From assembly GCA_038889075.1 (NCBI GenBank), contig JAWAHS010000001.1:344970-408969 (forward strand): DNA of 64,000 nt, in the 5' to 3' direction. The position numbers and the translations under genes are program-made. Under the pieces are notes generated by a model that was given only the letters and a program-made list of their open reading frames with translations, did not search any database and was not told where the DNA came from. This document shows positions 1 to 64,000 of the stretch, piece by piece (positions within the stretch are counted from its first letter, which is position 1; the number at the start of each line of letters is the position of its first letter). Source of the DNA: Ignisphaera sp. GTDB lineage: Archaea; Thermoproteota; Thermoprotei_A; Sulfolobales; Ignisphaeraceae.

Positions 1-178
1 CCTTTGGTTCAAGACCTATAACTCTAAAAACGAGCTTGTTATGCCTAAACTCAGCAATAAGCTCAGCTTCAAGTGGTAGCTCCTCATCTATTTTTTCTAG
101 AAGATCTAAGCATATCGTAGGATTTGAGCAATTATACGAAAATACCCTCTCTATGTAGATATTTTTATCGCTAACCAA
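1..178 (-). CDS. Conserved archaeal protein, possibly DUF2067 family (5' part; runs off window)
   Basis: Manual translation from TTG at 178: MVSDKNIYIERVFSYNCSNPTICLDLLEKIDEEL..., open to the window edge, directly downstream of csl4. Confidence 0.55.
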   Translation of the reverse strand, partial: MVSDKNIYIERVFSYNCSNPTICLDLLEKIDEELPLEAELIAEFRHNKLVFRVIGLEPK

Positions 179-180
179 AC

Positions 181-741
181 TTATTTCCCCCGTATAGACA
201 TGTAATCTACAGATGCCTTTCTGCTTTCAATATTGTTACACCTTGTGCATCTCAATACATCTCCCACCTTAGTCAGTGTACCACCGCATTTTGAACAATA
301 TGCTAATATTACACCTAACTTAGGATCCTTCATAGATACCATATAGGGTATGTAATTGTTGAGGATCTTTACCTTTACGAAGTCTCCTAGTCTAATATAA
401 TCGTAGATATTCTGTACCCTTGATTCCATTACCTGCGATATATGAAGAACACCTGTATAAATGTGTTTCAGTGGAGTAGCGACATCATAGCCAATGATCT
501 TAATAGTAGCCATCTCATCTCGTACTCTATCAACGACACCTATTACAATATCACCAGGTTTAAGTCTTCTTAGATTTTTTACAGGTCTTACATACACTCT
601 TCGACTAGCTATATCATATATGGGAACACCTATTATGCTTGCTCGTATTACTCCATTGAGTGTATAAACACCTTCAACTGGTATGAACTCCTCTTCAACA
701 CACAACATCTCTCCTGGAACTACTACTTCCTTTTCCTTCAT
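181..741 (-). CDS. csl4: Exosome complex RNA-binding protein Csl4
   Basis: VVPGE N-terminus, S1 domain (GVLHISQV), C-terminal Zn ribbon CSKC...CTRC, ESRK. Confidence 0.93.
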   Translation of the reverse strand: MKEKEVVVPGEMLCVEEEFIPVEGVYTLNGVIRASIIGVPIYDIASRRVYVRPVKNLRRLKPGDIVIGVVDRVRDEMATIKIIGYDVATPLKHIYTGVLHISQVMESRVQNIYDYIRLGDFVKVKILNNYIPYMVSMKDPKLGVILAYCSKCGGTLTKVGDVLRCTRCNNIESRKASVDYMSIRGK

Positions 742-753
742 ATCTAGAGCACC

Positions 754-1377
754 CTATTTTGTAAACTTGTATATGGAGACTTTAAACCTATGAATACGTT
801 TTACATGGTCTTCGTATGTTGCATGAATGAGCATGCTGCCAGTATGTATTATTCGTACTGTGTAACCCTTTCTATAGGCTAGCTTGGTTATAAGTTTATG
901 TGAATTGGGATTGTATTTATGAATAGAGTATATATTAGAAGGTGAAATCTCAAAGGCTTTTTCAAGAAATTCGAGATCCATTCCCCAGCTATACACACCA
1001 AATGGAGGATTCATAACTATGGTATCTATGGATCTAAGGAAAAGTTTTCTTACATCACAACATATGTAGTGTATATTCGATGAAACACTGGGTACACCAT
1101 CTAGAAACTTTTTTGCTATGTACAATGCAGTGGGGTCTATATCTATACAAAGAACATTTTTAGCACCAAGAAGGAGAGTACCATAGCTTAGAATACCTGT
1201 TCCGCATCCTAAATCAGCAACGGTCTTACCTTTAATATCACCATGTATGTATGCATTCCATAATAGTTCACTTGCTATAGAACTATCACACATGTACTGC
1301 TCAAGTTTCTTTATAGGTGTTCTAAATGATGGAACATCTGTGAGAGCGATTTCAAGCTCCTTCTTATTCCTTACCAT
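754..1377 (-). CDS. METTL5-family RNA N6-adenine methyltransferase
   Basis: KKELEI..L / LEQY N-terminus, DLGCGTG SAM motif, MNPPFG. Confidence 0.88.
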   Translation of the reverse strand: MVRNKKELEIALTDVPSFRTPIKKLEQYMCDSSIASELLWNAYIHGDIKGKTVADLGCGTGILSYGTLLLGAKNVLCIDIDPTALYIAKKFLDGVPSVSSNIHYICCDVRKLFLRSIDTIVMNPPFGVYSWGMDLEFLEKAFEISPSNIYSIHKYNPNSHKLITKLAYRKGYTVRIIHTGSMLIHATYEDHVKRIHRFKVSIYKFTK

Positions 1378-2369
1378 GGATATGCATACCTATTTATATC
1401 ACCATGGAGTACGGAATACGCTTCACCAACTGTTAAAACCGGTTTATCAAGATCTGTAAAATCGAATGCTAGATAGGGACAGGATGCTACAACTACTGCA
1501 TCGAAATTTCTACCGGCTTCAATATTTATTAGAAACTCTCTATCCAGTTTTAGAGCTTTCACAATATAGTATTCCTTACCATTGGTCTTAAGTAGCTCAG
1601 CTAATCGAGCTACAATGTCCTCCCTATGCTGGCCATAAAATCCATCAATTATAAGCCATCTTTTGGCACTAATAGCTTGAAACATTTTCCACATTCTAAC
1701 TTTCAAAATTTTTTCAACATCTTTAACAGGGCTCCATAAATTATAGTTATATGGATCTAAACACAGAATCTTTGAAAGACTTTGGAAACCATTTTTTCCA
1801 TATTCAAACAGAGCTTGGGCTATACAATGAAATCTACCGCCACTAACAACGATAAGTAAACTACAGTCATTACTCGGTACTGGACGACAGCCCATAATAA
1901 TACCCCTATAGATGCATTTACATCTTTCAATACTAGTACAAATAGATTCGACTACAGTAGCATGCTGAGCTGAAGTTGCTAAGCATATCTTATCACACTC
2001 CTTAAGATTTAGATTTTCAATAATTTTTAAAATTCTTAATTTATCAATGCCTGTGTATTCTACTGGTATGAATAGTACTTCAGAATTATAGGTATAGTAC
2101 GGATATGGTGTATGACCAAAATGAATTATTAGATCGGCGTTCACAGTTCTAGCTCCATATTCATCAACAAGACACGAACCATATGACGGATTCGCTGAGA
2201 TGAAAATTTCAATATCTCTATCTAATAGCCTCCTAATGTTATCTATAATAAATTTGATACATTGTTGGAAACCTTCTGGTAATTGTATATATAGTCTTTG
2301 TACATTTCTTTGTTTTATAATATCAACTAGCTTCTCAATTTTAAAATTAAAATTGCTACAGAATTCCAT
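1371..2369 (-). CDS. dph2: Diphthamide biosynthesis Fe-S enzyme Dph2
   Basis: QLPEG, YGSC, HFGH, MGC, GGRFH and SCP motifs; three cluster-ligand cysteines present. Confidence 0.9.
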   Translation of the reverse strand: MEFCSNFNFKIEKLVDIIKQRNVQRLYIQLPEGFQQCIKFIIDNIRRLLDRDIEIFISANPSYGSCLVDEYGARTVNADLIIHFGHTPYPYYTYNSEVLFIPVEYTGIDKLRILKIIENLNLKECDKICLATSAQHATVVESICTSIERCKCIYRGIIMGCRPVPSNDCSLLIVVSGGRFHCIAQALFEYGKNGFQSLSKILCLDPYNYNLWSPVKDVEKILKVRMWKMFQAISAKRWLIIDGFYGQHREDIVARLAELLKTNGKEYYIVKALKLDREFLINIEAGRNFDAVVVASCPYLAFDFTDLDKPVLTVGEAYSVLHGDINRYAYPW

Positions 2370-2380
2370 GATATACTACA

Positions 2381-2896
2381 TCACTTAAGGATCTCGATAT
2401 CTATACTGCACTTAACTGGTAGTTTTGTAGAGGCTCTTCTTAGAGCTTCTTTCAGTATATCAATATGTTGTTTATAGCCTAGAACTTCTACAATTTCATC
2501 CCAAGGAGCGACAACGCAACCTACACCAACAGGTTTTCCAAAGGCTCTCCTCATACCCTCTTGCAGTCGGTCAGCACCTGCAAAAGCCATCATCTTATGT
2601 TCTCTCAAAACTTGATGAGGATACTTTCTTACAACTAGTACAAAGTTTTGTTCATTAATTTCGGTACTTAGGAACTTGTGAGCCATGATTCTGGCAGCCT
2701 CTAATGCATTATGTCGTATAATTCCTCCTTCAAGAGCCTTAAGCACAAGCCTTACCTCCGGATTGAGCTTCGTATTGCCCATAACAAACTTTGAAATCTT
2801 AGGTGGTGGTATACCATGTATATACTCCCGTCTCGTATATGGTGGTTTTTGCTGATGCGTATAGCATCTAGCTGGTTTTAGAGGCATCCTAATCAC
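2381..2896 (-). CDS. rpl10e: 50S ribosomal protein L10e (uL16)
   Basis: PARCY, LEAARI, LREHKMMAFAGADRLQEGMRRAFGKP. Confidence 0.97.
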   Translation of the reverse strand: MIRMPLKPARCYTHQQKPPYTRREYIHGIPPPKISKFVMGNTKLNPEVRLVLKALEGGIIRHNALEAARIMAHKFLSTEINEQNFVLVVRKYPHQVLREHKMMAFAGADRLQEGMRRAFGKPVGVGCVVAPWDEIVEVLGYKQHIDILKEALRRASTKLPVKCSIDIEILK

Positions 2897-2910
2897 CCTT
2901 TAGCTTTAGA

Positions 2911-3663
2911 TTAAGCTGTACTTTCCTCCTTTTTAATTTTACTGTAGATTCTCCTTATAAATGTTATTAAAAGACCTACTTCACTTCTCGATAGTAGTGT
3001 TCTTCTAAACAACCGTTTAAGTGATATGGTAAACAGCTCTTTTTGAAACTCATTGCTCGAAACTATTGTTGCAAGCTCATCAATATATCTATCCAATATA
3101 TGAAGCTGTTCTTCACTAGCTTTATCAATTTTATCCAGGACACTGGATTTTTTAAATGCTTTATAGAGTGCGTACAGGACTATTCCTATAGCATGGCTAA
3201 GATTTAGTATAGGATACTCTGGATTTGCAGCGATATGCACTAACAGATCGCACTTTGCAATCTCATCACGTGTCAGTCCAACACTCTCACGCCCAAATAC
3301 TATAGCTACGTCATCGTACCTAACAGCTATATTAACAAATTCGTCCAATTCTATTGCCCTCCTAAGAATATCTATACCTTCAATACTTACGACACCAGAT
3401 GTACACGCTGAAATGCTGACATTTTTTAGAGCATCATCTAATGTATTGTATACCTTAACCCTGCTACTATAAAGGTAATCGACACCTTTTGCAGCAAACC
3501 TCCTTACTTCTTCAGACCATGGATCTATTTGTGGATTTACAATAGCAAGTTCGTCAACATCAAAGTTTTTGCAAAGCCTTACAATAAAACCCATATTTAT
3601 CTCGCCTTCAATACCTATAACAACAACCTTTAACACAGTTAGCACCTCACTATGATAGAGCAT
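2911..3663 (-). CDS. trmJ: TrmJ-family SPOUT tRNA 2'-O-methyltransferase
   Basis: NMGFIVRLCKNF, VFGRESVGL, YPILNLSHA. Confidence 0.88.
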   Translation of the reverse strand: MLYHSEVLTVLKVVVIGIEGEINMGFIVRLCKNFDVDELAIVNPQIDPWSEEVRRFAAKGVDYLYSSRVKVYNTLDDALKNVSISACTSGVVSIEGIDILRRAIELDEFVNIAVRYDDVAIVFGRESVGLTRDEIAKCDLLVHIAANPEYPILNLSHAIGIVLYALYKAFKKSSVLDKIDKASEEQLHILDRYIDELATIVSSNEFQKELFTISLKRLFRRTLLSRSEVGLLITFIRRIYSKIKKEESTA

Positions 3664-4247
3664 ATAGCTTCGTAGAAAAATTCACTACATTCATAAATTT
3701 CAATATCGCTACAAACACTTAGTATAGTATCTAAAATTCTTGCTAGACTCTGAAGCGAGGAAAAAATAAATATAACTGTACATCGATTTCTCAAGCATAT
3801 GTGTACAGTATCGCTGAAGAATTCTTTCCAAACTTCAATACCTCCGTAACCACCGCTCCATGAAATTCCGATATCGTCGAATTCTTCAACAGGTATGTAG
3901 GGAGGATTAAAAAACACTATAGACGCAAATGATCCTCTAAAACACTGAGCCGAATAACATTGGATAACATCGATATACATATCGAGACCGTTCCTCTTTG
4001 CTGAACTCCAAGAAGTATAAGCTGCACAGGGTGATATGTCCGTTAGTATACCATATAGGTTTGCTCTTCTACTAGTAATAAGTAGATAGTTGCTAACATA
4101 ACCACTTCCACTACCAATTTCTACAAACACTATATCTCTATTCCTATGTTCAGTAAAGAGCTCTTTTACTGTTTTAGCTAGTATATAGCTATCCTCAGCA
4201 GGTTCGTATACATACTCATTCACTAATATCTTCATATTATCGTACAT
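3639..4247 (-). CDS. HemK2/PrmC-like release factor glutamine methyltransferase
   Basis: VYEPAEDS, EIGSGSG, FNPPY, WSGG; start placed at ATG 4247 overlapping the rsmA stop (TGATG). Confidence 0.85.
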   Translation of the reverse strand: MYDNMKILVNEYVYEPAEDSYILAKTVKELFTEHRNRDIVFVEIGSGSGYVSNYLLITSRRANLYGILTDISPCAAYTSWSSAKRNGLDMYIDVIQCYSAQCFRGSFASIVFFNPPYIPVEEFDDIGISWSGGYGGIEVWKEFFSDTVHICLRNRCTVIFIFSSLQSLARILDTILSVCSDIEIYECSEFFYEAICSIIVRC

Positions 4248-5131
4248 CAGTTCTCTGTCCTTAGCTTTACATATATATTGACCAGTTCCATTATATCTTC
4301 TATTGTAAGGTGTGCAACCCGTTTCCTCCATATACTACCTTCCACTCTTATTTTCTCATCCAGTTTCTTACCTAAACAGTATTCGAATGCTTTTATCACA
4401 AGTTTACGTTTATAACTAAATAAACATTTTGTTAATTCTTCAATTGTCTCTACGTACCGGTCGTATAACCTCTTACGTCTAAGAACTATAATAGATGAAG
4501 ATACCTGTGGATGGGGTACAAATAGTACAGGAGGAACAGCCTTTAATATCTCTACATCAAATAGTAGCTGTATTAGTATTGAGAGTTTCCCATAGTTTTT
4601 AGTACCTGGTTTAGAAACAATTCTTTCAGCAACATCTTTTTGCATAGTCAGTAAAGCAAACGGTATATCACTTCGCGCTATAGCTAACAATAGATGCGAC
4701 GTTATATGATAGGGAATGTTACCAGTAACAAGATCTATACCCCTTATAGACTCCAGTAGAGTTAGTGCATCGCCTATTACAATCTCTACATTATTATAAA
4801 CCCTTTTTATCTCTTGAAGAATAGGCGCAAATCTATGATCTATTTCTACTGCAATTATTAGAGCATTCCCATTTTCACTTCCTAGAAACTGAGTCAAATT
4901 CCCTATACCAGCACCAATTTCAAGAATCGTAGCTGTATCCCTACATGGTGTTAATTCACTTGATTTTTTAGCTATAAAGGAAAGGATTTTTGGATCTATT
5001 AACACTATTTGGCTAAGCCTTCTTCTAAGCCTTATACCATGTTTTCTAAGTTTAGCTTTCATCCAGCTTATCAATTCCTTCCGAGAATTTGGTAGAGTCC
5101 TACCATGGTTCAGAGTATTTAATTCTTTCAT
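4247..5131 (-). CDS. rsmA: 16S rRNA m6,2A dimethyltransferase KsgA/RsmA
   Basis: LEIGAGIG, VEID, GNIPYHIT, MQKDVAER, YGKLS. Confidence 0.93.
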   Translation of the reverse strand: MKELNTLNHGRTLPNSRKELISWMKAKLRKHGIRLRRRLSQIVLIDPKILSFIAKKSSELTPCRDTATILEIGAGIGNLTQFLGSENGNALIIAVEIDHRFAPILQEIKRVYNNVEIVIGDALTLLESIRGIDLVTGNIPYHITSHLLLAIARSDIPFALLTMQKDVAERIVSKPGTKNYGKLSILIQLLFDVEILKAVPPVLFVPHPQVSSSIIVLRRKRLYDRYVETIEELTKCLFSYKRKLVIKAFEYCLGKKLDEKIRVEGSIWRKRVAHLTIEDIMELVNIYVKLRTEN

Positions 5132-5753
5132 AAAGGAGCTCCAGATACCCTAAATACTTCATATCAGGAGTTGATGGATGTGGATTCACAAATATGTAGT
5201 ACTTTTCATTTCTTTGCAACTCAACTACAATTCTATCAACAAACATCTTTACGGGATCATTTATCTTTAGGCGCTTCCTGATATCATCAAAGCTTTCAAA
5301 CTTCTTCTTTCTTCTTTCCTCCAGAATAAGAACTAGCGTTTTTTTACCTATACCAGGTAGAAGTTCTAAGCTATGGAGTCTGATGTTTATAGCCTCAGCT
5401 ATATTTAAAAACTCTACGAAAACCCTCTCCTTTTCCTCTACTATCTGCTTTACATATCTCACAATATTCTCTCTAGCTATCGAAGTCAGATCTTCATAAG
5501 AAAGTATGTCGAATACCCTGTGCCCAGGCATGTCAGGGGCTAGTGATAGAGGTACGCGCTCTCCAATAGAAATTACAGAACCCCTTAGGGGTATTATTTC
5601 AACAAGTGTAAAGAATTTGGTACCTATTCCCTGTGCTACAGGTGAGGATCTATGAAAGGTATGTTTATCATATGGATTACCCATGGGCATATAGTCTATC
5701 ACTATGGCAAATTCGTCAGGTATCTCCTGCCTTCTTCTATGCTTAGGCCTCAT
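5100..5753 (-). CDS. DUF655 family putative RNA-binding protein
   Basis: GTKFFTLVE, RLHSLELLPGIGKK HhH motif; conserved position between rpo4 and ksgA. Confidence 0.88.
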   Translation of the reverse strand: MRPKHRRRQEIPDEFAIVIDYMPMGNPYDKHTFHRSSPVAQGIGTKFFTLVEIIPLRGSVISIGERVPLSLAPDMPGHRVFDILSYEDLTSIARENIVRYVKQIVEEKERVFVEFLNIAEAINIRLHSLELLPGIGKKTLVLILEERRKKKFESFDDIRKRLKINDPVKMFVDRIVVELQRNEKYYIFVNPHPSTPDMKYLGYLELLYERIKYSEPW

Positions 5754-5834
5754 CCTACCTCCACCTCGTAGGGAACCACCATACGTTAGATTTGACTATA
5801 GTTTATAACTATGCTATAGAATATTTATAGATTA

Positions 5835-6188
5835 TTATAATTGTTGACAGTGTTGATTAATAAGGTCTAGAATTTTATTTAAAATAGAATCTTCGGGCAG
5901 TGATTCCTCAAAATTAAGGAGAGTTTTAAGTTCATCTAAACTCCTTGGCAGGATATTGAGAATCATCGATATTGTTGTATCCTTTAGCTTAAAACTCTTT
6001 AATACGTCATAGATATACTCTATGGCTTTATCATCGCATTTAGATACACTATCGAGGTAATCCATTGTTGAACGAATTAGCTCAGGAACAATATCGTAAG
6101 ATGAGACTCTCTCAATGTACTCTTTGAGAATTCTCTTAGCTATGGTATTTGGAATATCATGGAATTCAATGATTTCATAGGGCATCAA
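5835..6188 (-). CDS. rpo4: RNA polymerase subunit Rpo4 (RpoF)
   Basis: HRDC-like ILNILPRSLDELKTL; position between rpl21e and DUF655. Confidence 0.85.
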   Translation of the reverse strand: MMPYEIIEFHDIPNTIAKRILKEYIERVSSYDIVPELIRSTMDYLDSVSKCDDKAIEYIYDVLKSFKLKDTTISMILNILPRSLDELKTLLNFEESLPEDSILNKILDLINQHCQQL

Positions 6189-6217
6189 TTCTCACTCATT
6201 ATAGAGGTGCTGGATAT

Positions 6218-6628
6218 TCATCTTGTTTTGTCTAAGATGGTTAGTAGGATTTTTCTCTGCTCTCTTCTTATATTTGATAGCTCCTTTAATTTGGATAATG
6301 TACCTTCTATTCTTTCGGTCAAATCAAAGGCTGGTTTCAAGTGCTCTGGTAAGAGGAAGAGCCTCTTAATTTTAGATCCTATTGTAACTTCAACTACCAG
6401 AGCTCTACCCTTAATCCCAACAACAGTACCGACCCTACCTATGTACCTCCTATGAGGCATACCACCATGTATTGCAGGATTAACACCTATGTACACCTTA
6501 TCACCAGGTTTATAATCTATAATTACACTACTCAATGACGGTATTGATCCGCGATCTCTAATACCTTTCTTCATAATTTTTCTGGATCTGTGTCTTAATC
6601 CTCTCGAAGGTTTTACCATTACCATCAA
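6218..6628 (-). CDS. rpl21e: 50S ribosomal protein L21e
   Basis: SRGLRHRSRK, GMPHRRYIGRVG, PEHLKP. Confidence 0.95.
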   Translation of the reverse strand: MMVMVKPSRGLRHRSRKIMKKGIRDRGSIPSLSSVIIDYKPGDKVYIGVNPAIHGGMPHRRYIGRVGTVVGIKGRALVVEVTIGSKIKRLFLLPEHLKPAFDLTERIEGTLSKLKELSNIRREQRKILLTILDKTR

Positions 6629-6690
6629 TCCCCAATGGCTTTCCAGACCATGATTTACTAGGACTGTATTCTTACTTCTATAATTAAAGC

Positions 6691-7998
6691 TTATATGTAC
6701 TCATGAACATAGAGAACATCGAGTTCTAGACACCTGGCTTGTGTTCCTAGGAGCTGTGAGAAGCTTGGAGATGTTCTACCATTATCACCAGTTATGAGTT
6801 CCTTTACATACAGTCCTCCTTCACATTTTATAAAGACTTCAAATAGATTAGGAGCAAGCTGAAGTATTTTTATAGAAAATACCTTCTTTTTCCTCAATGT
6901 ATCCTTTTTTCTTCTCAGGATTCTTAATGGTGTACGCTGAAATATTACTAAACCCCTAAAACTGTGTTCAAGCTCAATTATTTTATCAGGGGTGACAGTA
7001 TTTTCGGTTAATACTATAGCCCTATATATTTTAAACGATATTGAGGCAGACTGTTTTAACCTTGAAACAAATTCCCTACCAACATTCATTACAATCCTAA
7101 ACTTTATCCACTTACTAAAATTATTTAGGATACTCTCTAACTCCAATAAACCTACATCTCTCTTCAATGGATTTTTGAACTCTATTACAAGTGGTCTTCC
7201 ATTCCCAAGAACTCTTACATCAACGTCTTCCCGACCTGCTATATGAAGAGCTACATCCTTTGCGCTAACAATAGAGGAGGCATATCTAGCTGCGTCTTCT
7301 ATTGATATTGGATATTTCCTGGAGCCATTTTCTCTAAACCATATATTTTGTGAAATGTTTCTACCAAACTTTAGATAGTATCCAAAAATCAATAGGGATG
7401 GCAATTCCATTTTAATTGAATTGTGGATCATATCTATAATATATATTATATCTGGTCTATCAAAGTTCACATTAATCTTTGTAGCTTCTTGAACTCTCTT
7501 ACCGATTTCTCTCTTTAATTCACGTTTGATGCTCTCCCAATACTTTATTTGAAACTCCTTAACTATACTATTTTCACGCTCAAGTATATCGTTAGGTACG
7601 ATAACTCCTACTAGGAAACTCCTTTTCGAGGTTTCTACGATGTGTTGTGCGATGTACTTTGAATAAAAATTTATTGCTTCATCAATTGCATCGTTGCATA
7701 TAAAGCATTTCCTTACTTCGTTTAAAATTCTCCTATCTATATCTACATTCAGTAGATCGAGAAGAGGTTGTACGGGTATTTTAATGTTTGGAATAATGGA
7801 TTTCAATTTATCAAGTGCAGAGTTGTCTCCCTCTACAATTCTTCTATGTAGCTCCATTATCGTATATATTTTCAGAGCCTTTCCCCGTTCAGCATTATCT
7901 AGGCCACGTCCGAGATAGGCATACAGCCTTCCTAGGCATCTATTACATAGCGGATATCTTGTGAGAATACCGATTACATTCTCTGCTAGTGTGTCCAT
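6691..7998 (-). CDS. pus10: tRNA pseudouridine 54/55 synthase Pus10
   Basis: LCNRCLGR Zn site, AGREDVDVRVLGNGRP, GGLYVKEL. Confidence 0.95.
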   Translation of the reverse strand: MDTLAENVIGILTRYPLCNRCLGRLYAYLGRGLDNAERGKALKIYTIMELHRRIVEGDNSALDKLKSIIPNIKIPVQPLLDLLNVDIDRRILNEVRKCFICNDAIDEAINFYSKYIAQHIVETSKRSFLVGVIVPNDILERENSIVKEFQIKYWESIKRELKREIGKRVQEATKINVNFDRPDIIYIIDMIHNSIKMELPSLLIFGYYLKFGRNISQNIWFRENGSRKYPISIEDAARYASSIVSAKDVALHIAGREDVDVRVLGNGRPLVIEFKNPLKRDVGLLELESILNNFSKWIKFRIVMNVGREFVSRLKQSASISFKIYRAIVLTENTVTPDKIIELEHSFRGLVIFQRTPLRILRRKKDTLRKKKVFSIKILQLAPNLFEVFIKCEGGLYVKELITGDNGRTSPSFSQLLGTQARCLELDVLYVHEYI

Positions 7999-8032
7999 AA
8001 TATCCCCACCCTGTCGTACAATACCGATTTAA

Positions 8033-9382
8033 TTATACTTCAATTTTTGATAGATCTATCCCAAGTTTTTTAAGAATTCCATGTCTTCTCTTGGCAGTTT
8101 TTATAAAACTGTTTACAAGTTCATAGTATTTGATAAGATCTTTAACATCGTCAACAGTTGTACCCGAACCCAGTGCAATTCTTAGAATTCTTGATTTATC
8201 CAGTATATTCGGATTTCTGAGTTCTTCGTATGTCATCGAATTGATTATAGCAAGCCATTTATCCATTTTCTCCTCACTTATCTTCATCTGCTTATCATCC
8301 AATGGCAGTAGTGAGAGTCCTGGTATAAGTTGAAGGATTTTTGAAAGGGGCCCTAGCTTTCTTATTGTTTGAATCTGGAGATAGAGATCTACCAGTGTTA
8401 TTCTTCCGCTGGCAATACCTTTAGCAAGTCTTTTTTCAAGCATACTACTGTGTTCTAATGTCTTTAGCTTCTCTATTAGTGTTGGTAGGTCACCAAGTCC
8501 GAGAAGTCTTCCCACAAATCTTCGTGGTTCAAAAATCTCTATTTCAGGTATCTTCTCCCCCGTGCCAATGAATTTTATAACAGCTTTAGTTGCTGCTACA
8601 GCTGATAGCGCTCCTCCACCCTTGGCAGTCCCATCGAGTTTTGTTATAACTATAGAGCCTATTGGTGTAGCTCGGTGAAATCTTAAGGCAAGCTCGTATG
8701 CTTTTTGACCTATTGATGCATCTAGGATAAGCATAATCTCATCCGGTGCTATAGAATTTGCTATTTCACGCATTTCATTTAAAAGCGCCTCCTCCTCATT
8801 ATAGCCATGTCTACCAGCTGTATCTACTATAACCATATTAGATCCATTTTTGATGCACACATCAACACATTTTTTTGCTATTTCTACAGCATTTTTAGAA
8901 CTAGTATCGCCACAGAATGCAACATCTATGCTTTTACTTAATTGCATGAGCTGCTCATATGCTGCTGGCCTGTATGTATCAGCACATACTAAACATGGTT
9001 TGTAACCATATCTTTTGTATATATAGGCTATCTTAGCAGCAGTTGTTGTTTTACCTGAGCCTTGAACTCCAACAAGCATTATAATATACGGTGTTTTCTG
9101 TGGAAATATCGAAGGTTTTATATCGCCTCCAAATAGGTTTGAGAGCTCGTCATATACTATTTTAATAAACCACTCCTGCCTTGATATGTATGGTGGAGGT
9201 TTTGAGTTTAGGACGTGCTCCCTAATATTGCTGGTTAGTTGCTGAACGAGCTTTACATTAACATCTGCTCTTAGCAGTGTTTTTTGAAGCTCCTTTATGA
9301 AGTTATCAACTGCTACCTCGTAGCTTTCCTTTCCCTTTAAAAAATCAGCTACAATTTTTCTTAGAGATTCAAGAATCTGCAT
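8033..9382 (-). CDS. srp54: Signal recognition particle protein SRP54
   Basis: GVQGSGKTT, DTAGRH, TKLDG, M domain SMT..E / RIALGSG. Confidence 0.97.
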   Translation of the reverse strand: MQILESLRKIVADFLKGKESYEVAVDNFIKELQKTLLRADVNVKLVQQLTSNIREHVLNSKPPPYISRQEWFIKIVYDELSNLFGGDIKPSIFPQKTPYIIMLVGVQGSGKTTTAAKIAYIYKRYGYKPCLVCADTYRPAAYEQLMQLSKSIDVAFCGDTSSKNAVEIAKKCVDVCIKNGSNMVIVDTAGRHGYNEEEALLNEMREIANSIAPDEIMLILDASIGQKAYELALRFHRATPIGSIVITKLDGTAKGGGALSAVAATKAVIKFIGTGEKIPEIEIFEPRRFVGRLLGLGDLPTLIEKLKTLEHSSMLEKRLAKGIASGRITLVDLYLQIQTIRKLGPLSKILQLIPGLSLLPLDDKQMKISEEKMDKWLAIINSMTYEELRNPNILDKSRILRIALGSGTTVDDVKDLIKYYELVNSFIKTAKRRHGILKKLGIDLSKIEV

Positions 9383-9393
9383 ATCTCTCCGCT

Positions 9394-9789
9394 TTACCTT
9401 ATTCGGTATATGAATCTTTTTCCTAAAGCGCTCCAGTACTCCACCTCAGTACCTGGTGAAAGCTTAGATGCTATACTTTCATCTTTAGGCATATCTACTT
9501 CAAATGTTTCATAACTCTCCAAATCCATTAACTGTACCCGATCTCCAAGGACGGCTATTACTTGAGCCACCCTCTTGTCTATTATTGGTATCTCAATTCT
9601 CTGATCAGAAGGTCCTGTAACCGTTTTCCTCGAACCTGTAAAGAGCCCTATAGCTACTAGGTGAACCTTAGCACTACCGTGCTTACCTGTTTTAGCCTTT
9701 GAAACATCTACAACTCTACAAGGCTCACCATCTATTACTACATAGCTACCCTCTTTAAGATCCCCCAACTCTCCATATTCTACAGTCAT
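9394..9789 (-). CDS. eif5a: Translation factor aIF5A
   Basis: Hypusine motif KTGKHGSAK. Confidence 0.97.
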
Positions 9790-9873
9790 TTTCTACACCA
9801 TAAGATGTAAATCTTAAAAACCAAATAAAAGCTCTACTACTTATATTGCTAAAAAGTATTTTAGGTCTTTAGA

Positions 9874-10209
9874 ATGAATCTGCTGGACATTAAAGGAAAG
9901 GTAGATAAATGGATTAGCGAAAATGTTGAAAGGAGAGCTGATGAAATCTATGAAATGTTTGTAGAATTCGTAAAGACAATAGCACCCATTGCTGATAATA
10001 GGTTTAGAAAGGTTAATAAATGGAATATAGAGCTACTTGATGAGGCTATAGATAGCATATGTGACTACCTTAACGGAAATTCTACAGTGATAGTTTTATG
10101 GGATGAAATATGGGATGCTAGAGTAGAGGGGAGGAGCATCGGCATAGATAAAATAAGAATGTTTTTTGAACTGATAAACAAAGTGGAAAAGAAGGTCGTA
10201 AGAGAGTAA
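9874..10209 (+). CDS. Hypothetical protein
   Basis: 111-aa ORF filling the gap between eif5a and tfs, protein-like composition. Confidence 0.65.
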   Translation: MNLLDIKGKVDKWISENVERRADEIYEMFVEFVKTIAPIADNRFRKVNKWNIELLDEAIDSICDYLNGNSTVIVLWDEIWDARVEGRSIGIDKIRMFFELINKVEKKVVRE

Positions 10210-10282
10210 GACGATTAAAATCTGACATATCTAAAGATTTATAGGCTTAGCAAGGTATAAGTGAACAACAATACTATGGTAG

Positions 10283-10630
10283 GTGATGATTATGATCTTC
10301 TGTCCTATATGCGGATCGCTGATGGCATTTGAAAAGAGTAGAAGAAGCTATAGATGTCCAAAATGCGGATACGAGATGAAAAATAGAGATAGCGGCAAAA
10401 TAGTTGTATCTAGGACAATTATGCACGATGAAAAAGAGAGATTGGCAGTAATCGAATCACCGGCTACTGATATGCCCCCAGGAGCAGTTTTACTTAAGGG
10501 TCACACAAGATGTCCAAAATGTAGTGGTGAGGATGTTTACGCATGGCAACTACAGACAAGAGCCGCCGACGAACCTCCAACGACATTTTATAAATGCGTA
10601 AAGTGTGGACATACATGGAGAGAGTATTAG
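10283..10630 (+). CDS. tfs: Transcription elongation/cleavage factor TFS
   Basis: Two Zn ribbons; QTRAADEPPT acidic hairpin. Confidence 0.93.
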   Translation: MMIMIFCPICGSLMAFEKSRRSYRCPKCGYEMKNRDSGKIVVSRTIMHDEKERLAVIESPATDMPPGAVLLKGHTRCPKCSGEDVYAWQLQTRAADEPPTTFYKCVKCGHTWREY

Positions 10631-11187
10631 TATAGAAAGAACCTTTCATTTCTTATATGGATACCCAAATCAAAAACATTTTTAACAATAGCTACTAGCA
10701 TTTTACCCTCCCTAATAAGTTTCTCAACCTCGTCCCTATCAATAAGAAGTAATCCTGTGCCAATAGCATGCATATCACTAGAATCCAACACTGCAACATA
10801 ATCGCCCTTCCTTACCGGGAATATAAAGTGGTCGAAGGACGCCAGTAATACATCGTTTCCGTATAGGAAAGCCTTGACACCCTGTGGTTTAACAACAACA
10901 CTACAACCATGTTTATAACCATATCTTTTACTAAGATTGAATAAATGAGGTGCGGGAACGAATTTTCCATTATGTATCCAACCACATAGAGAACCAGAGC
11001 TCAGAACGTTAGTATTTGAAAGTTTTACAATAGAATCTACCAGCTCTCTAGGTACTAAAGTTACGGTAATCCAATCCTTCTTTAAATTAAATGTATTAAT
11101 AAAAAAATTACTTGAAATAAAGTTTATGAATTCCAGCCCCATACATCTAGATACATATTCGTAAAACGGTTTGGGCATAGCATTCAT
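10627..11187 (-). CDS. PUA-domain (Nip7-like) RNA-binding protein
   Basis: AFLYGNDV...AIGTG...DLGIHIRNE; start trimmed to ATG 11187 downstream of a TTTTTAAG box. Confidence 0.75.
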   Translation of the reverse strand: MNAMPKPFYEYVSRCMGLEFINFISSNFFINTFNLKKDWITVTLVPRELVDSIVKLSNTNVLSSGSLCGWIHNGKFVPAPHLFNLSKRYGYKHGCSVVVKPQGVKAFLYGNDVLLASFDHFIFPVRKGDYVAVLDSSDMHAIGTGLLLIDRDEVEKLIREGKMLVAIVKNVFDLGIHIRNERFFLY

Positions 11188-11387
11188 TATAGATACACTA
11201 TTATCTAGAAAAGACAGTTTATAGCTTAAAAATATAATGAAAAGAGTCTGGCATACCAAGGAAAAATGGCATTGCACAATAAGAATTGCAATACTCATAG
11301 AAAGAATACCTTCCATCCAAACACAAATGGAAAGTAGAATAAAAGCTTAATAGCAAGTGACAGTAGGAGAAATAAATACTAGAAAAT

Positions 11388-11461
11388 GGGCCCGTCGTCT
11401 AGTCTGGTAGGACGCCGCCCTTACGAGGCGGAGGTCCGGGGTTCAAATCCCCGCGGGCCCA
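11388..11461 (+). tRNA. tRNA-Val(TAC)
   Basis: GGGCCCG/CGGGCCC acceptor stem, CCGCC-CTTACGA-GGCGG anticodon arm, GTTCAAATC T-loop; no intron, no encoded CCA. Confidence 0.97.
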
Positions 11462-11617
11462 TCTGGGTTTAACTTCTATTGTCTATTCAACTATACTCTA
11501 CGGTGATTATCGTCCAAAACATTAATGAGATATGTAATTGAATACAGAAATTCTATGGTAAAGCAATGCTATAAAGAGACCATGTAATCGATTTTTCTGG
11601 CCAGTAGGATGGGGTTT

Positions 11618-11887
11618 GGGTTTCATGTTGGTTGATGTTGTTTGATCTCGACCCTTGGTTTCATTGTCCTCGGGGCACCTTTTCATCGGTGCCCACATCA
11701 TCGGTCTCCACCCCTTTGGGGAAACCCCTACCCACAGCTCACCCTCATCTAGCTCATTGCTGTGGGGAAACCCCACATCCTGGCTTTGAATACTCATCCA
11801 CTTGGGTCTTTACCATGCACCCACATCGTGGATGGGCTCAAACAGTAAAGCAACCACAATCAACCCTTATAAACCTATATGAAACCC
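11618..11887 (-). mobile_element. Putative 270-bp non-autonomous element / tnpB-end-derived structured RNA
   Basis: Bounded by inverted GGGTTTCAT...ATGAAACCC; GC-rich hairpins with GATGA/TGA k-turn-like motifs on the minus strand; internal TTTATAAG box. Confidence 0.55.
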
Positions 11888-12098
11888 GAAACAGTTGCGT
11901 AAGGCGTCCCAGACACTATTTTTAAATAACTTAGATTGATAGAAATGTGCCTATGTATATGCTATCATCACATAGTTCCTATTTTAAGTTCGGTACAAGC
12001 AGTATATGACTTGGAAGAACCTTCTATACAATACATAGGATACAACTTTCCTAATTTTGGCTACCTTAGGTTTTACGATTCAAACTATTAACCATCTA

Positions 12099-12629
12099 TT
12101 ATGCTGAAAGAAGATTTTGCCAGAAACTAGCATCAGTTATGCCACCAATTACTATGGCTATCGGTTCACCATGTTTAACTACTATTGTTTGTGGAACGCT
12201 ATAGGCATAGCTAGGTGGTAGACCATTGTTTTGCTCTATTTTGGCCAGATTTCTAAATAGATCAGCATTATTAGGATCGTCAATCCATAGAAATAAACAT
12301 TTATCTTTAAAATACTTTTCAAAAAATTCATGAAGGTTTCTACAAAAGGGACAAGTAGTTGCGCCAAATGCTATTAGATTAATAGATTCTCTTTGGTTAT
12401 CTTTTATAACTTTAGACACAATAGATGCTATATCATTCTTGGAAACTCTATAGGTGGATCCATCAACGTATACGGAGATGTACTGCTGATTTAAAGGCGA
12501 ACTAGATGGAGCGCTAGATGACGAATGGGTGTACACGTAGTATATAATTAGAATTGATAAAACCAACACTATTGGAATGGATACAGCCAACATATTCTTA
12601 TGCTTTGGTCTTCTCTTTGCCTTTGGCAA
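12099..12629 (-). CDS. Membrane-anchored thioredoxin/glutaredoxin-like protein
   Basis: Basic N-terminus, one TM helix, Ser-rich linker, CPFC motif, cis-Pro SVPQT. Confidence 0.8.
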   Translation of the reverse strand: MPKAKRRPKHKNMLAVSIPIVLVLSILIIYYVYTHSSSSAPSSSPLNQQYISVYVDGSTYRVSKNDIASIVSKVIKDNQRESINLIAFGATTCPFCRNLHEFFEKYFKDKCLFLWIDDPNNADLFRNLAKIEQNNGLPPSYAYSVPQTIVVKHGEPIAIVIGGITDASFWQNLLSA

Positions 12630-12796
12630 TGGTAATGCACCTAGGTAGCAGTAGCCGGAAATAGATTTATATGTTTATTGCCTCACTGCCGTATGGATAT
12701 CAATGGATACGGTGGCCCCCACAGAAATTCTAGTCGATATCTCTATAACAAAAACTTTATAAGCTATTTATGCATATCTGTGCATAAGGAATTCCT

Positions 12797-13369
12797 ATGA
12801 TGGAGGAGGCCGCAAGCAATAAAAATATAATGAATGCAAAACATCCAGCAACTAATGGTAATAAAGATGGTGAAAATCGGAAGCTTGCCGTCTGGGAGGA
12901 AGCTTTAATCCAGGAGTTTCTATATGCCATAGGTCACTTGAATCACTGCGAGCAACATCTAATTGAAATAGATTCCAGCGTTGGTCTACCACTATTCGGA
13001 GACATCGTCAATAAGATTAGAGAACAGAGGAAGATTATCGGTGAAACACTGTTTCTTATAGAAAAGTTAGAGACTATGAAAGGTAGTAGTATTAGAACTT
13101 CTTGGGAAAGCATATGGTGTACACTAAAGCACCTAACAACAGCACTTATACATGTTGATGAATGTATAGAGAAGCTGTTAAATAGGATAGGAGATGATAG
13201 TGATGGTGAATTGATTAAACATATAAACATGCTTTTAAGGGTTAGGTATGAAATCGTGGAATCATTGGTACAACTTTTATCTAGAGCAAAAACATCTACT
13301 GAAGCTATTACTAAAGCAAGTATACGATGCCGAGAAGATCTATGTTTAGAAACCTCTTCAGAGGGATAA
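12797..13369 (+). CDS. Uncharacterised alpha-helical His/Cys-containing protein
   Basis: 190-aa ORF with AIGHLNHCEQHL and WCTLKHL...HVDEC motifs; TTTATAAG box upstream. Confidence 0.75.
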   Translation: MMEEAASNKNIMNAKHPATNGNKDGENRKLAVWEEALIQEFLYAIGHLNHCEQHLIEIDSSVGLPLFGDIVNKIREQRKIIGETLFLIEKLETMKGSSIRTSWESIWCTLKHLTTALIHVDECIEKLLNRIGDDSDGELIKHINMLLRVRYEIVESLVQLLSRAKTSTEAITKASIRCREDLCLETSSEG

Positions 13370-13372
13370 AAC

Positions 13373-13651
13373 GTGTCAAACTATGTTATTATGAAGGTGG
13401 CTCGGGGTACTCCTAGAAATATTAGAAATAGAATATATAAGTTGCTATTAGGAACTACTGTAACAATTGGAAACAAGAGGTATAGAGCAGCAGGTCTCAT
13501 AAGAAAGGTTAATGGCGAGGTCATTTCATCAGGGTTGTATGTAGTACCTTTTGAAAAACTTATAGATGTTATAGAGAAATTGAAGGAGAAGCAGCTTGAC
13601 AACTATATAGAGGTTTTAAGGATGTGCCTATGTACGTGTGGTTCACAGTAG
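13373..13651 (+). CDS. Small basic uncharacterised protein with C-terminal CxCxC
   Basis: 92-aa ORF 3 nt after the previous stop. Confidence 0.7.
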   Translation: MSNYVIMKVARGTPRNIRNRIYKLLLGTTVTIGNKRYRAAGLIRKVNGEVISSGLYVVPFEKLIDVIEKLKEKQLDNYIEVLRMCLCTCGSQ

Positions 13652-13670
13652 TAGACTGTGGCTGAGCGGT

Positions 13671-14360
13671 ATGGATTTTGGAGTGGCAGGTACAGTTATT
13701 TCGCTAGCACTTATAGATTCCTTTGATCCATGCATCTTTGCCATCTACACCACGTTACTTATATCAGCATCCATGACGAGCATTAAGAGGGCACTTTCAG
13801 TAGGTTTAGCATTTATAGTCTCAGCATACATTGGGTACTTCCTATTTGGAATATTGCTAAGGTATGCAACACTATCCTTGCCAAGATACATTTTAGCTAT
13901 AGTTACAGTAACATATGGTATTGTCATGCTTCTCCATACTGTAATGACAGGTAGGATAGCAGGCAATGAAAATGTATGCAGAGAGGATGAACTGGTGTGT
14001 AGAATTGGAAGGATGTTACGACTAGATACACTCATAGATAGAGGTACTGTAATTATCTTTCTAATAGGGTTTGTAGCAGCATTTACACTCTTTCCATGTA
14101 CAGCAGGCATGTATGTAGTGTTCAATCTACTGACCGTGGGACTTAACTTTATCGAATGGATTCCCTTGGCACTACTTTATGTAGCCGTATTCGTTTTACC
14201 GTTGATTCTAATACTGCTTAGCTTTGTAGGTATTACAAGGTTTAGCGCTGTGCATACTGTATTAATTAAACATCAGAAGTATGTCAAGCTATTAGGATCC
14301 GTGCTACTTATAGCAGTATCGCTCTATATTCTACTTACATCTGTGTCTACTGCATTTTGA
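13671..14360 (+). CDS. CcdA/DsbD-like (GAP-family) transmembrane electron transporter
   Basis: About 6 TM helices with paired DSFDPC and LFPCTAG Pro-Cys motifs. Confidence 0.8.
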   Translation: MDFGVAGTVISLALIDSFDPCIFAIYTTLLISASMTSIKRALSVGLAFIVSAYIGYFLFGILLRYATLSLPRYILAIVTVTYGIVMLLHTVMTGRIAGNENVCREDELVCRIGRMLRLDTLIDRGTVIIFLIGFVAAFTLFPCTAGMYVVFNLLTVGLNFIEWIPLALLYVAVFVLPLILILLSFVGITRFSAVHTVLIKHQKYVKLLGSVLLIAVSLYILLTSVSTAF

Positions 14361-14395
14361 TTGAAATTGATGGACTTCACTACTTCGAGTTAACC

Positions 14396-15451
14396 TTATG
14401 GAACTTTTCTATACGAACCTAGTAGCTTTATTTGAGTAGTTCTCCGTTTGAGTTCTTCTATAGCCTCAGAAACTCTTTCATCTCTTTCATAACCCTCGAA
14501 TTCCATAAAGAATAGGTATTCCCATGGTTTACCCTTTATAGGTCTCGATTCAATCTTTGTTAAGTTAAGACCTCTTAATGCAAATGGTTCTAGGGCGCTA
14601 TACAGAGCTCCTGGCCTATGCGGTAGGGTGAATATGATAGCGGTCTTCATTCCTACACCCTTTTCCAGAGCATTCCTTCCTATAACTATAAATCTGGTAT
14701 AGTTATCCCTATGATCTTCTATACCTCTAGCAATTATTTCACCACCATATACATAAGCCGCTAGTTCTGAACCTATAGCTGCTACACCACTATTTTCAAC
14801 AGCTTCTTTAACGGCATCTGATGTACTAGGTCTAGGTTCAACTCTTGCATTCTTCAATCTAGATTCTATAAAATTTCTACACTGGGCTAGAGCATGTGGA
14901 TGGCTAATAACAAGCTTTATATCATTGAAACTGGTGCCAGGCTTTACAATTAGGTTGTGTTTTATCCTAATCTCTGTTTCGCCACAGATTCTTAGATTAG
15001 AGTTTGCAAGAAGGTCTATAGTTTCACCAATACTACCCTCAAGAGAATTCTCGAGGGCTACCACACCATAATCAGCATCACTATTTTCAACAGTTCTAAA
15101 AACTTCCCTAATACTTGGCAATGGTGTAAATACCGCTCCACTATCGCTAAAGATTTTCAGTGCTGCCTCCTCAGTAAATGACGCCCTAGGACCTAGAAAA
15201 ACTATCCTTAGAGGCTTTACAGTAGCTAGAGACATTCCATGGATATGATTAAATAGTATGTCTGTATAATATTCATCAATATCGAGTTCTCTAGCAATAG
15301 CTATAGCATCTCTTATCGACTCCATAGAAGCTCTATTCACAGCTTTCCAATCCATCCCTTTGATCAGTTCTATCCGTTTTCTCAATAGGTTAACAATTTC
15401 TCTGTCAATATCCTTTAAATTATTTAGTAGGTTAGTGTAGCTGTCACACAA
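14396..15451 (-). CDS. pheA: Prephenate dehydratase with N-terminal chorismate mutase-like domain
   Basis: FLGPRASFTEEAA, ENSLEG, SHPHALAQC, NYTRF, ACT domain with LTKIESRP. Confidence 0.93.
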   Translation of the reverse strand: MCDSYTNLLNNLKDIDREIVNLLRKRIELIKGMDWKAVNRASMESIRDAIAIARELDIDEYYTDILFNHIHGMSLATVKPLRIVFLGPRASFTEEAALKIFSDSGAVFTPLPSIREVFRTVENSDADYGVVALENSLEGSIGETIDLLANSNLRICGETEIRIKHNLIVKPGTSFNDIKLVISHPHALAQCRNFIESRLKNARVEPRPSTSDAVKEAVENSGVAAIGSELAAYVYGGEIIARGIEDHRDNYTRFIVIGRNALEKGVGMKTAIIFTLPHRPGALYSALEPFALRGLNLTKIESRPIKGKPWEYLFFMEFEGYERDERVSEAIEELKRRTTQIKLLGSYRKVP

Positions 15452-16142
15452 ACTATTCCCCTAGCATATCTACTAAAGAGTCCCCTAAAATTTAATGCTA
15501 TCTTATAGATAGCAATGCAGGTATTGCAAATACTACCACAATTTGCTATATTCTTCTAGTGGAAAGAAATCGAATACTATATAATGGTAAATTAATGATA
15601 GATACAATATCGTATAAGCTTTTCATGAAATAGTATGGAATAGCTTTATGATATAGACAGACAGTTAAGAAGCCTAGCAGTAGACCACTACTATAAAGTT
15701 ATTGAAAGATTAGCCCTACTCCATCATGTATTACTTAAACCACCTAACACATAGCTACAATTATTTCTATTTCTATAATCTTAGAGACAGGTAATGTAGT
15801 ATCTATAGACTCTTCGAAGTCTTTGATTAAGAACTCTACATCTATTAACATCAAAGTACCTACATATACTCAACCCATCTTATATAAAACTGTATTGAGG
15901 TACTGTCATAAACTCATAATCTATACCTGGAGAATGTAGTAATTACGTTGTGATAATGTTATCCCATATGCTCAATAGCGGGATTTAAAATGCTGTAAGA
16001 ATTCCATACCTACTCCATCAAGTTAAAAATAATAATGATACCAAATTGAATAAATAGTAACAATTTATTGAAAATCTGATGTCAAAATAATAATATTTTT
16101 AAACTGCCTAGCAGTAAAAACTATACTAAATGGTAAGCATTA

Positions 16143-16466
16143 ATGTATAGAAACAGCGGATCTCCTACACCAGGTAACGTTAAAATTGAAAAAATTATCG
16201 CTAGAGCTGTTAGACTCTACAATAAGTACAGATCCCCCGAAGCTATAAGCAGGACTGTTAAAATTAATGAAAATAGTGTTGAGATTTTATTTGAAGGACA
16301 TTTCTGCAAAACTTGCGCCATTAATGACTGGATCGAAGATTTTAAATACGTTTTAGAGGATATGGGAATTGAAGCTGAACTTGAAAACATTATTGAACCT
16401 AGCAAATCTAGGGAAAATTGGCGAATAGGTGTATTTAGGCTTAAAAATATCAATCTTGAATCGTAG
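16143..16466 (+). CDS. Conserved hypothetical protein with CxxC
   Basis: YNKYRSPEA...FEGHFCKTCAINDWIEDFKY. Confidence 0.7.
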   Translation: MYRNSGSPTPGNVKIEKIIARAVRLYNKYRSPEAISRTVKINENSVEILFEGHFCKTCAINDWIEDFKYVLEDMGIEAELENIIEPSKSRENWRIGVFRLKNINLES

Positions 16467-16471
16467 TAGGT

Positions 16472-16942
16472 GTGTCCAGAATGGCTGTAGAATATGAACT
16501 AGATGAAAAGGATGTCAATCTAATTAAGATGCTTGCATCAAATGCTAGAGCAACATATACTGATATGGCAAAGGTTCTGGGTATAAGTGATGTAGCTGTT
16601 TTAAAGAGAGTTAAGAAGCTTGAAGCTAAAGTCTTAAAAAAGTATACTATAGTAATTGATCCTAGGAAGCTCGGATACAAAACGATCTCATTGACCGGCA
16701 TTGATGTAGAGCCTGAGAAGCTTTTCGATGTAATTACTAAACTCAAGGATAGCCAAATGATAAAGGGGCTTTATTTGACTACAGGTGATCATCCAATAAT
16801 GGCTGTTATATGGGCAAAGGATGAGAATGATCTGGCTAAGATTCATAAGGAGATTTCCGAGGTTGATGGAGTTAGGAGGGTGTGTCCAGCAATTGTGCTA
16901 AGGACCTTAAAAGATATTGAACTGTGGTTTAGCATCGACTAG
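16472..16942 (+). CDS. Lrp/AsnC family transcriptional regulator
   Basis: LDEKD..LIKML..NAR HTH, RVKKLE, TTGDHPIM RAM domain. Confidence 0.93.
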   Translation: MSRMAVEYELDEKDVNLIKMLASNARATYTDMAKVLGISDVAVLKRVKKLEAKVLKKYTIVIDPRKLGYKTISLTGIDVEPEKLFDVITKLKDSQMIKGLYLTTGDHPIMAVIWAKDENDLAKIHKEISEVDGVRRVCPAIVLRTLKDIELWFSID

Positions 16943-16944
16943 CC

Positions 16945-17511
16945 CTACTCCTTTTTACCTTGTACGAGTGCCTTAAGTATCTGCATGATTATGTCCTCTA
17001 AGGCTTTACTACTCGATTCCTTTGATATTGGTGGAGATACTTTCTCCCCCTTTAGATATTTTATAGCACGTTCTTCAAAGTTGTCCAGAACCAGCTTAAG
17101 TTCAAATTCGTACATCACACCCTCATACTTCTCTTGATACTTTACAGAACCATCATCGTCAGCATACAATACTATTGTTGTCGGAGATGCATGTACATCA
17201 TATTTTTTAAAGCTTTCTGCTGCAGCTGTTGACTTACATTCCCTTGCAAACCAGTCACATAATATAATCATAAATCGTGTATCTCTCTTTTTTTGCGTAT
17301 AGGATTCTACAAATGGAAACCATATTCCATCGTATTTTCTACATGCCGAACACTTAGTGTTATCAAAGTATATAACATATACCCCCTTTGAGTCAGGTTT
17401 AAAGTATTCACCATCACTTTTTATAAACCTCCACATACTATGTTCCGCACTATATTCATATATACCATGTGGACACTTCTCATCTACACGCTTTACAAGT
17501 GTAGTGCTCAT
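16945..17511 (-). CDS. Thioredoxin-fold protein
   Basis: YFDNTKCSACRKYD, ASPT cis-Pro loop, extra CDWFAREC. Confidence 0.75.
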   Translation of the reverse strand: MSTTLVKRVDEKCPHGIYEYSAEHSMWRFIKSDGEYFKPDSKGVYVIYFDNTKCSACRKYDGIWFPFVESYTQKKRDTRFMIILCDWFARECKSTAAAESFKKYDVHASPTTIVLYADDDGSVKYQEKYEGVMYEFELKLVLDNFEERAIKYLKGEKVSPPISKESSSKALEDIIMQILKALVQGKKE

Positions 17512-17641
17512 CTACACTTTCACCAACTGTACTAAATGTTCTGGAAGATATATTTACTATATCTATAAGTTTAATAAATCTGTCTCTCCTGTTTAGTATT
17601 ACTTAGGGTTTAGCATATCTATTATACAGATAGAAATAGAA

Positions 17642-18040
17642 TTGGGAACGTGGATGACTACATATGTAATGTTAGGTCTATTTAGAGGAGATAGATTTGG
17701 ATATGCTAGAGCCTTAGCTGATATTGATGCAACTACTAGTGTTATTTTAAAGAAAGTTGCGGAATCTATTAGATGCATTGAAAATTTAGATAGGTATTTC
17801 GATATTTATATACCTAATGCGGGGTTGGCTAAAACCGATAAAATATGTGTAATTGATAAAGCTATTATAGATGGTAGTTTTGTGGAGCTCAGGACGATAC
17901 TGTATGTGGTTGAAAACGATGTTTTAAAACCTCTTCACTGTGAAGCTATTCTTGGTAGGGATATTTTTCTCTGGTGGAGATTGGTTTACGATAAATCGTT
18001 TCAAAGAGTTAAAAGCTTAATAGCGCAAACAGTGCAGTGA
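17642..18040 (+). CDS. Retropepsin-like aspartyl protease homologue (degenerate motif)
   Basis: ALADIDATTSVI aligns to A-L-x-D-T-G-A; C-terminal ILGRD. Confidence 0.55.
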   Translation: MGTWMTTYVMLGLFRGDRFGYARALADIDATTSVILKKVAESIRCIENLDRYFDIYIPNAGLAKTDKICVIDKAIIDGSFVELRTILYVVENDVLKPLHCEAILGRDIFLWWRLVYDKSFQRVKSLIAQTVQ

Positions 18041-18073
18041 AGTGTTTATTAATAGATGGGTGTTGTAAGGTTG

Positions 18074-18700
18074 CTATGATCTATCATCAATGTAACATAT
18101 GTTGTCTAAGACTATATTTGTTATTGAGAGAAAATTCCATAGTTTCAATCCTATTTCAGTATTACCATATCCATCGGATGCAACCTTTATATAGAAACCC
18201 TTTCCACAATCTCCTATACTATTTTCAAGTTCATTTATATTTCTATGGAGGGGTAAATTCAATTGCTGTAGACCTAGTGAATAGGCATATTGTAAACAGC
18301 TATCAATGAATTCAAATCCTATGCCAATCCTTTTAGCAAAAAGCTTTTTTAGAAAACCTATACACGAGGGTTCATCGACATGCAATCCCTTTACCGAATC
18401 ACCTCGACAAAGTAGAGACGTTTTTAAATTATTAATTGAAAAACATATGTGTACATCTCTTCTAATACCGTATGATAACATAAGGGCGGCTCTAATAGCT
18501 TTACATAGCAAGGTGTACAGAATATTACCATCCACATGCCATGAGAATTCAATAATGTATAGCCTAGATACATGCGTTGCAAATGCGTGTTCTTCTTCTT
18601 CATCAAGTAAGCTGGTCTTCTTGTCTTGCAATGAGGATTTCTTAATAAGTTTCCATGACTGTGTACTGGGATGCAACTTGACCATCCTTAGTATATACAA
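18074..18700 (-). CDS. TrmY-like (DUF358) SPOUT protein, divergent
   Basis: LLCKAIRAALMLSYGIRRDV and VKGLHVDEPS resemble the TrmY N-terminal half. Confidence 0.6.
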   Translation of the reverse strand: MYILRMVKLHPSTQSWKLIKKSSLQDKKTSLLDEEEEHAFATHVSRLYIIEFSWHVDGNILYTLLCKAIRAALMLSYGIRRDVHICFSINNLKTSLLCRGDSVKGLHVDEPSCIGFLKKLFAKRIGIGFEFIDSCLQYAYSLGLQQLNLPLHRNINELENSIGDCGKGFYIKVASDGYGNTEIGLKLWNFLSITNIVLDNICYIDDRS

Positions 18701-19091
18701 TTAGTATCAGTGCTACTACCTTCTACTCAACTCTATAGCGTTAGAGTCTGCAAAGCTCTACCCTGCTTTCTTTCCTAACATTGTGAACCCTGGCCACATG
18801 CTGTCTGTCAACATTCTGAAGAAATCTCTTCAGATTTTAAACTATTTTTAGACTTTGCGAAATCTGGTATTAATTGTAGAGGTACAACTATTGGTATAAA
18901 ACTACTACTGTATATTGCTATTAGTTTCACAGCCTAATACCCTCTATCTCCAGCTTTACTAAATCCATATCTTTTCTAGTCTATAAAAGATTTAATACGT
19001 TTGTACATCATCTACAACATGCTCAGAGTCCCTGAAAATTAGATAGTTTATTATCCTCCCTGCACAGTTATTATTAAATCACCAGAATTCA

Positions 19092-19733
19092 GTGTATATA
19101 ATGGTTGTAGTCATCTTAGTATATACCGTTGGCTCACCGGATATATATAGAATAAGGGTAGTTAGAGGTGTTGATCAAAGATTTGGAAGGCTAGATATAG
19201 TTGCGCGAATTATGGATGTATTGCTAGATGATGCATTTAAAGATGTTGATAAATATTTAATAGTATATATTGAGAGTATAAAGATGGCTGTACATATAGA
19301 TGTAGACGCTGTTGATAAAAGATTCTATAGAGAGGTGGAACTGTATAACATTCTGTTGCGATGCATAAACAGTAGCACAACATTCTGCTCTAAAATTGAG
19401 ATAGACTTTGAACTGCTTTTGGAAATGCTACAGGCAAGATATGAGATTGCAGTACTTAGTGAGGAGGGCAATATACTATTCCCGGATTGTATAGGAGTAG
19501 ATACTGTATATGTAGTCGGTACGGAAGAAGATCCTCCTAAAGATGTTGTAGCAAGATATAGGAAGATATCAATAGGACCGCTAAGTTATCAGGCGGACCA
19601 AGTTGTTAGTTACTTAGCATGGATCATTGCAAGAGGAAAGTCTAGACGGCCCGATCCCAGCTTAGGTGGGCTGCGGCCCCTCTCGGAAGCCACAGCCTCA
19701 CCTAACGTGGCTGGCTTAACTTCCGGGATCTGA
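19092..19733 (+). CDS. TrmY-like (DUF358) SPOUT methyltransferase
   Basis: GRLDIVAR, VLSEEG, YVVG, ISIGPLSYQADQVV knot motifs. Confidence 0.65.
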   Translation: MYIMVVVILVYTVGSPDIYRIRVVRGVDQRFGRLDIVARIMDVLLDDAFKDVDKYLIVYIESIKMAVHIDVDAVDKRFYREVELYNILLRCINSSTTFCSKIEIDFELLLEMLQARYEIAVLSEEGNILFPDCIGVDTVYVVGTEEDPPKDVVARYRKISIGPLSYQADQVVSYLAWIIARGKSRRPDPSLGGLRPLSEATASPNVAGLTSGI

Positions 19734-19774
19734 CGAGTCCGGGTGTTGCCCAGCCACTATGGCCGGGTCGGGCC
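19648..19774 (-). rRNA. rrf: 5S ribosomal RNA
   Basis: Minus strand GGCCCGACCCGGCCATAG...ACACCCGGACTCGTCAGATCCCGGAAGTTAAGCC...GATCGGGCC with pairing ends; CTTTTAA box about 26 nt upstream. Confidence 0.96.
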
Positions 19775-19785
19775 ATATAACTCCA

Positions 19786-20124
19786 CTAATGTACATTGCT
19801 TAAAAGCTTTACTGTCTTTTCTCTAGTTTCCTTTATTGTCACTGGCACTACATATATCCTCTCTATTACTACGTTAGAATTGCACTTGGGGCATACACCA
19901 TCAATTTTGCCTACGAAATCTCCCTCTCTAAATTCACGTTCTAGTGTATAATCATTGTTTATACACGATGCTATTGTTATTGTTTTTGATGGTTGTTCCT
20001 GTAACTCACTTTTATTTCTTCTCATCATATATCCTAGTCCGGATCTTACGAGATATACTAGTATGGCAACGAAGAATGCTATAAGTACTATTGTGAAGAT
20101 GTTGCTATCTATCTGCATGTACAT
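19786..20124 (-). CDS. Membrane-anchored Zn-ribbon hypothetical protein
   Basis: N-terminal TM helix; EREFREGDFVG...CPKC; overlaps the stop of the DUF1512-like gene. Confidence 0.75.
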   Translation of the reverse strand: MYMQIDSNIFTIVLIAFFVAILVYLVRSGLGYMMRRNKSELQEQPSKTITIASCINNDYTLEREFREGDFVGKIDGVCPKCNSNVVIERIYVVPVTIKETREKTVKLLSNVH

Positions 20125-21245
20125 CAGTACACACCTACACTATTTCCTATGCCAGCAACAATTACATTATCACCTGGTTTCGTTCTGGTTAGTATAATAT
20201 TTAGAACTCTTTGATAAGCTTTATCAATACTTTCTGCAATCTCCTTGGACATCGGCTTTATCGCTTCATCAACACCCATCTTAATTATAACGGCATCGAG
20301 AGGTGCACCACATTTTACAGCTACTCTCTCTATCTCTATTTTTTCAGGACCCGGATCTCCTATAGCAGCTCCTGAACCCTCTGCTATAGTACCCGTCTGT
20401 TCACCCTCAAGTTTTAGAGCGGCATCTATTGTTATGATTCTTGCAACTCTATGTGAAAGCATTTCGGCTATTTTGGATACTCCTTTACCAGGTCTACCTA
20501 CAGTGGCTCCAGGACCTTTTGCTTTGACAATATACACATTCCTACCCTCAATATTAATTAGTGAGTAAACAGTATCTTCATCTATATCTATTCTAGGACT
20601 AAGACCAGCTAATTTAAATGCAACCATAGGTCCCACGGAATCCCCTATTGGAATGCCTTTAAATACACCATCTATTGCTTTTGTATATGGTATTAGCTCC
20701 TTCACAAGCTGTGGCAATAGCAGATACAGTTGCATTAACAGAACCCAGTTCTCATATTTTTTACCAAGTAGGTAATAGTGCCTTAGAACTTTGAACACTG
20801 TAAAAAGGGCAGATGCTATGGCAAGGGAAACTGCTACATTGTTTAAGGTATGTCTGCTTACACCTGGTACAAATCTCTCTAGATCTTTCTTAAATTTATC
20901 CTCATTATTCACTATCATGTGGTCTAGTCTCTTGATAATATCTGTAGGCTCTATAGATACGGGATCTATAACAAAGTAGTTATCGAGAACACCGTTAATG
21001 ACGGCATCGGATTCCTTAATGCCTAGTCTATTGAGATAGCTTTTTACCTTATTTATGCTCTCCCGCACCAGGGTTTCCACAAGCATTAAACGCGTAGCAA
21101 CACCTCTTTCATATCTCATAAATTGCGTCTTTTGAGGCAGATCTGTTAGGAAGTAGAGTATGAATACTGCCCAAAATAATATCGATAATATTGTATTTAG
21201 GTCTATACCACCCCCACCATTAGAGAGAGGCAGTAGTGAAATCGT
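20124..21245 (-). CDS. DUF1512 family protein (N-terminal TM helix; start uncertain)
   Basis: PIGDSVGP, GPGATVG, IDAALKLEGE, GIGNSVG; frame open upstream of ATG 21119 through a TM helix with no ATG/GTG/TTG. Confidence 0.8.
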   Translation of the reverse strand, partial: TISLLPLSNGGGGIDLNTILSILFWAVFILYFLTDLPQKTQFMRYERGVATRLMLVETLVRESINKVKSYLNRLGIKESDAVINGVLDNYFVIDPVSIEPTDIIKRLDHMIVNNEDKFKKDLERFVPGVSRHTLNNVAVSLAIASALFTVFKVLRHYYLLGKKYENWVLLMQLYLLLPQLVKELIPYTKAIDGVFKGIPIGDSVGPMVAFKLAGLSPRIDIDEDTVYSLINIEGRNVYIVKAKGPGATVGRPGKGVSKIAEMLSHRVARIITIDAALKLEGEQTGTIAEGSGAAIGDPGPEKIEIERVAVKCGAPLDAVIIKMGVDEAIKPMSKEIAESIDKAYQRVLNIILTRTKPGDNVIVAGIGNSVGVY

Positions 21246-21370
21246 TTTGCAACACCATGATTTAGCTCTTTGTGCTAGGTAGAAAGCTTAGCATTATAGG
21301 GTTATTAAATTAATATTAACATAATCACAGTGTCGATTGTGTTCTAAAACCTTTTTAATATTTTAACGAT

Positions 21371-22297
21371 TCAACAACCATCCGTTGTCACAATCTTTTC
21401 ACCATTATTACTGATCATTACCGTGTGCTCGTATTGCGCTACAAAACCTTTGGACCTCTCTATAAGTATAGGGTAGCCAACTGCTAATCCTTGGGATAAA
21501 AAGATTTTGATAGAATGCAACAGTAATTCTAATTTGTATCTATCGGTATACCATCTTAGCGCAAATGGTAGTGCTCTCCTTTCGCTATATATAGTATTGA
21601 ATACAATTTGAATATCGCTGCTCAGCTTATTTAATTTCTTAGGATTTAACTTTAGGGAATATATCGTGGTCCTATCCCCATTCTCAACATAGCCTGCACC
21701 TGTTGAGGCAAATGGTTCTATTGCATAGACGCTGCCAGATTTAAAGCTTCCAAAGTTCGTTCTATCTCTAAAATTCGGTATTACATCACCAGCGTGTATT
21801 GTATATCTATCTACACTATGTCCACTCAAATTGTATATAGGGCTGTAGCCGTAGCTCTTTATAGTTTTATCAATAATGCTTCCAACCTCATTAAACTTGA
21901 CTCCCTTATTGACAACCTTAATAGCCCTTTCAAGAGCCTCCCTAGCTGCCTCAGCTAATGTTCTGTATTTTTCATCAAAAACTATGGTTAAGGCTGTATC
22001 TGCTATATAACCATCTACGTGAACTCCTAGATCTATTTTAACAATAGAATTTTCTGTAACCATTAGTTTATCGTCTAGTTCGGGTGTATAATGAGCTGCA
22101 ATGCTATCGACAGAAATATTTGTAGGAAAAGCAGGTGCTGCATTAAGTTCAACAATTCTCTGTTCAACATATTTAGCGATGTCTATGAGGTTCATACCTA
22201 CCTTAACATACTTTTCAACTTCTTTTCTTACAATGCAAGCTATCCTACCTGCCTCAATATATTTTTGAATGGCTTCATCGTCTAACATTAGACACAT
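21371..22297 (-). CDS. map: Methionine aminopeptidase type II
   Basis: AAHYTP, DLGVHVDGYIADTA, NLSGH, AIEPF, AQYEHT. Confidence 0.96.
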   Translation of the reverse strand: MCLMLDDEAIQKYIEAGRIACIVRKEVEKYVKVGMNLIDIAKYVEQRIVELNAAPAFPTNISVDSIAAHYTPELDDKLMVTENSIVKIDLGVHVDGYIADTALTIVFDEKYRTLAEAAREALERAIKVVNKGVKFNEVGSIIDKTIKSYGYSPIYNLSGHSVDRYTIHAGDVIPNFRDRTNFGSFKSGSVYAIEPFASTGAGYVENGDRTTIYSLKLNPKKLNKLSSDIQIVFNTIYSERRALPFALRWYTDRYKLELLLHSIKIFLSQGLAVGYPILIERSKGFVAQYEHTVMISNNGEKIVTTDGC

Positions 22298-22359
22298 CCA
22301 TAAAGTTTTTGTTTTGTACTATGAAAATATTTTACTCTGAATAAATATCTATTCCCCAA

Positions 22360-23088
22360 ATGAAAGTATTTTATATAATTTTGGTGATAATAATGTTTAG
22401 CATAAAATGGCTAGGCCATGCAGCATTTGTAATAGAACTTGCTAATAGAATAGTTTTAATTGATCCTTGGATAACAAATCCCCTATCTCCATATAAAAGT
22501 GTAGATAGCTTTATAAAAGAGTATCATAGGATAGACTATATGATTGTAACCCATGATCATGGTGATCATGTAGGTGAATCCGTAGAACTCCTAAGAAGAT
22601 ATAGAGATGTAAAGATATGTGGTATATTTGAATTAGCTGAGCATCTCGCTAGTGAAGCAAAGGCTATTGATAGATCGGTGCCGGGAAATATCGGAGGTCC
22701 TATAAAACTAGATGAGTTAGTAACAATAGTATTCACACCAGCAAATCACAGCTCATCCAAAGGTGTAGCAAGTGGAGTGGTTATCATATCAGAAAATTTC
22801 TCCATTTATCACGCTGGTGATACAGGGCTGTTTAGTGAGATGGCATTGATATCAGAGTTATACAAACCCACAGTAGCACTCCTTCCAATAGGGGGTCACT
22901 TTACAATGGGTGTAAAAGAAGCTGTTAAAGCTGTTGAGCTTCTTAAACCTCGATATGTCATACCCATGCACTATAATACATTTGATGTAATTAAAGCGGA
23001 GCCTACTGAATTTAGTAAGATGGTTGAAGATAGAAGATTGGATACAACTGTGATAATACTTAAACCAGGAGAAAAATACAGCTTTTAA
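22360..23088 (+). CDS. Metallo-beta-lactamase-fold hydrolase (UPF0173)
   Basis: WLGHA, IDPW, THDHGDH, YHAGDT, PMHY. Confidence 0.9.
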   Translation: MKVFYIILVIIMFSIKWLGHAAFVIELANRIVLIDPWITNPLSPYKSVDSFIKEYHRIDYMIVTHDHGDHVGESVELLRRYRDVKICGIFELAEHLASEAKAIDRSVPGNIGGPIKLDELVTIVFTPANHSSSKGVASGVVIISENFSIYHAGDTGLFSEMALISELYKPTVALLPIGGHFTMGVKEAVKAVELLKPRYVIPMHYNTFDVIKAEPTEFSKMVEDRRLDTTVIILKPGEKYSF

Positions 23089-23357
23089 CTTATCTTACCT
23101 TAACCTCTCCAACACGTATTTAGGATACCTCTTTTTAAATCAATCCTCAGGATAATTTAGGCATACAACCATTATATATACATCTATTTCCACGAGGCCA
23201 GCGCAGATTACTGTGATGTATTTATTAAGAATATATTAAAAGTATCAATATATTTATATATAGCTTTGCTAGGTGCATGCAAAGACATAAAAATATAAAT
23301 ACCCTATCGACATGAAGATACAGATGTTAAACCACCTATACCCTATGGGGGTTATAT

Positions 23358-24872
23358 ATTGTTTTAGAAGAAAAACTGGAACCTCTATCAAAGAGTGAAA
23401 TAGAGTTACTTAGAAAACTTATTGAAGTAGGCAAACCTATAGAGCTCTCAGAGCTTGCAGAGAGATACGGAATACCGTTAACAACAATCTCATCAGTAGC
23501 TGAGCTACTAAGATCTAAGAATATTGTAGTAGTTGAAGATGTTGAGAAGATATATGGATTGGTTTCTGAAGAAGGTCTAAGGTACATCGATGCATTACCT
23601 GAAGAAAGGATTGCCTTAGTTTTAAAGGAATTAGGCGGTAGTGCACCGATAGATAAAATTGAAAATATGCTAGGCAAGGAGCAGGCAAATATTGGCATAG
23701 CATGGGCTAGAAAAAGAGGGTGGATTGTAGTAGAAGGGGGGAATGTAAAGCTAAAGGAGTTTAGAGTCCTTGAGGAACACCATAAGATGCTTAAAATGTT
23801 TATCAATAAGTGCGAGGTATCTCAAGAACTCCTAGAAAGTAGAGTATTTCAAGAGTTGGTTAAGAGGAGGCTTATAATTACTTCAAAGAAGAAGCTTAAA
23901 GTAATTAAGCTTGCCATTAGTGTAGATGAGGCTTTAAGGATTATTGAGTATGGTGAAGGAATCTCTAGATTAACACGTGATATAATTGTTAATAGAGTAT
24001 GGGAGAAGGCTAGGATTAAACCATACAATATTGAGGCATTGCCTCCCATTAAATATTGTGGAAAGAAACACTTCTTCAAGGAATTCATAGAGATGTTGAA
24101 AGAGATCATGGATAGTCTGGGTTTTAGTGAGGTAAAGGATGACTATGTTATACCAGAGCTGTGGAATTTCGATATACTATTCCAGGCGCAAGATCATCCA
24201 TCGAGGGACATCCACGATATACTTATAGTTGAAGGTAATGCAGATCTATCAGGCTATGCAGATATTGTTGAAAGAACTAGAAACGTTCATGAAAAGGGAG
24301 GCACGAGTGGTAGTATGGGGTGGGGATATAAATGGAGTTTAGAAAAGGCCTCCAAACTTATATTGAGGTCCCACACTACAGCGGTTACGGCTAGATATCT
24401 GATGCTTTATAGGGAGCCTCCAGTAAGACTGTATACAATTGATAGAGTCTTTAGAAGGGATAACCCCGATGCTAGGCACTCGCCTGAATTCACAAATTTT
24501 GATGGAGTTATCATGGAGAGAGACTTCAGCTTTCGAAAACTCCTTGGACTACTTAGCCAGATACTAAAACAGCTAGGTATTAAAGAATTCAAATTCAAAC
24601 CAGCATACTTTCCATTCACAGAACCCAGCGTTGAAGGGTACGGCTATGTAGCAGGGTATGGATGGATTGAGGTATTCGGAGCTGGCATGTTCCGTCCCGA
24701 GGTTTTAGAAATACTTGGTATAAGATACCCTGTTGGTGCATGGGGAATGGGTGTGGAGAGGCTGGCCATGGTTGTATATGGCATAGAGGACATTAGACTG
24801 CTATTTTCAAGGGATATAGAGTTTGTTAGAAAGTTTCAAGTTTCAAGAGTATACAGATCTGAGGGTGTATAG
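23358..24872 (+). CDS. pheS: Phenylalanine-tRNA ligase alpha subunit (probable ATT start)
   Basis: LRSHTT, RVFRRD..DARHSPEF, YFPFTEPS, GAGMFRPE; frame open from 23331 encoding the N-terminal winged helix. Confidence 0.95.
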   Translation: MVLEEKLEPLSKSEIELLRKLIEVGKPIELSELAERYGIPLTTISSVAELLRSKNIVVVEDVEKIYGLVSEEGLRYIDALPEERIALVLKELGGSAPIDKIENMLGKEQANIGIAWARKRGWIVVEGGNVKLKEFRVLEEHHKMLKMFINKCEVSQELLESRVFQELVKRRLIITSKKKLKVIKLAISVDEALRIIEYGEGISRLTRDIIVNRVWEKARIKPYNIEALPPIKYCGKKHFFKEFIEMLKEIMDSLGFSEVKDDYVIPELWNFDILFQAQDHPSRDIHDILIVEGNADLSGYADIVERTRNVHEKGGTSGSMGWGYKWSLEKASKLILRSHTTAVTARYLMLYREPPVRLYTIDRVFRRDNPDARHSPEFTNFDGVIMERDFSFRKLLGLLSQILKQLGIKEFKFKPAYFPFTEPSVEGYGYVAGYGWIEVFGAGMFRPEVLEILGIRYPVGAWGMGVERLAMVVYGIEDIRLLFSRDIEFVRKFQVSRVYRSEGV

Positions 24873-24874
24873 AT

Positions 24875-26548
24875 GTGCCCGTAGTGAAAACTAAACTAGC
24901 TAGGCTACTCAGTCTGATAGGCATAGATAATGTTGAGTTACTACGGGATGCATTATTTAATTTGAAGTGTGAATCTGAAATTAATGGAGAGGAAATCTCT
25001 ATAGAGGTTCAAAGCGATAGAGTTGACATGTTTTCAGTTGAGGGAATAGCCTATGCTGTAAGGCTTTACCTAGGAATGACAAGTCCATCTATTATAGAAA
25101 TTGAAAATATTGGATTTAGGGTCTATGTGGATATACCTTTAAAGAGACCGTATATAGCTATTGCAGCAGTTAGGAACATCAATTTAAATGAGGATTTGTT
25201 AAAGGACTTGATAGAATTCCAAGAGAGGCTCCATATAACATATGGAAGAAATAGAAGGAGGGTTGCCATAGGCTTGCACGATCTAGATAAACTTCCCGCA
25301 AATACTATATTCTATCGTGATGTAGATGTAGATAACACATTTATGATTCCACTACACGATTATAGAAGGATGAGCGTAAGAGATGTGTTAAGGGTTACTG
25401 AACAGGGTATGTTATATGGATCTATAGCTATTAACGATAGTAAACACCCAGCAATACTATCTGGAGATGAAGTTATATCGCTTCCACCTGTCATAAATAG
25501 TGATATAACGCGGTTAGAACCGTCTACGAAAAGTATTCTGATCGATGTTACTGGAACAGATATGAAGGCTGTTGAGGTAGTTCTGAATTCCATTATACAC
25601 GCACTCACAATACATAGCAAAAGCATCATGGCAGCTGAAATTCTGTATCCTCATCAAAAACTGGTTACACCTAACTTGGCATGGAGGAGGATATCTGTAG
25701 ACATCGATTTCATTTCCACGTGGCTTGGTCTTGAAAAAGAATACATTTATCATAAAGCTGGTTTAGCATTATCACGAACAGGATATATACTGAGTAGTGC
25801 CAACAAAAAGCATCTAGAGGTGCTGGTACCCTACTACCGAGCAGATATACTTCATCAAGTCGATGTTGTTGAAGATATGGCTATAGGGATAGGCTATAAT
25901 AATATTGAGCTGGAACCTGTTGCACCTATTGAAATGAAAAAGAGGAAAGCTGGTAGGATTATTAGCAGTATATTAAGGGAGGTGCTGGTAGGATTAGGGT
26001 ATACGGAAACAAATACTTTGACAATGGTGCCGTCGAAATTCCTAGAGCTTATAAATGTGACGGATTTCATTAAGATAGTAAACGCACCATCTACAGAGAT
26101 GGATGCTTTAAGGAATAGTCTACTACAGTCTATGCTAATTCTTCTAGTTAATGCACAGCATCTACCCCTACCTATAAAACTGTTTGAAATAGGCGACGTT
26201 ATCCTAAAATGTGATGGGTGCTATAATAGGTGGATTAATGAACAGAGAGCTGCGTGGGTTATCATGGATAGTGAAATTAAATTTGAGGATATACATGCAG
26301 ATCTATATGTAGTTCTAAGGGAATTGATGTTGGATAATGTAGCTACCATAAAAAGGTGCTTTAAGCCGCCATTTATTAACGGTAGATGTGGGTGTATAGA
26401 GTTGAATAGTACATCTATTGGTGTGATAGGCGAGGTAGATCCGGAGGTACTCTTGAGAATTGGTATCGAGTACCCAGTTGCATGTGCTGAACTATCTATA
26501 GATCAGCTCTCTATAGCTCTTAAGTCTAGGACTAGAAATAGCTACTAG
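24875..26548 (+). CDS. pheT: Phenylalanine-tRNA ligase beta subunit
   Basis: DRVDMFSVEG, QERLH, SLPPVINS, RADILHQVDVVED. Confidence 0.95.
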   Translation: MPVVKTKLARLLSLIGIDNVELLRDALFNLKCESEINGEEISIEVQSDRVDMFSVEGIAYAVRLYLGMTSPSIIEIENIGFRVYVDIPLKRPYIAIAAVRNINLNEDLLKDLIEFQERLHITYGRNRRRVAIGLHDLDKLPANTIFYRDVDVDNTFMIPLHDYRRMSVRDVLRVTEQGMLYGSIAINDSKHPAILSGDEVISLPPVINSDITRLEPSTKSILIDVTGTDMKAVEVVLNSIIHALTIHSKSIMAAEILYPHQKLVTPNLAWRRISVDIDFISTWLGLEKEYIYHKAGLALSRTGYILSSANKKHLEVLVPYYRADILHQVDVVEDMAIGIGYNNIELEPVAPIEMKKRKAGRIISSILREVLVGLGYTETNTLTMVPSKFLELINVTDFIKIVNAPSTEMDALRNSLLQSMLILLVNAQHLPLPIKLFEIGDVILKCDGCYNRWINEQRAAWVIMDSEIKFEDIHADLYVVLRELMLDNVATIKRCFKPPFINGRCGCIELNSTSIGVIGEVDPEVLLRIGIEYPVACAELSIDQLSIALKSRTRNSY

Positions 26549-26584
26549 TATTGAACTGCATACCTACTGATATAGGGTGTTTAC

Positions 26585-27670
26585 ATGGATATAGACAGTA
26601 AGATTAGTATAATTAAGAGAAATACTGTTGAAATTATTACTGAGGACGAACTTAGACTACTCCTTGGTGAGGGTAGAAGGCTCAGAGGATACATAGGGTT
26701 TGAACCTAGTGGCATCTTTCACATAGGCTGGCTTGTATGGAGCTACAAATTTAAGGATTTAGTTGATGTAGGTGTTGAGATGATACTATTTGCTGCTACA
26801 TGGCATGCTTGGATAAATGATAAACTTGGTGGTAGAATTGAATTGATAAGAGCAGCAGCGAGGCACGTTGTAAAGGTTTTGGAGTCTATAGGAGTTAATA
26901 TGACGAGAGTTAGGGTAGTGTTTTCCGACGAACTAGTCAATAGGATAGATTACTGGGAGAAGGTGTTAAAGATTGCAAAGAATGTTAGTCTAAGTAGAGT
27001 TAGGAGAGCTCTAACAATCATGGGTAGAAGAGCAGATGAAGCAGAGCTGGATTTCTCCAAACTTATATACCCATTGATGCAGGTAGCCGATATATTTGAA
27101 ATGGACCTAGATATAGCACTAGGTGGAATCGATCAGAGAAAAGCCCATATGTTGGCTAGAGATGTTGCTGAAAAGCTAGGTTTTAGAAAACCTATAGCAA
27201 TACATACTCCCCTACTTCCATCATTAAAAGGTGTAAGCAGAATGTCTTTTGAAGGTATGGAGATCGATGAAGTAATGTCTGAAATTAAAATGAGCAAGTC
27301 TAGACCCGAAGAAGCACTGTTTATTACAGATGACGATGAAAGCATCAGAAAGAAGATAAGAGGGGCATATTGTCCACCAAAGGAAATAGAAAATAATCCT
27401 ATACTACATATAGCTAAATACATAGTATTTGGACAAGGAGAAAGAAGATTTACAATATACCGTAAGCCAGAGCACGGAGGAACCATCGATGTTTATAGCT
27501 ATGACGAGCTTGAAGCACTTTATAGGGATGGGAAACTCCATCCGCTGGATTTAAAGAATGCTATAGCAGATGAGCTTATAAAGGTTATTAAACCTATTAG
27601 AGAAGCACTATACAGTGAAAAAGAGCTTTGGATAGAGCTTAGAGAGATAGAGAAGAGCGTTACAAGGTGA
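26585..27670 (+). CDS. tyrS: Tyrosine-tRNA ligase
   Basis: YIGFEPSG..HIG, YPLMQVAD, GGIDQRKAH, KMSKS. Confidence 0.97.
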   Translation: MDIDSKISIIKRNTVEIITEDELRLLLGEGRRLRGYIGFEPSGIFHIGWLVWSYKFKDLVDVGVEMILFAATWHAWINDKLGGRIELIRAAARHVVKVLESIGVNMTRVRVVFSDELVNRIDYWEKVLKIAKNVSLSRVRRALTIMGRRADEAELDFSKLIYPLMQVADIFEMDLDIALGGIDQRKAHMLARDVAEKLGFRKPIAIHTPLLPSLKGVSRMSFEGMEIDEVMSEIKMSKSRPEEALFITDDDESIRKKIRGAYCPPKEIENNPILHIAKYIVFGQGERRFTIYRKPEHGGTIDVYSYDELEALYRDGKLHPLDLKNAIADELIKVIKPIREALYSEKELWIELREIEKSVTR

Positions 27671-27689
27671 AACCTAAGTTAAATGGGGA

Positions 27690-28985
27690 TTGAGTACAAT
27701 GGCCAAGTATGTTATAAGAGCAAAAATAGAAATAGATGGAGAAGTAGAGAAATCGGATATCATAGGAGCAATATTCGGATTCACAGAGGGAATGTTTGGT
27801 GAAGAATTCGATTTAAGAGACCTTCAGGATAAGGGAAGAATAGGGAGGATAAGCGTTGATATAAAGTCTGAAAAGGGAAAAACTATAGGGGAAATACTCA
27901 TACCATCCAATCTAGATAGAGTTGAAACAGCTCTTCTTGGAGCCATGATAGAGGGTATTGAGAAGGTGGGACCCTATCAAGCTAAAATACAAGTCATAGA
28001 TATCGTTGACATTAGGGCAGAAAAACTTAAGAAGATTATGGAGAGGGCATCAGAGCTCGCTAAAAAATTCTTCATAGAGAAAACGCCAGATCTTAAAGAA
28101 GTACTAGGACATATATCTGAGAGTATAAGAATTGCTGAGCTAGTACTATATGGACCCGAGAAACTGCCAGCTGGACCGGATGTCGATAAAAGTGATACCA
28201 TAATCATCGTAGAGGGTAGGGCGGATGTTCTAAACATGCTACGCTATGGATATAGAAACGTCATAGCGCTAGAAGGAGCACATGGTACAAAGATTCCCGA
28301 AGTTATAATTAAATTAGCATCCAAAAAGAATACCATTCTTTTCGTTGATGGAGATAGAATGGGAGAATTGATAGCCAGAGACGTTGTAAAGGTGGCTGAT
28401 ATTGATTATATTGCTAGAGCTCCACCTGGAAAGGAAGTTGAAGAATTAACTGGGAAGGAGATAGCTAAGGCTCTAAAGAATCTCATACCAGCTAAGCAAT
28501 TTGTAGAAATGATTGAAAAGAAGCCAGTAGAGACTGTGCCAGAGATACAGCAGCCACAGACTATCGAACAGGTTCAGCAAATTAAACAGGAAGCTACCGC
28601 TACAACTGCCACGGAGGTGCAGCAAATTACCCCAATGCCAGAGATGAAAGTTGAGGCTAAACCATCTGAAGCATTTGAAATACCTCTTACTGTAATTAAT
28701 GAAGGGAAAAAACTTTTGGGAACATTAGAGGCTATGCTTTTCGATAACAATTGGAATGTCATTGATAGGATATCAGTAAGAGATCTCATTGAAAAAATGC
28801 AACAGCTGGATTACGGTAAAGTCCAAGCAGTAGTTTTCGACGGTATAGTAACACAGAGACTCTTAGATGTAGCCTCATCAAAAGGGGTAAAATTGGTCAT
28901 AGGAATTAGAATAGGAAATATATCAAAAAAGCCGGATAATATAATTGTTATGACATTTCAGGATATATTTGGTGTGTCGTCTTAA
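27690..28985 (+). CDS. dnaG: Archaeal DnaG (exosome-associated, TOPRIM)
   Basis: GRIGRI, VEGRADV, DGDRMG; Gln/Thr-rich linker. Confidence 0.95.
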   Translation: MSTMAKYVIRAKIEIDGEVEKSDIIGAIFGFTEGMFGEEFDLRDLQDKGRIGRISVDIKSEKGKTIGEILIPSNLDRVETALLGAMIEGIEKVGPYQAKIQVIDIVDIRAEKLKKIMERASELAKKFFIEKTPDLKEVLGHISESIRIAELVLYGPEKLPAGPDVDKSDTIIIVEGRADVLNMLRYGYRNVIALEGAHGTKIPEVIIKLASKKNTILFVDGDRMGELIARDVVKVADIDYIARAPPGKEVEELTGKEIAKALKNLIPAKQFVEMIEKKPVETVPEIQQPQTIEQVQQIKQEATATTATEVQQITPMPEMKVEAKPSEAFEIPLTVINEGKKLLGTLEAMLFDNNWNVIDRISVRDLIEKMQQLDYGKVQAVVFDGIVTQRLLDVASSKGVKLVIGIRIGNISKKPDNIIVMTFQDIFGVSS

Positions 28986-29157
28986 AGTTTTATATAGTAA
29001 AGGAATCTTATTTAATTATTTTCTCATACTTACTGCCCCTATAAAAGTAGTGCATCCTTTAAACCTCTTTATCAATACTTCGAAATTTTCCATCAAATAA
29101 ACAGTTTAGAACACCATAATAGAGAGCGCCATAGATAACATATATTATCACTGTAAA

Positions 29158-30402
29158 TCATCTTATACCTACTTTGCCATCAAGATGATTCTTATATCTA
29201 TATCCTATCCTGGCAGCAAAGGTGTATAGTAGTGGCGATAGAAGTAGAAGAATCGAGGATATGATCACTCCGTACTTCACTGAGCCTGTAGCTGAAACTA
29301 CGTAGCCATTTACAATCGAGGAGGTTATACCCGCAAGAGGTACCGCGGAAACATATATGCGGCTAATTTTTCCAATATAATTTAGCGGTATAGCATCACT
29401 AATTATAGACCAGAACGATGGTGTCGAAATTCTCCACATAAGTATTGATAGCGATGCTAATGACATAATTATAAGAGAAGATGATGTAGTAAGTACTGTA
29501 GATAGGAGTAGTATGGATGAAGATACAAGCCCTACATACAGGATCATCAATCTTCCCCGTAAACCTCCTATTCTATCTGAATATGTCCCTGCTGAAACCT
29601 CTAAGATGCCTGAAATGGTAGCTATAAGAAACATGTAGATTGCTATATAGTTGTAACTAAACTTTAGTTCATTAATTAAGAATGTTGAGAGCCAATTAAT
29701 TAAAAGACTCCACGTATATACCGCACAGAAGTGTGCTAGAAAAAGCTGTATTGCAATCTTAACGATATCTTTTTGTATTATATTTGGGTAACGAACATCA
29801 ACTTGCTGATCCTGGCGAAATATACTACCTTTAATTTCTATACCACCTCTGATAACGGCGTTCCATATGGCGGTTACGATAGGTATATAGATAAGTACTG
29901 GAAGACCAGCTACAATTACAGCAACCCTCCAGCTACTTCCTCCCACTAGTGCCATAACTATGTAAGATAATGCCATTCCAGCCATAGAACCGAAATTGAA
30001 TACTGCTGTTGAATAACCGTAACTCCTACTACTCGTATATACCGTTACAATCTTTGTACATGTAGGCCAGACAAATGGTAGTGAAAGACTTAGTAGTAAT
30101 CTAGCCGTATTTAATTCAATTAAGTTTCTAGAGAATGCGGTCAATAACGATGAAAATAGTGAAACCAGCATAACAATAACTATAACCATTAAGGGATTTA
30201 GTTTATCCACATACCTCCCAATGGTAAGTGGAGCAATAAACGTTGCAAAAGTCCATAAAGCCATCAGAATCCCAATTAAGCTATAGTCTATATTAAGCTC
30301 TGCCACTATAAGGGGTAGAGCTGTACCGAACATGCTAATCTGTAGGGACGATATCGTTGTAAACCCTAGACAAGTCAGTGGTATTATGTGTTCTATCTTC
30401 AT
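29158..30402 (-). CDS. MFS transporter
   Basis: About 12 TM helices; GRYVDKL and GTYSDRIG motif-A-like loops. Confidence 0.88.
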   Translation of the reverse strand: MKIEHIIPLTCLGFTTISSLQISMFGTALPLIVAELNIDYSLIGILMALWTFATFIAPLTIGRYVDKLNPLMVIVIVMLVSLFSSLLTAFSRNLIELNTARLLLSLSLPFVWPTCTKIVTVYTSSRSYGYSTAVFNFGSMAGMALSYIVMALVGGSSWRVAVIVAGLPVLIYIPIVTAIWNAVIRGGIEIKGSIFRQDQQVDVRYPNIIQKDIVKIAIQLFLAHFCAVYTWSLLINWLSTFLINELKFSYNYIAIYMFLIATISGILEVSAGTYSDRIGGLRGRLMILYVGLVSSSILLLSTVLTTSSSLIIMSLASLSILMWRISTPSFWSIISDAIPLNYIGKISRIYVSAVPLAGITSSIVNGYVVSATGSVKYGVIISSILLLLSPLLYTFAARIGYRYKNHLDGKVGIR

Positions 30403-30499
30403 GGCTAAATACCATGGGCTGTACTGGTTAACTGCTAGTTAAAATATTTTCAGTAAGAAGCCTGTCAATTAATAACTATCATCTTACATCTGACTGAAT

Positions 30500-30940
30500 T
30501 CAGCATATATCTTTTATCATTAGGTAGGCGTCTTCACCATTACTATAGTATCTCGGTATTCTAGCTTGAATTCTATATCCAATTGATTCGTAAAGTAGTA
30601 TAGCTATGGAGTTCGATACTCTGACCTCCAGCCTATATAGACACACATTGAATAGTTTTTTCATTAGCTCTTCAATTCTATTCATTAGCTGTTTTCCGAT
30701 ACCTCTCCTGCGATATTCAGGATCTACACAGAGTGATACTATATGGCCAAATCCATCTCTTCTTACGAGCCCCGAAACGTAGCCTACTATTCTGCTATCG
30801 TATTCAGCAACTAAGAAGAGTTCTGGATATAGCGATTGTAACATTACTAGCAATTCCATTGGATAGGGATCGTTAAAACATTTTTTCTCAAGTTCAAATA
30901 CTGTTGTCAGATCGCTTTGAAGGGCTCTTCTTATATTCAT
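30500..30940 (-). CDS. RimI/Ard1-like N-acetyltransferase
   Basis: VDPEYRRRGIG, LEVRVSN, YYSNGEDA. Confidence 0.92.
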   Translation of the reverse strand: MNIRRALQSDLTTVFELEKKCFNDPYPMELLVMLQSLYPELFLVAEYDSRIVGYVSGLVRRDGFGHIVSLCVDPEYRRRGIGKQLMNRIEELMKKLFNVCLYRLEVRVSNSIAILLYESIGYRIQARIPRYYSNGEDAYLMIKDIC

Positions 30941-32163
30941 TGGGTAAACCTCAGGAATATGTACGAAGATATAACTATGGCTACTACAAGTATAGCTATA
31001 TTGATCAGGTCAAGGAGCTTCCTTGATGATAGTGTCTTTAAGGGTTGGAAAATTGATGAGAGAGCTCCTACGAATATGCTACCATCCGATATTATGAAGG
31101 GTATGGCGTTGAGCACATACAAACTGAAATTAACTATAAAGATAGAATTCAGGTATGTAAATAGGTTCTCTATAGTTGGATAGCGGAGAAATAGACCATT
31201 CTTTTCGAATACCAACGTCTGAGCCATAGATATACCTAGGCAGGGTACCTCCATACCCTTTTCAGCGTACACCCTCAGGTTTCTGGCACTTAGTATCGCT
31301 GTTTTATTTGCACAACCACCGCTACTACATATTGTAATTGATAGTGGACTGCCAATACTCTTACCTCTGAGAATCTTCTCAACATCATTCGTTGAATATA
31401 CTCTACTACCATCTATAGCGACGATAATATCACCAACACTAACATCTATTAACTGAGCTGGACATAGTGAAACATTACAGATACTACAATCTATCCTAGT
31501 GACAGTTACTGCCGTAGATACATTCCCCAGAAATGGTAACATGCTTGACAGTATAAATAGTGCAATAAAGGAGATTAGTGATACAATAGCATTTGAGAAT
31601 ATACCCGCGGTTGCAATATTAATCCTGGCTCTTGGTGGAGCCTTCGTAAATTGTTCCTCATCCAGTTCAACAAAGGCTATTGGAAATAGAAATAGCATAC
31701 CTATACCCCAGCTACGTATCTTTATACCCTCCCTAAGAGCTACCAGGGCGTGAGAAATTTCATGGACTACTACACCAACTACTATTGCAACAATTAGATA
31801 TGCTATTAATTCTCTATACTGGAATAATAAAGGTAGCGGAACTAATGTTGGCTGAGGGGGTGAAGCCGAATAACCGGAGACAAATTCTATAAAGGATTTG
31901 ATCATGTTAATAATTATTGGGAGGAAGAACAGATAGAAAAGAGCAATACCAAGGAGAGCTACAGCAATAAATGCTATGTGCAATTCCCTTCTAAGAGGTT
32001 TTACTCGTTTGGGTACACGCTCTCCTCCTATAAAGAGGAGAACTCCGCCTAATGTAAATTTAATTTTAAACTTAGAAATTCTATACTCTCTATTCATGGA
32101 GAGAAGATAGCCTATAGTAGTAACTACTATAAATATTAGCACAATATAAAGCAGATCTAGCAC
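30937..32163 (-). CDS. Site-2 protease (M50) with PDZ-like domain
   Basis: HEISH, AGIFSN, NAIPFIISDG. Confidence 0.9.
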   Translation of the reverse strand: MLDLLYIVLIFIVVTTIGYLLSMNREYRISKFKIKFTLGGVLLFIGGERVPKRVKPLRRELHIAFIAVALLGIALFYLFFLPIIINMIKSFIEFVSGYSASPPQPTLVPLPLLFQYRELIAYLIVAIVVGVVVHEISHALVALREGIKIRSWGIGMLFLFPIAFVELDEEQFTKAPPRARINIATAGIFSNAIVSLISFIALFILSSMLPFLGNVSTAVTVTRIDCSICNVSLCPAQLIDVSVGDIIVAIDGSRVYSTNDVEKILRGKSIGSPLSITICSSGGCANKTAILSARNLRVYAEKGMEVPCLGISMAQTLVFEKNGLFLRYPTIENLFTYLNSIFIVNFSLYVLNAIPFIISDGSIFVGALSSIFQPLKTLSSRKLLDLINIAILVVAIVISSYIFLRFTQ

Positions 32164-32597
32164 CTATACCACCGTAATTAATATTGCAGCCTAGGTATAA
32201 TAAAGATAGACATAGAATTTTTAAGCTGATAGCGTATGAATACTGCGGCAAGACAGAGTCTAGTACCTTTTCCTATCTTACTATACCAGATGATGACTAC
32301 TATAATAAAGCATAGCTTAGAACAAAGCCTCGGATATAGCATCCCATCCTGCATCTATCTTTCAAAGTACTTTTCAGCAAACCATAGGTAGTAAATAATC
32401 ACTAATTTATGGATAGCTGTAGAATTCAAAGCTGCAGTATTAATTCTGCAGATGTAATGGTATGCAAGCTGTAGAAAATATATCGGATTAGCTTGTGGAT
32501 AAGATTTAATAATGCTGTTAGGAGACACGTCTATAGGCTGAATATGATCAGACTGTAGAGTTTATTGAACTACTATAGAAAATGAGGATGCTGTATA

Positions 32598-33323
32598 ATG
32601 GATGCGCAGATGCCTGCCGGGTTTGTAAGGGAGGTACACTATGATAGAAGGAGATGGAACGTATTTATGGAGAAGAGAAGAAAGGCGTTGAAAATACTTT
32701 TAGATCTAAAGAGCTGTGGTATACTAGAAGCATTTGCCCATGGAAGTATCGCCAGAGGAGATGTTGATGAAGATAGCGATGTGGACATATCACTACTCAA
32801 TTCCTATCCGAGTAGTATTCTCAGATACTGTTTAGAGAGGAATGGATATAACGTATATAGCTTATCTATTCTACAGGCAACACCAAAGCATACTCCAAAG
32901 ATATACATATATCTCAATGCTTTAGAAGAACTGTGCATATCAAATCCGCTAGCAAGGTTAGACCCTATAGAGATGGAGTACTATAGATTCAGTGGAATGG
33001 TAGATCTTAACGATATAATGGCTAATATAAGAGTGGTTGGCGTAAATAAGAGACTTATGTTTATAGAGCCTACAGAGTTTGGACATAGGGAATTCCCAGT
33101 TATTGGAAATGAAGGCTATGTTGCTAAAAGACTCGGTATCTCTTTAGGTACTGTAATAGATAGAGTTGAAGCATTGAGTAAAAGGATTGAAGACGGTCAT
33201 ACAGGTCTCTTTATAAAAATTGAACTACCTGATTTTGAGCACCTAGAGCCTACTATAGAGAAATTATGTATAGAGAATTCATTGTTTAGGAGAAGGGTTA
33301 TAAAACATGGACTGTGCATCTAG
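32598..33323 (+). CDS. Pol-beta-type nucleotidyltransferase domain protein
   Basis: HGSIARGDVDEDSDVD; RVVGVNKRL, GHTG. Confidence 0.85.
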   Translation: MDAQMPAGFVREVHYDRRRWNVFMEKRRKALKILLDLKSCGILEAFAHGSIARGDVDEDSDVDISLLNSYPSSILRYCLERNGYNVYSLSILQATPKHTPKIYIYLNALEELCISNPLARLDPIEMEYYRFSGMVDLNDIMANIRVVGVNKRLMFIEPTEFGHREFPVIGNEGYVAKRLGISLGTVIDRVEALSKRIEDGHTGLFIKIELPDFEHLEPTIEKLCIENSLFRRRVIKHGLCI

Positions 33324-34242
33324 GTTATGTGGTAGCGACATAGTTGGATGGTGGTATGGTTATCTGCCAAGGGGCTGCGAACTGTGTATGAGGGGTTCTA
33401 AGGTAGTTGTATTCATAACTGGAATGTGCGGTTTAGATTGCTTTTACTGCCCTATAAGTATGGAGAGAAGGAAGATGGGAACACTCTATGCCGATGAAGA
33501 GAGAATTCAAAGAATTGAGTATATTTTAGATGAGATTTTTCTCGTACGGGCAGAGGGAATTTCGATAACAGGTGGCGAACCCTTTCAAAGATATGATCTT
33601 GCTACAGAGGTTATCGAATTAGTTAAAAGTATTATGGGAAGTAAATTCCATGTACATCTATATACTGCAGGTTTGGGTGCTACAAGGAGTGCTATAAAGT
33701 ATATGGATAGAATTAATCTTGATGAAATAAGGTTCCACATCGTTAATGATAGCATATGGAAATTGGTTGAGTATACAGTAAAGAATACATCTATGGATGT
33801 AGGTATAGAGGTGCCAGCTCTACCAGGGGAGAAAGAAGCACTTTGGAAAATTATCACTACAGCAAATTCTATGGGAGTAAAGTTTGTCAATATTAATGAA
33901 CTTGAGGTGAGCGAAACCAATGTTAGCAACATACTTCTTAGAGGATTTAGACCCTCCCAAGATGGTAGAGCAGTCCACGGTAGTAGTGAAACCGCTATAG
34001 ATGTATTGAAGAGAGCTCTTAAAGAGAATCTGGCCGTAGCAGTTCATTTTTGTCCAGCTATATACAAGGATGCGGTTCAGCATCGAGAAAGACTGAGGAG
34101 AAAATCCATTACATGTAAAGGATACTACGATAACATTTCCGAAGATGGGTTATTAATTAGGGGTGGTGAAGAGTTTATTCCCACGATAGATCTGTGCTCC
34201 AAGATATACTATCCTAGGAGTTGGTATTACAGCAGTTCATAA
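33307..34242 (+). CDS. Radical SAM protein
   Basis: LPRGCELC, CGLDCFYC, TGGEP, LDEIRFH, NINELE. Confidence 0.9.
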   Translation: MDCASRLCGSDIVGWWYGYLPRGCELCMRGSKVVVFITGMCGLDCFYCPISMERRKMGTLYADEERIQRIEYILDEIFLVRAEGISITGGEPFQRYDLATEVIELVKSIMGSKFHVHLYTAGLGATRSAIKYMDRINLDEIRFHIVNDSIWKLVEYTVKNTSMDVGIEVPALPGEKEALWKIITTANSMGVKFVNINELEVSETNVSNILLRGFRPSQDGRAVHGSSETAIDVLKRALKENLAVAVHFCPAIYKDAVQHRERLRRKSITCKGYYDNISEDGLLIRGGEEFIPTIDLCSKIYYPRSWYYSSS

Positions 34243-34319
34243 TTAGATTCAACGAAATGTATTTATAGTTATGTGTTTGATCGCGTCGTTCAGCTCCATA
34301 TACTTTCTAGGTAGATTTT

Positions 34320-34355
34320 CTAACTTCCCCTGAAGAGGCGAGGTTTCAGCTGTAA
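34320..34355 (-). mobile_element. Minimal IS200/IS605-type end element (PATE-like remnant)
   Basis: Minus strand TTAC-AGCTGAAACCTCGCCTCTTCAGGGGAAG-TTAG: short imperfect hairpin between tetranucleotide-like ends. Confidence 0.5.
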
Positions 34356-34464
34356 AAGTTTATATGCTTACTATCGGTACTGTCTTTTACTGGAAATGCT
34401 GTATAGTCGGTTTAGCAGTTAATAAGAAGTAGAGTGTATCTAATGGATGGAAGGATATGCATAG

Positions 34465-35604
34465 GTGAGTGCTTTGCCTAAAGAGGCATTGCTCTATAGA
34501 ACTATAGATAGTATGAGAAAAATGGTGGAATGCACGGCATGTCCGAGAAGATGTAAACTTCTAGAAGACCAGTATGGTTTTTGTGGCATTAGGTGGAATT
34601 TTGAAGGGAGACTGTATCTGGTTTCGCACGGACTTGCTATAGCCGTTGCGATCGACCCTATAGAGAAAAAGCCGCTATATCATTTTAACCCAGGTTCGCT
34701 AGTCTTCTCAATGTCTACAACGGGGTGTAGCTGGGCTTGCCAGTTCTGCCAGAATTGGGATATTAGTCAAAGAAAGGTTATAGCTGGGTGGAAACTACCA
34801 CCGGAGCTAGCGGTAAAACTTGCTACCGCATATGGAGCACAGGGTATGACATACACCTATAATGAGCCTATAATATTTATAGAGTACGCATATGATGTAG
34901 GTCTGCTGGCTAAAAAATATGGACTGTTTAACACCATGGTTACGAATGGCTATATGACTGAAGAAGCCATAGATATTGTTGGGAAATTCATAGATGCGGC
35001 AACAGTTGATCTAAAGGGTCACGGCGATAGGGAGTTTGCAAGGAAATTTTCAATGGTATACGACACCGAGCCTATATTCAATGCTTTAATCGAGTTAAAG
35101 AAGAAGGGGATATTTGTTGAAATTACCGATCTTGTTGTACCTAAGTACGGTGATGATTTAGAAAAGGCTAGGAAGTTAGCTAGATGGATTGTTGAAAATC
35201 TCGGACCGGAAACGCCAGTACATTTTCTAAGATTTCACCCAGACTACCAGGTAACGTATCTCCCCTCAACACCTGTAAATACTCTTGAAAAACACATAGA
35301 GGTAGCAAAGAGCGAAGGTCTAAAGCATGTCTATATAGGTAACGTTCCAGGACACCATTTTGAGAATACATACTGTGCTAACTGTGGTAGTACCCTTATT
35401 AGGAGAATGGGATTCGATATTCTAGAGGTTAACCTAAGAGATGACTTGAGATGCCCCTACTGTGGATATAGAGCTAATATAGCTGGAAAAATACATCCTA
35501 TGTATAAGCTAGAAAGATTTGTCTATGTACCTCTCGAAGCTTTCACAGAGTTTGTACATATAAAATCGAATTCCATAAGAGAGTTCGTATTACATGGGAA
35601 ATGA
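34465..35604 (+). CDS. AmmeMemoRadiSam-type (PflA-like) radical SAM enzyme
   Basis: CTACPRRC, DPIEKKPLYHF, CSWACQFCQN, YTYNEP, HFLRFHP, YIGNV. Confidence 0.92.
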   Translation: MSALPKEALLYRTIDSMRKMVECTACPRRCKLLEDQYGFCGIRWNFEGRLYLVSHGLAIAVAIDPIEKKPLYHFNPGSLVFSMSTTGCSWACQFCQNWDISQRKVIAGWKLPPELAVKLATAYGAQGMTYTYNEPIIFIEYAYDVGLLAKKYGLFNTMVTNGYMTEEAIDIVGKFIDAATVDLKGHGDREFARKFSMVYDTEPIFNALIELKKKGIFVEITDLVVPKYGDDLEKARKLARWIVENLGPETPVHFLRFHPDYQVTYLPSTPVNTLEKHIEVAKSEGLKHVYIGNVPGHHFENTYCANCGSTLIRRMGFDILEVNLRDDLRCPYCGYRANIAGKIHPMYKLERFVYVPLEAFTEFVHIKSNSIREFVLHGK

Positions 35605-36353
35605 AATTGAATGGTATATTGATGGATGCCCACTGTCATCTCCACGAGTATGGGGAAAATGAAATCGGATTAATTATGGATTTAAATATTTACATCGTTG
35701 CCGTAAGTGATGACTATAGATCATCCATTAGAACAATTGAAATTTCAAAGATGCATAGCTTAGTGGTGCCAGCTGTAGGACTACATCCTTGGAATGTTGG
35801 CCCTGATTATGAGGATGAAATGAGAAACATAGAGAAGCTATTGCTAGAGAATAGACTAATCAAAGTTCTAGGTGAGGTAGGTCTAGATAGAAAGTTTAAG
35901 CCATACACATTACAATATCAAGATGTGGTATTCAGGAGATTTGCTGAAATAGCGAGGGAGAAAAATTTTGCATTAAATATACATGCTGCAGATGCGTGGA
36001 GAGATGTGCTGGATATTCTATATAGAAATGATGTACCTCTAGCTATACTACACTGGTATACAGGACCGCAGGAATTGGTTAGAGAGATTGCAGATAGAGG
36101 CTACTATATTACGGTAAATCCTGCTCTCTCTATACAGCAGAGGCACAGAGATATTGTAAAGATAGCACCGCTGGATATTATTCTTATTGAGAGCGATGCT
36201 CCATACAGATACAGAGGCCTGACATTCCATCCTAGAGAGATCTTCAACGTTCTCAAATATATTGCAGAGTTAAAGGGTTTAGATCTCGATGAGGTTAAGA
36301 AGGATATTAAGAAGAATAGCTATAAATTTCTACAAGCATTAAAAATATTATAA
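35601..36353 (+). CDS. TatD family hydrolase
   Basis: DAHCHL, GLHPW, GEVGLD, LHWY, ESDAP. Confidence 0.93.
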   Translation: MKLNGILMDAHCHLHEYGENEIGLIMDLNIYIVAVSDDYRSSIRTIEISKMHSLVVPAVGLHPWNVGPDYEDEMRNIEKLLLENRLIKVLGEVGLDRKFKPYTLQYQDVVFRRFAEIAREKNFALNIHAADAWRDVLDILYRNDVPLAILHWYTGPQELVREIADRGYYITVNPALSIQQRHRDIVKIAPLDIILIESDAPYRYRGLTFHPREIFNVLKYIAELKGLDLDEVKKDIKKNSYKFLQALKIL

Positions 36354-36385
36354 TAGCATAAAGTAAATATTACCTGGGGTAACTA

Positions 36386-37009
36386 ATGATTCAAAACTAT
36401 ATAGCTAGACTCAAAACACTTTCAATACCGAAGGAGTATCCTGAGATAGATCTAATCAGAATGATTAACTACAGAGCCTTTGAAAACTGCGTTAATAATG
36501 AAATGAGGTGCACTATAATGTCTCTTATGGCAAGAGGTATGGTAATGGCTTCCGATATAGCTAATGCCTTAGGAATTTCACGAACTGCAATATATAGACA
36601 TCTCCACTCCCTGCGAAGAAATGGACTAGCACTATACAGAGATGGTAAGTTCTATGTATCAGCTAGGCTATTTCTAGTATACGATACCATCCTTAGCGAT
36701 GATGGAAGCATTAGATTAACCATACATCCAAATAAGGGTGGTTTTGTTGATGAAAGCCTAGGGTTTGTTTTTGTCAAAGGAGAACTATGCAGATGCGATG
36801 TATGTATAGTAAAAGAAGAATGTTTATCAGCTGTAAAGGGTCTGGCAAAACGGCTGGATGTAAAAATAAGATCAGAAAAGCCGTTAGAAGCATTCAAAGA
36901 AATCGTGATTGAGATTGTAAAGAGAGACGTTGTGCATATAGTTAAAGATGGATACCTCATTGTTAAAACCCCAGAGGAAATCGAAGAACAGGCTACAACA
37001 ACCGAATAA
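36386..37009 (+). CDS. Winged-HTH (ArsR-like) regulator with Cys-rich C-terminal domain
   Basis: ASDIANALGISRTAIYRHL; CRCDVCIVKEEC. Confidence 0.8.
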   Translation: MIQNYIARLKTLSIPKEYPEIDLIRMINYRAFENCVNNEMRCTIMSLMARGMVMASDIANALGISRTAIYRHLHSLRRNGLALYRDGKFYVSARLFLVYDTILSDDGSIRLTIHPNKGGFVDESLGFVFVKGELCRCDVCIVKEECLSAVKGLAKRLDVKIRSEKPLEAFKEIVIEIVKRDVVHIVKDGYLIVKTPEEIEEQATTTE

Positions 37010-37047
37010 TAATGTAGCTACACCTATATTGCAGATGGGTAGATAAG

Positions 37048-37359
37048 ATGAAGAAACTCATATTCAAATTCGACTATGCTGGTAAAATACTTACAGGTGA
37101 AAAGAAATCAACTATAAGACTTTCAACCGATTTAAAAGAAGGAGATACAGTTGAAGTATTTGCAGGATGTATTAGAGTTGGTAGAGCTATTATAAAGAAG
37201 GTATATAGAAAAAGACTAGAAGATTTAAATGAAGAGGAAATAAAAATGGATGGCTTTAAAACAAAAGAGGATTTGTACAAAGCCCTTACAAAAATCTATG
37301 GAAGCAAAAAAATAAATTCAAACCCCTACATCTATATAATAGAATTTCAACTTCAGTAG
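37048..37359 (+). CDS. ASCH domain protein
   Basis: ILTGEKKSTIR, DGF, YIIEF. Confidence 0.9.
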   Translation: MKKLIFKFDYAGKILTGEKKSTIRLSTDLKEGDTVEVFAGCIRVGRAIIKKVYRKRLEDLNEEEIKMDGFKTKEDLYKALTKIYGSKKINSNPYIYIIEFQLQ

Positions 37360-37420
37360 CAAACAGCAATAAAATTATTAAGCCAACTCAAAATACTGAA
37401 AACTGGAATTAGAAACCTGT

Positions 37421-37505
37421 GCGGGGGTGCCCGAGCTAGGTCAAAGGGGTCGGGCTTAGGCCCCGATGGCATAGGCCTGCGTGGGTTCAAATCCCACCCC
37501 CCGCA
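37421..37505 (+). tRNA. tRNA-Leu(TAG)
   Basis: GCGGGGG/CCCCCGC acceptor, TCGGG-CTTAGGC-CCCGA arm, long variable arm, GTTCAAATC. Confidence 0.96.
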
Positions 37506-38009
37506 CTATCTTTCCGGCTCTTCATAGATCTAGATAGAGTTCATAACTATTTCTACAACTCTGTAGAATTACTTTGTCTTCTTTTGGTCTAAGATTATAC
37601 CATTTCCTATTTAGATAATAATTGTTCATCTTTATACCTATGTTTCCATAATTCAATACTATGTCAATACTTTGACGAACTGTGCAATTCTTTGCTGGTA
37701 GAAACTTCTCGGCGTCTGAGGAGCGTTTTTCATTTACAGAAAAAGAAGAAGTAGAGGTTGTTAAAAGGTATGTAGCAGAGGATTATGCGACCGTTTTGGC
37801 TATAAGGTTTATGCTTGGAACGTAATTTTGGAACTATATTGCAAGCCTCATGTAATTGACCTTGAATGGTGCCCACGGCATACGCGTAAGGGTGGCCTAG
37901 GAGCTACAGTAAACCCGTGGTGGAGAGTGTAACCTTTTAACGAGACCTACAATGACTTAGGACGGAAGTGGTTTGTAGTGTAACCGTTGTATACTAAGAA
38001 GCTGGTTAC

Positions 38010-38381
38010 CTAGATGTTGGTTACCTCATATCCAAGACTGTTTAAAATGTTTATTAGATTTTCTTTGGAAATAGATTTATCAAATACTATAACAACATAT
38101 TTTTCACTATCTTTCTTAACGAGTTTTATTCTATCGATCAGTACGTTGCCTTTTATTAGATCACCTACATCTTTTCTGGGGGTTAAGTACTCCTTGAATT
38201 TTCTATGCATAATATTATAGAAGATGTCGAAGTGCTGAATCATTCTGATAGCATCGTTAACATCATCTCCACCCTTATTCAATGCCTTCCTCAAAGCAGT
38301 AAGTATATCTACTGCATGTTCCGCCCTTACTTCTACTGCAACATATTGACCAACTACTGTTCCAATAGATACTTTCACCAT
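38010..38381 (-). CDS. Conserved hypothetical protein
   Basis: 123-aa ORF with GGGGA upstream of ATG, divergent from PCNA. Confidence 0.7.
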   Translation of the reverse strand: MVKVSIGTVVGQYVAVEVRAEHAVDILTALRKALNKGGDDVNDAIRMIQHFDIFYNIMHRKFKEYLTPRKDVGDLIKGNVLIDRIKLVKKDSEKYVVIVFDKSISKENLINILNSLGYEVTNI

Positions 38382-38519
38382 ACAGTCTATCCCCTTAAAT
38401 ATATGTGCTAGTCAGCTGTGTACCATAGATTAGTATCCTAACCTTGTTAATAAATATGTTATGATGCTTCTAATTTAAATTTCTGTTAAAGTAATCTATA
38501 TCTTATTGGGAATTTTAAT

Positions 38520-39281
38520 ATGAGTGTAAAATTGGTCTATCCAGTTGGTGTTGTATTCAAAAAGACTACAATCGCTTTGAAAGGTATTGTAGATCAAATA
38601 CCGTTAGTGATATCCCCGGATAGATTCTCTATTGAGGCTCTAAGTCCAGATAAAGTATCTATGATAGTATTTGAATTGCCTGCCTCTTCCTTTGAAGAGT
38701 TCAATGTTGGTAAAGAGGTTAGGATTATAGCTGATAGAGACGAATTTGTTAAAGCTTTTAGGAGAGCTACAAAAAGAGATAAAGTGGAGATTTCATATAC
38801 GGAAGGAATGAGAGAACTTAATATCAAGATCTTCAACATCAGATCAAATATCGAAAGAGAGTATCTAATACCACTTTCAGAAATAGAGTTTGAAAGTATA
38901 GGCTCTATAGATATTGAGCTTGAAGTCTCTGCCGGCCTTCCATCATCAGAATTGATTAACATCCTAAAGGATTCGTCACTAGTCGGAGACGAGATTGCGC
39001 TAATGTATTCATCAGAAAGCAACTCTATAAAGGCTGTAGCCACTAGTGAGCTAGCCACATATGAAACAACATTAAAGCAATTCCAGCCACTTACATATCT
39101 CGAAGCAAACATTGGAAATGCTATAGCAAGATATAGTGTTGATCATCTCAAGGCTCTATTAAAGATCTTGGACCTTGCTGATGAATGCAGCATTGCCTTC
39201 GGTCCTGAAAAACCTCTTAGAATAAGCTTAGATGTTGCTGGAGGAGGTAAAGTAACGGTATGGGTAGCACCGAGGGGATAA
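38520..39281 (+). CDS. pcn: DNA polymerase sliding clamp PCNA paralogue
   Basis: ALSPDKVSMI..LP..SFEEF, RYSVDHL, PLRI, WVAPR. Confidence 0.92.
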   Translation: MSVKLVYPVGVVFKKTTIALKGIVDQIPLVISPDRFSIEALSPDKVSMIVFELPASSFEEFNVGKEVRIIADRDEFVKAFRRATKRDKVEISYTEGMRELNIKIFNIRSNIEREYLIPLSEIEFESIGSIDIELEVSAGLPSSELINILKDSSLVGDEIALMYSSESNSIKAVATSELATYETTLKQFQPLTYLEANIGNAIARYSVDHLKALLKILDLADECSIAFGPEKPLRISLDVAGGGKVTVWVAPRG

Positions 39282-39304
39282 GTTTATCAGATGGTGTAGG
39301 TTAG

Positions 39305-39652
39305 ATGTTTAGCGAGGTTGTAAAGGTTGATAGCAAAGGTCGGATAACAATACCTGCTACTCTAAGGCTTTTACTAAATATTAGCGATGGTGAGAAGCTT
39401 ATCCTGGTTTTTGATGAGGATAACAATAAGATTGAACTACATCTATCTAAGCCAAATAGAACGCTATTCTGCAGTGGTGTAATAAGTAGAGATACATTGT
39501 TGAGGCTTCTTAAGGAATACAATATAGATAATATTTCATGTAGATGTAAAGATAATCACTGCGATTTTTACCATTGTAAGATTTTTGTAGAACTTAGCAA
39601 AGATAAAGACGAATTTATGAAGAATTCCCCAAATATTAGATGTATAGAATAG
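39305..39652 (+). CDS. AbrB/MazE-like DNA-binding protein with Cys-rich C-terminal domain
   Basis: VKVDSKGRITIPATLRLLLNISDGE. Confidence 0.85.
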   Translation: MFSEVVKVDSKGRITIPATLRLLLNISDGEKLILVFDEDNNKIELHLSKPNRTLFCSGVISRDTLLRLLKEYNIDNISCRCKDNHCDFYHCKIFVELSKDKDEFMKNSPNIRCIE

Positions 39653-39746
39653 ATGGTATTTAAGGAGACGTTGCACCACTACTATGAATTTTATGATTTA
39701 AATTTTTAGACATTTTAAGATAGTGTATAGAGATGGTGGAGAATCA

Positions 39747-40508
39747 ATGAGTGTAAAATTTGTTTTTGCAGATGCTAGGATATGGAGATATGTATTGAGG
39801 AGTATCGCTGATTATATAGAGACCGTTGGCATTACACTCCACCCAAGCGATGGTGTAAGGATTAAAGCGATGGATCCCACCCATGTAATGCTTATCGACT
39901 TCCACGTTCCTATTTCAGCATTCGAAGAGTACTCTGTTGAAAAAGAGACTACACTATTAATTAACCTTGAAAATACCTCGAAAATCTTACGAAGAGCATC
40001 AAAGTCAGATAAACTTCTGATTTCAAGTGATGGATCGAAATTAACGCTAGGCTTTATATCTAAGGGTGGAACGTTAAGATCTTTTACACTACCACTCATC
40101 TCTGGTAGCTATGAAGAGGTACCGGAGCTCTCTTTAGAGTTTCAAATACAGGCAAAAATTCTCGGTGCAACACTATCATCAGCACTATCAGTACTTGAAG
40201 ATGTAGGAGAGGTTTTGAAGTTTAAAGTTAGTAGAGAGGGCATTTCACTTATAGCTACGTCAGATCTAGGTGAAGTTGAATTTGCATTTAGCATAGTAAC
40301 GGGTACTCTAATAGATTATCAGGTTTCTGAGAACTTTAGCGAATTCACAAATATGTATTCTATGAACTATATATCGCTACTTACAACGTTGACTAAACTA
40401 TCTGAGATTGCCACAATAAAGTTAGGTCAAGATATGCCGTGCGAAATAGAGTTAGAGATGATTGCTGGAGCGCGGCTAAAACTCTATGTAGCTCCTAGGG
40501 TTGAATAA
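39747..40508 (+). CDS. pcn: DNA polymerase sliding clamp PCNA paralogue
   Basis: AMDPTHVMLI, FEEY, YSMNYI, LYVAPRVE. Confidence 0.94.
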   Translation: MSVKFVFADARIWRYVLRSIADYIETVGITLHPSDGVRIKAMDPTHVMLIDFHVPISAFEEYSVEKETTLLINLENTSKILRRASKSDKLLISSDGSKLTLGFISKGGTLRSFTLPLISGSYEEVPELSLEFQIQAKILGATLSSALSVLEDVGEVLKFKVSREGISLIATSDLGEVEFAFSIVTGTLIDYQVSENFSEFTNMYSMNYISLLTTLTKLSEIATIKLGQDMPCEIELEMIAGARLKLYVAPRVE

Positions 40509-40511
40509 TAG

Positions 40512-41717
40512 ATGAATAAGCTCGACCCTCTACATAATTGGCTTAGAATATACGAAGAAATTTTTAGAAAATATTACAGTAGAGCAAATTTAATTCTTCC
40601 TAACGATTTCTACATTCGTGAAGTTGCTTTACAACCACTATATAGTGAAACCTATATTAGACATCTATCATTTTCTACTATTTCTGAACTTCGTAAAACA
40701 GTTACTGAAAAAGTTCCCCGCCACCTATATTACTCATCAGCAAAGTATCGAGAACCCGCTAATATATCCATGGATGAAAAACAGTGGATGGGAAGCGACC
40801 TCATATTTGATATAGATGCTAACGATATTCAGGATTGTAAACTGGAAAACGGTGTAATAGAATTTAGATTCTGTAGGACTTGCGGCTATATCACATACGA
40901 TAGTGTTAAGCTCTGCCCAAACTGTAATTCTGAACTTCTAAGGTTTGAGCATGTAAATAGCAGCTGTATATACAAGGCCTTGCTCTACTTAGGTAAATTA
41001 ATTGATGTAATTGAAAATGATTTTGGTTTTAACATGCTGAAAGCTTCATTCTCTGGTAATAGAGGATTCCATCTGATAGTGGAGTTGAATCCGCCGTTCG
41101 ATAGAATGGATCCCGAAATTAGACGTGAAATCGTCTCATACATCAGATTGGATGAATCCATAGCTACATATATTAAGAGATATCTATTAGGATCGGATAA
41201 GAAAAAAGCTATCCCATTACCTCCGAAGGTTAGTGAAGGAGGTATCAGGCGTCGTATAGCAAAGGAACTTCTCAGCATGTCCATAGATGAATTGGCCAGA
41301 CGGTATATAATGGGTCAGTTAGGTAGGCTCGATTTTTCGGATGCTCTAAGAATACATAAGATATTTGAAAGCTGTATAGATAGCGCAGTGAAAAAAGCGT
41401 CTATACCTATAGATCCAAAGGTTACTATAGATGTTACACATCTAGTAAGAGTACCAAATAGTATAAATGGAAAAACAGGATGGATAGCCTATAGTATTAA
41501 AAAACTTGATATCAGCGAGTTTTCTATGGATCCTTCACAACTCTCGCCAGAGAATAATACAAGGTTCAAGGTTCGCATCAACATTGGCTTACCTAAACTA
41601 GAAATTGCCGATGGTAGCTTCTCCTTTACTCGTGGAGAGGAGGTTGTACTAGATTATGCCTATGCATCCTACCTCGTATTTAAGGGCGTAGCTACACTTA
41701 TTGATACTAAGAGCTGA
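40512..41717 (+). CDS. priS: DNA primase catalytic subunit PriS
   Basis: YYSSA, DLIFDIDA, FSGNRGFH, IDPKVT.D..HLVRVPNSINGK. Confidence 0.94.
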   Translation: MNKLDPLHNWLRIYEEIFRKYYSRANLILPNDFYIREVALQPLYSETYIRHLSFSTISELRKTVTEKVPRHLYYSSAKYREPANISMDEKQWMGSDLIFDIDANDIQDCKLENGVIEFRFCRTCGYITYDSVKLCPNCNSELLRFEHVNSSCIYKALLYLGKLIDVIENDFGFNMLKASFSGNRGFHLIVELNPPFDRMDPEIRREIVSYIRLDESIATYIKRYLLGSDKKKAIPLPPKVSEGGIRRRIAKELLSMSIDELARRYIMGQLGRLDFSDALRIHKIFESCIDSAVKKASIPIDPKVTIDVTHLVRVPNSINGKTGWIAYSIKKLDISEFSMDPSQLSPENNTRFKVRINIGLPKLEIADGSFSFTRGEEVVLDYAYASYLVFKGVATLIDTKS

Positions 41718-41723
41718 TGATTT

Positions 41724-42215
41724 ATGTCGGTTGGCGTTCTAGAGGATGTCGTAAAGATGCTAAATTCTCTATTGCTTGACGATAAGGTGTCTACTGCCCT
41801 TATTACAAAGGTTCTTAATGAGATAAATAAACTAAATGTTTCAACAAACTATTGGTGCAACCTGTCATCAGAGCCTTACACCCAGGACGTCTGCGATAAA
41901 TTCAAGGTACTCATGCATAAGCTCGTCGAATCATCTGTAAAAAATGTTGTAGTAAGAATGATGAATAACGAGGTATCGCTTGAACAGGATACCATAGGAA
42001 ACATTCTCACAATATTCGCTAAAATTTCTGAAATGCTCAAACACGCTATTTTAGGATCTGTTATAGTGTACAATGGTAGGATTTTATGTAGAGTGAAAAA
42101 AGCATTTCACGTCCAGCATAGTATTGCCCTCCCAGGGTATACAATATTGATTCCAATCGAATATGCTGTAGTGCTAGCTTCCCTAGGTTACATTGATCTA
42201 ATCGACACTTATTAG
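41724..42215 (+). CDS. GINS subunit (Gins15/Gins51-like)
   Basis: Position after priS; C-terminal B-domain-like GYTILIPIEYAVVLASLGY. Confidence 0.55.
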   Translation: MSVGVLEDVVKMLNSLLLDDKVSTALITKVLNEINKLNVSTNYWCNLSSEPYTQDVCDKFKVLMHKLVESSVKNVVVRMMNNEVSLEQDTIGNILTIFAKISEMLKHAILGSVIVYNGRILCRVKKAFHVQHSIALPGYTILIPIEYAVVLASLGYIDLIDTY

Positions 42216-42265
42216 CCAGACAATATCGGTGGAACCACTAACCGGAATAAGACCTACCCCTCGAG

Positions 42266-42342
42266 GCGGGCTCTGTGGTGCCCGTCGATGTAGCTCCCGA
42301 TGACCCTGCGACAAGTGAGCAGGAGCTGAGGGAAAAGCCCGT
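42266..42342 (+). ncRNA. Candidate k-turn-containing hairpin sRNA
   Basis: GCGGGCT/AGCCCGT and AGCTCC/GGAGCT stems, CCC-GTC-GA...GA-GGG k-turn, GATGA/TGA motifs in a GC-rich intergenic island. Confidence 0.5.
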
Positions 42343-42479
42343 GTCAATAATACCCATGATATTTAAAAATACCTAAACAAACCCAAATAAACAACACGGG
42401 TAACCACTATTGAAACACAGGAGAGTATACGCTTATAAAACTCTACAGCATTCTAATTACTAATTACTTAGAAGGGTAG

Positions 42480-42770
42480 ATGCCTTTGAAAATACCAAGG
42501 AGCATTGTAACATACTGCCCAAGATGTAGAACCCATACAGAGCAAAGTATTGTTATATATAAACATGGAAAGAGGAGGACTTTAGCCGAAGGTCAGCGTA
42601 GATATTTAAGGAAACAGGAAGGTTACGGTTCCAAACGCAAGCCTGAACAGAAAAGATTTGCAAAGGTAACAAAAAAGGTTGTACTTAGGTTGAAGTGTAG
42701 CAAGTGTGGATATATGCAGCATAGAAAAGGAATAAGGATTAAAAAACCTGAACTTGCAGAAAAAGCCTGA
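42480..42770 (+). CDS. rpl44e: 50S ribosomal protein L44e
   Basis: [23 protein letters not shown]. Confidence 0.97.
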
Positions 42771-42789
42771 AGGTGAAATTCTTTTGGCT

Positions 42790-42987
42790 ATGAAGAGAAA
42801 AGTTCTAATTCCCGAACCAAGGAGCAGATTCATTAGAGTAAAGTGTAGTGTATGTGGTAATGAACAACCCGTCTTCGACCACGCAACATTTCCAACACGC
42901 TGCTTAGTATGTGGTACTATTATTGTACAGCCTACTGGTGGTAAAGCAAGACTTGTTAATGCTGAAGTAGTCAGGATCTTAGGCTAA
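42790..42987 (+). CDS. rps27e: 30S ribosomal protein S27e
   Basis: [19 protein letters not shown]. Confidence 0.96.
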
Positions 42988-43044
42988 TCCATCTATAGAT
43001 GTATTTTTAAGTACAACATAGGTAAATTGATACAGGGGCATTCT

Positions 43045-43863
43045 ATGAGCATCCCATTTAGAAAACATGGTATTCCTGATGTTGGAGAGCTTGTAGTGGC
43101 TCAGGTAAAGAAAGTATTTGACTATGGTGCGTATGCCGATCTTTTGGAATACGAGAATCTCGAAGCGTTCATTCCATGGAGTGAAATAAGTACTAGGTAT
43201 GTGAAGGATATTAGGGATGTTATTAAAGAAAACCATGTTGTTGTGGGAAAGGTGATTAGGGTAGAGAGGAGAACTGGTAAGATACAGATTGATATTTCTA
43301 TTAAAAGGGTTCTGGAGGGTGAGAAGAGAACTAAAATATTGAGATGGAAAAGAATACAAAGGGCTCAAAAGATTATAGAGATGGCGACTAAGAATAGCAA
43401 TAGAAGTTTGGAGGACGCTTACAAATATGTGTGGACGATTCTTGAAAGAGAAGCCGATCCCTTGTCAGTATTAGAGGAGGCCGTACTGAAGGGACCGCAA
43501 TTGCTTGTACAACGCGGCATTCCTGAGGATTGGTCGAATGCTATATTTAGTGAGGCACAGAGACATATATCGATAAAAACTGTGAAGATCAGAGCATTAG
43601 CAGAGCTTGTGTGCTATAAGAGCGATGGTATTGAAAGGATAAAAAAGATTTTGAGCGATATAAGTAGCATGGATTACGGTAGCAATACTAAGGTGTCAGT
43701 GTATACCATCGGTGCTCCAAGATATAGGATTGAAATTGAGGCTGTAGACTATAAAATAGCTGAGGACATATACAATAGGATAAGCAGATACCTTGAAGAG
43801 CAGTCCAAAGCTCTTGAAATAGATCGTTTTAAGCTGGTCCATGAAGAGATTGAAAAGGGATAG
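43045..43863 (+). CDS. eif2a: Translation initiation factor aIF2 alpha
   Basis: PDVGELV S1 domain, IPWSEIS, GAPRYRI. Confidence 0.96.
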   Translation: MSIPFRKHGIPDVGELVVAQVKKVFDYGAYADLLEYENLEAFIPWSEISTRYVKDIRDVIKENHVVVGKVIRVERRTGKIQIDISIKRVLEGEKRTKILRWKRIQRAQKIIEMATKNSNRSLEDAYKYVWTILEREADPLSVLEEAVLKGPQLLVQRGIPEDWSNAIFSEAQRHISIKTVKIRALAELVCYKSDGIERIKKILSDISSMDYGSNTKVSVYTIGAPRYRIEIEAVDYKIAEDIYNRISRYLEEQSKALEIDRFKLVHEEIEKG

Positions 43864-43865
43864 CA

Positions 43866-44072
43866 ATGAGATGGAGAATAAGAAAGTGCCCCATATGTAA
43901 AAGATATACGTTAAAGGAGATGTGCATGTACTGCAATGCGAAAACTGTGGTACCCCATCCTCATAAATTTTCACCTGAAGATAGATACGTAGCCTACAGG
44001 ATTTTTAGCAAATATCCACATCTGGTGAACACAGCTAGCAAAAAGAGCCCTCCACAATCTAGCGAAAGTTAG
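43866..44072 (+). CDS. nop10: H/ACA RNP protein Nop10
   Basis: RKCPIC.RYTLKE.C, HPHKFSPEDRY. Confidence 0.95.
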   Translation: MRWRIRKCPICKRYTLKEMCMYCNAKTVVPHPHKFSPEDRYVAYRIFSKYPHLVNTASKKSPPQSSES

Positions 44073-44108
44073 TATAGATTCTATACTTACTGAATTGACA
44101 GGGACGAA

Positions 44109-44765
44109 CTATATCCCAGTAAGCCATCTAATTCCATTCTCAGTAATCAGAAATCTGAACTCTAAATCAGTAGAGGGTTTTACAAAACGCAAAATCCTAG
44201 TACGATTACTAAGCTTTTCGATAGCAACTATGGCATCCGCCCATATTGATAGATATTCATAGCCTGCTATCACCTCACCATATTGTTCATCGGCTTTTAT
44301 TTGCGCTGAAGTAATTACGTAAATATTACCATAGCTAATTAGATCTAGAAGTGTAAGCATATTTAGGAACATTCTAAGGCTCTGCTGTTCCACAGCCTCA
44401 ATCCTGTAGAAGTGATTTATACTATCAATAAATATTGCCTGCGGATGTCTATACATTGTAATGATGTCTATAATTAGTTGAATTAGATGGTTCTGATCCA
44501 ATGCTACTGAAAATAAAATATTATTCGATGTTATTCCAAGTTCTACTACTCGATTTAGAAAGGCAGAACCTTCGGTACTGATATAATAAAAATTGCTATC
44601 TGATTTTGAGCTACACAATAGTATGTTTAGCATGATGTTGGTCTTTCCACTTCCCGCTTCACCATAAATTAATATCCTTCTATATCTCGATAGCAGCACC
44701 TTATCCAATACACTATTACATATTGATAGCATTAATCTAATGCCTTGTACAAAGTGTATTTGCAT
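44109..44765 (-). CDS. RadA/RadB-like ATPase lacking the N-terminal domain
   Basis: YGEAGSGKT, YISTEG, IFIDS, F.ITENGI. Confidence 0.8.
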   Translation of the reverse strand: MQIHFVQGIRLMLSICNSVLDKVLLSRYRRILIYGEAGSGKTNIMLNILLCSSKSDSNFYYISTEGSAFLNRVVELGITSNNILFSVALDQNHLIQLIIDIITMYRHPQAIFIDSINHFYRIEAVEQQSLRMFLNMLTLLDLISYGNIYVITSAQIKADEQYGEVIAGYEYLSIWADAIVAIEKLSNRTRILRFVKPSTDLEFRFLITENGIRWLTGI

Positions 44766-44788
44766 CTATGTTACTTGAGGATTGTATA

Positions 44789-45469
44789 CTATGATATTGT
44801 ATAGATGTATTTGTTGTCTATGGCTTTCAGTAGACCGTGCTTAACTAACGTCCTCACTGCCTCAGTTATGTATCTTCTATCCACTGAAATGCCATACCAT
44901 TCACTAAACTTCCTATCAAGTTCCTCTAATGACCATGATGTTCTACCATCCTCTCTATAAGAGGATTCGATAATCCTCTTTAAGAATTGTGTAACATCTT
45001 CTAAACGTGTCCAAGGATATTGGAACCAAACCCATTCCTTTACTTCGATATAGTAGAAGTCTGGTTTTAACTTTGCAACACTTGATATCCATTGAAGTGC
45101 AGCTATCTTTAGTTCCTTAGGTTTCCAGTTTTGCAGTATGTATTCCTTAGCTAGTATTACAGATTCTCCTGTGTCTATAATATCATCAACTAGTAGCGCT
45201 TTGAATCCAGTTAAATCTACACTATATTCAAACTTTATCATAGCTTTCTCACCCTTTTTGGCCGCCTCGGTCCAATGCTGTGATTGTATCGATAGCAGAT
45301 TTTCAACACCTAGGAAATCGCATAGTAGTCTCGCAGGTACATAGCCGCCTCTAGCAATAGCTATTATAACATCTGGAATGTATCCACTATTCTCTATTAT
45401 TTTTGCTAATTCCCAGCTCCACTCAACGATTTCTTCCCATGAGACTAGTTTTACCGGTATACGTGGCAT
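44789..45469 (-). CDS. Purine phosphoribosyltransferase
   Basis: IARGGYVPA, LLVDDIIDTGES, W.QYPW. Confidence 0.9.
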   Translation of the reverse strand: MPRIPVKLVSWEEIVEWSWELAKIIENSGYIPDVIIAIARGGYVPARLLCDFLGVENLLSIQSQHWTEAAKKGEKAMIKFEYSVDLTGFKALLVDDIIDTGESVILAKEYILQNWKPKELKIAALQWISSVAKLKPDFYYIEVKEWVWFQYPWTRLEDVTQFLKRIIESSYREDGRTSWSLEELDRKFSEWYGISVDRRYITEAVRTLVKHGLLKAIDNKYIYTIS

Positions 45470-45643
45470 AGAGTTGAGACCCCAAAATATAGCAAGATAG
45501 AGAAATATATAATCTTTTAAACTAAGCTGTTCGTTGCATCACAAAAGTAAACAGTATTATATTCATAGGTAGTCTACGGTAATTTTATGCTATGTAGTTT
45601 CAATTAATTTGTTTTTAATCCGTTTAGAAATTTAGTGTTGTTG

Positions 45644-45716
45644 AGCCTCCGAGGCTGGCCTATGCGATAGATGATCCGTGGGTGATTATGAACATAGGTT
45701 CTCTGCGGAGGCTATA
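45644..45716 (+). ncRNA. Candidate single-hairpin H/ACA guide RNA
   Basis: AGCCTCCG/CGGAGGCT lower stem, 6+6 nt pocket, GCCTATG/CATAGGT upper stem, GATGA..TGA k-turn, ATA box 14 nt from upper stem; TTTTTAAT box about 25 nt upstream. Confidence 0.7.
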
Positions 45717-45722
45717 ATAAAG

Positions 45723-47180
45723 CTATCCCTTGATGACGGCTATTGGTACAAGCCTTGCCACAGGTCTTGCTAAACTTGCCCTCGTTGCTACATCTATAAC
45801 CTTGTCAACATCCTTATATGCCTCAGGTGTTTCTTCAGATAATTCTCTCATTGTCGCTGCCCTAACAAATATCCCCTTCCTTTCAAGAGCATCTACAACC
45901 TCTTTTGGCGATTTTGATCTTATCGCTGCTGCTCTACTCATCCATCTCCCAGCTCCATGAGGGGCTGACCACCATGTTTCCCTAGCCCTTGAGCTAGGTA
46001 TTAGTATATAGCTTGCGGTACCCATGCTTCCAGGTATGAGTACGATCTGTCCAAATTCTCGATGATCTGAGGGGATTTCTGGATGCTGAGGTGGAAAGGC
46101 TCTAGTAGCACCTTTTCTATGAACAACAAGTTTATACCTCTTGTTCTCATAATCATGCTCCTCGAGCTTTGCTATATTGTGAGCCACATCATATATCATT
46201 TTTATACCAATCTTCTCAGGATCCGATCCTAAAGCCTTTGCAAATGTTTCACGTGCCCAGTGGGTTATTATCTGTCGATTTGCCCAAGCATAATTTGCTG
46301 CCGCTGCCATTGCTGCAAAATAGTCTTGCCCTTCACGACTATTGAACGGTACCGCAGCCAATTCTCTATCAGGCACCTCTATACCATACTTCCTCATAGC
46401 TCTTTCCATTAAAACCAGATAATCGCTTGCTACCTGATGTCCTAAACCTCTGGAGCCTGTATGTACCATTATGGTTATCTGGCCTTCCCCAAATATTCCT
46501 ATCCTCTTAGCTATATCTGGTAGATATATTTTCTCAACGATCTGAATCTCCAGGAAGTGGTTACCGCTACCTAATGTACCTAGTTGAGGAGCTCCTCTTT
46601 CCTTTGCCCTCCTGCTTACTTTTGAAGCATCAGCCCAGTTCAAACTACCCCTAGATTCCGTATGCTCTATATCATATTCTGTTCCGAATCCCTGTCTATA
46701 TGCCCATAGAGCTCCCTCCTCTAGAACGTTATCCAACTCTCTTTCACTTAATCTAAGTCTACCTGTTGCACCAACACCGCTCGGAATATTCTTGAATAGA
46801 GCATCTACAAGTACCTTTATATGCGGTTTTATATCTCTTAAAGTTAGATCTGTTCTTAGAACCCTTACACCACAATTTATGTCGTAGCCTACACCACCAG
46901 GGCTTACAACACCATCTTCTTCTACAAATCCTGCTACCCCACCTATTGGAAATCCGTATCCTTGATGACCATCTGGTAGAGTATAGCTTGCAGCAACGAT
47001 ACCTGGAAGACATGACACATTTGCAGCTTGTTCGAGAGTCGCATCCTCCTTCATCTTATTGAGCAGGAACTCATCCGCATAAATTACTGCTGGTACGTGC
47101 ATGCACCTCTTATACTCCTTGGGAATGAGCCATGTTACGTCATCTAAACGCTTTAGATTTACAACCAAAATCACCACCAT
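45723..47180 (-). CDS. rtcB: tRNA-splicing ligase RtcB
   Basis: PDGHQGYGFPIG, GYDINCG, GSGNHF, HRKGAT, PGSMG, HGAGR, YKD. Confidence 0.97.
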   Translation of the reverse strand: MVVILVVNLKRLDDVTWLIPKEYKRCMHVPAVIYADEFLLNKMKEDATLEQAANVSCLPGIVAASYTLPDGHQGYGFPIGGVAGFVEEDGVVSPGGVGYDINCGVRVLRTDLTLRDIKPHIKVLVDALFKNIPSGVGATGRLRLSERELDNVLEEGALWAYRQGFGTEYDIEHTESRGSLNWADASKVSRRAKERGAPQLGTLGSGNHFLEIQIVEKIYLPDIAKRIGIFGEGQITIMVHTGSRGLGHQVASDYLVLMERAMRKYGIEVPDRELAAVPFNSREGQDYFAAMAAAANYAWANRQIITHWARETFAKALGSDPEKIGIKMIYDVAHNIAKLEEHDYENKRYKLVVHRKGATRAFPPQHPEIPSDHREFGQIVLIPGSMGTASYILIPSSRARETWWSAPHGAGRWMSRAAAIRSKSPKEVVDALERKGIFVRAATMRELSEETPEAYKDVDKVIDVATRASLARPVARLVPIAVIKG

Positions 47181-47453
47181 ATACCGTTGGACAGATACCG
47201 CTTCAGAATTTAATAAGCTTAATCAATATAAACCAAGAAATGGATATTGTGACTCAACTATCTAAATGAATTGGATCTCCTACCTCAAAGAGTAAAGAGG
47301 ATGAAAACCGTGGATAGTATTATACCCAGTTTTATAGCTTATTTTGTTGAATTCTTATTAAGCTCTCTTAACACTGCTAAGATTTTGAACATATTTAACT
47401 AGGATACGTATTGTAATTGAGGATACCTATCATGTCTATGGTGATGGAATAGC

Positions 47454-47936
47454 ATGCCTGTATGGAAGTATCCAAAAATCGAGAACTTAGATGAATCTAG
47501 AATAGCAAAAGCTGTGATAAGAGATGTTCCCATATCTTTTAAGGAATCTTATGAGGTGTGTAAGTTATTAAGAGGTATGATGCTAAGCGATGCTAAGAAT
47601 TTTTTAATGCAGATAATTGAATTAAAGGAACCTGTACCATATGTTAGATACAAGCTTAGTATAGCTCATAAGAGAGGTCTCGCTAAAAAATGGAGAAGAT
47701 GGGGTAGTCCGATAGGTAGATACCCAGTGAAGGTAGCTAAATACATCTTAAAGCTCCTAGACAATGTTGAAAACAACGCAATTGTAAAGGGTTTTAGCAG
47801 TGAGAGGCTGAAGATAGTACATATAGCCGCCCATAGAGGATATTACTTAAAGAGGTGGATGCCCAGGGCATTTGGAAGAGCTACACCGCGGTTTAAGACC
47901 CATACAAGTATAGAGGTTATTGTCGCAGAGGTGTAG
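47454..47936 (+). CDS. rpl22: 50S ribosomal protein L22 (uL22)
   Basis: GRYPVKVA, NVENNA, PRAFGRATP. Confidence 0.96.
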   Translation: MPVWKYPKIENLDESRIAKAVIRDVPISFKESYEVCKLLRGMMLSDAKNFLMQIIELKEPVPYVRYKLSIAHKRGLAKKWRRWGSPIGRYPVKVAKYILKLLDNVENNAIVKGFSSERLKIVHIAAHRGYYLKRWMPRAFGRATPRFKTHTSIEVIVAEV

Positions 47937-47939
47937 CAA

Positions 47940-48569
47940 TTGGTAAATATCAAGAGATATTTCATTGAACAGGGAATAAAGAAGGTTGCTGTCGATGAAT
48001 ATCTAGCAAGTAAATTCTGGCGTGCTGGTTATGCAGGTGTAGATCTCATAAGAACACCACTGGGCACGAGAGTAATAATCTATGCTGCAAGACCCGGTAT
48101 GATTATTGGTCGGAGAGGTCAGACCCTAAGGACAATACAGCTCATTTTAGAAAAACTGTTTAGTGTTGAAAATCCACAGATAACAGTGGTTGAGGTTGAG
48201 AACCCTGATCTAAGTGCAAGAGTCGTAGCATTCAACATTGCATTAGCTTTAGAAAGAGGGATACACTTTAGACGTGCAGCATTCATAGCTCTAAGGAGAG
48301 TCCTTGCTGCAGGTGCTATTGGTTGTGAAATAATCATAAGTGGAAAACTTGTAGCTGAGAGAGCTAGATATGAAAAGATAAAGGCAGGTAAGGTATACAA
48401 ATCAGGTGAGCAGAGTCTAAAACTTGTAGATAGGGCCGTGGCGCACGTACTGCTAAAGCCTGGCATCTTTGGTGTAGAGGTGCTAATAACGAAGCCTGGT
48501 ATAACCTCAGACTATGTCGAAATTGTACCATCTGAAAAAGCTGGCGCAGCCCAGCAAGAGAAAACCTAA
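47940..48569 (+). CDS. rps3: 30S ribosomal protein S3 (uS3)
   Basis: KH domain PGMIIGRRG, GCEIIISGKL. Confidence 0.97.
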   Translation: MVNIKRYFIEQGIKKVAVDEYLASKFWRAGYAGVDLIRTPLGTRVIIYAARPGMIIGRRGQTLRTIQLILEKLFSVENPQITVVEVENPDLSARVVAFNIALALERGIHFRRAAFIALRRVLAAGAIGCEIIISGKLVAERARYEKIKAGKVYKSGEQSLKLVDRAVAHVLLKPGIFGVEVLITKPGITSDYVEIVPSEKAGAAQQEKT

Positions 48570-48574
48570 GAATA

Positions 48575-48799
48575 GTGAGGTGTTCAATATTGAGTGATAG
48601 ACCTTTATCAGCAGATGAAATAAGATCTATGAATTTAGATGAAAGGCTTCGCCTCCTTAGAGAACTTAGACTGGAATTGATAAGATTAAAAACACAAGCA
48701 CAATCTGGTACGCTAACCAATGTTGCTAGGATAAAAATGTTACGTAAAAACATTGCAAGAATCCTAACGATAATAAATCAAGAACGTGTCGGAAGGTGA
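48575..48799 (+). CDS. rpl29: 50S ribosomal protein L29 (uL29)
   Basis: LRKNIARILT. Confidence 0.95.
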   Translation: MRCSILSDRPLSADEIRSMNLDERLRLLRELRLELIRLKTQAQSGTLTNVARIKMLRKNIARILTIINQERVGR

Positions 48800-49074
48800 A
48801 GCGTACATTAAAGAACATAATATATCACGAATTAATAGGCTTGAACATACTAGTGCTTTCTCATAGCGATAAAAGTTTAATTGGTAGAAAAGGTACTATT
48901 GTTGATGAAACAATGTACACCCTAAAAATACGGGAGGATGATGGACGAGAAATCGTAGTTCCAAAACTATATGGAGTATTTAGAATAGCGATCCCAGACA
49001 ACGGTTATGCAGATATTGATGGATCTATTATAATTGGAAGACCCGAGGATAGGCTTAAAAGATTAAAAAGTTAG
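48796..49074 (+). CDS. rnp1: Ribonuclease P protein component 1 (Rpp29/POP4)
   Basis: HELIGL, GTIVDET, GRPEDRLK. Confidence 0.93.
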   Translation: MKRTLKNIIYHELIGLNILVLSHSDKSLIGRKGTIVDETMYTLKIREDDGREIVVPKLYGVFRIAIPDNGYADIDGSIIIGRPEDRLKRLKS

Positions 49075-49118
49075 TCTAAACTAGTATAGCTTACCTCAGT
49101 AAAGGTGACTCAGTAAAG

Positions 49119-49481
49119 GTGATAGAGGTGCCACAAGCGGCGAGAAACATAGGCATAGTGTATCCAGGGTTAAACCCTCCTGAGAAGGAATGTAATGATA
49201 AAAAATGCCCCTGGCATGGAAATATCAGTATAAGAGGCTCCCTATTTGTTGGTAAGGTAGTTAAGGCTAGAATGCATAATACAGTTGTAGTTGAGAGGGA
49301 GCATCTGGTATGGATTAGAAAGTTTAAGAGATATGAGAGAAAGAGAAGCAGAATACATGCACACAATCCTTCCTGTGTAAGCGCTAGGGAGGGTGATATT
49401 GTTCTAATTGGCGAGACCAGACCCCTAGCGAAAAGTGTTTCTTTTGTTGTACTAGGTATACTTTCACAAAAAGGTGGCTAG
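49119..49481 (+). CDS. rps17: 30S ribosomal protein S17 (uS17)
   Basis: CNDKKCPWHG, KRYERK, ETRPLAK. Confidence 0.97.
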   Translation: MIEVPQAARNIGIVYPGLNPPEKECNDKKCPWHGNISIRGSLFVGKVVKARMHNTVVVEREHLVWIRKFKRYERKRSRIHAHNPSCVSAREGDIVLIGETRPLAKSVSFVVLGILSQKGG

Positions 49482-49492
49482 GGTGGTGAAGT

Positions 49493-49918
49493 ATGGGTGC
49501 TAAGAGAGCTAAAACAGGTGCAGCGTTTCCGAGAAGGAGGAGAGTTTCTGGTATAATTAATGGGACTAGACTTGTTGTTGCCGATAATAGTGGAGCTAAA
49601 GAGGTTATGGTTGTTGGAAGTATGGATATAAAGACCAGACTTAGAAGAATACCGTTTGCTACTGTAGGTGATATGGTTATAGTCACGGTTAAGAAGGGAC
49701 CACCAGACATGAGAGGACAGATAATGCATGCGATAATAGTAAGACAGAAAAAACCGTTTAGAAGACCTGATGGAACATGGATTGCTTTTGAAGACAATGC
49801 ATGTGTCCTTGTAACTCCTGAGGGAATGCCCAAGGGTAAGGAAGTTAGAGGACCTGTAGCAAGAGAAGCTGTTGAAAGGTGGACCCAGATAGCAAACCTT
49901 GTATCTATGGTTATCTAA
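49493..49918 (+). CDS. rpl14: 50S ribosomal protein L14 (uL14)
   Basis: ADNSGAK, FEDNA, GPVARE. Confidence 0.97.
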
Positions 49919-49937
49919 AGCGATAGGTGCCATCAGC

Positions 49938-50378
49938 ATGGAGTTGAATACTGCACAACCAAGAAAGCAGAGAAAGATATTATTTAATCTACCACTGCAC
50001 CTAAGATGGCATCTCATTGCAGCACCTTTGTCTCCTAGCCTTAGGGAAGAGCTTGGAATCAGAAGACTATATGTGAGAAAAAATGATACCGTAAAAGTCG
50101 TCCGGGGAGATTGGAAAGGCCATGAAGGTAAGGTTATGAAGATTGATCTGAAAAGGGCTAGGATATTTATTGAAGGCGTTACACTAAAGAAAGCTGATGG
50201 CAGTGAAGTTTTCTATCCTATACATCCATCTAAAGTAATGATAGTGAAACTCGGTGACATCGATGATGTTAGAAGGAAGATCATTGAAAGGAGACAGAGC
50301 GCTCGTAACGAACTTGTTAAAAGTGGTAAAGCCAAGCCGTTGAGTAACGACCAAAAGAGTATGGTATCGAGTAAATAG
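49938..50378 (+). CDS. rpl24: 50S ribosomal protein L24 (uL24)
   Basis: QPRKQRK, KOW motif, IHPSKV. Confidence 0.96.
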
Positions 50379-50400
50379 ATGCTTGTTTTGGTGCATGACA

Positions 50401-51162
50401 GTGGCCAAAATGGGTAGTTCACGTCACCTAAAACGTTTGGTAGCACCAGCCTTTTGGTATATTTTGAGAAAAGAGTACAAATGGGTAGTAAAGCCATCCC
50501 CAGGGCCACATCCTATAAATAGATGTGTACCATTGTTACTACTCATCAGAGATATGATTGGCATTGCAAAAAATGCTAGGGAAGCTAAGAGAATTATCTA
50601 TGATGGAAAAGTATTCGTGGATAACCGTGTGGTAAGAGACTACAAATTTCCAGTTGGACTCATGGATGTAGTATCCATACCTGAGATAGATCTATACCTA
50701 AGGATAGTGCCCTATGTTGGTAGACATCTATGGTACATAAATATACCTACTGAGGAGGCTAAACTAAAACTAGTAAGAATAGAAAATAAAACGACAGTGA
50801 AAAACGGTAATATCCAGTTAAATTTACACGATGGAAGAAATGTACTGATAACAGTTAAAGATCCCAAGAATCCTGTAGAGGCCTCCTCATTTAAAACGCT
50901 AGACACACTACTAATAGAATTACCATCACAGAGTATTGTGCAGCACATACCATTGGGTATAGGTAAGCTGGTTATAGTTATTGATGGAAAGAATGTTGGT
51001 CGTATTGGAAAGGTAATAGATATCGAAGGTTACGAAGGTAGAAAGAGAAGACATTCTCTTGTAACAATTGAAGATTTGAATGGACATAGATTCCAGACAA
51101 TTTTGAACTATATTATGGCAGTTGGCGAGGATAGACCCATTATGAAGGTGTACGAAGGGTGA
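50401..51162 (+). CDS. rps4e: 30S ribosomal protein S4e
   Basis: HLKRLVAP, PSPGPH, PVGLMDV, LHDGRN. Confidence 0.97.
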   Translation: MAKMGSSRHLKRLVAPAFWYILRKEYKWVVKPSPGPHPINRCVPLLLLIRDMIGIAKNAREAKRIIYDGKVFVDNRVVRDYKFPVGLMDVVSIPEIDLYLRIVPYVGRHLWYINIPTEEAKLKLVRIENKTTVKNGNIQLNLHDGRNVLITVKDPKNPVEASSFKTLDTLLIELPSQSIVQHIPLGIGKLVIVIDGKNVGRIGKVIDIEGYEGRKRRHSLVTIEDLNGHRFQTILNYIMAVGEDRPIMKVYEG

Positions 51163-51803
51163 AAACAATGGCTGTAGAGGTTGCCATATACAACAACTCT
51201 ATCTTACCTAAAGTCATACCGGAGAAATTCGATAGCTCAATTCTAGAGCAGAGCAGTGTAAATAGAATTCTAAGCTTATGGAAAAGTAATCCGATGCTGG
51301 TACCTAGAGTGGCGAAGGTTGTTATCAACATTTCTGTTGGCGGTAGTAGTGAAAGACTGGAAAAAGCGGTAAAGCTCCTAAATCAGCTAACAGGTTTGAA
51401 CCCCTCTATAAGACGTGCCAAGAAAACTATAAGAGAATTTGGCATAAGTAGAAGACAGCCGATAGCTGCGGTTGTTACACTAAAAGGTAACACTGCATAC
51501 GAATTTCTGAAAAAAGCTCTATCAGCTGTTAACAATATTCTTAAGGAGGAATCGTTTGATAACCATGGTAACATATCATTTGGTATAAAAGAGCATCTTC
51601 TGCTACCAGGCGTAAGGTACGATCCCGACATAGGTATATTTGGCATGGATGTTGCCATAACAATGGAGAGGCCCGGATATAGAGTTATAAGGCGTAGAAG
51701 ATGTAGAGCAAAGAGTATTCCTAGAAGACATAGGGTTACAAGGGATGAAAGTATGCTACTCATGGAGATCTTATTTGGAGTAAGAATTTCACGTAGGAGG
51801 TGA
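51159..51803 (+). CDS. rpl5: 50S ribosomal protein L5 (uL5)
   Basis: NPM, KVVINI, GNISFGIKEH, GIFGMD. Confidence 0.96.
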   Translation: MKTMAVEVAIYNNSILPKVIPEKFDSSILEQSSVNRILSLWKSNPMLVPRVAKVVINISVGGSSERLEKAVKLLNQLTGLNPSIRRAKKTIREFGISRRQPIAAVVTLKGNTAYEFLKKALSAVNNILKEESFDNHGNISFGIKEHLLLPGVRYDPDIGIFGMDVAITMERPGYRVIRRRRCRAKSIPRRHRVTRDESMLLMEILFGVRISRRR

Positions 51804-51810
51804 TGATCGA

Positions 51811-51975
51811 ATGACTAAATTTAGATCCCCAGCAGAGAGGAAGTATGGAAGGGGAGCGCAAGCTTGTAGAAGGTGTGGAAACAGAGATGCTGTAATTCAG
51901 AAATACGGTATCTATCTATGTAGACAGTGTTTTAGAGAGGTGGCTATGATTATAGGATTTAGAAAGTTTAGCTGA
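51811..51975 (+). CDS. rps14: 30S ribosomal protein S14 (uS14)
   Basis: Manual translation (below ORF-track cutoff): MTKFRSPAERKYGRGAQACRRCG...LCRQCFRE...GFRKFS. Confidence 0.96.
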   Translation: MTKFRSPAERKYGRGAQACRRCGNRDAVIQKYGIYLCRQCFREVAMIIGFRKFS

Positions 51976-51985
51976 GTGGTAAACC

Positions 51986-52387
51986 ATGGTCATGCTTGAT
52001 ACGCTTTCCAATGCCTTGACTGCGATAACCAATGCTGAGATGAGAAGGAGGAATGAGGTAGTAATATGGCCGGCATCGAAGCTCATAATACGCGTGCTAA
52101 GAGTGATGCAAAAGCATGGCTATATAGGGGAATTTGAATATGTTGATGATGGAAGATGGGGTAAGATAGTGGTCCAGCTTCTTGGTAGAATAAATAGGGC
52201 TGGTGCAATAAAGCCTAGATGGTCTATTACATATAGGGAACTTCTAGCTCTTCCATATAGGATTCGAAGATACCTGCCATCAAGGGATATAGGTATACTA
52301 ATAATTTCAACATCGCAAGGTGTTATATCACATAAAGAAGCAATAGAAATGAAAGTTGGAGGGATACTATTAGCATATGTCTACTAG
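51986..52387 (+). CDS. rps8: 30S ribosomal protein S8 (uS8)
   Basis: [29 protein letters not shown]. Confidence 0.97.
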
Positions 52388-52405
52388 AAATGTGGTGGAA
52401 TATCC

Positions 52406-52954
52406 ATGGCAAAAACAGTCCACATTCGTGAAGAGATACCGATACCCGATGGCATAGATGTAAGCATCAACAAATTCAGTATTAGTGTAAAGGGACCTAA
52501 GGGTGAGATTCAGAAAGATTTCAGTTATGTAAAGGGCATCCAAATAAAATTGGAAGATGGTAAAATTGTGCTGGAAACCTTCTTTGCTGATAGGGAAAGG
52601 AAAGCTCAGCTATATTCTGTAATAGCCCATATAAGAAATATGTTTACAGGTGTTACTAAGGGTTGGAGATATAAGTTAAAGATAGTGTCTTCGCACTTCC
52701 CAGTTACCGCAAGAGTTTCCGGTAATGAAGTTTTGATCGATAACTTCCTAGGTGAAAGAGCTCCAAGGAAGGCAAAGATTTTGAGCGGAGTCTCGGTAAA
52801 AGTTGATGGCAAAGATATAATTATTGAAGGTGCAGATTTAGAGGCAGTGGCCCAGACTGCTGCAAATATAGAACTAGCAACTAGAGTAAAAGATAAAGAT
52901 AGAAGGGTATTCGTAGATGGCATCTATATATATGAGAGAGGTGTTGCTGAATGA
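52406..52954 (+). CDS. rpl6: 50S ribosomal protein L6 (uL6)
   Basis: VKGPKG, NFLGE, DRRVFVDGIY. Confidence 0.97.
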   Translation: MAKTVHIREEIPIPDGIDVSINKFSISVKGPKGEIQKDFSYVKGIQIKLEDGKIVLETFFADRERKAQLYSVIAHIRNMFTGVTKGWRYKLKIVSSHFPVTARVSGNEVLIDNFLGERAPRKAKILSGVSVKVDGKDIIIEGADLEAVAQTAANIELATRVKDKDRRVFVDGIYIYERGVAE

Positions 52955-53385
52955 GTCAGGAGCTCCTAGAATTGATAACCAGAAGAAAGGAAGTGCTGAA
53001 GCAGAAGGAGCATGCCAGAAGAATTACGGTGATTAGGAGGAAATATGCTAATAAAAAACCCACATTTCTAAGATGGCTCTGGTGGAAGTTTTCGAAATTT
53101 GAAAATAGATTGAAATGGAAGAGACCTAGAGGTAAGGATAATCCGGGGAGACTTCGCTTGAAAGGCTATCCACCTATGGCTAGTGCAGGCTACGGAACTA
53201 GAAGTGATCTTAGATCGCTTCATCCATCTGGATTAAAACCAGCTGTTATTCATAACGTAAAAGAGCTTGAATTGCTAAACCCATCAAAGCACATACTCTA
53301 TATATCATCATCACTAGGCTTAAAGAAAAAGCTTGAATTGATTGAAAAGGCAAAAGCGAAAGGTTTTAGAATAGCCAACTTGTAG
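52951..53385 (+). CDS. rpl32e: 50S ribosomal protein L32e
   Basis: KPTFLR, WKRPRG.DN, LHPSG. Confidence 0.95.
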   Translation: MSQELLELITRRKEVLKQKEHARRITVIRRKYANKKPTFLRWLWWKFSKFENRLKWKRPRGKDNPGRLRLKGYPPMASAGYGTRSDLRSLHPSGLKPAVIHNVKELELLNPSKHILYISSSLGLKKKLELIEKAKAKGFRIANL

Positions 53386-53395
53386 GTGATTTTGC

Positions 53396-53854
53396 ATGGA
53401 TCTAAGTTATCAAAGAAAAATCGCCGCTAAAATGCTTGGTGTTGGCGAATCCAGAATAAAATTCGATAGCAGTCAAATAGATAGAATATCAAGTGCTGTA
53501 ACCAGGGAGGAGATTAGGAAGCTTATTAATGACGGTGTAATATATGCTGAATACGCTAAGGGAAATAGCCGAGGCAGATGGAGAGAATTTCATAATTCTA
53601 GAAAGAAAGGAAGACATAGAGGTCAGGGTAAAAGGAAGGGTGCCAAGGAAGCTAGAAGGGACCTAGAAAGAATGTGGGTTTATAGAGTTAGAAAACTGAG
53701 ACTGTATCTCAAATGGTTGAGAGACCATAACACAATAGATAGTAGAACCTATAGATTACTATACCGTAAGGTTAAGGGTGGAGTTTTTGATAGTCTCACG
53801 TCACTTAAAAGGTACATGAAAGATCACGGTATTCTGTCTCAAGATGTTAGGTGA
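53396..53854 (+). CDS. rpl19e: 50S ribosomal protein L19e
   Basis: [25 protein letters not shown]. Confidence 0.96.
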
Positions 53855-53861
53855 GCGATTC

Positions 53862-54512
53862 ATGGCACAAGGAGCCAGCTATAAAGTTCCTAAGAGAAGA
53901 CGTAGAGAGGGGAAGACAAACTATTACAAGAGGTATGCCATGGTTAAAAGTAGGCAGATGAGAGTTGTCGTAAGAAAGACCAACAGATACATCTATGTCC
54001 AATTTGTATATCCAACGCCCATAGGTGACTATACAATAGCTGCTGCCCATAGTAGAGAACTTGTTAAGCTATTTAATTGGATGGGTGGAACAGAAAATAC
54101 TCCTGCTGCATATCTAACTGGGTTGCTAGCCGGTCTCAGAGCAAGGAAACTTGGCATAGAAAAGGCCATCCCAGATATCGGTTTACATAGACCTGTTAAA
54201 GGAGCTAAGATATTTGCCGCTATAAAAGGTGTTATCGATGCAGGTATCAATGTACCCTGCTCTAAAGATATCCTGCCATCAGATGATAGGATTCGGGGAA
54301 ATGCTATAGCCGAGTATGCTAAAAAACTAGGTGAGGGTAACCCAGAGCTATTTGAAAAACAGTTTTCAAAATTATTGAAAAACGGCTTTGATCCAAGAAA
54401 TATTGTTGAGCATTTTGAACGAGTACGAAACCTTATTATTAGAATCTATGAGAGTATTCCTGAAAACAGCGATTCAGCCAAGATAATTTCATCGCTTATT
54501 AAAGGTGAATAA
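53862..54512 (+). CDS. rpl18: 50S ribosomal protein L18 (uL18)
   Basis: [26 protein letters not shown]. Confidence 0.96.
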
Positions 54513-54517
54513 CCTGT

Positions 54518-55153
54518 ATGAGCACAGCAATAGAAGAATGGACTCCTAAGACTAAAGTTGGTTGGTTAGTCAAGGAAGGAAAAATCACATCGATAGACCA
54601 GATATTCTCGATGAATGCTGTGATAATGGAGCCTGAGATTGTTGACATTCTACTCCCAGGATTAAAACAGGAAGTACTAGATGTTGTTTTAGTTCAGAAG
54701 ATGACCGATGCCGGTAGAATATCAAGATTTAGAGTAATTATTGCCCTCGGAAATGAGAATGGTTACCTGGGTCTGGGTATAGGTAAAGCCAGACAGCTAA
54801 GAACCGCAATAGAAAAAGCTACAATAGATGCAAAACTGAATATAATTCCTGTTAGAAGGGGGTGTGGCAGCTGGGAGTGCAACTGCAAGGATCCACATTC
54901 AATACCATTTAGAGTTGCTGGAAAATCTGGTAGCGTTGAGATAGAACTTATACCAGCACCCCTTGGCGTAGGTCTTGTGGCAGGGGATATAGCAAAGACT
55001 ATACTAAGATTAGCAGGTATTAGAGATATCTGGGTCTTTACAAAAGGTGAAACTAGAACCACACTAAACTTTGCAAAGGCTACCTATAATGCTCTTAAAA
55101 ATACCAATATTGTTGTCACACCAATTGACTGGGGTAAGAAGGCATGGGAGTAG
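54518..55153 (+). CDS. rps5: 30S ribosomal protein S5 (uS5)
   Basis: [24 protein letters not shown]. Confidence 0.97.
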
Positions 55154-55647
55154 AAGAGCATACAAAGAAGCCCACACTCGTCGCTATTATAAGAGTTAGG
55201 GGACAGGTTGGAGTACCATACGATGTAGAGCATTCGTTAAAGCTCCTAAGATTATCAAAGAAGTACCACTGTGTAGTATATCCCATAACAAAATCCCTAC
55301 AAGGCATTCTTAATAGAATTAAGGACTGGGTTACATGGGGTGAAATAGATCTAGATACCCTCACAACCTTATTAAGAAAGCGTGGTAGAATAAAAGGTGG
55401 GGAACCATTAACTGATGAGTTTATTAAAAGAAGCTTTAATATTGAAAATATCGAGGAGTTTGCTAAGGCTGTATATGAAGGGCAATTGAAACTCCATAAA
55501 CTTACGGAATTTGGAGTAAAGCCTGTATTCAGACTTCATCCGCCAAAGGGAGGCTTTAAAGGAAGTATAAAGAAGCCTTATAAAGATGGTGGTGAAGTTG
55601 GTTATAGAGGAAGCAAAATTAATGAACTACTTAAGAGGATGATATGA
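55144..55647 (+). CDS. rpl30: 50S ribosomal protein L30 (uL30)
   Basis: [27 protein letters not shown]. Confidence 0.96.
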
Positions 55648-55648
55648 A

Positions 55649-56110
55649 ATGGTTGTTCGTAGAGAAAAGAAGAGTAGAAAGATGCATGGCTATAGAAATA
55701 GAGGCTGGGGAAGTATAGGACAGCACAGAAAATCCGGTTCGAGAGGTGGAAGGGGTGCCGCTGGAATGCACAAGCACAAATGGTCCTGGATAGTAAAGAA
55801 TTACAGGGACTGGTTTGGAAGGAAGGGGTTCATACCTAGAAGCCCAAGTTCCACACCGAAAGCAAGTGAAATTAATATAGGACAGATTGAGGAGATTGTA
55901 AATAAAATGCTCGAGGCTGGTACAGCAACAATGGAGAATAACAAAATTGTGGTAGATCTAAGTAAGATGGGAATAAATAAGCTGATGGGATATGGCGAGA
56001 TAGCGCATCCCGTAAAAGTAATTGTATGGAGTGCTAGTAAAAAGGCTATAGAAAAGATAGAAAAAATAGGTGGAGAGGTTATTATATTAAGACAGCAGAG
56101 TTCAGCATGA
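55649..56110 (+). CDS. rpl15: 50S ribosomal protein L15 (uL15)
   Basis: GQHRKSGSRGGRG.AG.HKH, S..AIEKIEKIGG. Confidence 0.96.
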   Translation: MVVRREKKSRKMHGYRNRGWGSIGQHRKSGSRGGRGAAGMHKHKWSWIVKNYRDWFGRKGFIPRSPSSTPKASEINIGQIEEIVNKMLEAGTATMENNKIVVDLSKMGINKLMGYGEIAHPVKVIVWSASKKAIEKIEKIGGEVIILRQQSSA

Positions 56111-56420
56111 ATTCTCTGGGTCTATAGATAGTTTGTTGCAGAAAACATGTTTTTGATGCTACAATAAGGTTTTGCATCCTAACGAATATGTGTATTAATC
56201 GTTGTAGTTATTATTTCTATCCATAGATAGACAGTATACTACATAAAAAGTTGCAGACTGTGCTTAATGTTTCAGTAGTATAGCCGATCTGAACAAGAAT
56301 AGATGTTCTTGAAAAGAATTGCTGGGTACCGGTACCGATAACGTGGGTAAACATATGTCCATATTTTAGTAACAATTATAAGCGTGGCTCAAACTTCTCT
56401 CTCGTGTAGGTGTTTTAATA

Positions 56421-57812
56421 TTGAGTACTATCATTAGGGTATTGGCTAGAATTGGAATTGTAATGCCGTCGGCACCGAGACCTGCTAAAAGACCTAGTTT
56501 AGGAAAGAGGTTATTGTATACTGGTTTAGTAGCTGTAGCATTTATGTTGCTAGGCTCCACACCTCTATATGGAATTGAGAGAGCTGGAACTCTTCCATTT
56601 TCACCGGTAGTATCAATAGTGCTTGCAATGGCCGCCGGCACACTGGCACAACTTGGAATTGGTCCCATAGTTACATCTAGTCTGATTCTTCAGATACTTG
56701 TTGGTGCTAAGATCCTTGACTTAGATCTAAGCGATCCGGAAGCACGAAAGGATTTTACTGCAGCATCTAAAGGTCTAGGACTAATTCTAGCCGTTGTCGA
56801 AGCTGCAGGCTTTGTATTTAGTGGTCTCTACTGGAACTATCCTGCAGGTGTTAGTATATGGATTAAGCTACTGGTATTTGCTCAGCTGTTATGGGGTGCA
56901 ATAGTGATTGTTATGCTTGATGAGGCTGTACAGAAGGGATGGGGACTTGGTAGTGGTGTAAGTCTATTTATATTAATCGGTGTTGCACAAAGATTCTTTA
57001 GCGAGCTTTTTACACCAAGTGTTATACAGACCTCAAGTCTGCAGAATGGAGGGGAGATATACGGTTTAATTCCATACATAGTTGCATCACTAAGAGATGG
57101 AACATTCAATATCTATCATACACTAATTGGAAGGCTTGCCATTGGGTACCCAACTCTCATAGGTTTCATAACATCTATCGTGCTTATAGCAATCTTAACA
57201 TACCTCAATGCAGCTCACATCAATGTCCCTATAGCCATGAGTAGATATGGTGGAATAAAGTCGAGAGTTCCTCTTCAGCTACTATATGTTACCAACATAC
57301 CTGTCCTCCTTACTGGAATACTTATTTCAGACATAATCCTTATTCTAACACTACTACGCAATTTCCTAGGAATAGGGCTTGTTGACAGCATTAGACCTTA
57401 TCTCTCAGCACCTTCACTCTACGGCTTTATGTACAGTACTATACCATCCATAGTATATTCAATAGTATTCCTTGCAATGTGTATACTGTTTGGATTACTG
57501 TGGATAGAGATTGCCGGTCTCAATCCCGAGGCTCAAGCTGACAACCTAATTAAAGCAGGGCTAGATATACCAGGCATGAGAAGAAATCCCAGGGTGTTAT
57601 CATCCTACCTTTCGAGATATATATATCCATTGACTATATTCAGCTCTATAGTGGTTGCTGTAATAGCTCTTGTAGGCGATATATTAGGTAGCTATGGTAC
57701 AGGCACAGGACTACTGCTAGCCGTCGGTATAGTCTACAACTACTACCAGATACTAGCATATGAAAGAACTCTAGAAATGTATCCACTATTGAGGAGAGTT
57801 ATTGGTGAATGA
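56421..57812 (+). CDS. secY: Preprotein translocase subunit SecY
   Basis: LGIGPIVTS, GLGSGVSLFI, YVTNIP, IPGMRR, GTGLLLAV. Confidence 0.97.
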   Translation: MSTIIRVLARIGIVMPSAPRPAKRPSLGKRLLYTGLVAVAFMLLGSTPLYGIERAGTLPFSPVVSIVLAMAAGTLAQLGIGPIVTSSLILQILVGAKILDLDLSDPEARKDFTAASKGLGLILAVVEAAGFVFSGLYWNYPAGVSIWIKLLVFAQLLWGAIVIVMLDEAVQKGWGLGSGVSLFILIGVAQRFFSELFTPSVIQTSSLQNGGEIYGLIPYIVASLRDGTFNIYHTLIGRLAIGYPTLIGFITSIVLIAILTYLNAAHINVPIAMSRYGGIKSRVPLQLLYVTNIPVLLTGILISDIILILTLLRNFLGIGLVDSIRPYLSAPSLYGFMYSTIPSIVYSIVFLAMCILFGLLWIEIAGLNPEAQADNLIKAGLDIPGMRRNPRVLSSYLSRYIYPLTIFSSIVVAVIALVGDILGSYGTGTGLLLAVGIVYNYYQILAYERTLEMYPLLRRVIGE

Positions 57813-58288
57813 ATTTAATGCCTAGTGCTACGGTATTGCTTGCTATATCCATTAGCTTTGCTATAAATGCTGTAGCCTTCTATGGAATAACAAAGATCAT
57901 AGCCAGATATAAGCAGGTGGAGGAGAGCGCTAAGATCGATAGGATAGTGAGAAAGGCTCATATAAGCAGAAAGAAAATGAGTATAGCAACATCGCAAGTT
58001 AAGAGAATTAGGGGTAGGATATTTAGACTAAGCATGTTTCAATTCCTAGTACCATTCACGGCATATATGGGAGCTATATCCATATATATACTACTCTCCT
58101 ATAAAATCTTTGGCATCTTTGTAGAGTATATTGATATATACGACCTCTGCTTAGCACCAGTACCACTCGAGATCCCCATTGATGGAATGTGCAAAGCGCC
58201 TGTTATGTGGCTACACTTTCTTGTATTCCTATTATTCCTCCCCCTTTACGACTACTATGCGAGAAGAGAGCTTAGAGCAGTATCATAG
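57809..58288 (+). CDS. Membrane protein, possibly DUF106/EMC3 (Oxa1 superfamily)-like
   Basis: TM - basic helical segment - TM - TM topology at the usual locus between secY and rpl34e. Confidence 0.55.
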   Translation: MNLMPSATVLLAISISFAINAVAFYGITKIIARYKQVEESAKIDRIVRKAHISRKKMSIATSQVKRIRGRIFRLSMFQFLVPFTAYMGAISIYILLSYKIFGIFVEYIDIYDLCLAPVPLEIPIDGMCKAPVMWLHFLVFLLFLPLYDYYARRELRAVS

Positions 58289-58407
58289 ACTTCATTTAAG
58301 TAATGTTGGGACAGCATATAAATGCAGCCATAGTATTTTTTACCATAAAAACCAATAAAGCCCAGCCTTGAGACTACTAGTTAGACCTCCTAATAGAGGG
58401 TAAGACT

Positions 58408-58677
58408 ATGGTTCGACCTCAACTGAGGTCAAGATCGTACAAGAGAATTCCAAGGAGAACTCCGAGTGGTAGAACTGTTGTACACTATGAAAGAGGTAAG
58501 AATACTCCAATGAGATGTGCAAAATGCGGTGGTATACTAAACGGTGTTCCAATAAAAGAATCTGAAAGAAGACGCCTGCCGAAGGCTATGAAGAGACCTG
58601 AGAGAATGTTTGGCGGAACACTATGTATAAGGTGTTTACGTGAAATTTTGAAGGAGGTGGTGAGGTCTACTGGATAG
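58408..58677 (+). CDS. rpl34e: 50S ribosomal protein L34e
   Basis: RTPSGR, CAKC, RPERMFGG.LC..C. Confidence 0.96.
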   Translation: MVRPQLRSRSYKRIPRRTPSGRTVVHYERGKNTPMRCAKCGGILNGVPIKESERRRLPKAMKRPERMFGGTLCIRCLREILKEVVRSTG

Positions 58678-59218
58678 AAATAAGCTTGTAATAGCTATTG
58701 GAGGTCCGCCCGGTAGTGGAAAGACAACTATAGCTAAGATGCTTGCAGAAAGGCTTAATTTACGCCATATCTCTATAGGCATGCTATTTAGAGATATAGC
58801 TGTAAAGAGAGGTATGTCGCTGCTTGAACTCAGCAAGCTTGCAGAACAGGACCCCTCTATCGACTACGAATTAGATTCACTAGCTAAGAAGGAGGCTGAA
58901 AACGGTGGCGTTGTAATAGATGGGCATGCAGCACCATGGCTTTTAAAAGGCTTAGCTCACCTAAGAATAGCAGTTATTGCCAGTAGAGACACCAGGGTTC
59001 AAAGATTGGCTGAACGTGATGGAAAATCCGTAGATGAAGTACGTCATGAAACCCTGTTAAGGGAGCGTATGGAAAGAGAGAGATTTTTGAGAATATATGG
59101 AATAGATATTTCGGATTATACGGATTTCGATCTTGTTATAAATAGCGAAAGGTTTTCCCCAATTGAAATCATAGAGATAGTGTTACAGGCTGTAAAAATA
59201 GTTATGGAAAAACATTGA
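58670..59218 (+). CDS. cmk: Cytidylate kinase (probable CTG start)
   Basis: P-loop IAIGGPPGSGKTT lies upstream of the first ATG; FRDIA, R...YGID. Confidence 0.92.
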   Translation: MDRNKLVIAIGGPPGSGKTTIAKMLAERLNLRHISIGMLFRDIAVKRGMSLLELSKLAEQDPSIDYELDSLAKKEAENGGVVIDGHAAPWLLKGLAHLRIAVIASRDTRVQRLAERDGKSVDEVRHETLLRERMERERFLRIYGIDISDYTDFDLVINSERFSPIEIIEIVLQAVKIVMEKH

Positions 59219-59322
59219 ATGGCGATAGGTAGTATGCGATGCTATGCCTAGCACCTACCACTATAAAAGCCTATAAACCTAGGCTACGTATTCTTAGAAT
59301 GCAAACTTATGGTGGTAATTAA

Positions 59323-59625
59323 ATGCCTGCAATTGAAATTGGTAGAATATGTGTGAAGATCTCTGGACGTGAAGCTGGTAGAAAGTGCGTTATAGTGGAT
59401 ATTATTGATGAAAATTATGTATTGATAACCGGACCCAAGAATCTAACAGGTGTCAAGAGAAGGAGATGCAATATAAACCATATCGAAGTTTTAGATAAGA
59501 AGATAGATGTTGCTAAAGGTGCATCAGATGAGGAAGTAGTAAAATCGCTGGAAGCTGCAGGACTTACGGATTTCATGAAGGAGCGTGTGAAGATTAGACT
59601 TACACCAATGCTATTGAAGAGATAG
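59323..59625 (+). CDS. rpl14e: 50S ribosomal protein L14e
   Basis: [20 protein letters not shown]. Confidence 0.96.
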
Positions 59626-59686
59626 CGTCTTCTTCCACCAATTGTATACTGTTTTAGCTTTTTAAACGATTTTAACCTTTACTAAT

Positions 59687-60762
59687 ATGGTGCTTAGTAT
59701 GAAGGAGATTGGCTTAGACTTCATTAAAAAGCTTGACATGGTTGCAAACATCTCTAGCGACTATATTGTGAAGTCTGACGATGATACGGATAGTAAGTAT
59801 GGATACATACCCCTGGAAAGACCGATTGACATCCATATAAGATACGGGCTTATAGTTCTTGATAAACCACCAGGGCCTACAAGTCACGAAGTTGTTGCAT
59901 GGATAAAAAGAATGTTCAGTATCAGTAGGGCGGGCCACGGGGGTACCCTAGAACCCAACCTTCTAGGGTTGGGTGGGGAGACCCTAAGGTAACAGGAGTT
60001 TTACCCATAGCTTTGGAGAGATCTACGAGGGTTATAGGTATATTAATGCATTCATTTAAGGAATATGTAGGTCTTATGGAGCTACACGGCGATATCGATA
60101 GAGAGAAACTATTTGAAGTTACAAAAATGTTTATTGGTAAGATATACCAGCGTCCTCCATTACGATCCTCTGTTAAAAGAGCGCTCAGAATCAAGGAGAT
60201 ATATTCGATAGATATACTAGAAATTGACGGCAGAAACGTTCTTTTTAAAGTTAAATGCGAATCTGGTACATATGTAAGGAAACTGTGCCACGATATAGGG
60301 CTTTTACTTGGTGTTGAAGCGCATATGAGGGAGCTTAGAAGGGTTGCTGTAGCACATCTTAGGGAAGATTTATTTGCATCAACCTTACATGAAGTTTCAG
60401 AAGCACTGTATATGTGGCGGAGATACGGTGACGACTCAATGCTTCGCAACGTCATACTACCTGGGGAATTCATCGTAGCTCATCTGCCCAAGATTCTAAT
60501 AAAGGATGGAGCTGTCGATGCTATAGCTCACGGAGCTCAGCTAGCTGTTCCAGGAATATCCATTTTCTCAAAAAATATTACTAAGGGTTGCACAGTTGCT
60601 GTAATGACGCTCAAAGGAGAGCTTGTTGCTATAGGCAGGGCTGCTATGGATAGTGAAGAAATCAGCAAGAGTGAAAAAGGTATAGCTGTAGAAATTAATA
60701 GAGTCGTTATGGAACCAAACGTGTATCCGAGAATGTGGAAAAGGAAGCAGCAACAACCGTAG
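59687..60762 (+). CDS. cbf5: H/ACA pseudouridine synthase Cbf5; spliced join(59687..59951,59981..60762)
   Basis: LDKPPGPTSHEVV, GHGGTL|DPKVTGVLP restored by removing 29 nt, GTYVRKL, PUA domain. Confidence 0.95.
59952..59980 (+). other. 29-nt archaeal BHB-type pre-mRNA intron in cbf5
   Basis: ACCCAACC/GGTTGGGT helix, two AGA bulges around CCCT/GGGG 4-bp helix; splicing restores the catalytic Asp codon and the frame. Confidence 0.9.
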
Positions 60763-60770
60763 GGTGTAGT

Positions 60771-61364
60771 ATGGTCTATCACTACTATACTCCGCAAAAA
60801 AGGAGATCCTCCTACATGCTTATATCAGACTTTATTAGAGGTGTAACTGTAGAATTTGAGGTTACCCCAGGGCTTTTCTCCTACAAGAAGATCGATGATG
60901 GAACTAGGCTTCTCCTAGAATACGCAGAGATACCGGATGAAGGAGCCGTACTAGATCTCGGTTGTGGTTATGGTGCTATAGGTATCGTTTTGGCTAAGGT
61001 AAATCCAAAACTAAGAGTATATATGGTTGATATAAATGAGGAGGCCGTCAGACTTGCGAAGAGAAATCTACAGAGGAATAACATAGGTGAAGATAGGGCT
61101 ATAGTTCTTCAAGGAAATCTATATGAACCTGTAGAAAAAATTATGTTTAAAGCCATATATAGCAATCCACCCCTATCAGCAGGCTTTGAAACAATAGAAA
61201 AAATTATCCGAGAAGCACCTAACCATCTAGAGAGGACGGGAACACTACAAATTGTAGTTAGAAAAGGTATAGAGAAAACCTACAAACTAATGACAGAGGT
61301 CTTTGCCCACACAGAAACGTTAGCTACACATAAAGGATACAGAGTATTGCTATCAAGAAAATAG
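60771..61364 (+). CDS. RsmC-like class I SAM-dependent methyltransferase
   Basis: GLFS...IDDGTRLL, LDLGCGYG, SNPP. Confidence 0.9.
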   Translation: MVYHYYTPQKRRSSYMLISDFIRGVTVEFEVTPGLFSYKKIDDGTRLLLEYAEIPDEGAVLDLGCGYGAIGIVLAKVNPKLRVYMVDINEEAVRLAKRNLQRNNIGEDRAIVLQGNLYEPVEKIMFKAIYSNPPLSAGFETIEKIIREAPNHLERTGTLQIVVRKGIEKTYKLMTEVFAHTETLATHKGYRVLLSRK

Positions 61365-61427
61365 ACTTATAAATCAATAAAGCTTAATAATTATAGATAG
61401 ATGTAGGTATATAGCCGCCACGCATAT

Positions 61428-61515
61428 GCCGGGGTGCCCGAGTGGTCTAAGGGGCCGGCCTTGAGAGCCGGTGGGGTACCTCCCCGCGCGGGTTCAAATC
61501 CCGCCCCCGGCGCCA
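61428..61515 (+). tRNA. tRNA-Ser(TGA), CCA encoded
   Basis: GCCGGGG/CCCCGGC acceptor, CCGGC-CTTGAGA-GCCGG arm, long variable arm, G discriminator then CCA. Confidence 0.96.
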
Positions 61516-61888
61516 AACAATTGAATGTGATTTAACGATTTTCTTCAGAAAATCCGTATACTCAACTCTGTGATAAAATGATGACGCCTTCCCTGCTTTA
61601 CAATCCGCTCCGAAGGCCATGTTAATGCAATACAACATGATATAAAAGTAATATCTAAGACTTTAAATGGGTACCTCAAAAAATAATTAATCCAATTAAG
61701 TCAACTGTTACTGCTATATTTACTGAGTCTCCTTATTTTACTCACCACCTTTATTTTTAAACTTCTTCAACAATCTTTGATGGATATGGCCTTGGAGAAC
61801 TACCTGTGAACGTTCTCTATCCAGATACTGAGGAATTCTAATTCTTCAGCTAAACATATATTTACATCGATGTAATATGTAATAGGCG

Positions 61889-62575
61889 GTGCCTCTTAAA
61901 ATGATATTGGTTGATAGAGATCTAGTTGAAGTTTTTAGGCAAAAGATTATAGATTGGTATTCTGTCTATGGAGTTCAGAATCTTCCTTGGAGGAGCACCA
62001 CCAATCCGTGGCACATACTTGTAGCAGGTCTCCTTCTTAAGAATACTAGGGTTGAACAGGTTACTAGAGTATATCAGAAGTTTCTAGATAGATTTCCCAA
62101 TCCAAAGGCACTATCCGATGCTGATACTGAGGAGGTTAAAGATATTATCTATTCTCTAGGTATGCAAAATAGAAGGGCCGTGGAGTTAAAGAAATTGGTT
62201 CAGATTGTTGTTGAGAGATTCAAAGGCTCCATACCATGTAGTCGGGAGTTGCTTAAGGAGTTGCCCGGTGTTGGTAAATATATAGCATCAGAGGTACTGT
62301 TAGTTGCATGTAGCCAGCCCATGCCTCTCCTAGATAGGAATATGGCTAGAGTACTGGGTAGAGTATTCCTTGGCGTAGATCCAAAGGTGATATCCTCCGA
62401 ACTGCAATTCCTTGCTGAATCCATAGTTCCTAGGGATTCGCAGGAAGCTAAAAGATTTAACTATGGAATTCTAGATATGGCTAGAGAGATCTGCCGACCG
62501 AGAAATCCTAGGTGTGTAAGATGTCCTGTAAACGAAATGTGTACCTACTATAGAAAGAGTAGACACATAGCATAG
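61889..62575 (+). CDS. HhH-GPD mismatch DNA glycosylase (MIG/MutY-like) with 4Fe-4S cluster
   Basis: LPWR, LPGVGKY, LLDRN, CRPRNPRCVRCPVNEMC; lacks the MutY C-terminal domain. Confidence 0.88.
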   Translation: MPLKMILVDRDLVEVFRQKIIDWYSVYGVQNLPWRSTTNPWHILVAGLLLKNTRVEQVTRVYQKFLDRFPNPKALSDADTEEVKDIIYSLGMQNRRAVELKKLVQIVVERFKGSIPCSRELLKELPGVGKYIASEVLLVACSQPMPLLDRNMARVLGRVFLGVDPKVISSELQFLAESIVPRDSQEAKRFNYGILDMAREICRPRNPRCVRCPVNEMCTYYRKSRHIA

Positions 62576-62625
62576 CCCTTGGAATAGAATCGATCAGCTA
62601 GAACTACTGCGGATGGAAGACATCC

Positions 62626-63903
62626 ATGGATAAGCAACCGTTGAAGATCTTTAAATCAGTGGTCATAATAGCCGACGATCTTACAGGTGCAAATGATACT
62701 GCTGTACAGTTCTCTAAACTAGGCTATCGTGTTGCCACAGTTTTACATATGGAGGATCTCGATGAATTTCTAGAGAGGTATGATGTTATTGCTATAAGTA
62801 CTGATAGCAGAGCTGATACACCATCTGATGCATATAGAAAGCTGTATAGTGCTGGGCTTAAGATTAGACAATACAGCGATATCCTTATCTACAAGAAGAT
62901 CGATTCTACACTTAGAGGTAATATAGTTGAGGAGATAAAGGGTCTGTACGACTCTATAGGATTCGACCTTGTAGTGTTTGCACCAGCATACCCTAAACAA
63001 GGTAGAACTACAATCAACGCTATACAACTGGTTAATGGCGTTCCCGTGGATAGAACTGTTTACGCTAGAGATCCTAGAGCACCAGCTAAGAGCTCCTACA
63101 TACCATCGTATTTCACCGATATCTTCAAGGACCTGTATGTACACATATCACTAGAGGCAGTGAGATCGCGAAGATTCAGAGAAAATGTAAGGACATGTAA
63201 AGCCATTTCATTTGATGCAGAAGATGAAGACGATTTAAAAGCTGTTGTAGATACACTCCTAGATTTTGATGGAAAAATACTCTGGGTTGGTTCAGCGGGG
63301 CTGGCAGAGGCTCTAGCATCTACTATTGTCGTAGGAAGTCTTGAGGGTAAGCCTGCGATTCTCGTCATAGGTTCTCTTAATGAGGTGTCGAGGAGGCAGC
63401 TAGTATACTATATGGGGAAAGCTTCGTGTGAGCTCATTAAAGTTGATGTCAGTAGGTTGCTACTTGATTTTAACTCAGAATTGTCTAGCATTAAAAGTAG
63501 GGTACTGGATGCTATCGATAAAAGTATGGATATAGTTATCACAACTGCCTTTGACCGAAGCCGAACTGATGAAAAAGAGAATGTAAATATATTGGAACTA
63601 CCTCTATCTGAAGTAGGGGCTAGAATAGCCGAAGGTATTGGTAAAGTAGTTACTGAGGTGGTAAAAGAGCTTGGAACAGATGCTATCAGCGGACTCTATA
63701 TAACGGGGGGAGATACAACTGCCTCGGTAATGCATAGTATGAATGTTACTCACCTAGAGGTTGTTGGCGAGATTGAACCAGGTGTGCCGTTGTTAAGATA
63801 TGGTAAGCTCTTCATAGTAGCTAAGGCTGGAGGTTTCGGTATGGAGCAAACCCTTATACGCATTATTGCTCGGCTTAAAAAGGTTTCTAAAGGAGACAAC
63901 TAG
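62626..63903 (+). CDS. Four-carbon acid sugar kinase (DUF1537 family)
   Basis: IADDLTGAND, YKKIDSTLRGN, PAYP..GR, GSAGLA, TGGDT, KAGGFG. Confidence 0.92.
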   Translation: MDKQPLKIFKSVVIIADDLTGANDTAVQFSKLGYRVATVLHMEDLDEFLERYDVIAISTDSRADTPSDAYRKLYSAGLKIRQYSDILIYKKIDSTLRGNIVEEIKGLYDSIGFDLVVFAPAYPKQGRTTINAIQLVNGVPVDRTVYARDPRAPAKSSYIPSYFTDIFKDLYVHISLEAVRSRRFRENVRTCKAISFDAEDEDDLKAVVDTLLDFDGKILWVGSAGLAEALASTIVVGSLEGKPAILVIGSLNEVSRRQLVYYMGKASCELIKVDVSRLLLDFNSELSSIKSRVLDAIDKSMDIVITTAFDRSRTDEKENVNILELPLSEVGARIAEGIGKVVTEVVKELGTDAISGLYITGGDTTASVMHSMNVTHLEVVGEIEPGVPLLRYGKLFIVAKAGGFGMEQTLIRIIARLKKVSKGDN

Positions 63904-63920
63904 AGTAAAGGTTGCACACA

Positions 63921-64000
63921 GTGTGTAGGGCTACCATAGGTATTACCATGGGAGATCCTGCTGGTGTGGGTCCGGAGGTAGCCTTAAAGGCTCTACGTAA
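63921..64000 (+). CDS. PdxA-family dehydrogenase (5' fragment, runs off window)
   Basis: Manual translation from GTG 63921: MCRATIGITMGDPAGVGPEVALKALR. Confidence 0.85.
   Translation, partial: MCRATIGITMGDPAGVGPEVALKALR

Follow-up and report, generated by a model that had tools for sequence, protein, structure and literature searches.

The window, a 64,000-nucleotide stretch of Ignisphaera DNA, contains a tRNA-Val gene on the plus strand at 11387–11463 and, 147 bp away from it, a GC-rich island that reads as a transposon derivative on the minus strand. The GC content is 0.51–0.58 over positions 11600–11800, compared with about 0.3–0.4 on either side. An earlier note on this DNA had recognized the island as a 270-bp element at 11618–11887. 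The island and all the motifs named in it are present where they had been placed, but its true ends are 11611 and 11904, as set by the alignment of copies and by a contig of the empty site. The features of the locus are as follows:

11611–11904, minus strand (sense): whole mini-element, composed of a 292-bp insertion and the second copy of a 2-bp CC crossover
11903–11905, minus strand: GCC, motif resembling a target or TAM; G 11905 is host DNA and CC 11904–11903 is the crossover dinucleotide
11845–11902, minus strand: left end, with GGTT(T/G) cores at element positions 20, 31, 40, and 51 (spacing of about 10–11 bp)
11866–11873, minus strand: TTTATAAG, archaeal TATA-like box, conserved in most left-end copies
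11793–11838, minus strand: hairpin CCCATCCAC...GTGGATGAG with an inner GGGT/ACCC stem, located in sequence from the tnpB zinc-finger coding region
11611–11784, minus strand: core of the putative omegaRNA scaffold region, formed by the tnpB 3′ tail and the right end
11768–11774, minus strand: GGGGUUU, 5′ strand of a proposed long-range, pseudoknot-like pairing (helix 1)
11731–11766, minus strand: stem CCCACAGC/GCUGUGGG with a variable loop (helix 2)
11666–11706, minus strand: k-turn-like module, with closing stem GACC/GGAC, box-C-like GAUGAUG, and box-D-like CGA
11618–11651, minus strand: right-end sub-terminal region with ATCAAAC, ATCAACC, and ATGAAACCC, in opposite orientation to the motifs of the left end
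11611–11617, minus strand: AAACCCC, 3′ end of the scaffold and right-end terminus, proposed partner of GGGGUUU
11591–11610, minus strand: AUCCUACUGGCCAGAAAAAU, predicted guide; host flank directly 3′ of the scaffold, different at every copy

The hairpins CCCACAGC/GCTGTGGG and GGCACC/GGTGCC, on which the earlier note had remarked, are present in the element. The motif GGGGAAACCCC occurs twice, at 11718 and 11764, far above the chance expectation of 0.01. The enrichment of CCCACATC is marginal: it is found three times inside the element and four times in the window, where about 1.0 occurrence is expected and four are reached in 3 of 100 shuffles. The inverted 9-mers GGGTTTCAT (plus-strand positions 11618–11626) and ATGAAACCC (11879–11887) are located as described, but they do not bound the element. 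They are positioned 7 and 18 bp inside its ends and are therefore sub-terminal motifs rather than terminal repeats. With a folding energy of −90 kcal/mol, the minus strand has a z of −2.7, compared with −3.2 for the plus strand; since both values are close to −3, the folding energy does not discriminate between the strands. An open frame of 91 codons extends over 11522–11797 of the minus strand.

Insertion site and ends of the element

DNA contigs from four hot-spring metagenome runs were compared with the window over positions 11300–12300. A 640-nt contig from run X8 (depth 16.2, 0–1 differences) joins 11610 directly to 11903 and skips 292 bp, which provides the empty site that the earlier note had proposed to look for. 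Two letters at this junction (GG on the plus strand) are ambiguous and fit either side, and GGC is present. The filled left junction is crossed by contigs of runs X1 and X7, which cover 11876–12098 and 11878–12300, respectively. A diverged strain from X1 (13 differences) is also empty and contains CAGT where the others have TGGC. The insertion at the tRNA-Val locus is polymorphic among natural strains. The orthologous intergenic regions in the sister-species genomes G009 and G012 also lack the element, although their flanking genes, with identities of about 71–76%, are too diverged to define an exact empty site. For none of the eight loci examined was a paralogous empty site found in the Ignisphaera genome itself.

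The insertion comprises 292 bp without a target duplication, and the exchange is across the CC (sense strand) within ...GGGACG-CC-ATCCTACTGG.... Sixty-one distinct left-end junctions were collected from all loci and from the genome containing the window; the CC is present in 54 and the complete GCC in 50 of them. The G is preceded by A in 27, T in 13, C in 10, and G in 4 junctions. At the right end, the final C is common to all 40 aligned sequences and the final CC to 39. The last five bases are ACCCC in 38 of the 40, the exceptions being ACUCC (L010) and ACACC (L024). The termini GCCTTACG... and ...AAACCCC show no inverted-repeat relationship.

Elements of the IS607 family are described in PMC6188088 as lacking terminal inverted repeats and target duplications, and as exchanging strands at a GG (equivalent to CC) dinucleotide shared by the termini and the target. 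Their short, phased sub-terminal motifs are bound by several TnpA dimers (PMC6188088). The GGTT(T/G) cores of the left end, which include GGGTTTCAT at 11887–11879 of the sense strand, are candidate TnpA-binding sites by analogy with the ends of IS1535 and IS607 in PMC6188088. The earlier note had regarded the inverted ends as atypical for IS200/IS605 and had seen no target-site duplication in the window. The duplication is indeed absent, but this is the expected outcome for an IS607 element rather than a gap in the evidence, and the inverted 9-mers are explained by the same chemistry, so that no new element class is needed. The distinct class that had been considered is also contradicted by the parent element, which encodes an IS607-family serine transposase. 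The island can be called MITE-like only in being miniature and non-autonomous; a classical MITE was rejected since terminal inverted repeats and a target-site duplication are absent.

Parent transposon and its gene-less derivatives

The island is a multi-copy sequence. A 371-base query around it produced 15 matches in the 1.95 Mb assembly that contains the window. Six of these are full-length copies with identities of 100 (the window copy), 91, 91, 80, 79, and 78%, and the others are one internally deleted copy and fragments. Matches were found in 16 of the 41 genomes searched, including that of the window; among the 16 further genomes that belong to the genus, 12 contain a match. When seven copies from the Ignisphaera genome were aligned together with their flanks, the similarity began abruptly at GCCTTACGCAACTG and stopped abruptly at CATGAAACCCAAACCCC, which corresponds to 11905 down to 11611 in the window. 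All seven have sharp ends and unrelated flanks. C6 and L016 are decayed or truncated copies; the second of them is missing the 5′ strand of the long-range pairing.

The left 47 bp and the last approximately 175 bp of the mini-element are also found 1.7–3 kb apart, where they enclose genes for a 200-residue protein and an overlapping protein of 437–445 residues. The shorter protein, TnpA, contains a Resolvase domain (PF00239) and an N-terminal MerR-type helix-turn-helix (HTH_17/MerR), and scores 223.6 bits against the NCBIfam equivalog transpos_IS607 (cut-off 110). The longer protein, TnpB, scores 54–55 bits against PF07282, the TnpB/Cas12f TNB domain (cut-off 26.3), and 72 bits against guided_TnpB, which is below the cut-off of 100. 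Its C-terminal tail, ...MWGFPHS..ELWVGVT.NGWRPM.WAPMK, is the same as the frame GFPHSNELDEGELWVGVSPKGWRPMMWAPMK in the element, and the resemblance to TnpB tails that the earlier note had pointed out is thus borne out. A full-length, tnpB-bearing element is present in the same genome. The mini-element maps onto this parent in four parts:

Element positions 1–47: parent left end, 96% match
Element positions about 68–113: part of the tnpB zinc-finger coding region
Following the zinc-finger piece: about 67–95 nt of the parent, deleted in the mini-element
Element positions 122–295: tnpB 3′ tail and right end, 90.5% identical to the resident parent

The hairpin at 11793–11838 aligns with the parent tnpB codons for TCPRCG..VKT.VGR. 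A different type of derivative (L028, genome G008) retains the left end plus the initial 19 nt of tnpA and continues from there at a point that precedes GGATGTGGGG by about 10 nt. This type is of independent origin, and separate deletions have thus kept the same right-hand core of about 175–190 nt. Of the 13 mini-element copies inspected, most have a tail ORF that is broken or shortened.

The parent combines a serine recombinase carrying a MerR-type helix-turn-helix with a 2-bp exchange and sub-terminal motifs without terminal inverted repeats, as is characteristic of IS607 elements. What is retained is the tnpB 3′ end with the right end; the scaffold extends as far as the transposon boundary, beyond which the flank varies, and this is the arrangement of an omegaRNA-encoding region. 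The island is almost certainly a gene-less miniature derivative of an IS607 transposon that carries the omegaRNA region. In this, the suggestion of an internally deleted tnpB-transposon derivative, made from the window alone, has held up. Both the transposase and the nuclease are probably borrowed from a full-length element elsewhere. Derivation from an IS200/IS605 element (PATE) was rejected because the parent encodes a serine recombinase and not a Y1 transposase.

TnpB relatives were collected at E ≤ 1e-40 from 66 of 301 genomes of the order, including the genome of the window, and seven more were taken from named MAG records (Desulfurococcaceae, Sulfolobales, and other hot-spring MAGs). The resident tnpB on contig C5 is an uninterrupted frame of 445 codons. 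The family has an invariant Asp in RuvC-I (AWDSNE) and an invariant Glu in RuvC-II (FEDLEKE). The catalytic triad of ISDra2 TnpB is formed by D191, E278, and D361 (PMC10097598). In both single-sequence and profile alignments, the position of D361 is occupied by Gln in 23 of 24 rows and by His in one, and an adjacent Asp is present in 21 of the 24. The cognate TnpB therefore deviates from the canonical RuvC D-E-D triad in its third residue, and because of the Gln at this position its nuclease activity should not be assumed.

The only cognate tnpA found in the genome is split by an insertion of about 1.3 kb. The copies may thus be immobile in this strain, in which case homing would have nothing to counteract. 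The presence/absence polymorphism at the tRNA-Val locus is the one observation that speaks for mobilization by TnpA. In G004 and G011, two genomes of the genus that contain mini-elements, our query detected no TnpB match at E ≤ 1e-40, and some copies are therefore probably relics. The window copy may be among them.

Predicted scaffold RNA, promoter, and guide

The structure of the scaffold was evaluated on an alignment of 40 non-identical right-end cores taken from the collected TnpB relatives, from which identical duplicates and the partial copies L008, L016, and L026 were left out. The specified pairs are formed in 90.5% of the cells, compared with 26–49% when the partners are slid. Doubly changed cells number 76, against 29 ± 4 in shuffled alignments, and none of 500 shuffles reached 76, although kinship alone allows related sequences to exceed shuffles without any structure. 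G-U pairs are common on the minus (sense) strand only. Homologues differ by a one-nucleotide indel (GATGAAAAGG versus GATG-AAAGG) that shifts the frame, and the nucleotides downstream of it are still conserved. The frame-shifting indel, the broken tail ORFs, and the G-U pairs argue for a constraint on RNA or DNA rather than on protein.

The covariation appears strong for the hairpin and the closing stem of the k-turn-like module and moderate for the right-end hairpin. The hairpin of the module has the sequence GGGCACC-GAUGAAAA-GGUGCCC (helix 5), and its pair 106–119 is AU in 15, CG in 12, and UA in 10 sequences. Pair 91–129 of the 4-bp closing stem (helix 4) is AU in 13, CG in 12, and GC in 3, and is unpaired in 10, one of which is the window copy. 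The box-D-like CGA is replaced by CUGA in most homologues. In terms of sequence, GNCC-RAU-GA...CUGA-GGNC with the internal GAUGAAA loop reads like a C/D-type k-turn combined with a k-loop. The hairpin in the right-end region at 11618–11651 reaches up to 11 bp in homologues, with GC/CG swaps at pairs 151–176 and 153–174 (helix 6). In the window copy and its parent, the closing stem of the k-turn-like module is interrupted by an A-A mismatch, and the hairpin of the right end is likewise degenerate. A large part of the covariation may stem from full-length parents, and it is silent on whether the window copy still works.

Helix 1, the long-range pairing of GGGGUUU with AAACCCC, is paired in 93.9% of the cells. 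It has a single covarying pair, 19–188 (UA 23, UG 9, CG 5, other 3), and a local hairpin competes with it. A comparable pseudoknot is described for the ISDra2 omegaRNA, where the bases that directly precede the guide pair with the 5′ region (PMC10097598). Helix 2 is paired in 98.1% of the cells and is uninformative because it is nearly invariant. A hairpin GUGGGG/CCCCAC may compete in the helix 2 region. Three mutually exclusive pairings of the G and C runs (columns 68–70 with 75–77, 74–77 with 83–86, and 83–86 with 184–187) are indistinguishable.

The TTTATAAG box, which the earlier note had placed on the minus strand just inside one end, occupies 11873–11866. In the parents, the tnpA start codon follows about 40 nt downstream of this box. 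The variable flank is positioned where a guide would be, in agreement with the proposal that it serves as a spacer. The 20-mer AUCCUACUGGCCAGAAAAAU is unique in the genome and adjoins GCC in the empty site. No second genomic site was found for it at up to three mismatches, and viral contigs contain no exact match. One 16-mer of the flank matches elsewhere in the genome with two mismatches, and the GCC is absent upstream of that site.

A putative trans-acting guide for the resident TnpB

The model that we favor, and consider moderately probable, is that the mini-element supplies a trans-acting guide for the resident TnpB. The TnpA serine recombinase, acting in trans, would bind the phased sub-terminal motifs and move the element. 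The left-end promoter, which serves tnpA-tnpB in the parent, would directly drive the synthesis of an RNA of about 230 nt followed by the flank, starting near element position 63. This RNA would fold into the conserved scaffold of the family, with the k-turn-like module, the right-end hairpin, and the 3′ terminus paired to the 5′ G-run. The TnpB encoded by the one full-length element of this genome would load the RNA and use about 16–20 nt of the host flank as a guide, which would recognize the empty donor site, GCC followed by ATCCTACTGG.... The filled site would be spared because the scaffold ends with CCCC and thus has CCC at the position where the empty site has GCC. A break at the emptied site would be repaired from a filled sister copy, and the mini-element would therefore be retained.

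This homing logic is the same as that demonstrated for IS605 and for a bacterial IS607 element. In the Clostridium botulinum IS607 element studied by Zedaveinyte et al., the TAM of TnpB is TGGG and coincides with the TnpA target, including the GG core (PMC10690162). The scaffold of that element ends with UCGG, and the −3 position separates self from target (PMC10690162). By analogy, we infer that the difference between GCC and CCC may fit the same logic of self-discrimination.

Alternatively, the element could be purely a DNA parasite or relic that is, or once was, moved by TnpA alone, and any RNA made from it would be functionless. The tnpB 3′ region would then have been kept for a right end needed by the recombinase, or through chance deletion endpoints. 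TnpA also needs the right-end region as DNA, so that the keeping of this region is in itself no proof that it acts as RNA; the TnpA of IS1535 is reported to protect as much as about 75 bp at an end (PMC6188088). The broken cognate tnpA of this genome, the mini-elements in some genomes without a detectable cognate tnpB, and the truncated or decayed copies C6 and L016 all agree with such a relic. However, two independent deletion architectures keep the right-hand core up to GGAUGUGGGG, well past the sub-terminal motif zone, which spans about 45 bp. RNA-type covariation and G-U pairs are found in this retained part, and the promoter is placed so as to transcribe it. We therefore regard a functionless DNA element as unlikely, though as the strongest competitor of the guide model.

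It is less likely still, and in our judgment rather improbable, that the RNA guides a TnpB that binds without cutting, or cuts by means of a rearranged active site, and that it serves as a repressor or targeting device rather than in homing. According to Altae-Tran et al. (2023), the catalytic site is rearranged in archaeal TnpB branches associated with serine recombinases, and inactivated TnpBs with regulatory roles also exist (PMC10691335); the Gln at the RuvC-III Asp position next to the invariant RuvC-I Asp and RuvC-II Glu is in line with this. However, two of the three catalytic residues are kept, and the proteins are still located within intact-looking, mobile IS607 elements with TnpA, which the published dead TnpBs have mostly lost. 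The guide also lacks a second target in the genome.

A host structured RNA (H/ACA, C/D-box sRNA, or another L7Ae-bound RNA) or a small protein encoded by the 91-codon ORF is very improbable: box C-, box D-, and k-loop-like motifs and an open frame are present, but the sequence is repeated across the genome, has transposon ends, and is homologous to the tnpB 3′ end, it is missing from the same locus in other strains, and the ORF is not conserved among copies. No Rfam family matches at the gathering threshold, so the known H/ACA RNA that the earlier note had considered as a refutation was not seen, and over 11400–12100 the matches at E ≤ 10 are at chance level. The best of them, to the C/D-box RNA sR34, reaches 16 bits where the gathering score is 40 (E = 3), and the identification as a C/D-box or H/ACA sRNA was rejected.

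The closest known counterparts of the mini-element are the gene-less, PATE-like IS605 elements, which according to Meers et al. (2023) 'often encode omegaRNAs' and require distinct TnpBs in trans (PMC10055086). Both are miniature and protein-less, keep both ends and the scaffold, and would need TnpA and TnpB in trans. As described in that article, PATE-like elements are bacterial and move as single strands with hairpin ends through a Y1 transposase, whereas the mini-element derives from a serine-recombinase element of an archaeal hyperthermophile and would move as double-stranded DNA by a 2-bp exchange. Furthermore, only the mini-element has its parent's own promoter directly upstream of the scaffold.

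The parent resembles CboIStron (PMC10690162) and IS607, IS1535, and ISC1926 (PMC6188088) in its serine recombinase with an N-terminal MerR-type helix-turn-helix. As far as these sources describe them, terminal inverted repeats and target duplications are absent from all, and the GG (equivalent to CC) dinucleotide of terminus and target, the phased sub-terminal motifs, and a scaffold ending at the right end are shared. The target GCC and the scaffold CCC differ at position −3, as do TGGG and UCGG of CboIStron. Unlike CboIStron as reported, the mini-element contains neither genes nor a group I intron, its TnpB clade and scaffold are archaeal, the scaffold without an Rfam match, and the third catalytic position is Gln.

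The omegaRNA (reRNA) of ISDra2 likewise overlaps the tnpB 3′ end, ends at the right end, and uses the flank as a guide (PMC8612924, PMC10097598). The pairing of nucleotides just 5′ of the guide with the 5′ region of the scaffold, proposed for the mini-element, is also similar (PMC10097598). However, sequence similarity between the RNAs is undetectable, the scaffold of the mini-element has about 175–230 nt compared with the reported 116 nt, and it contains k-turn-like motifs. The similarity of the TnpB proteins is weak (E = 7e-12 with the family profile). SisTnpB1 (PMC10640517) and TnpB7 (PMC11043419) of Sulfolobus islandicus are archaeal, thermophilic, and shown to be active with right-end-derived guides, but they are of the IS605 type with the AT-rich TAMs TTTAA and TTTAT, and the available text of these two articles describes no gene-less derivative. 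A literature search, supplements aside, found no description of an IS607-derived or archaeal gene-less omegaRNA element. The points of difference are the serine-recombinase chemistry, the promoter fused to the scaffold, and a natural pair of filled and empty sites that gives a predicted TAM.

A more far-reaching joint reading is improbable. According to it, the module would be a true k-turn and k-loop that recruits L7Ae into a TnpB-omegaRNA-L7Ae RNP, and the dispersed, promoter-equipped mini-elements would serve one Asp-to-Gln TnpB, each guarding its own site. The main text of an L7Ae RIP-seq study (PMC5539422) mentions no transposase, transposon, IS200, OrfB, or insertion, which is neutral in this respect. 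If such an RNP exists, the guide library would consist of two mini-element families with at least 12 copies in the 1.95 Mb genome.

A guide RNA without a nuclease gene, an arrangement known from bacterial IS605 elements, arises also from IS607 elements in hyperthermophilic archaea. The natural pair of filled and empty sites fixes the element boundaries and the GCC target. Together with the predicted TAM, the scaffold of about 175–230 nt and at least six natural guides offer a thermophilic TnpB system for testing. The system raises the questions of whether TnpB is an active nuclease when its third catalytic residue is Gln and whether the k-turn-like module ties the RNA to L7Ae. In genome annotation, similar GC-rich islands within an AT-rich archaeal genome are better regarded as remnants of transposons than as novel host RNAs.

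RNA genes around the mini-element

The tRNA-Val gene (window 11387-11463) lies 147 bp downstream of the mini-element, and a transcript reading through the right end and the adjoining flank (11591-11610) is predicted to enter it in antisense orientation. No obvious terminator-like T-run is present in the window between the mini-element and tRNA-Val. The other RNA genes listed for the window are ordinary:

19657-19766, minus strand, 5S rRNA gene (Rfam, 44.6 bits)
37421-37506, tRNA-Leu
61428-61515, tRNA-Ser

Nested copy and second mini-element family

An internally deleted copy of the mini-element on contig C6 of the same assembly (61777-62010) is located within a fragment of the scaffold region, the predicted guide-RNA part, of another copy; it represents a nested insertion. 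The upstream flank of the C6 copy matches C5:38418-38455 with 84% identity.

The assembly also contains a second family of gene-less mini-elements, approximately 288 bp long, with at least six copies, all of which are located beyond the window.

Copies of the second mini-element family in the assembly (contig:position)
C1:207399
C1:295042
C1:340608
C2:308033
C12:937
C14:4627

The left end of the second family, GCCTTGTGCAACTGTTT..., is related to that of the first, GATGTGGGG is present in the family, and the elements terminate in ...GAACCCC. On the right side, ~135 nt are shared with the end of a parent-like, tnpB-only element on C9 (about 16.9-18.4 kb), the TnpB of which is 30% identical to that of the first family.

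The resident full-length element and its TnpB

The tnpA gene of the sole full-length cognate element in the assembly, at locus L036 on contig C5, is interrupted by an insertion of ~1.3 kb (C5:39798-41094; L036 about 2500-3795). The insertion contains an opposite-strand ORF of 376 residues, for which a Pfam search returned no match, and which has only a faint match to the TnpB family (NCBIfam guided_TnpB, E = 0.0057, 16 bits). The ORF possibly represents a highly diverged gene of the TnpB type or another mobile element.

The tnpB reading frame of the resident element crosses the right end and continues through 36 nt of host DNA before the stop codon (L036:977-1015), and thus the last 12 residues of the protein are set by the insertion site. 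The frames at the 3' ends of tnpB homologues differ from one to another. In the alignment of archaeal IS607-associated TnpBs (loci L036-L084), the first two RuvC catalytic residues are invariant, whereas the third catalytic aspartate of ISDra2 TnpB (DRD) is aligned with glutamine (DRQ) in 23 of 24 rows and with histidine in the remaining one.
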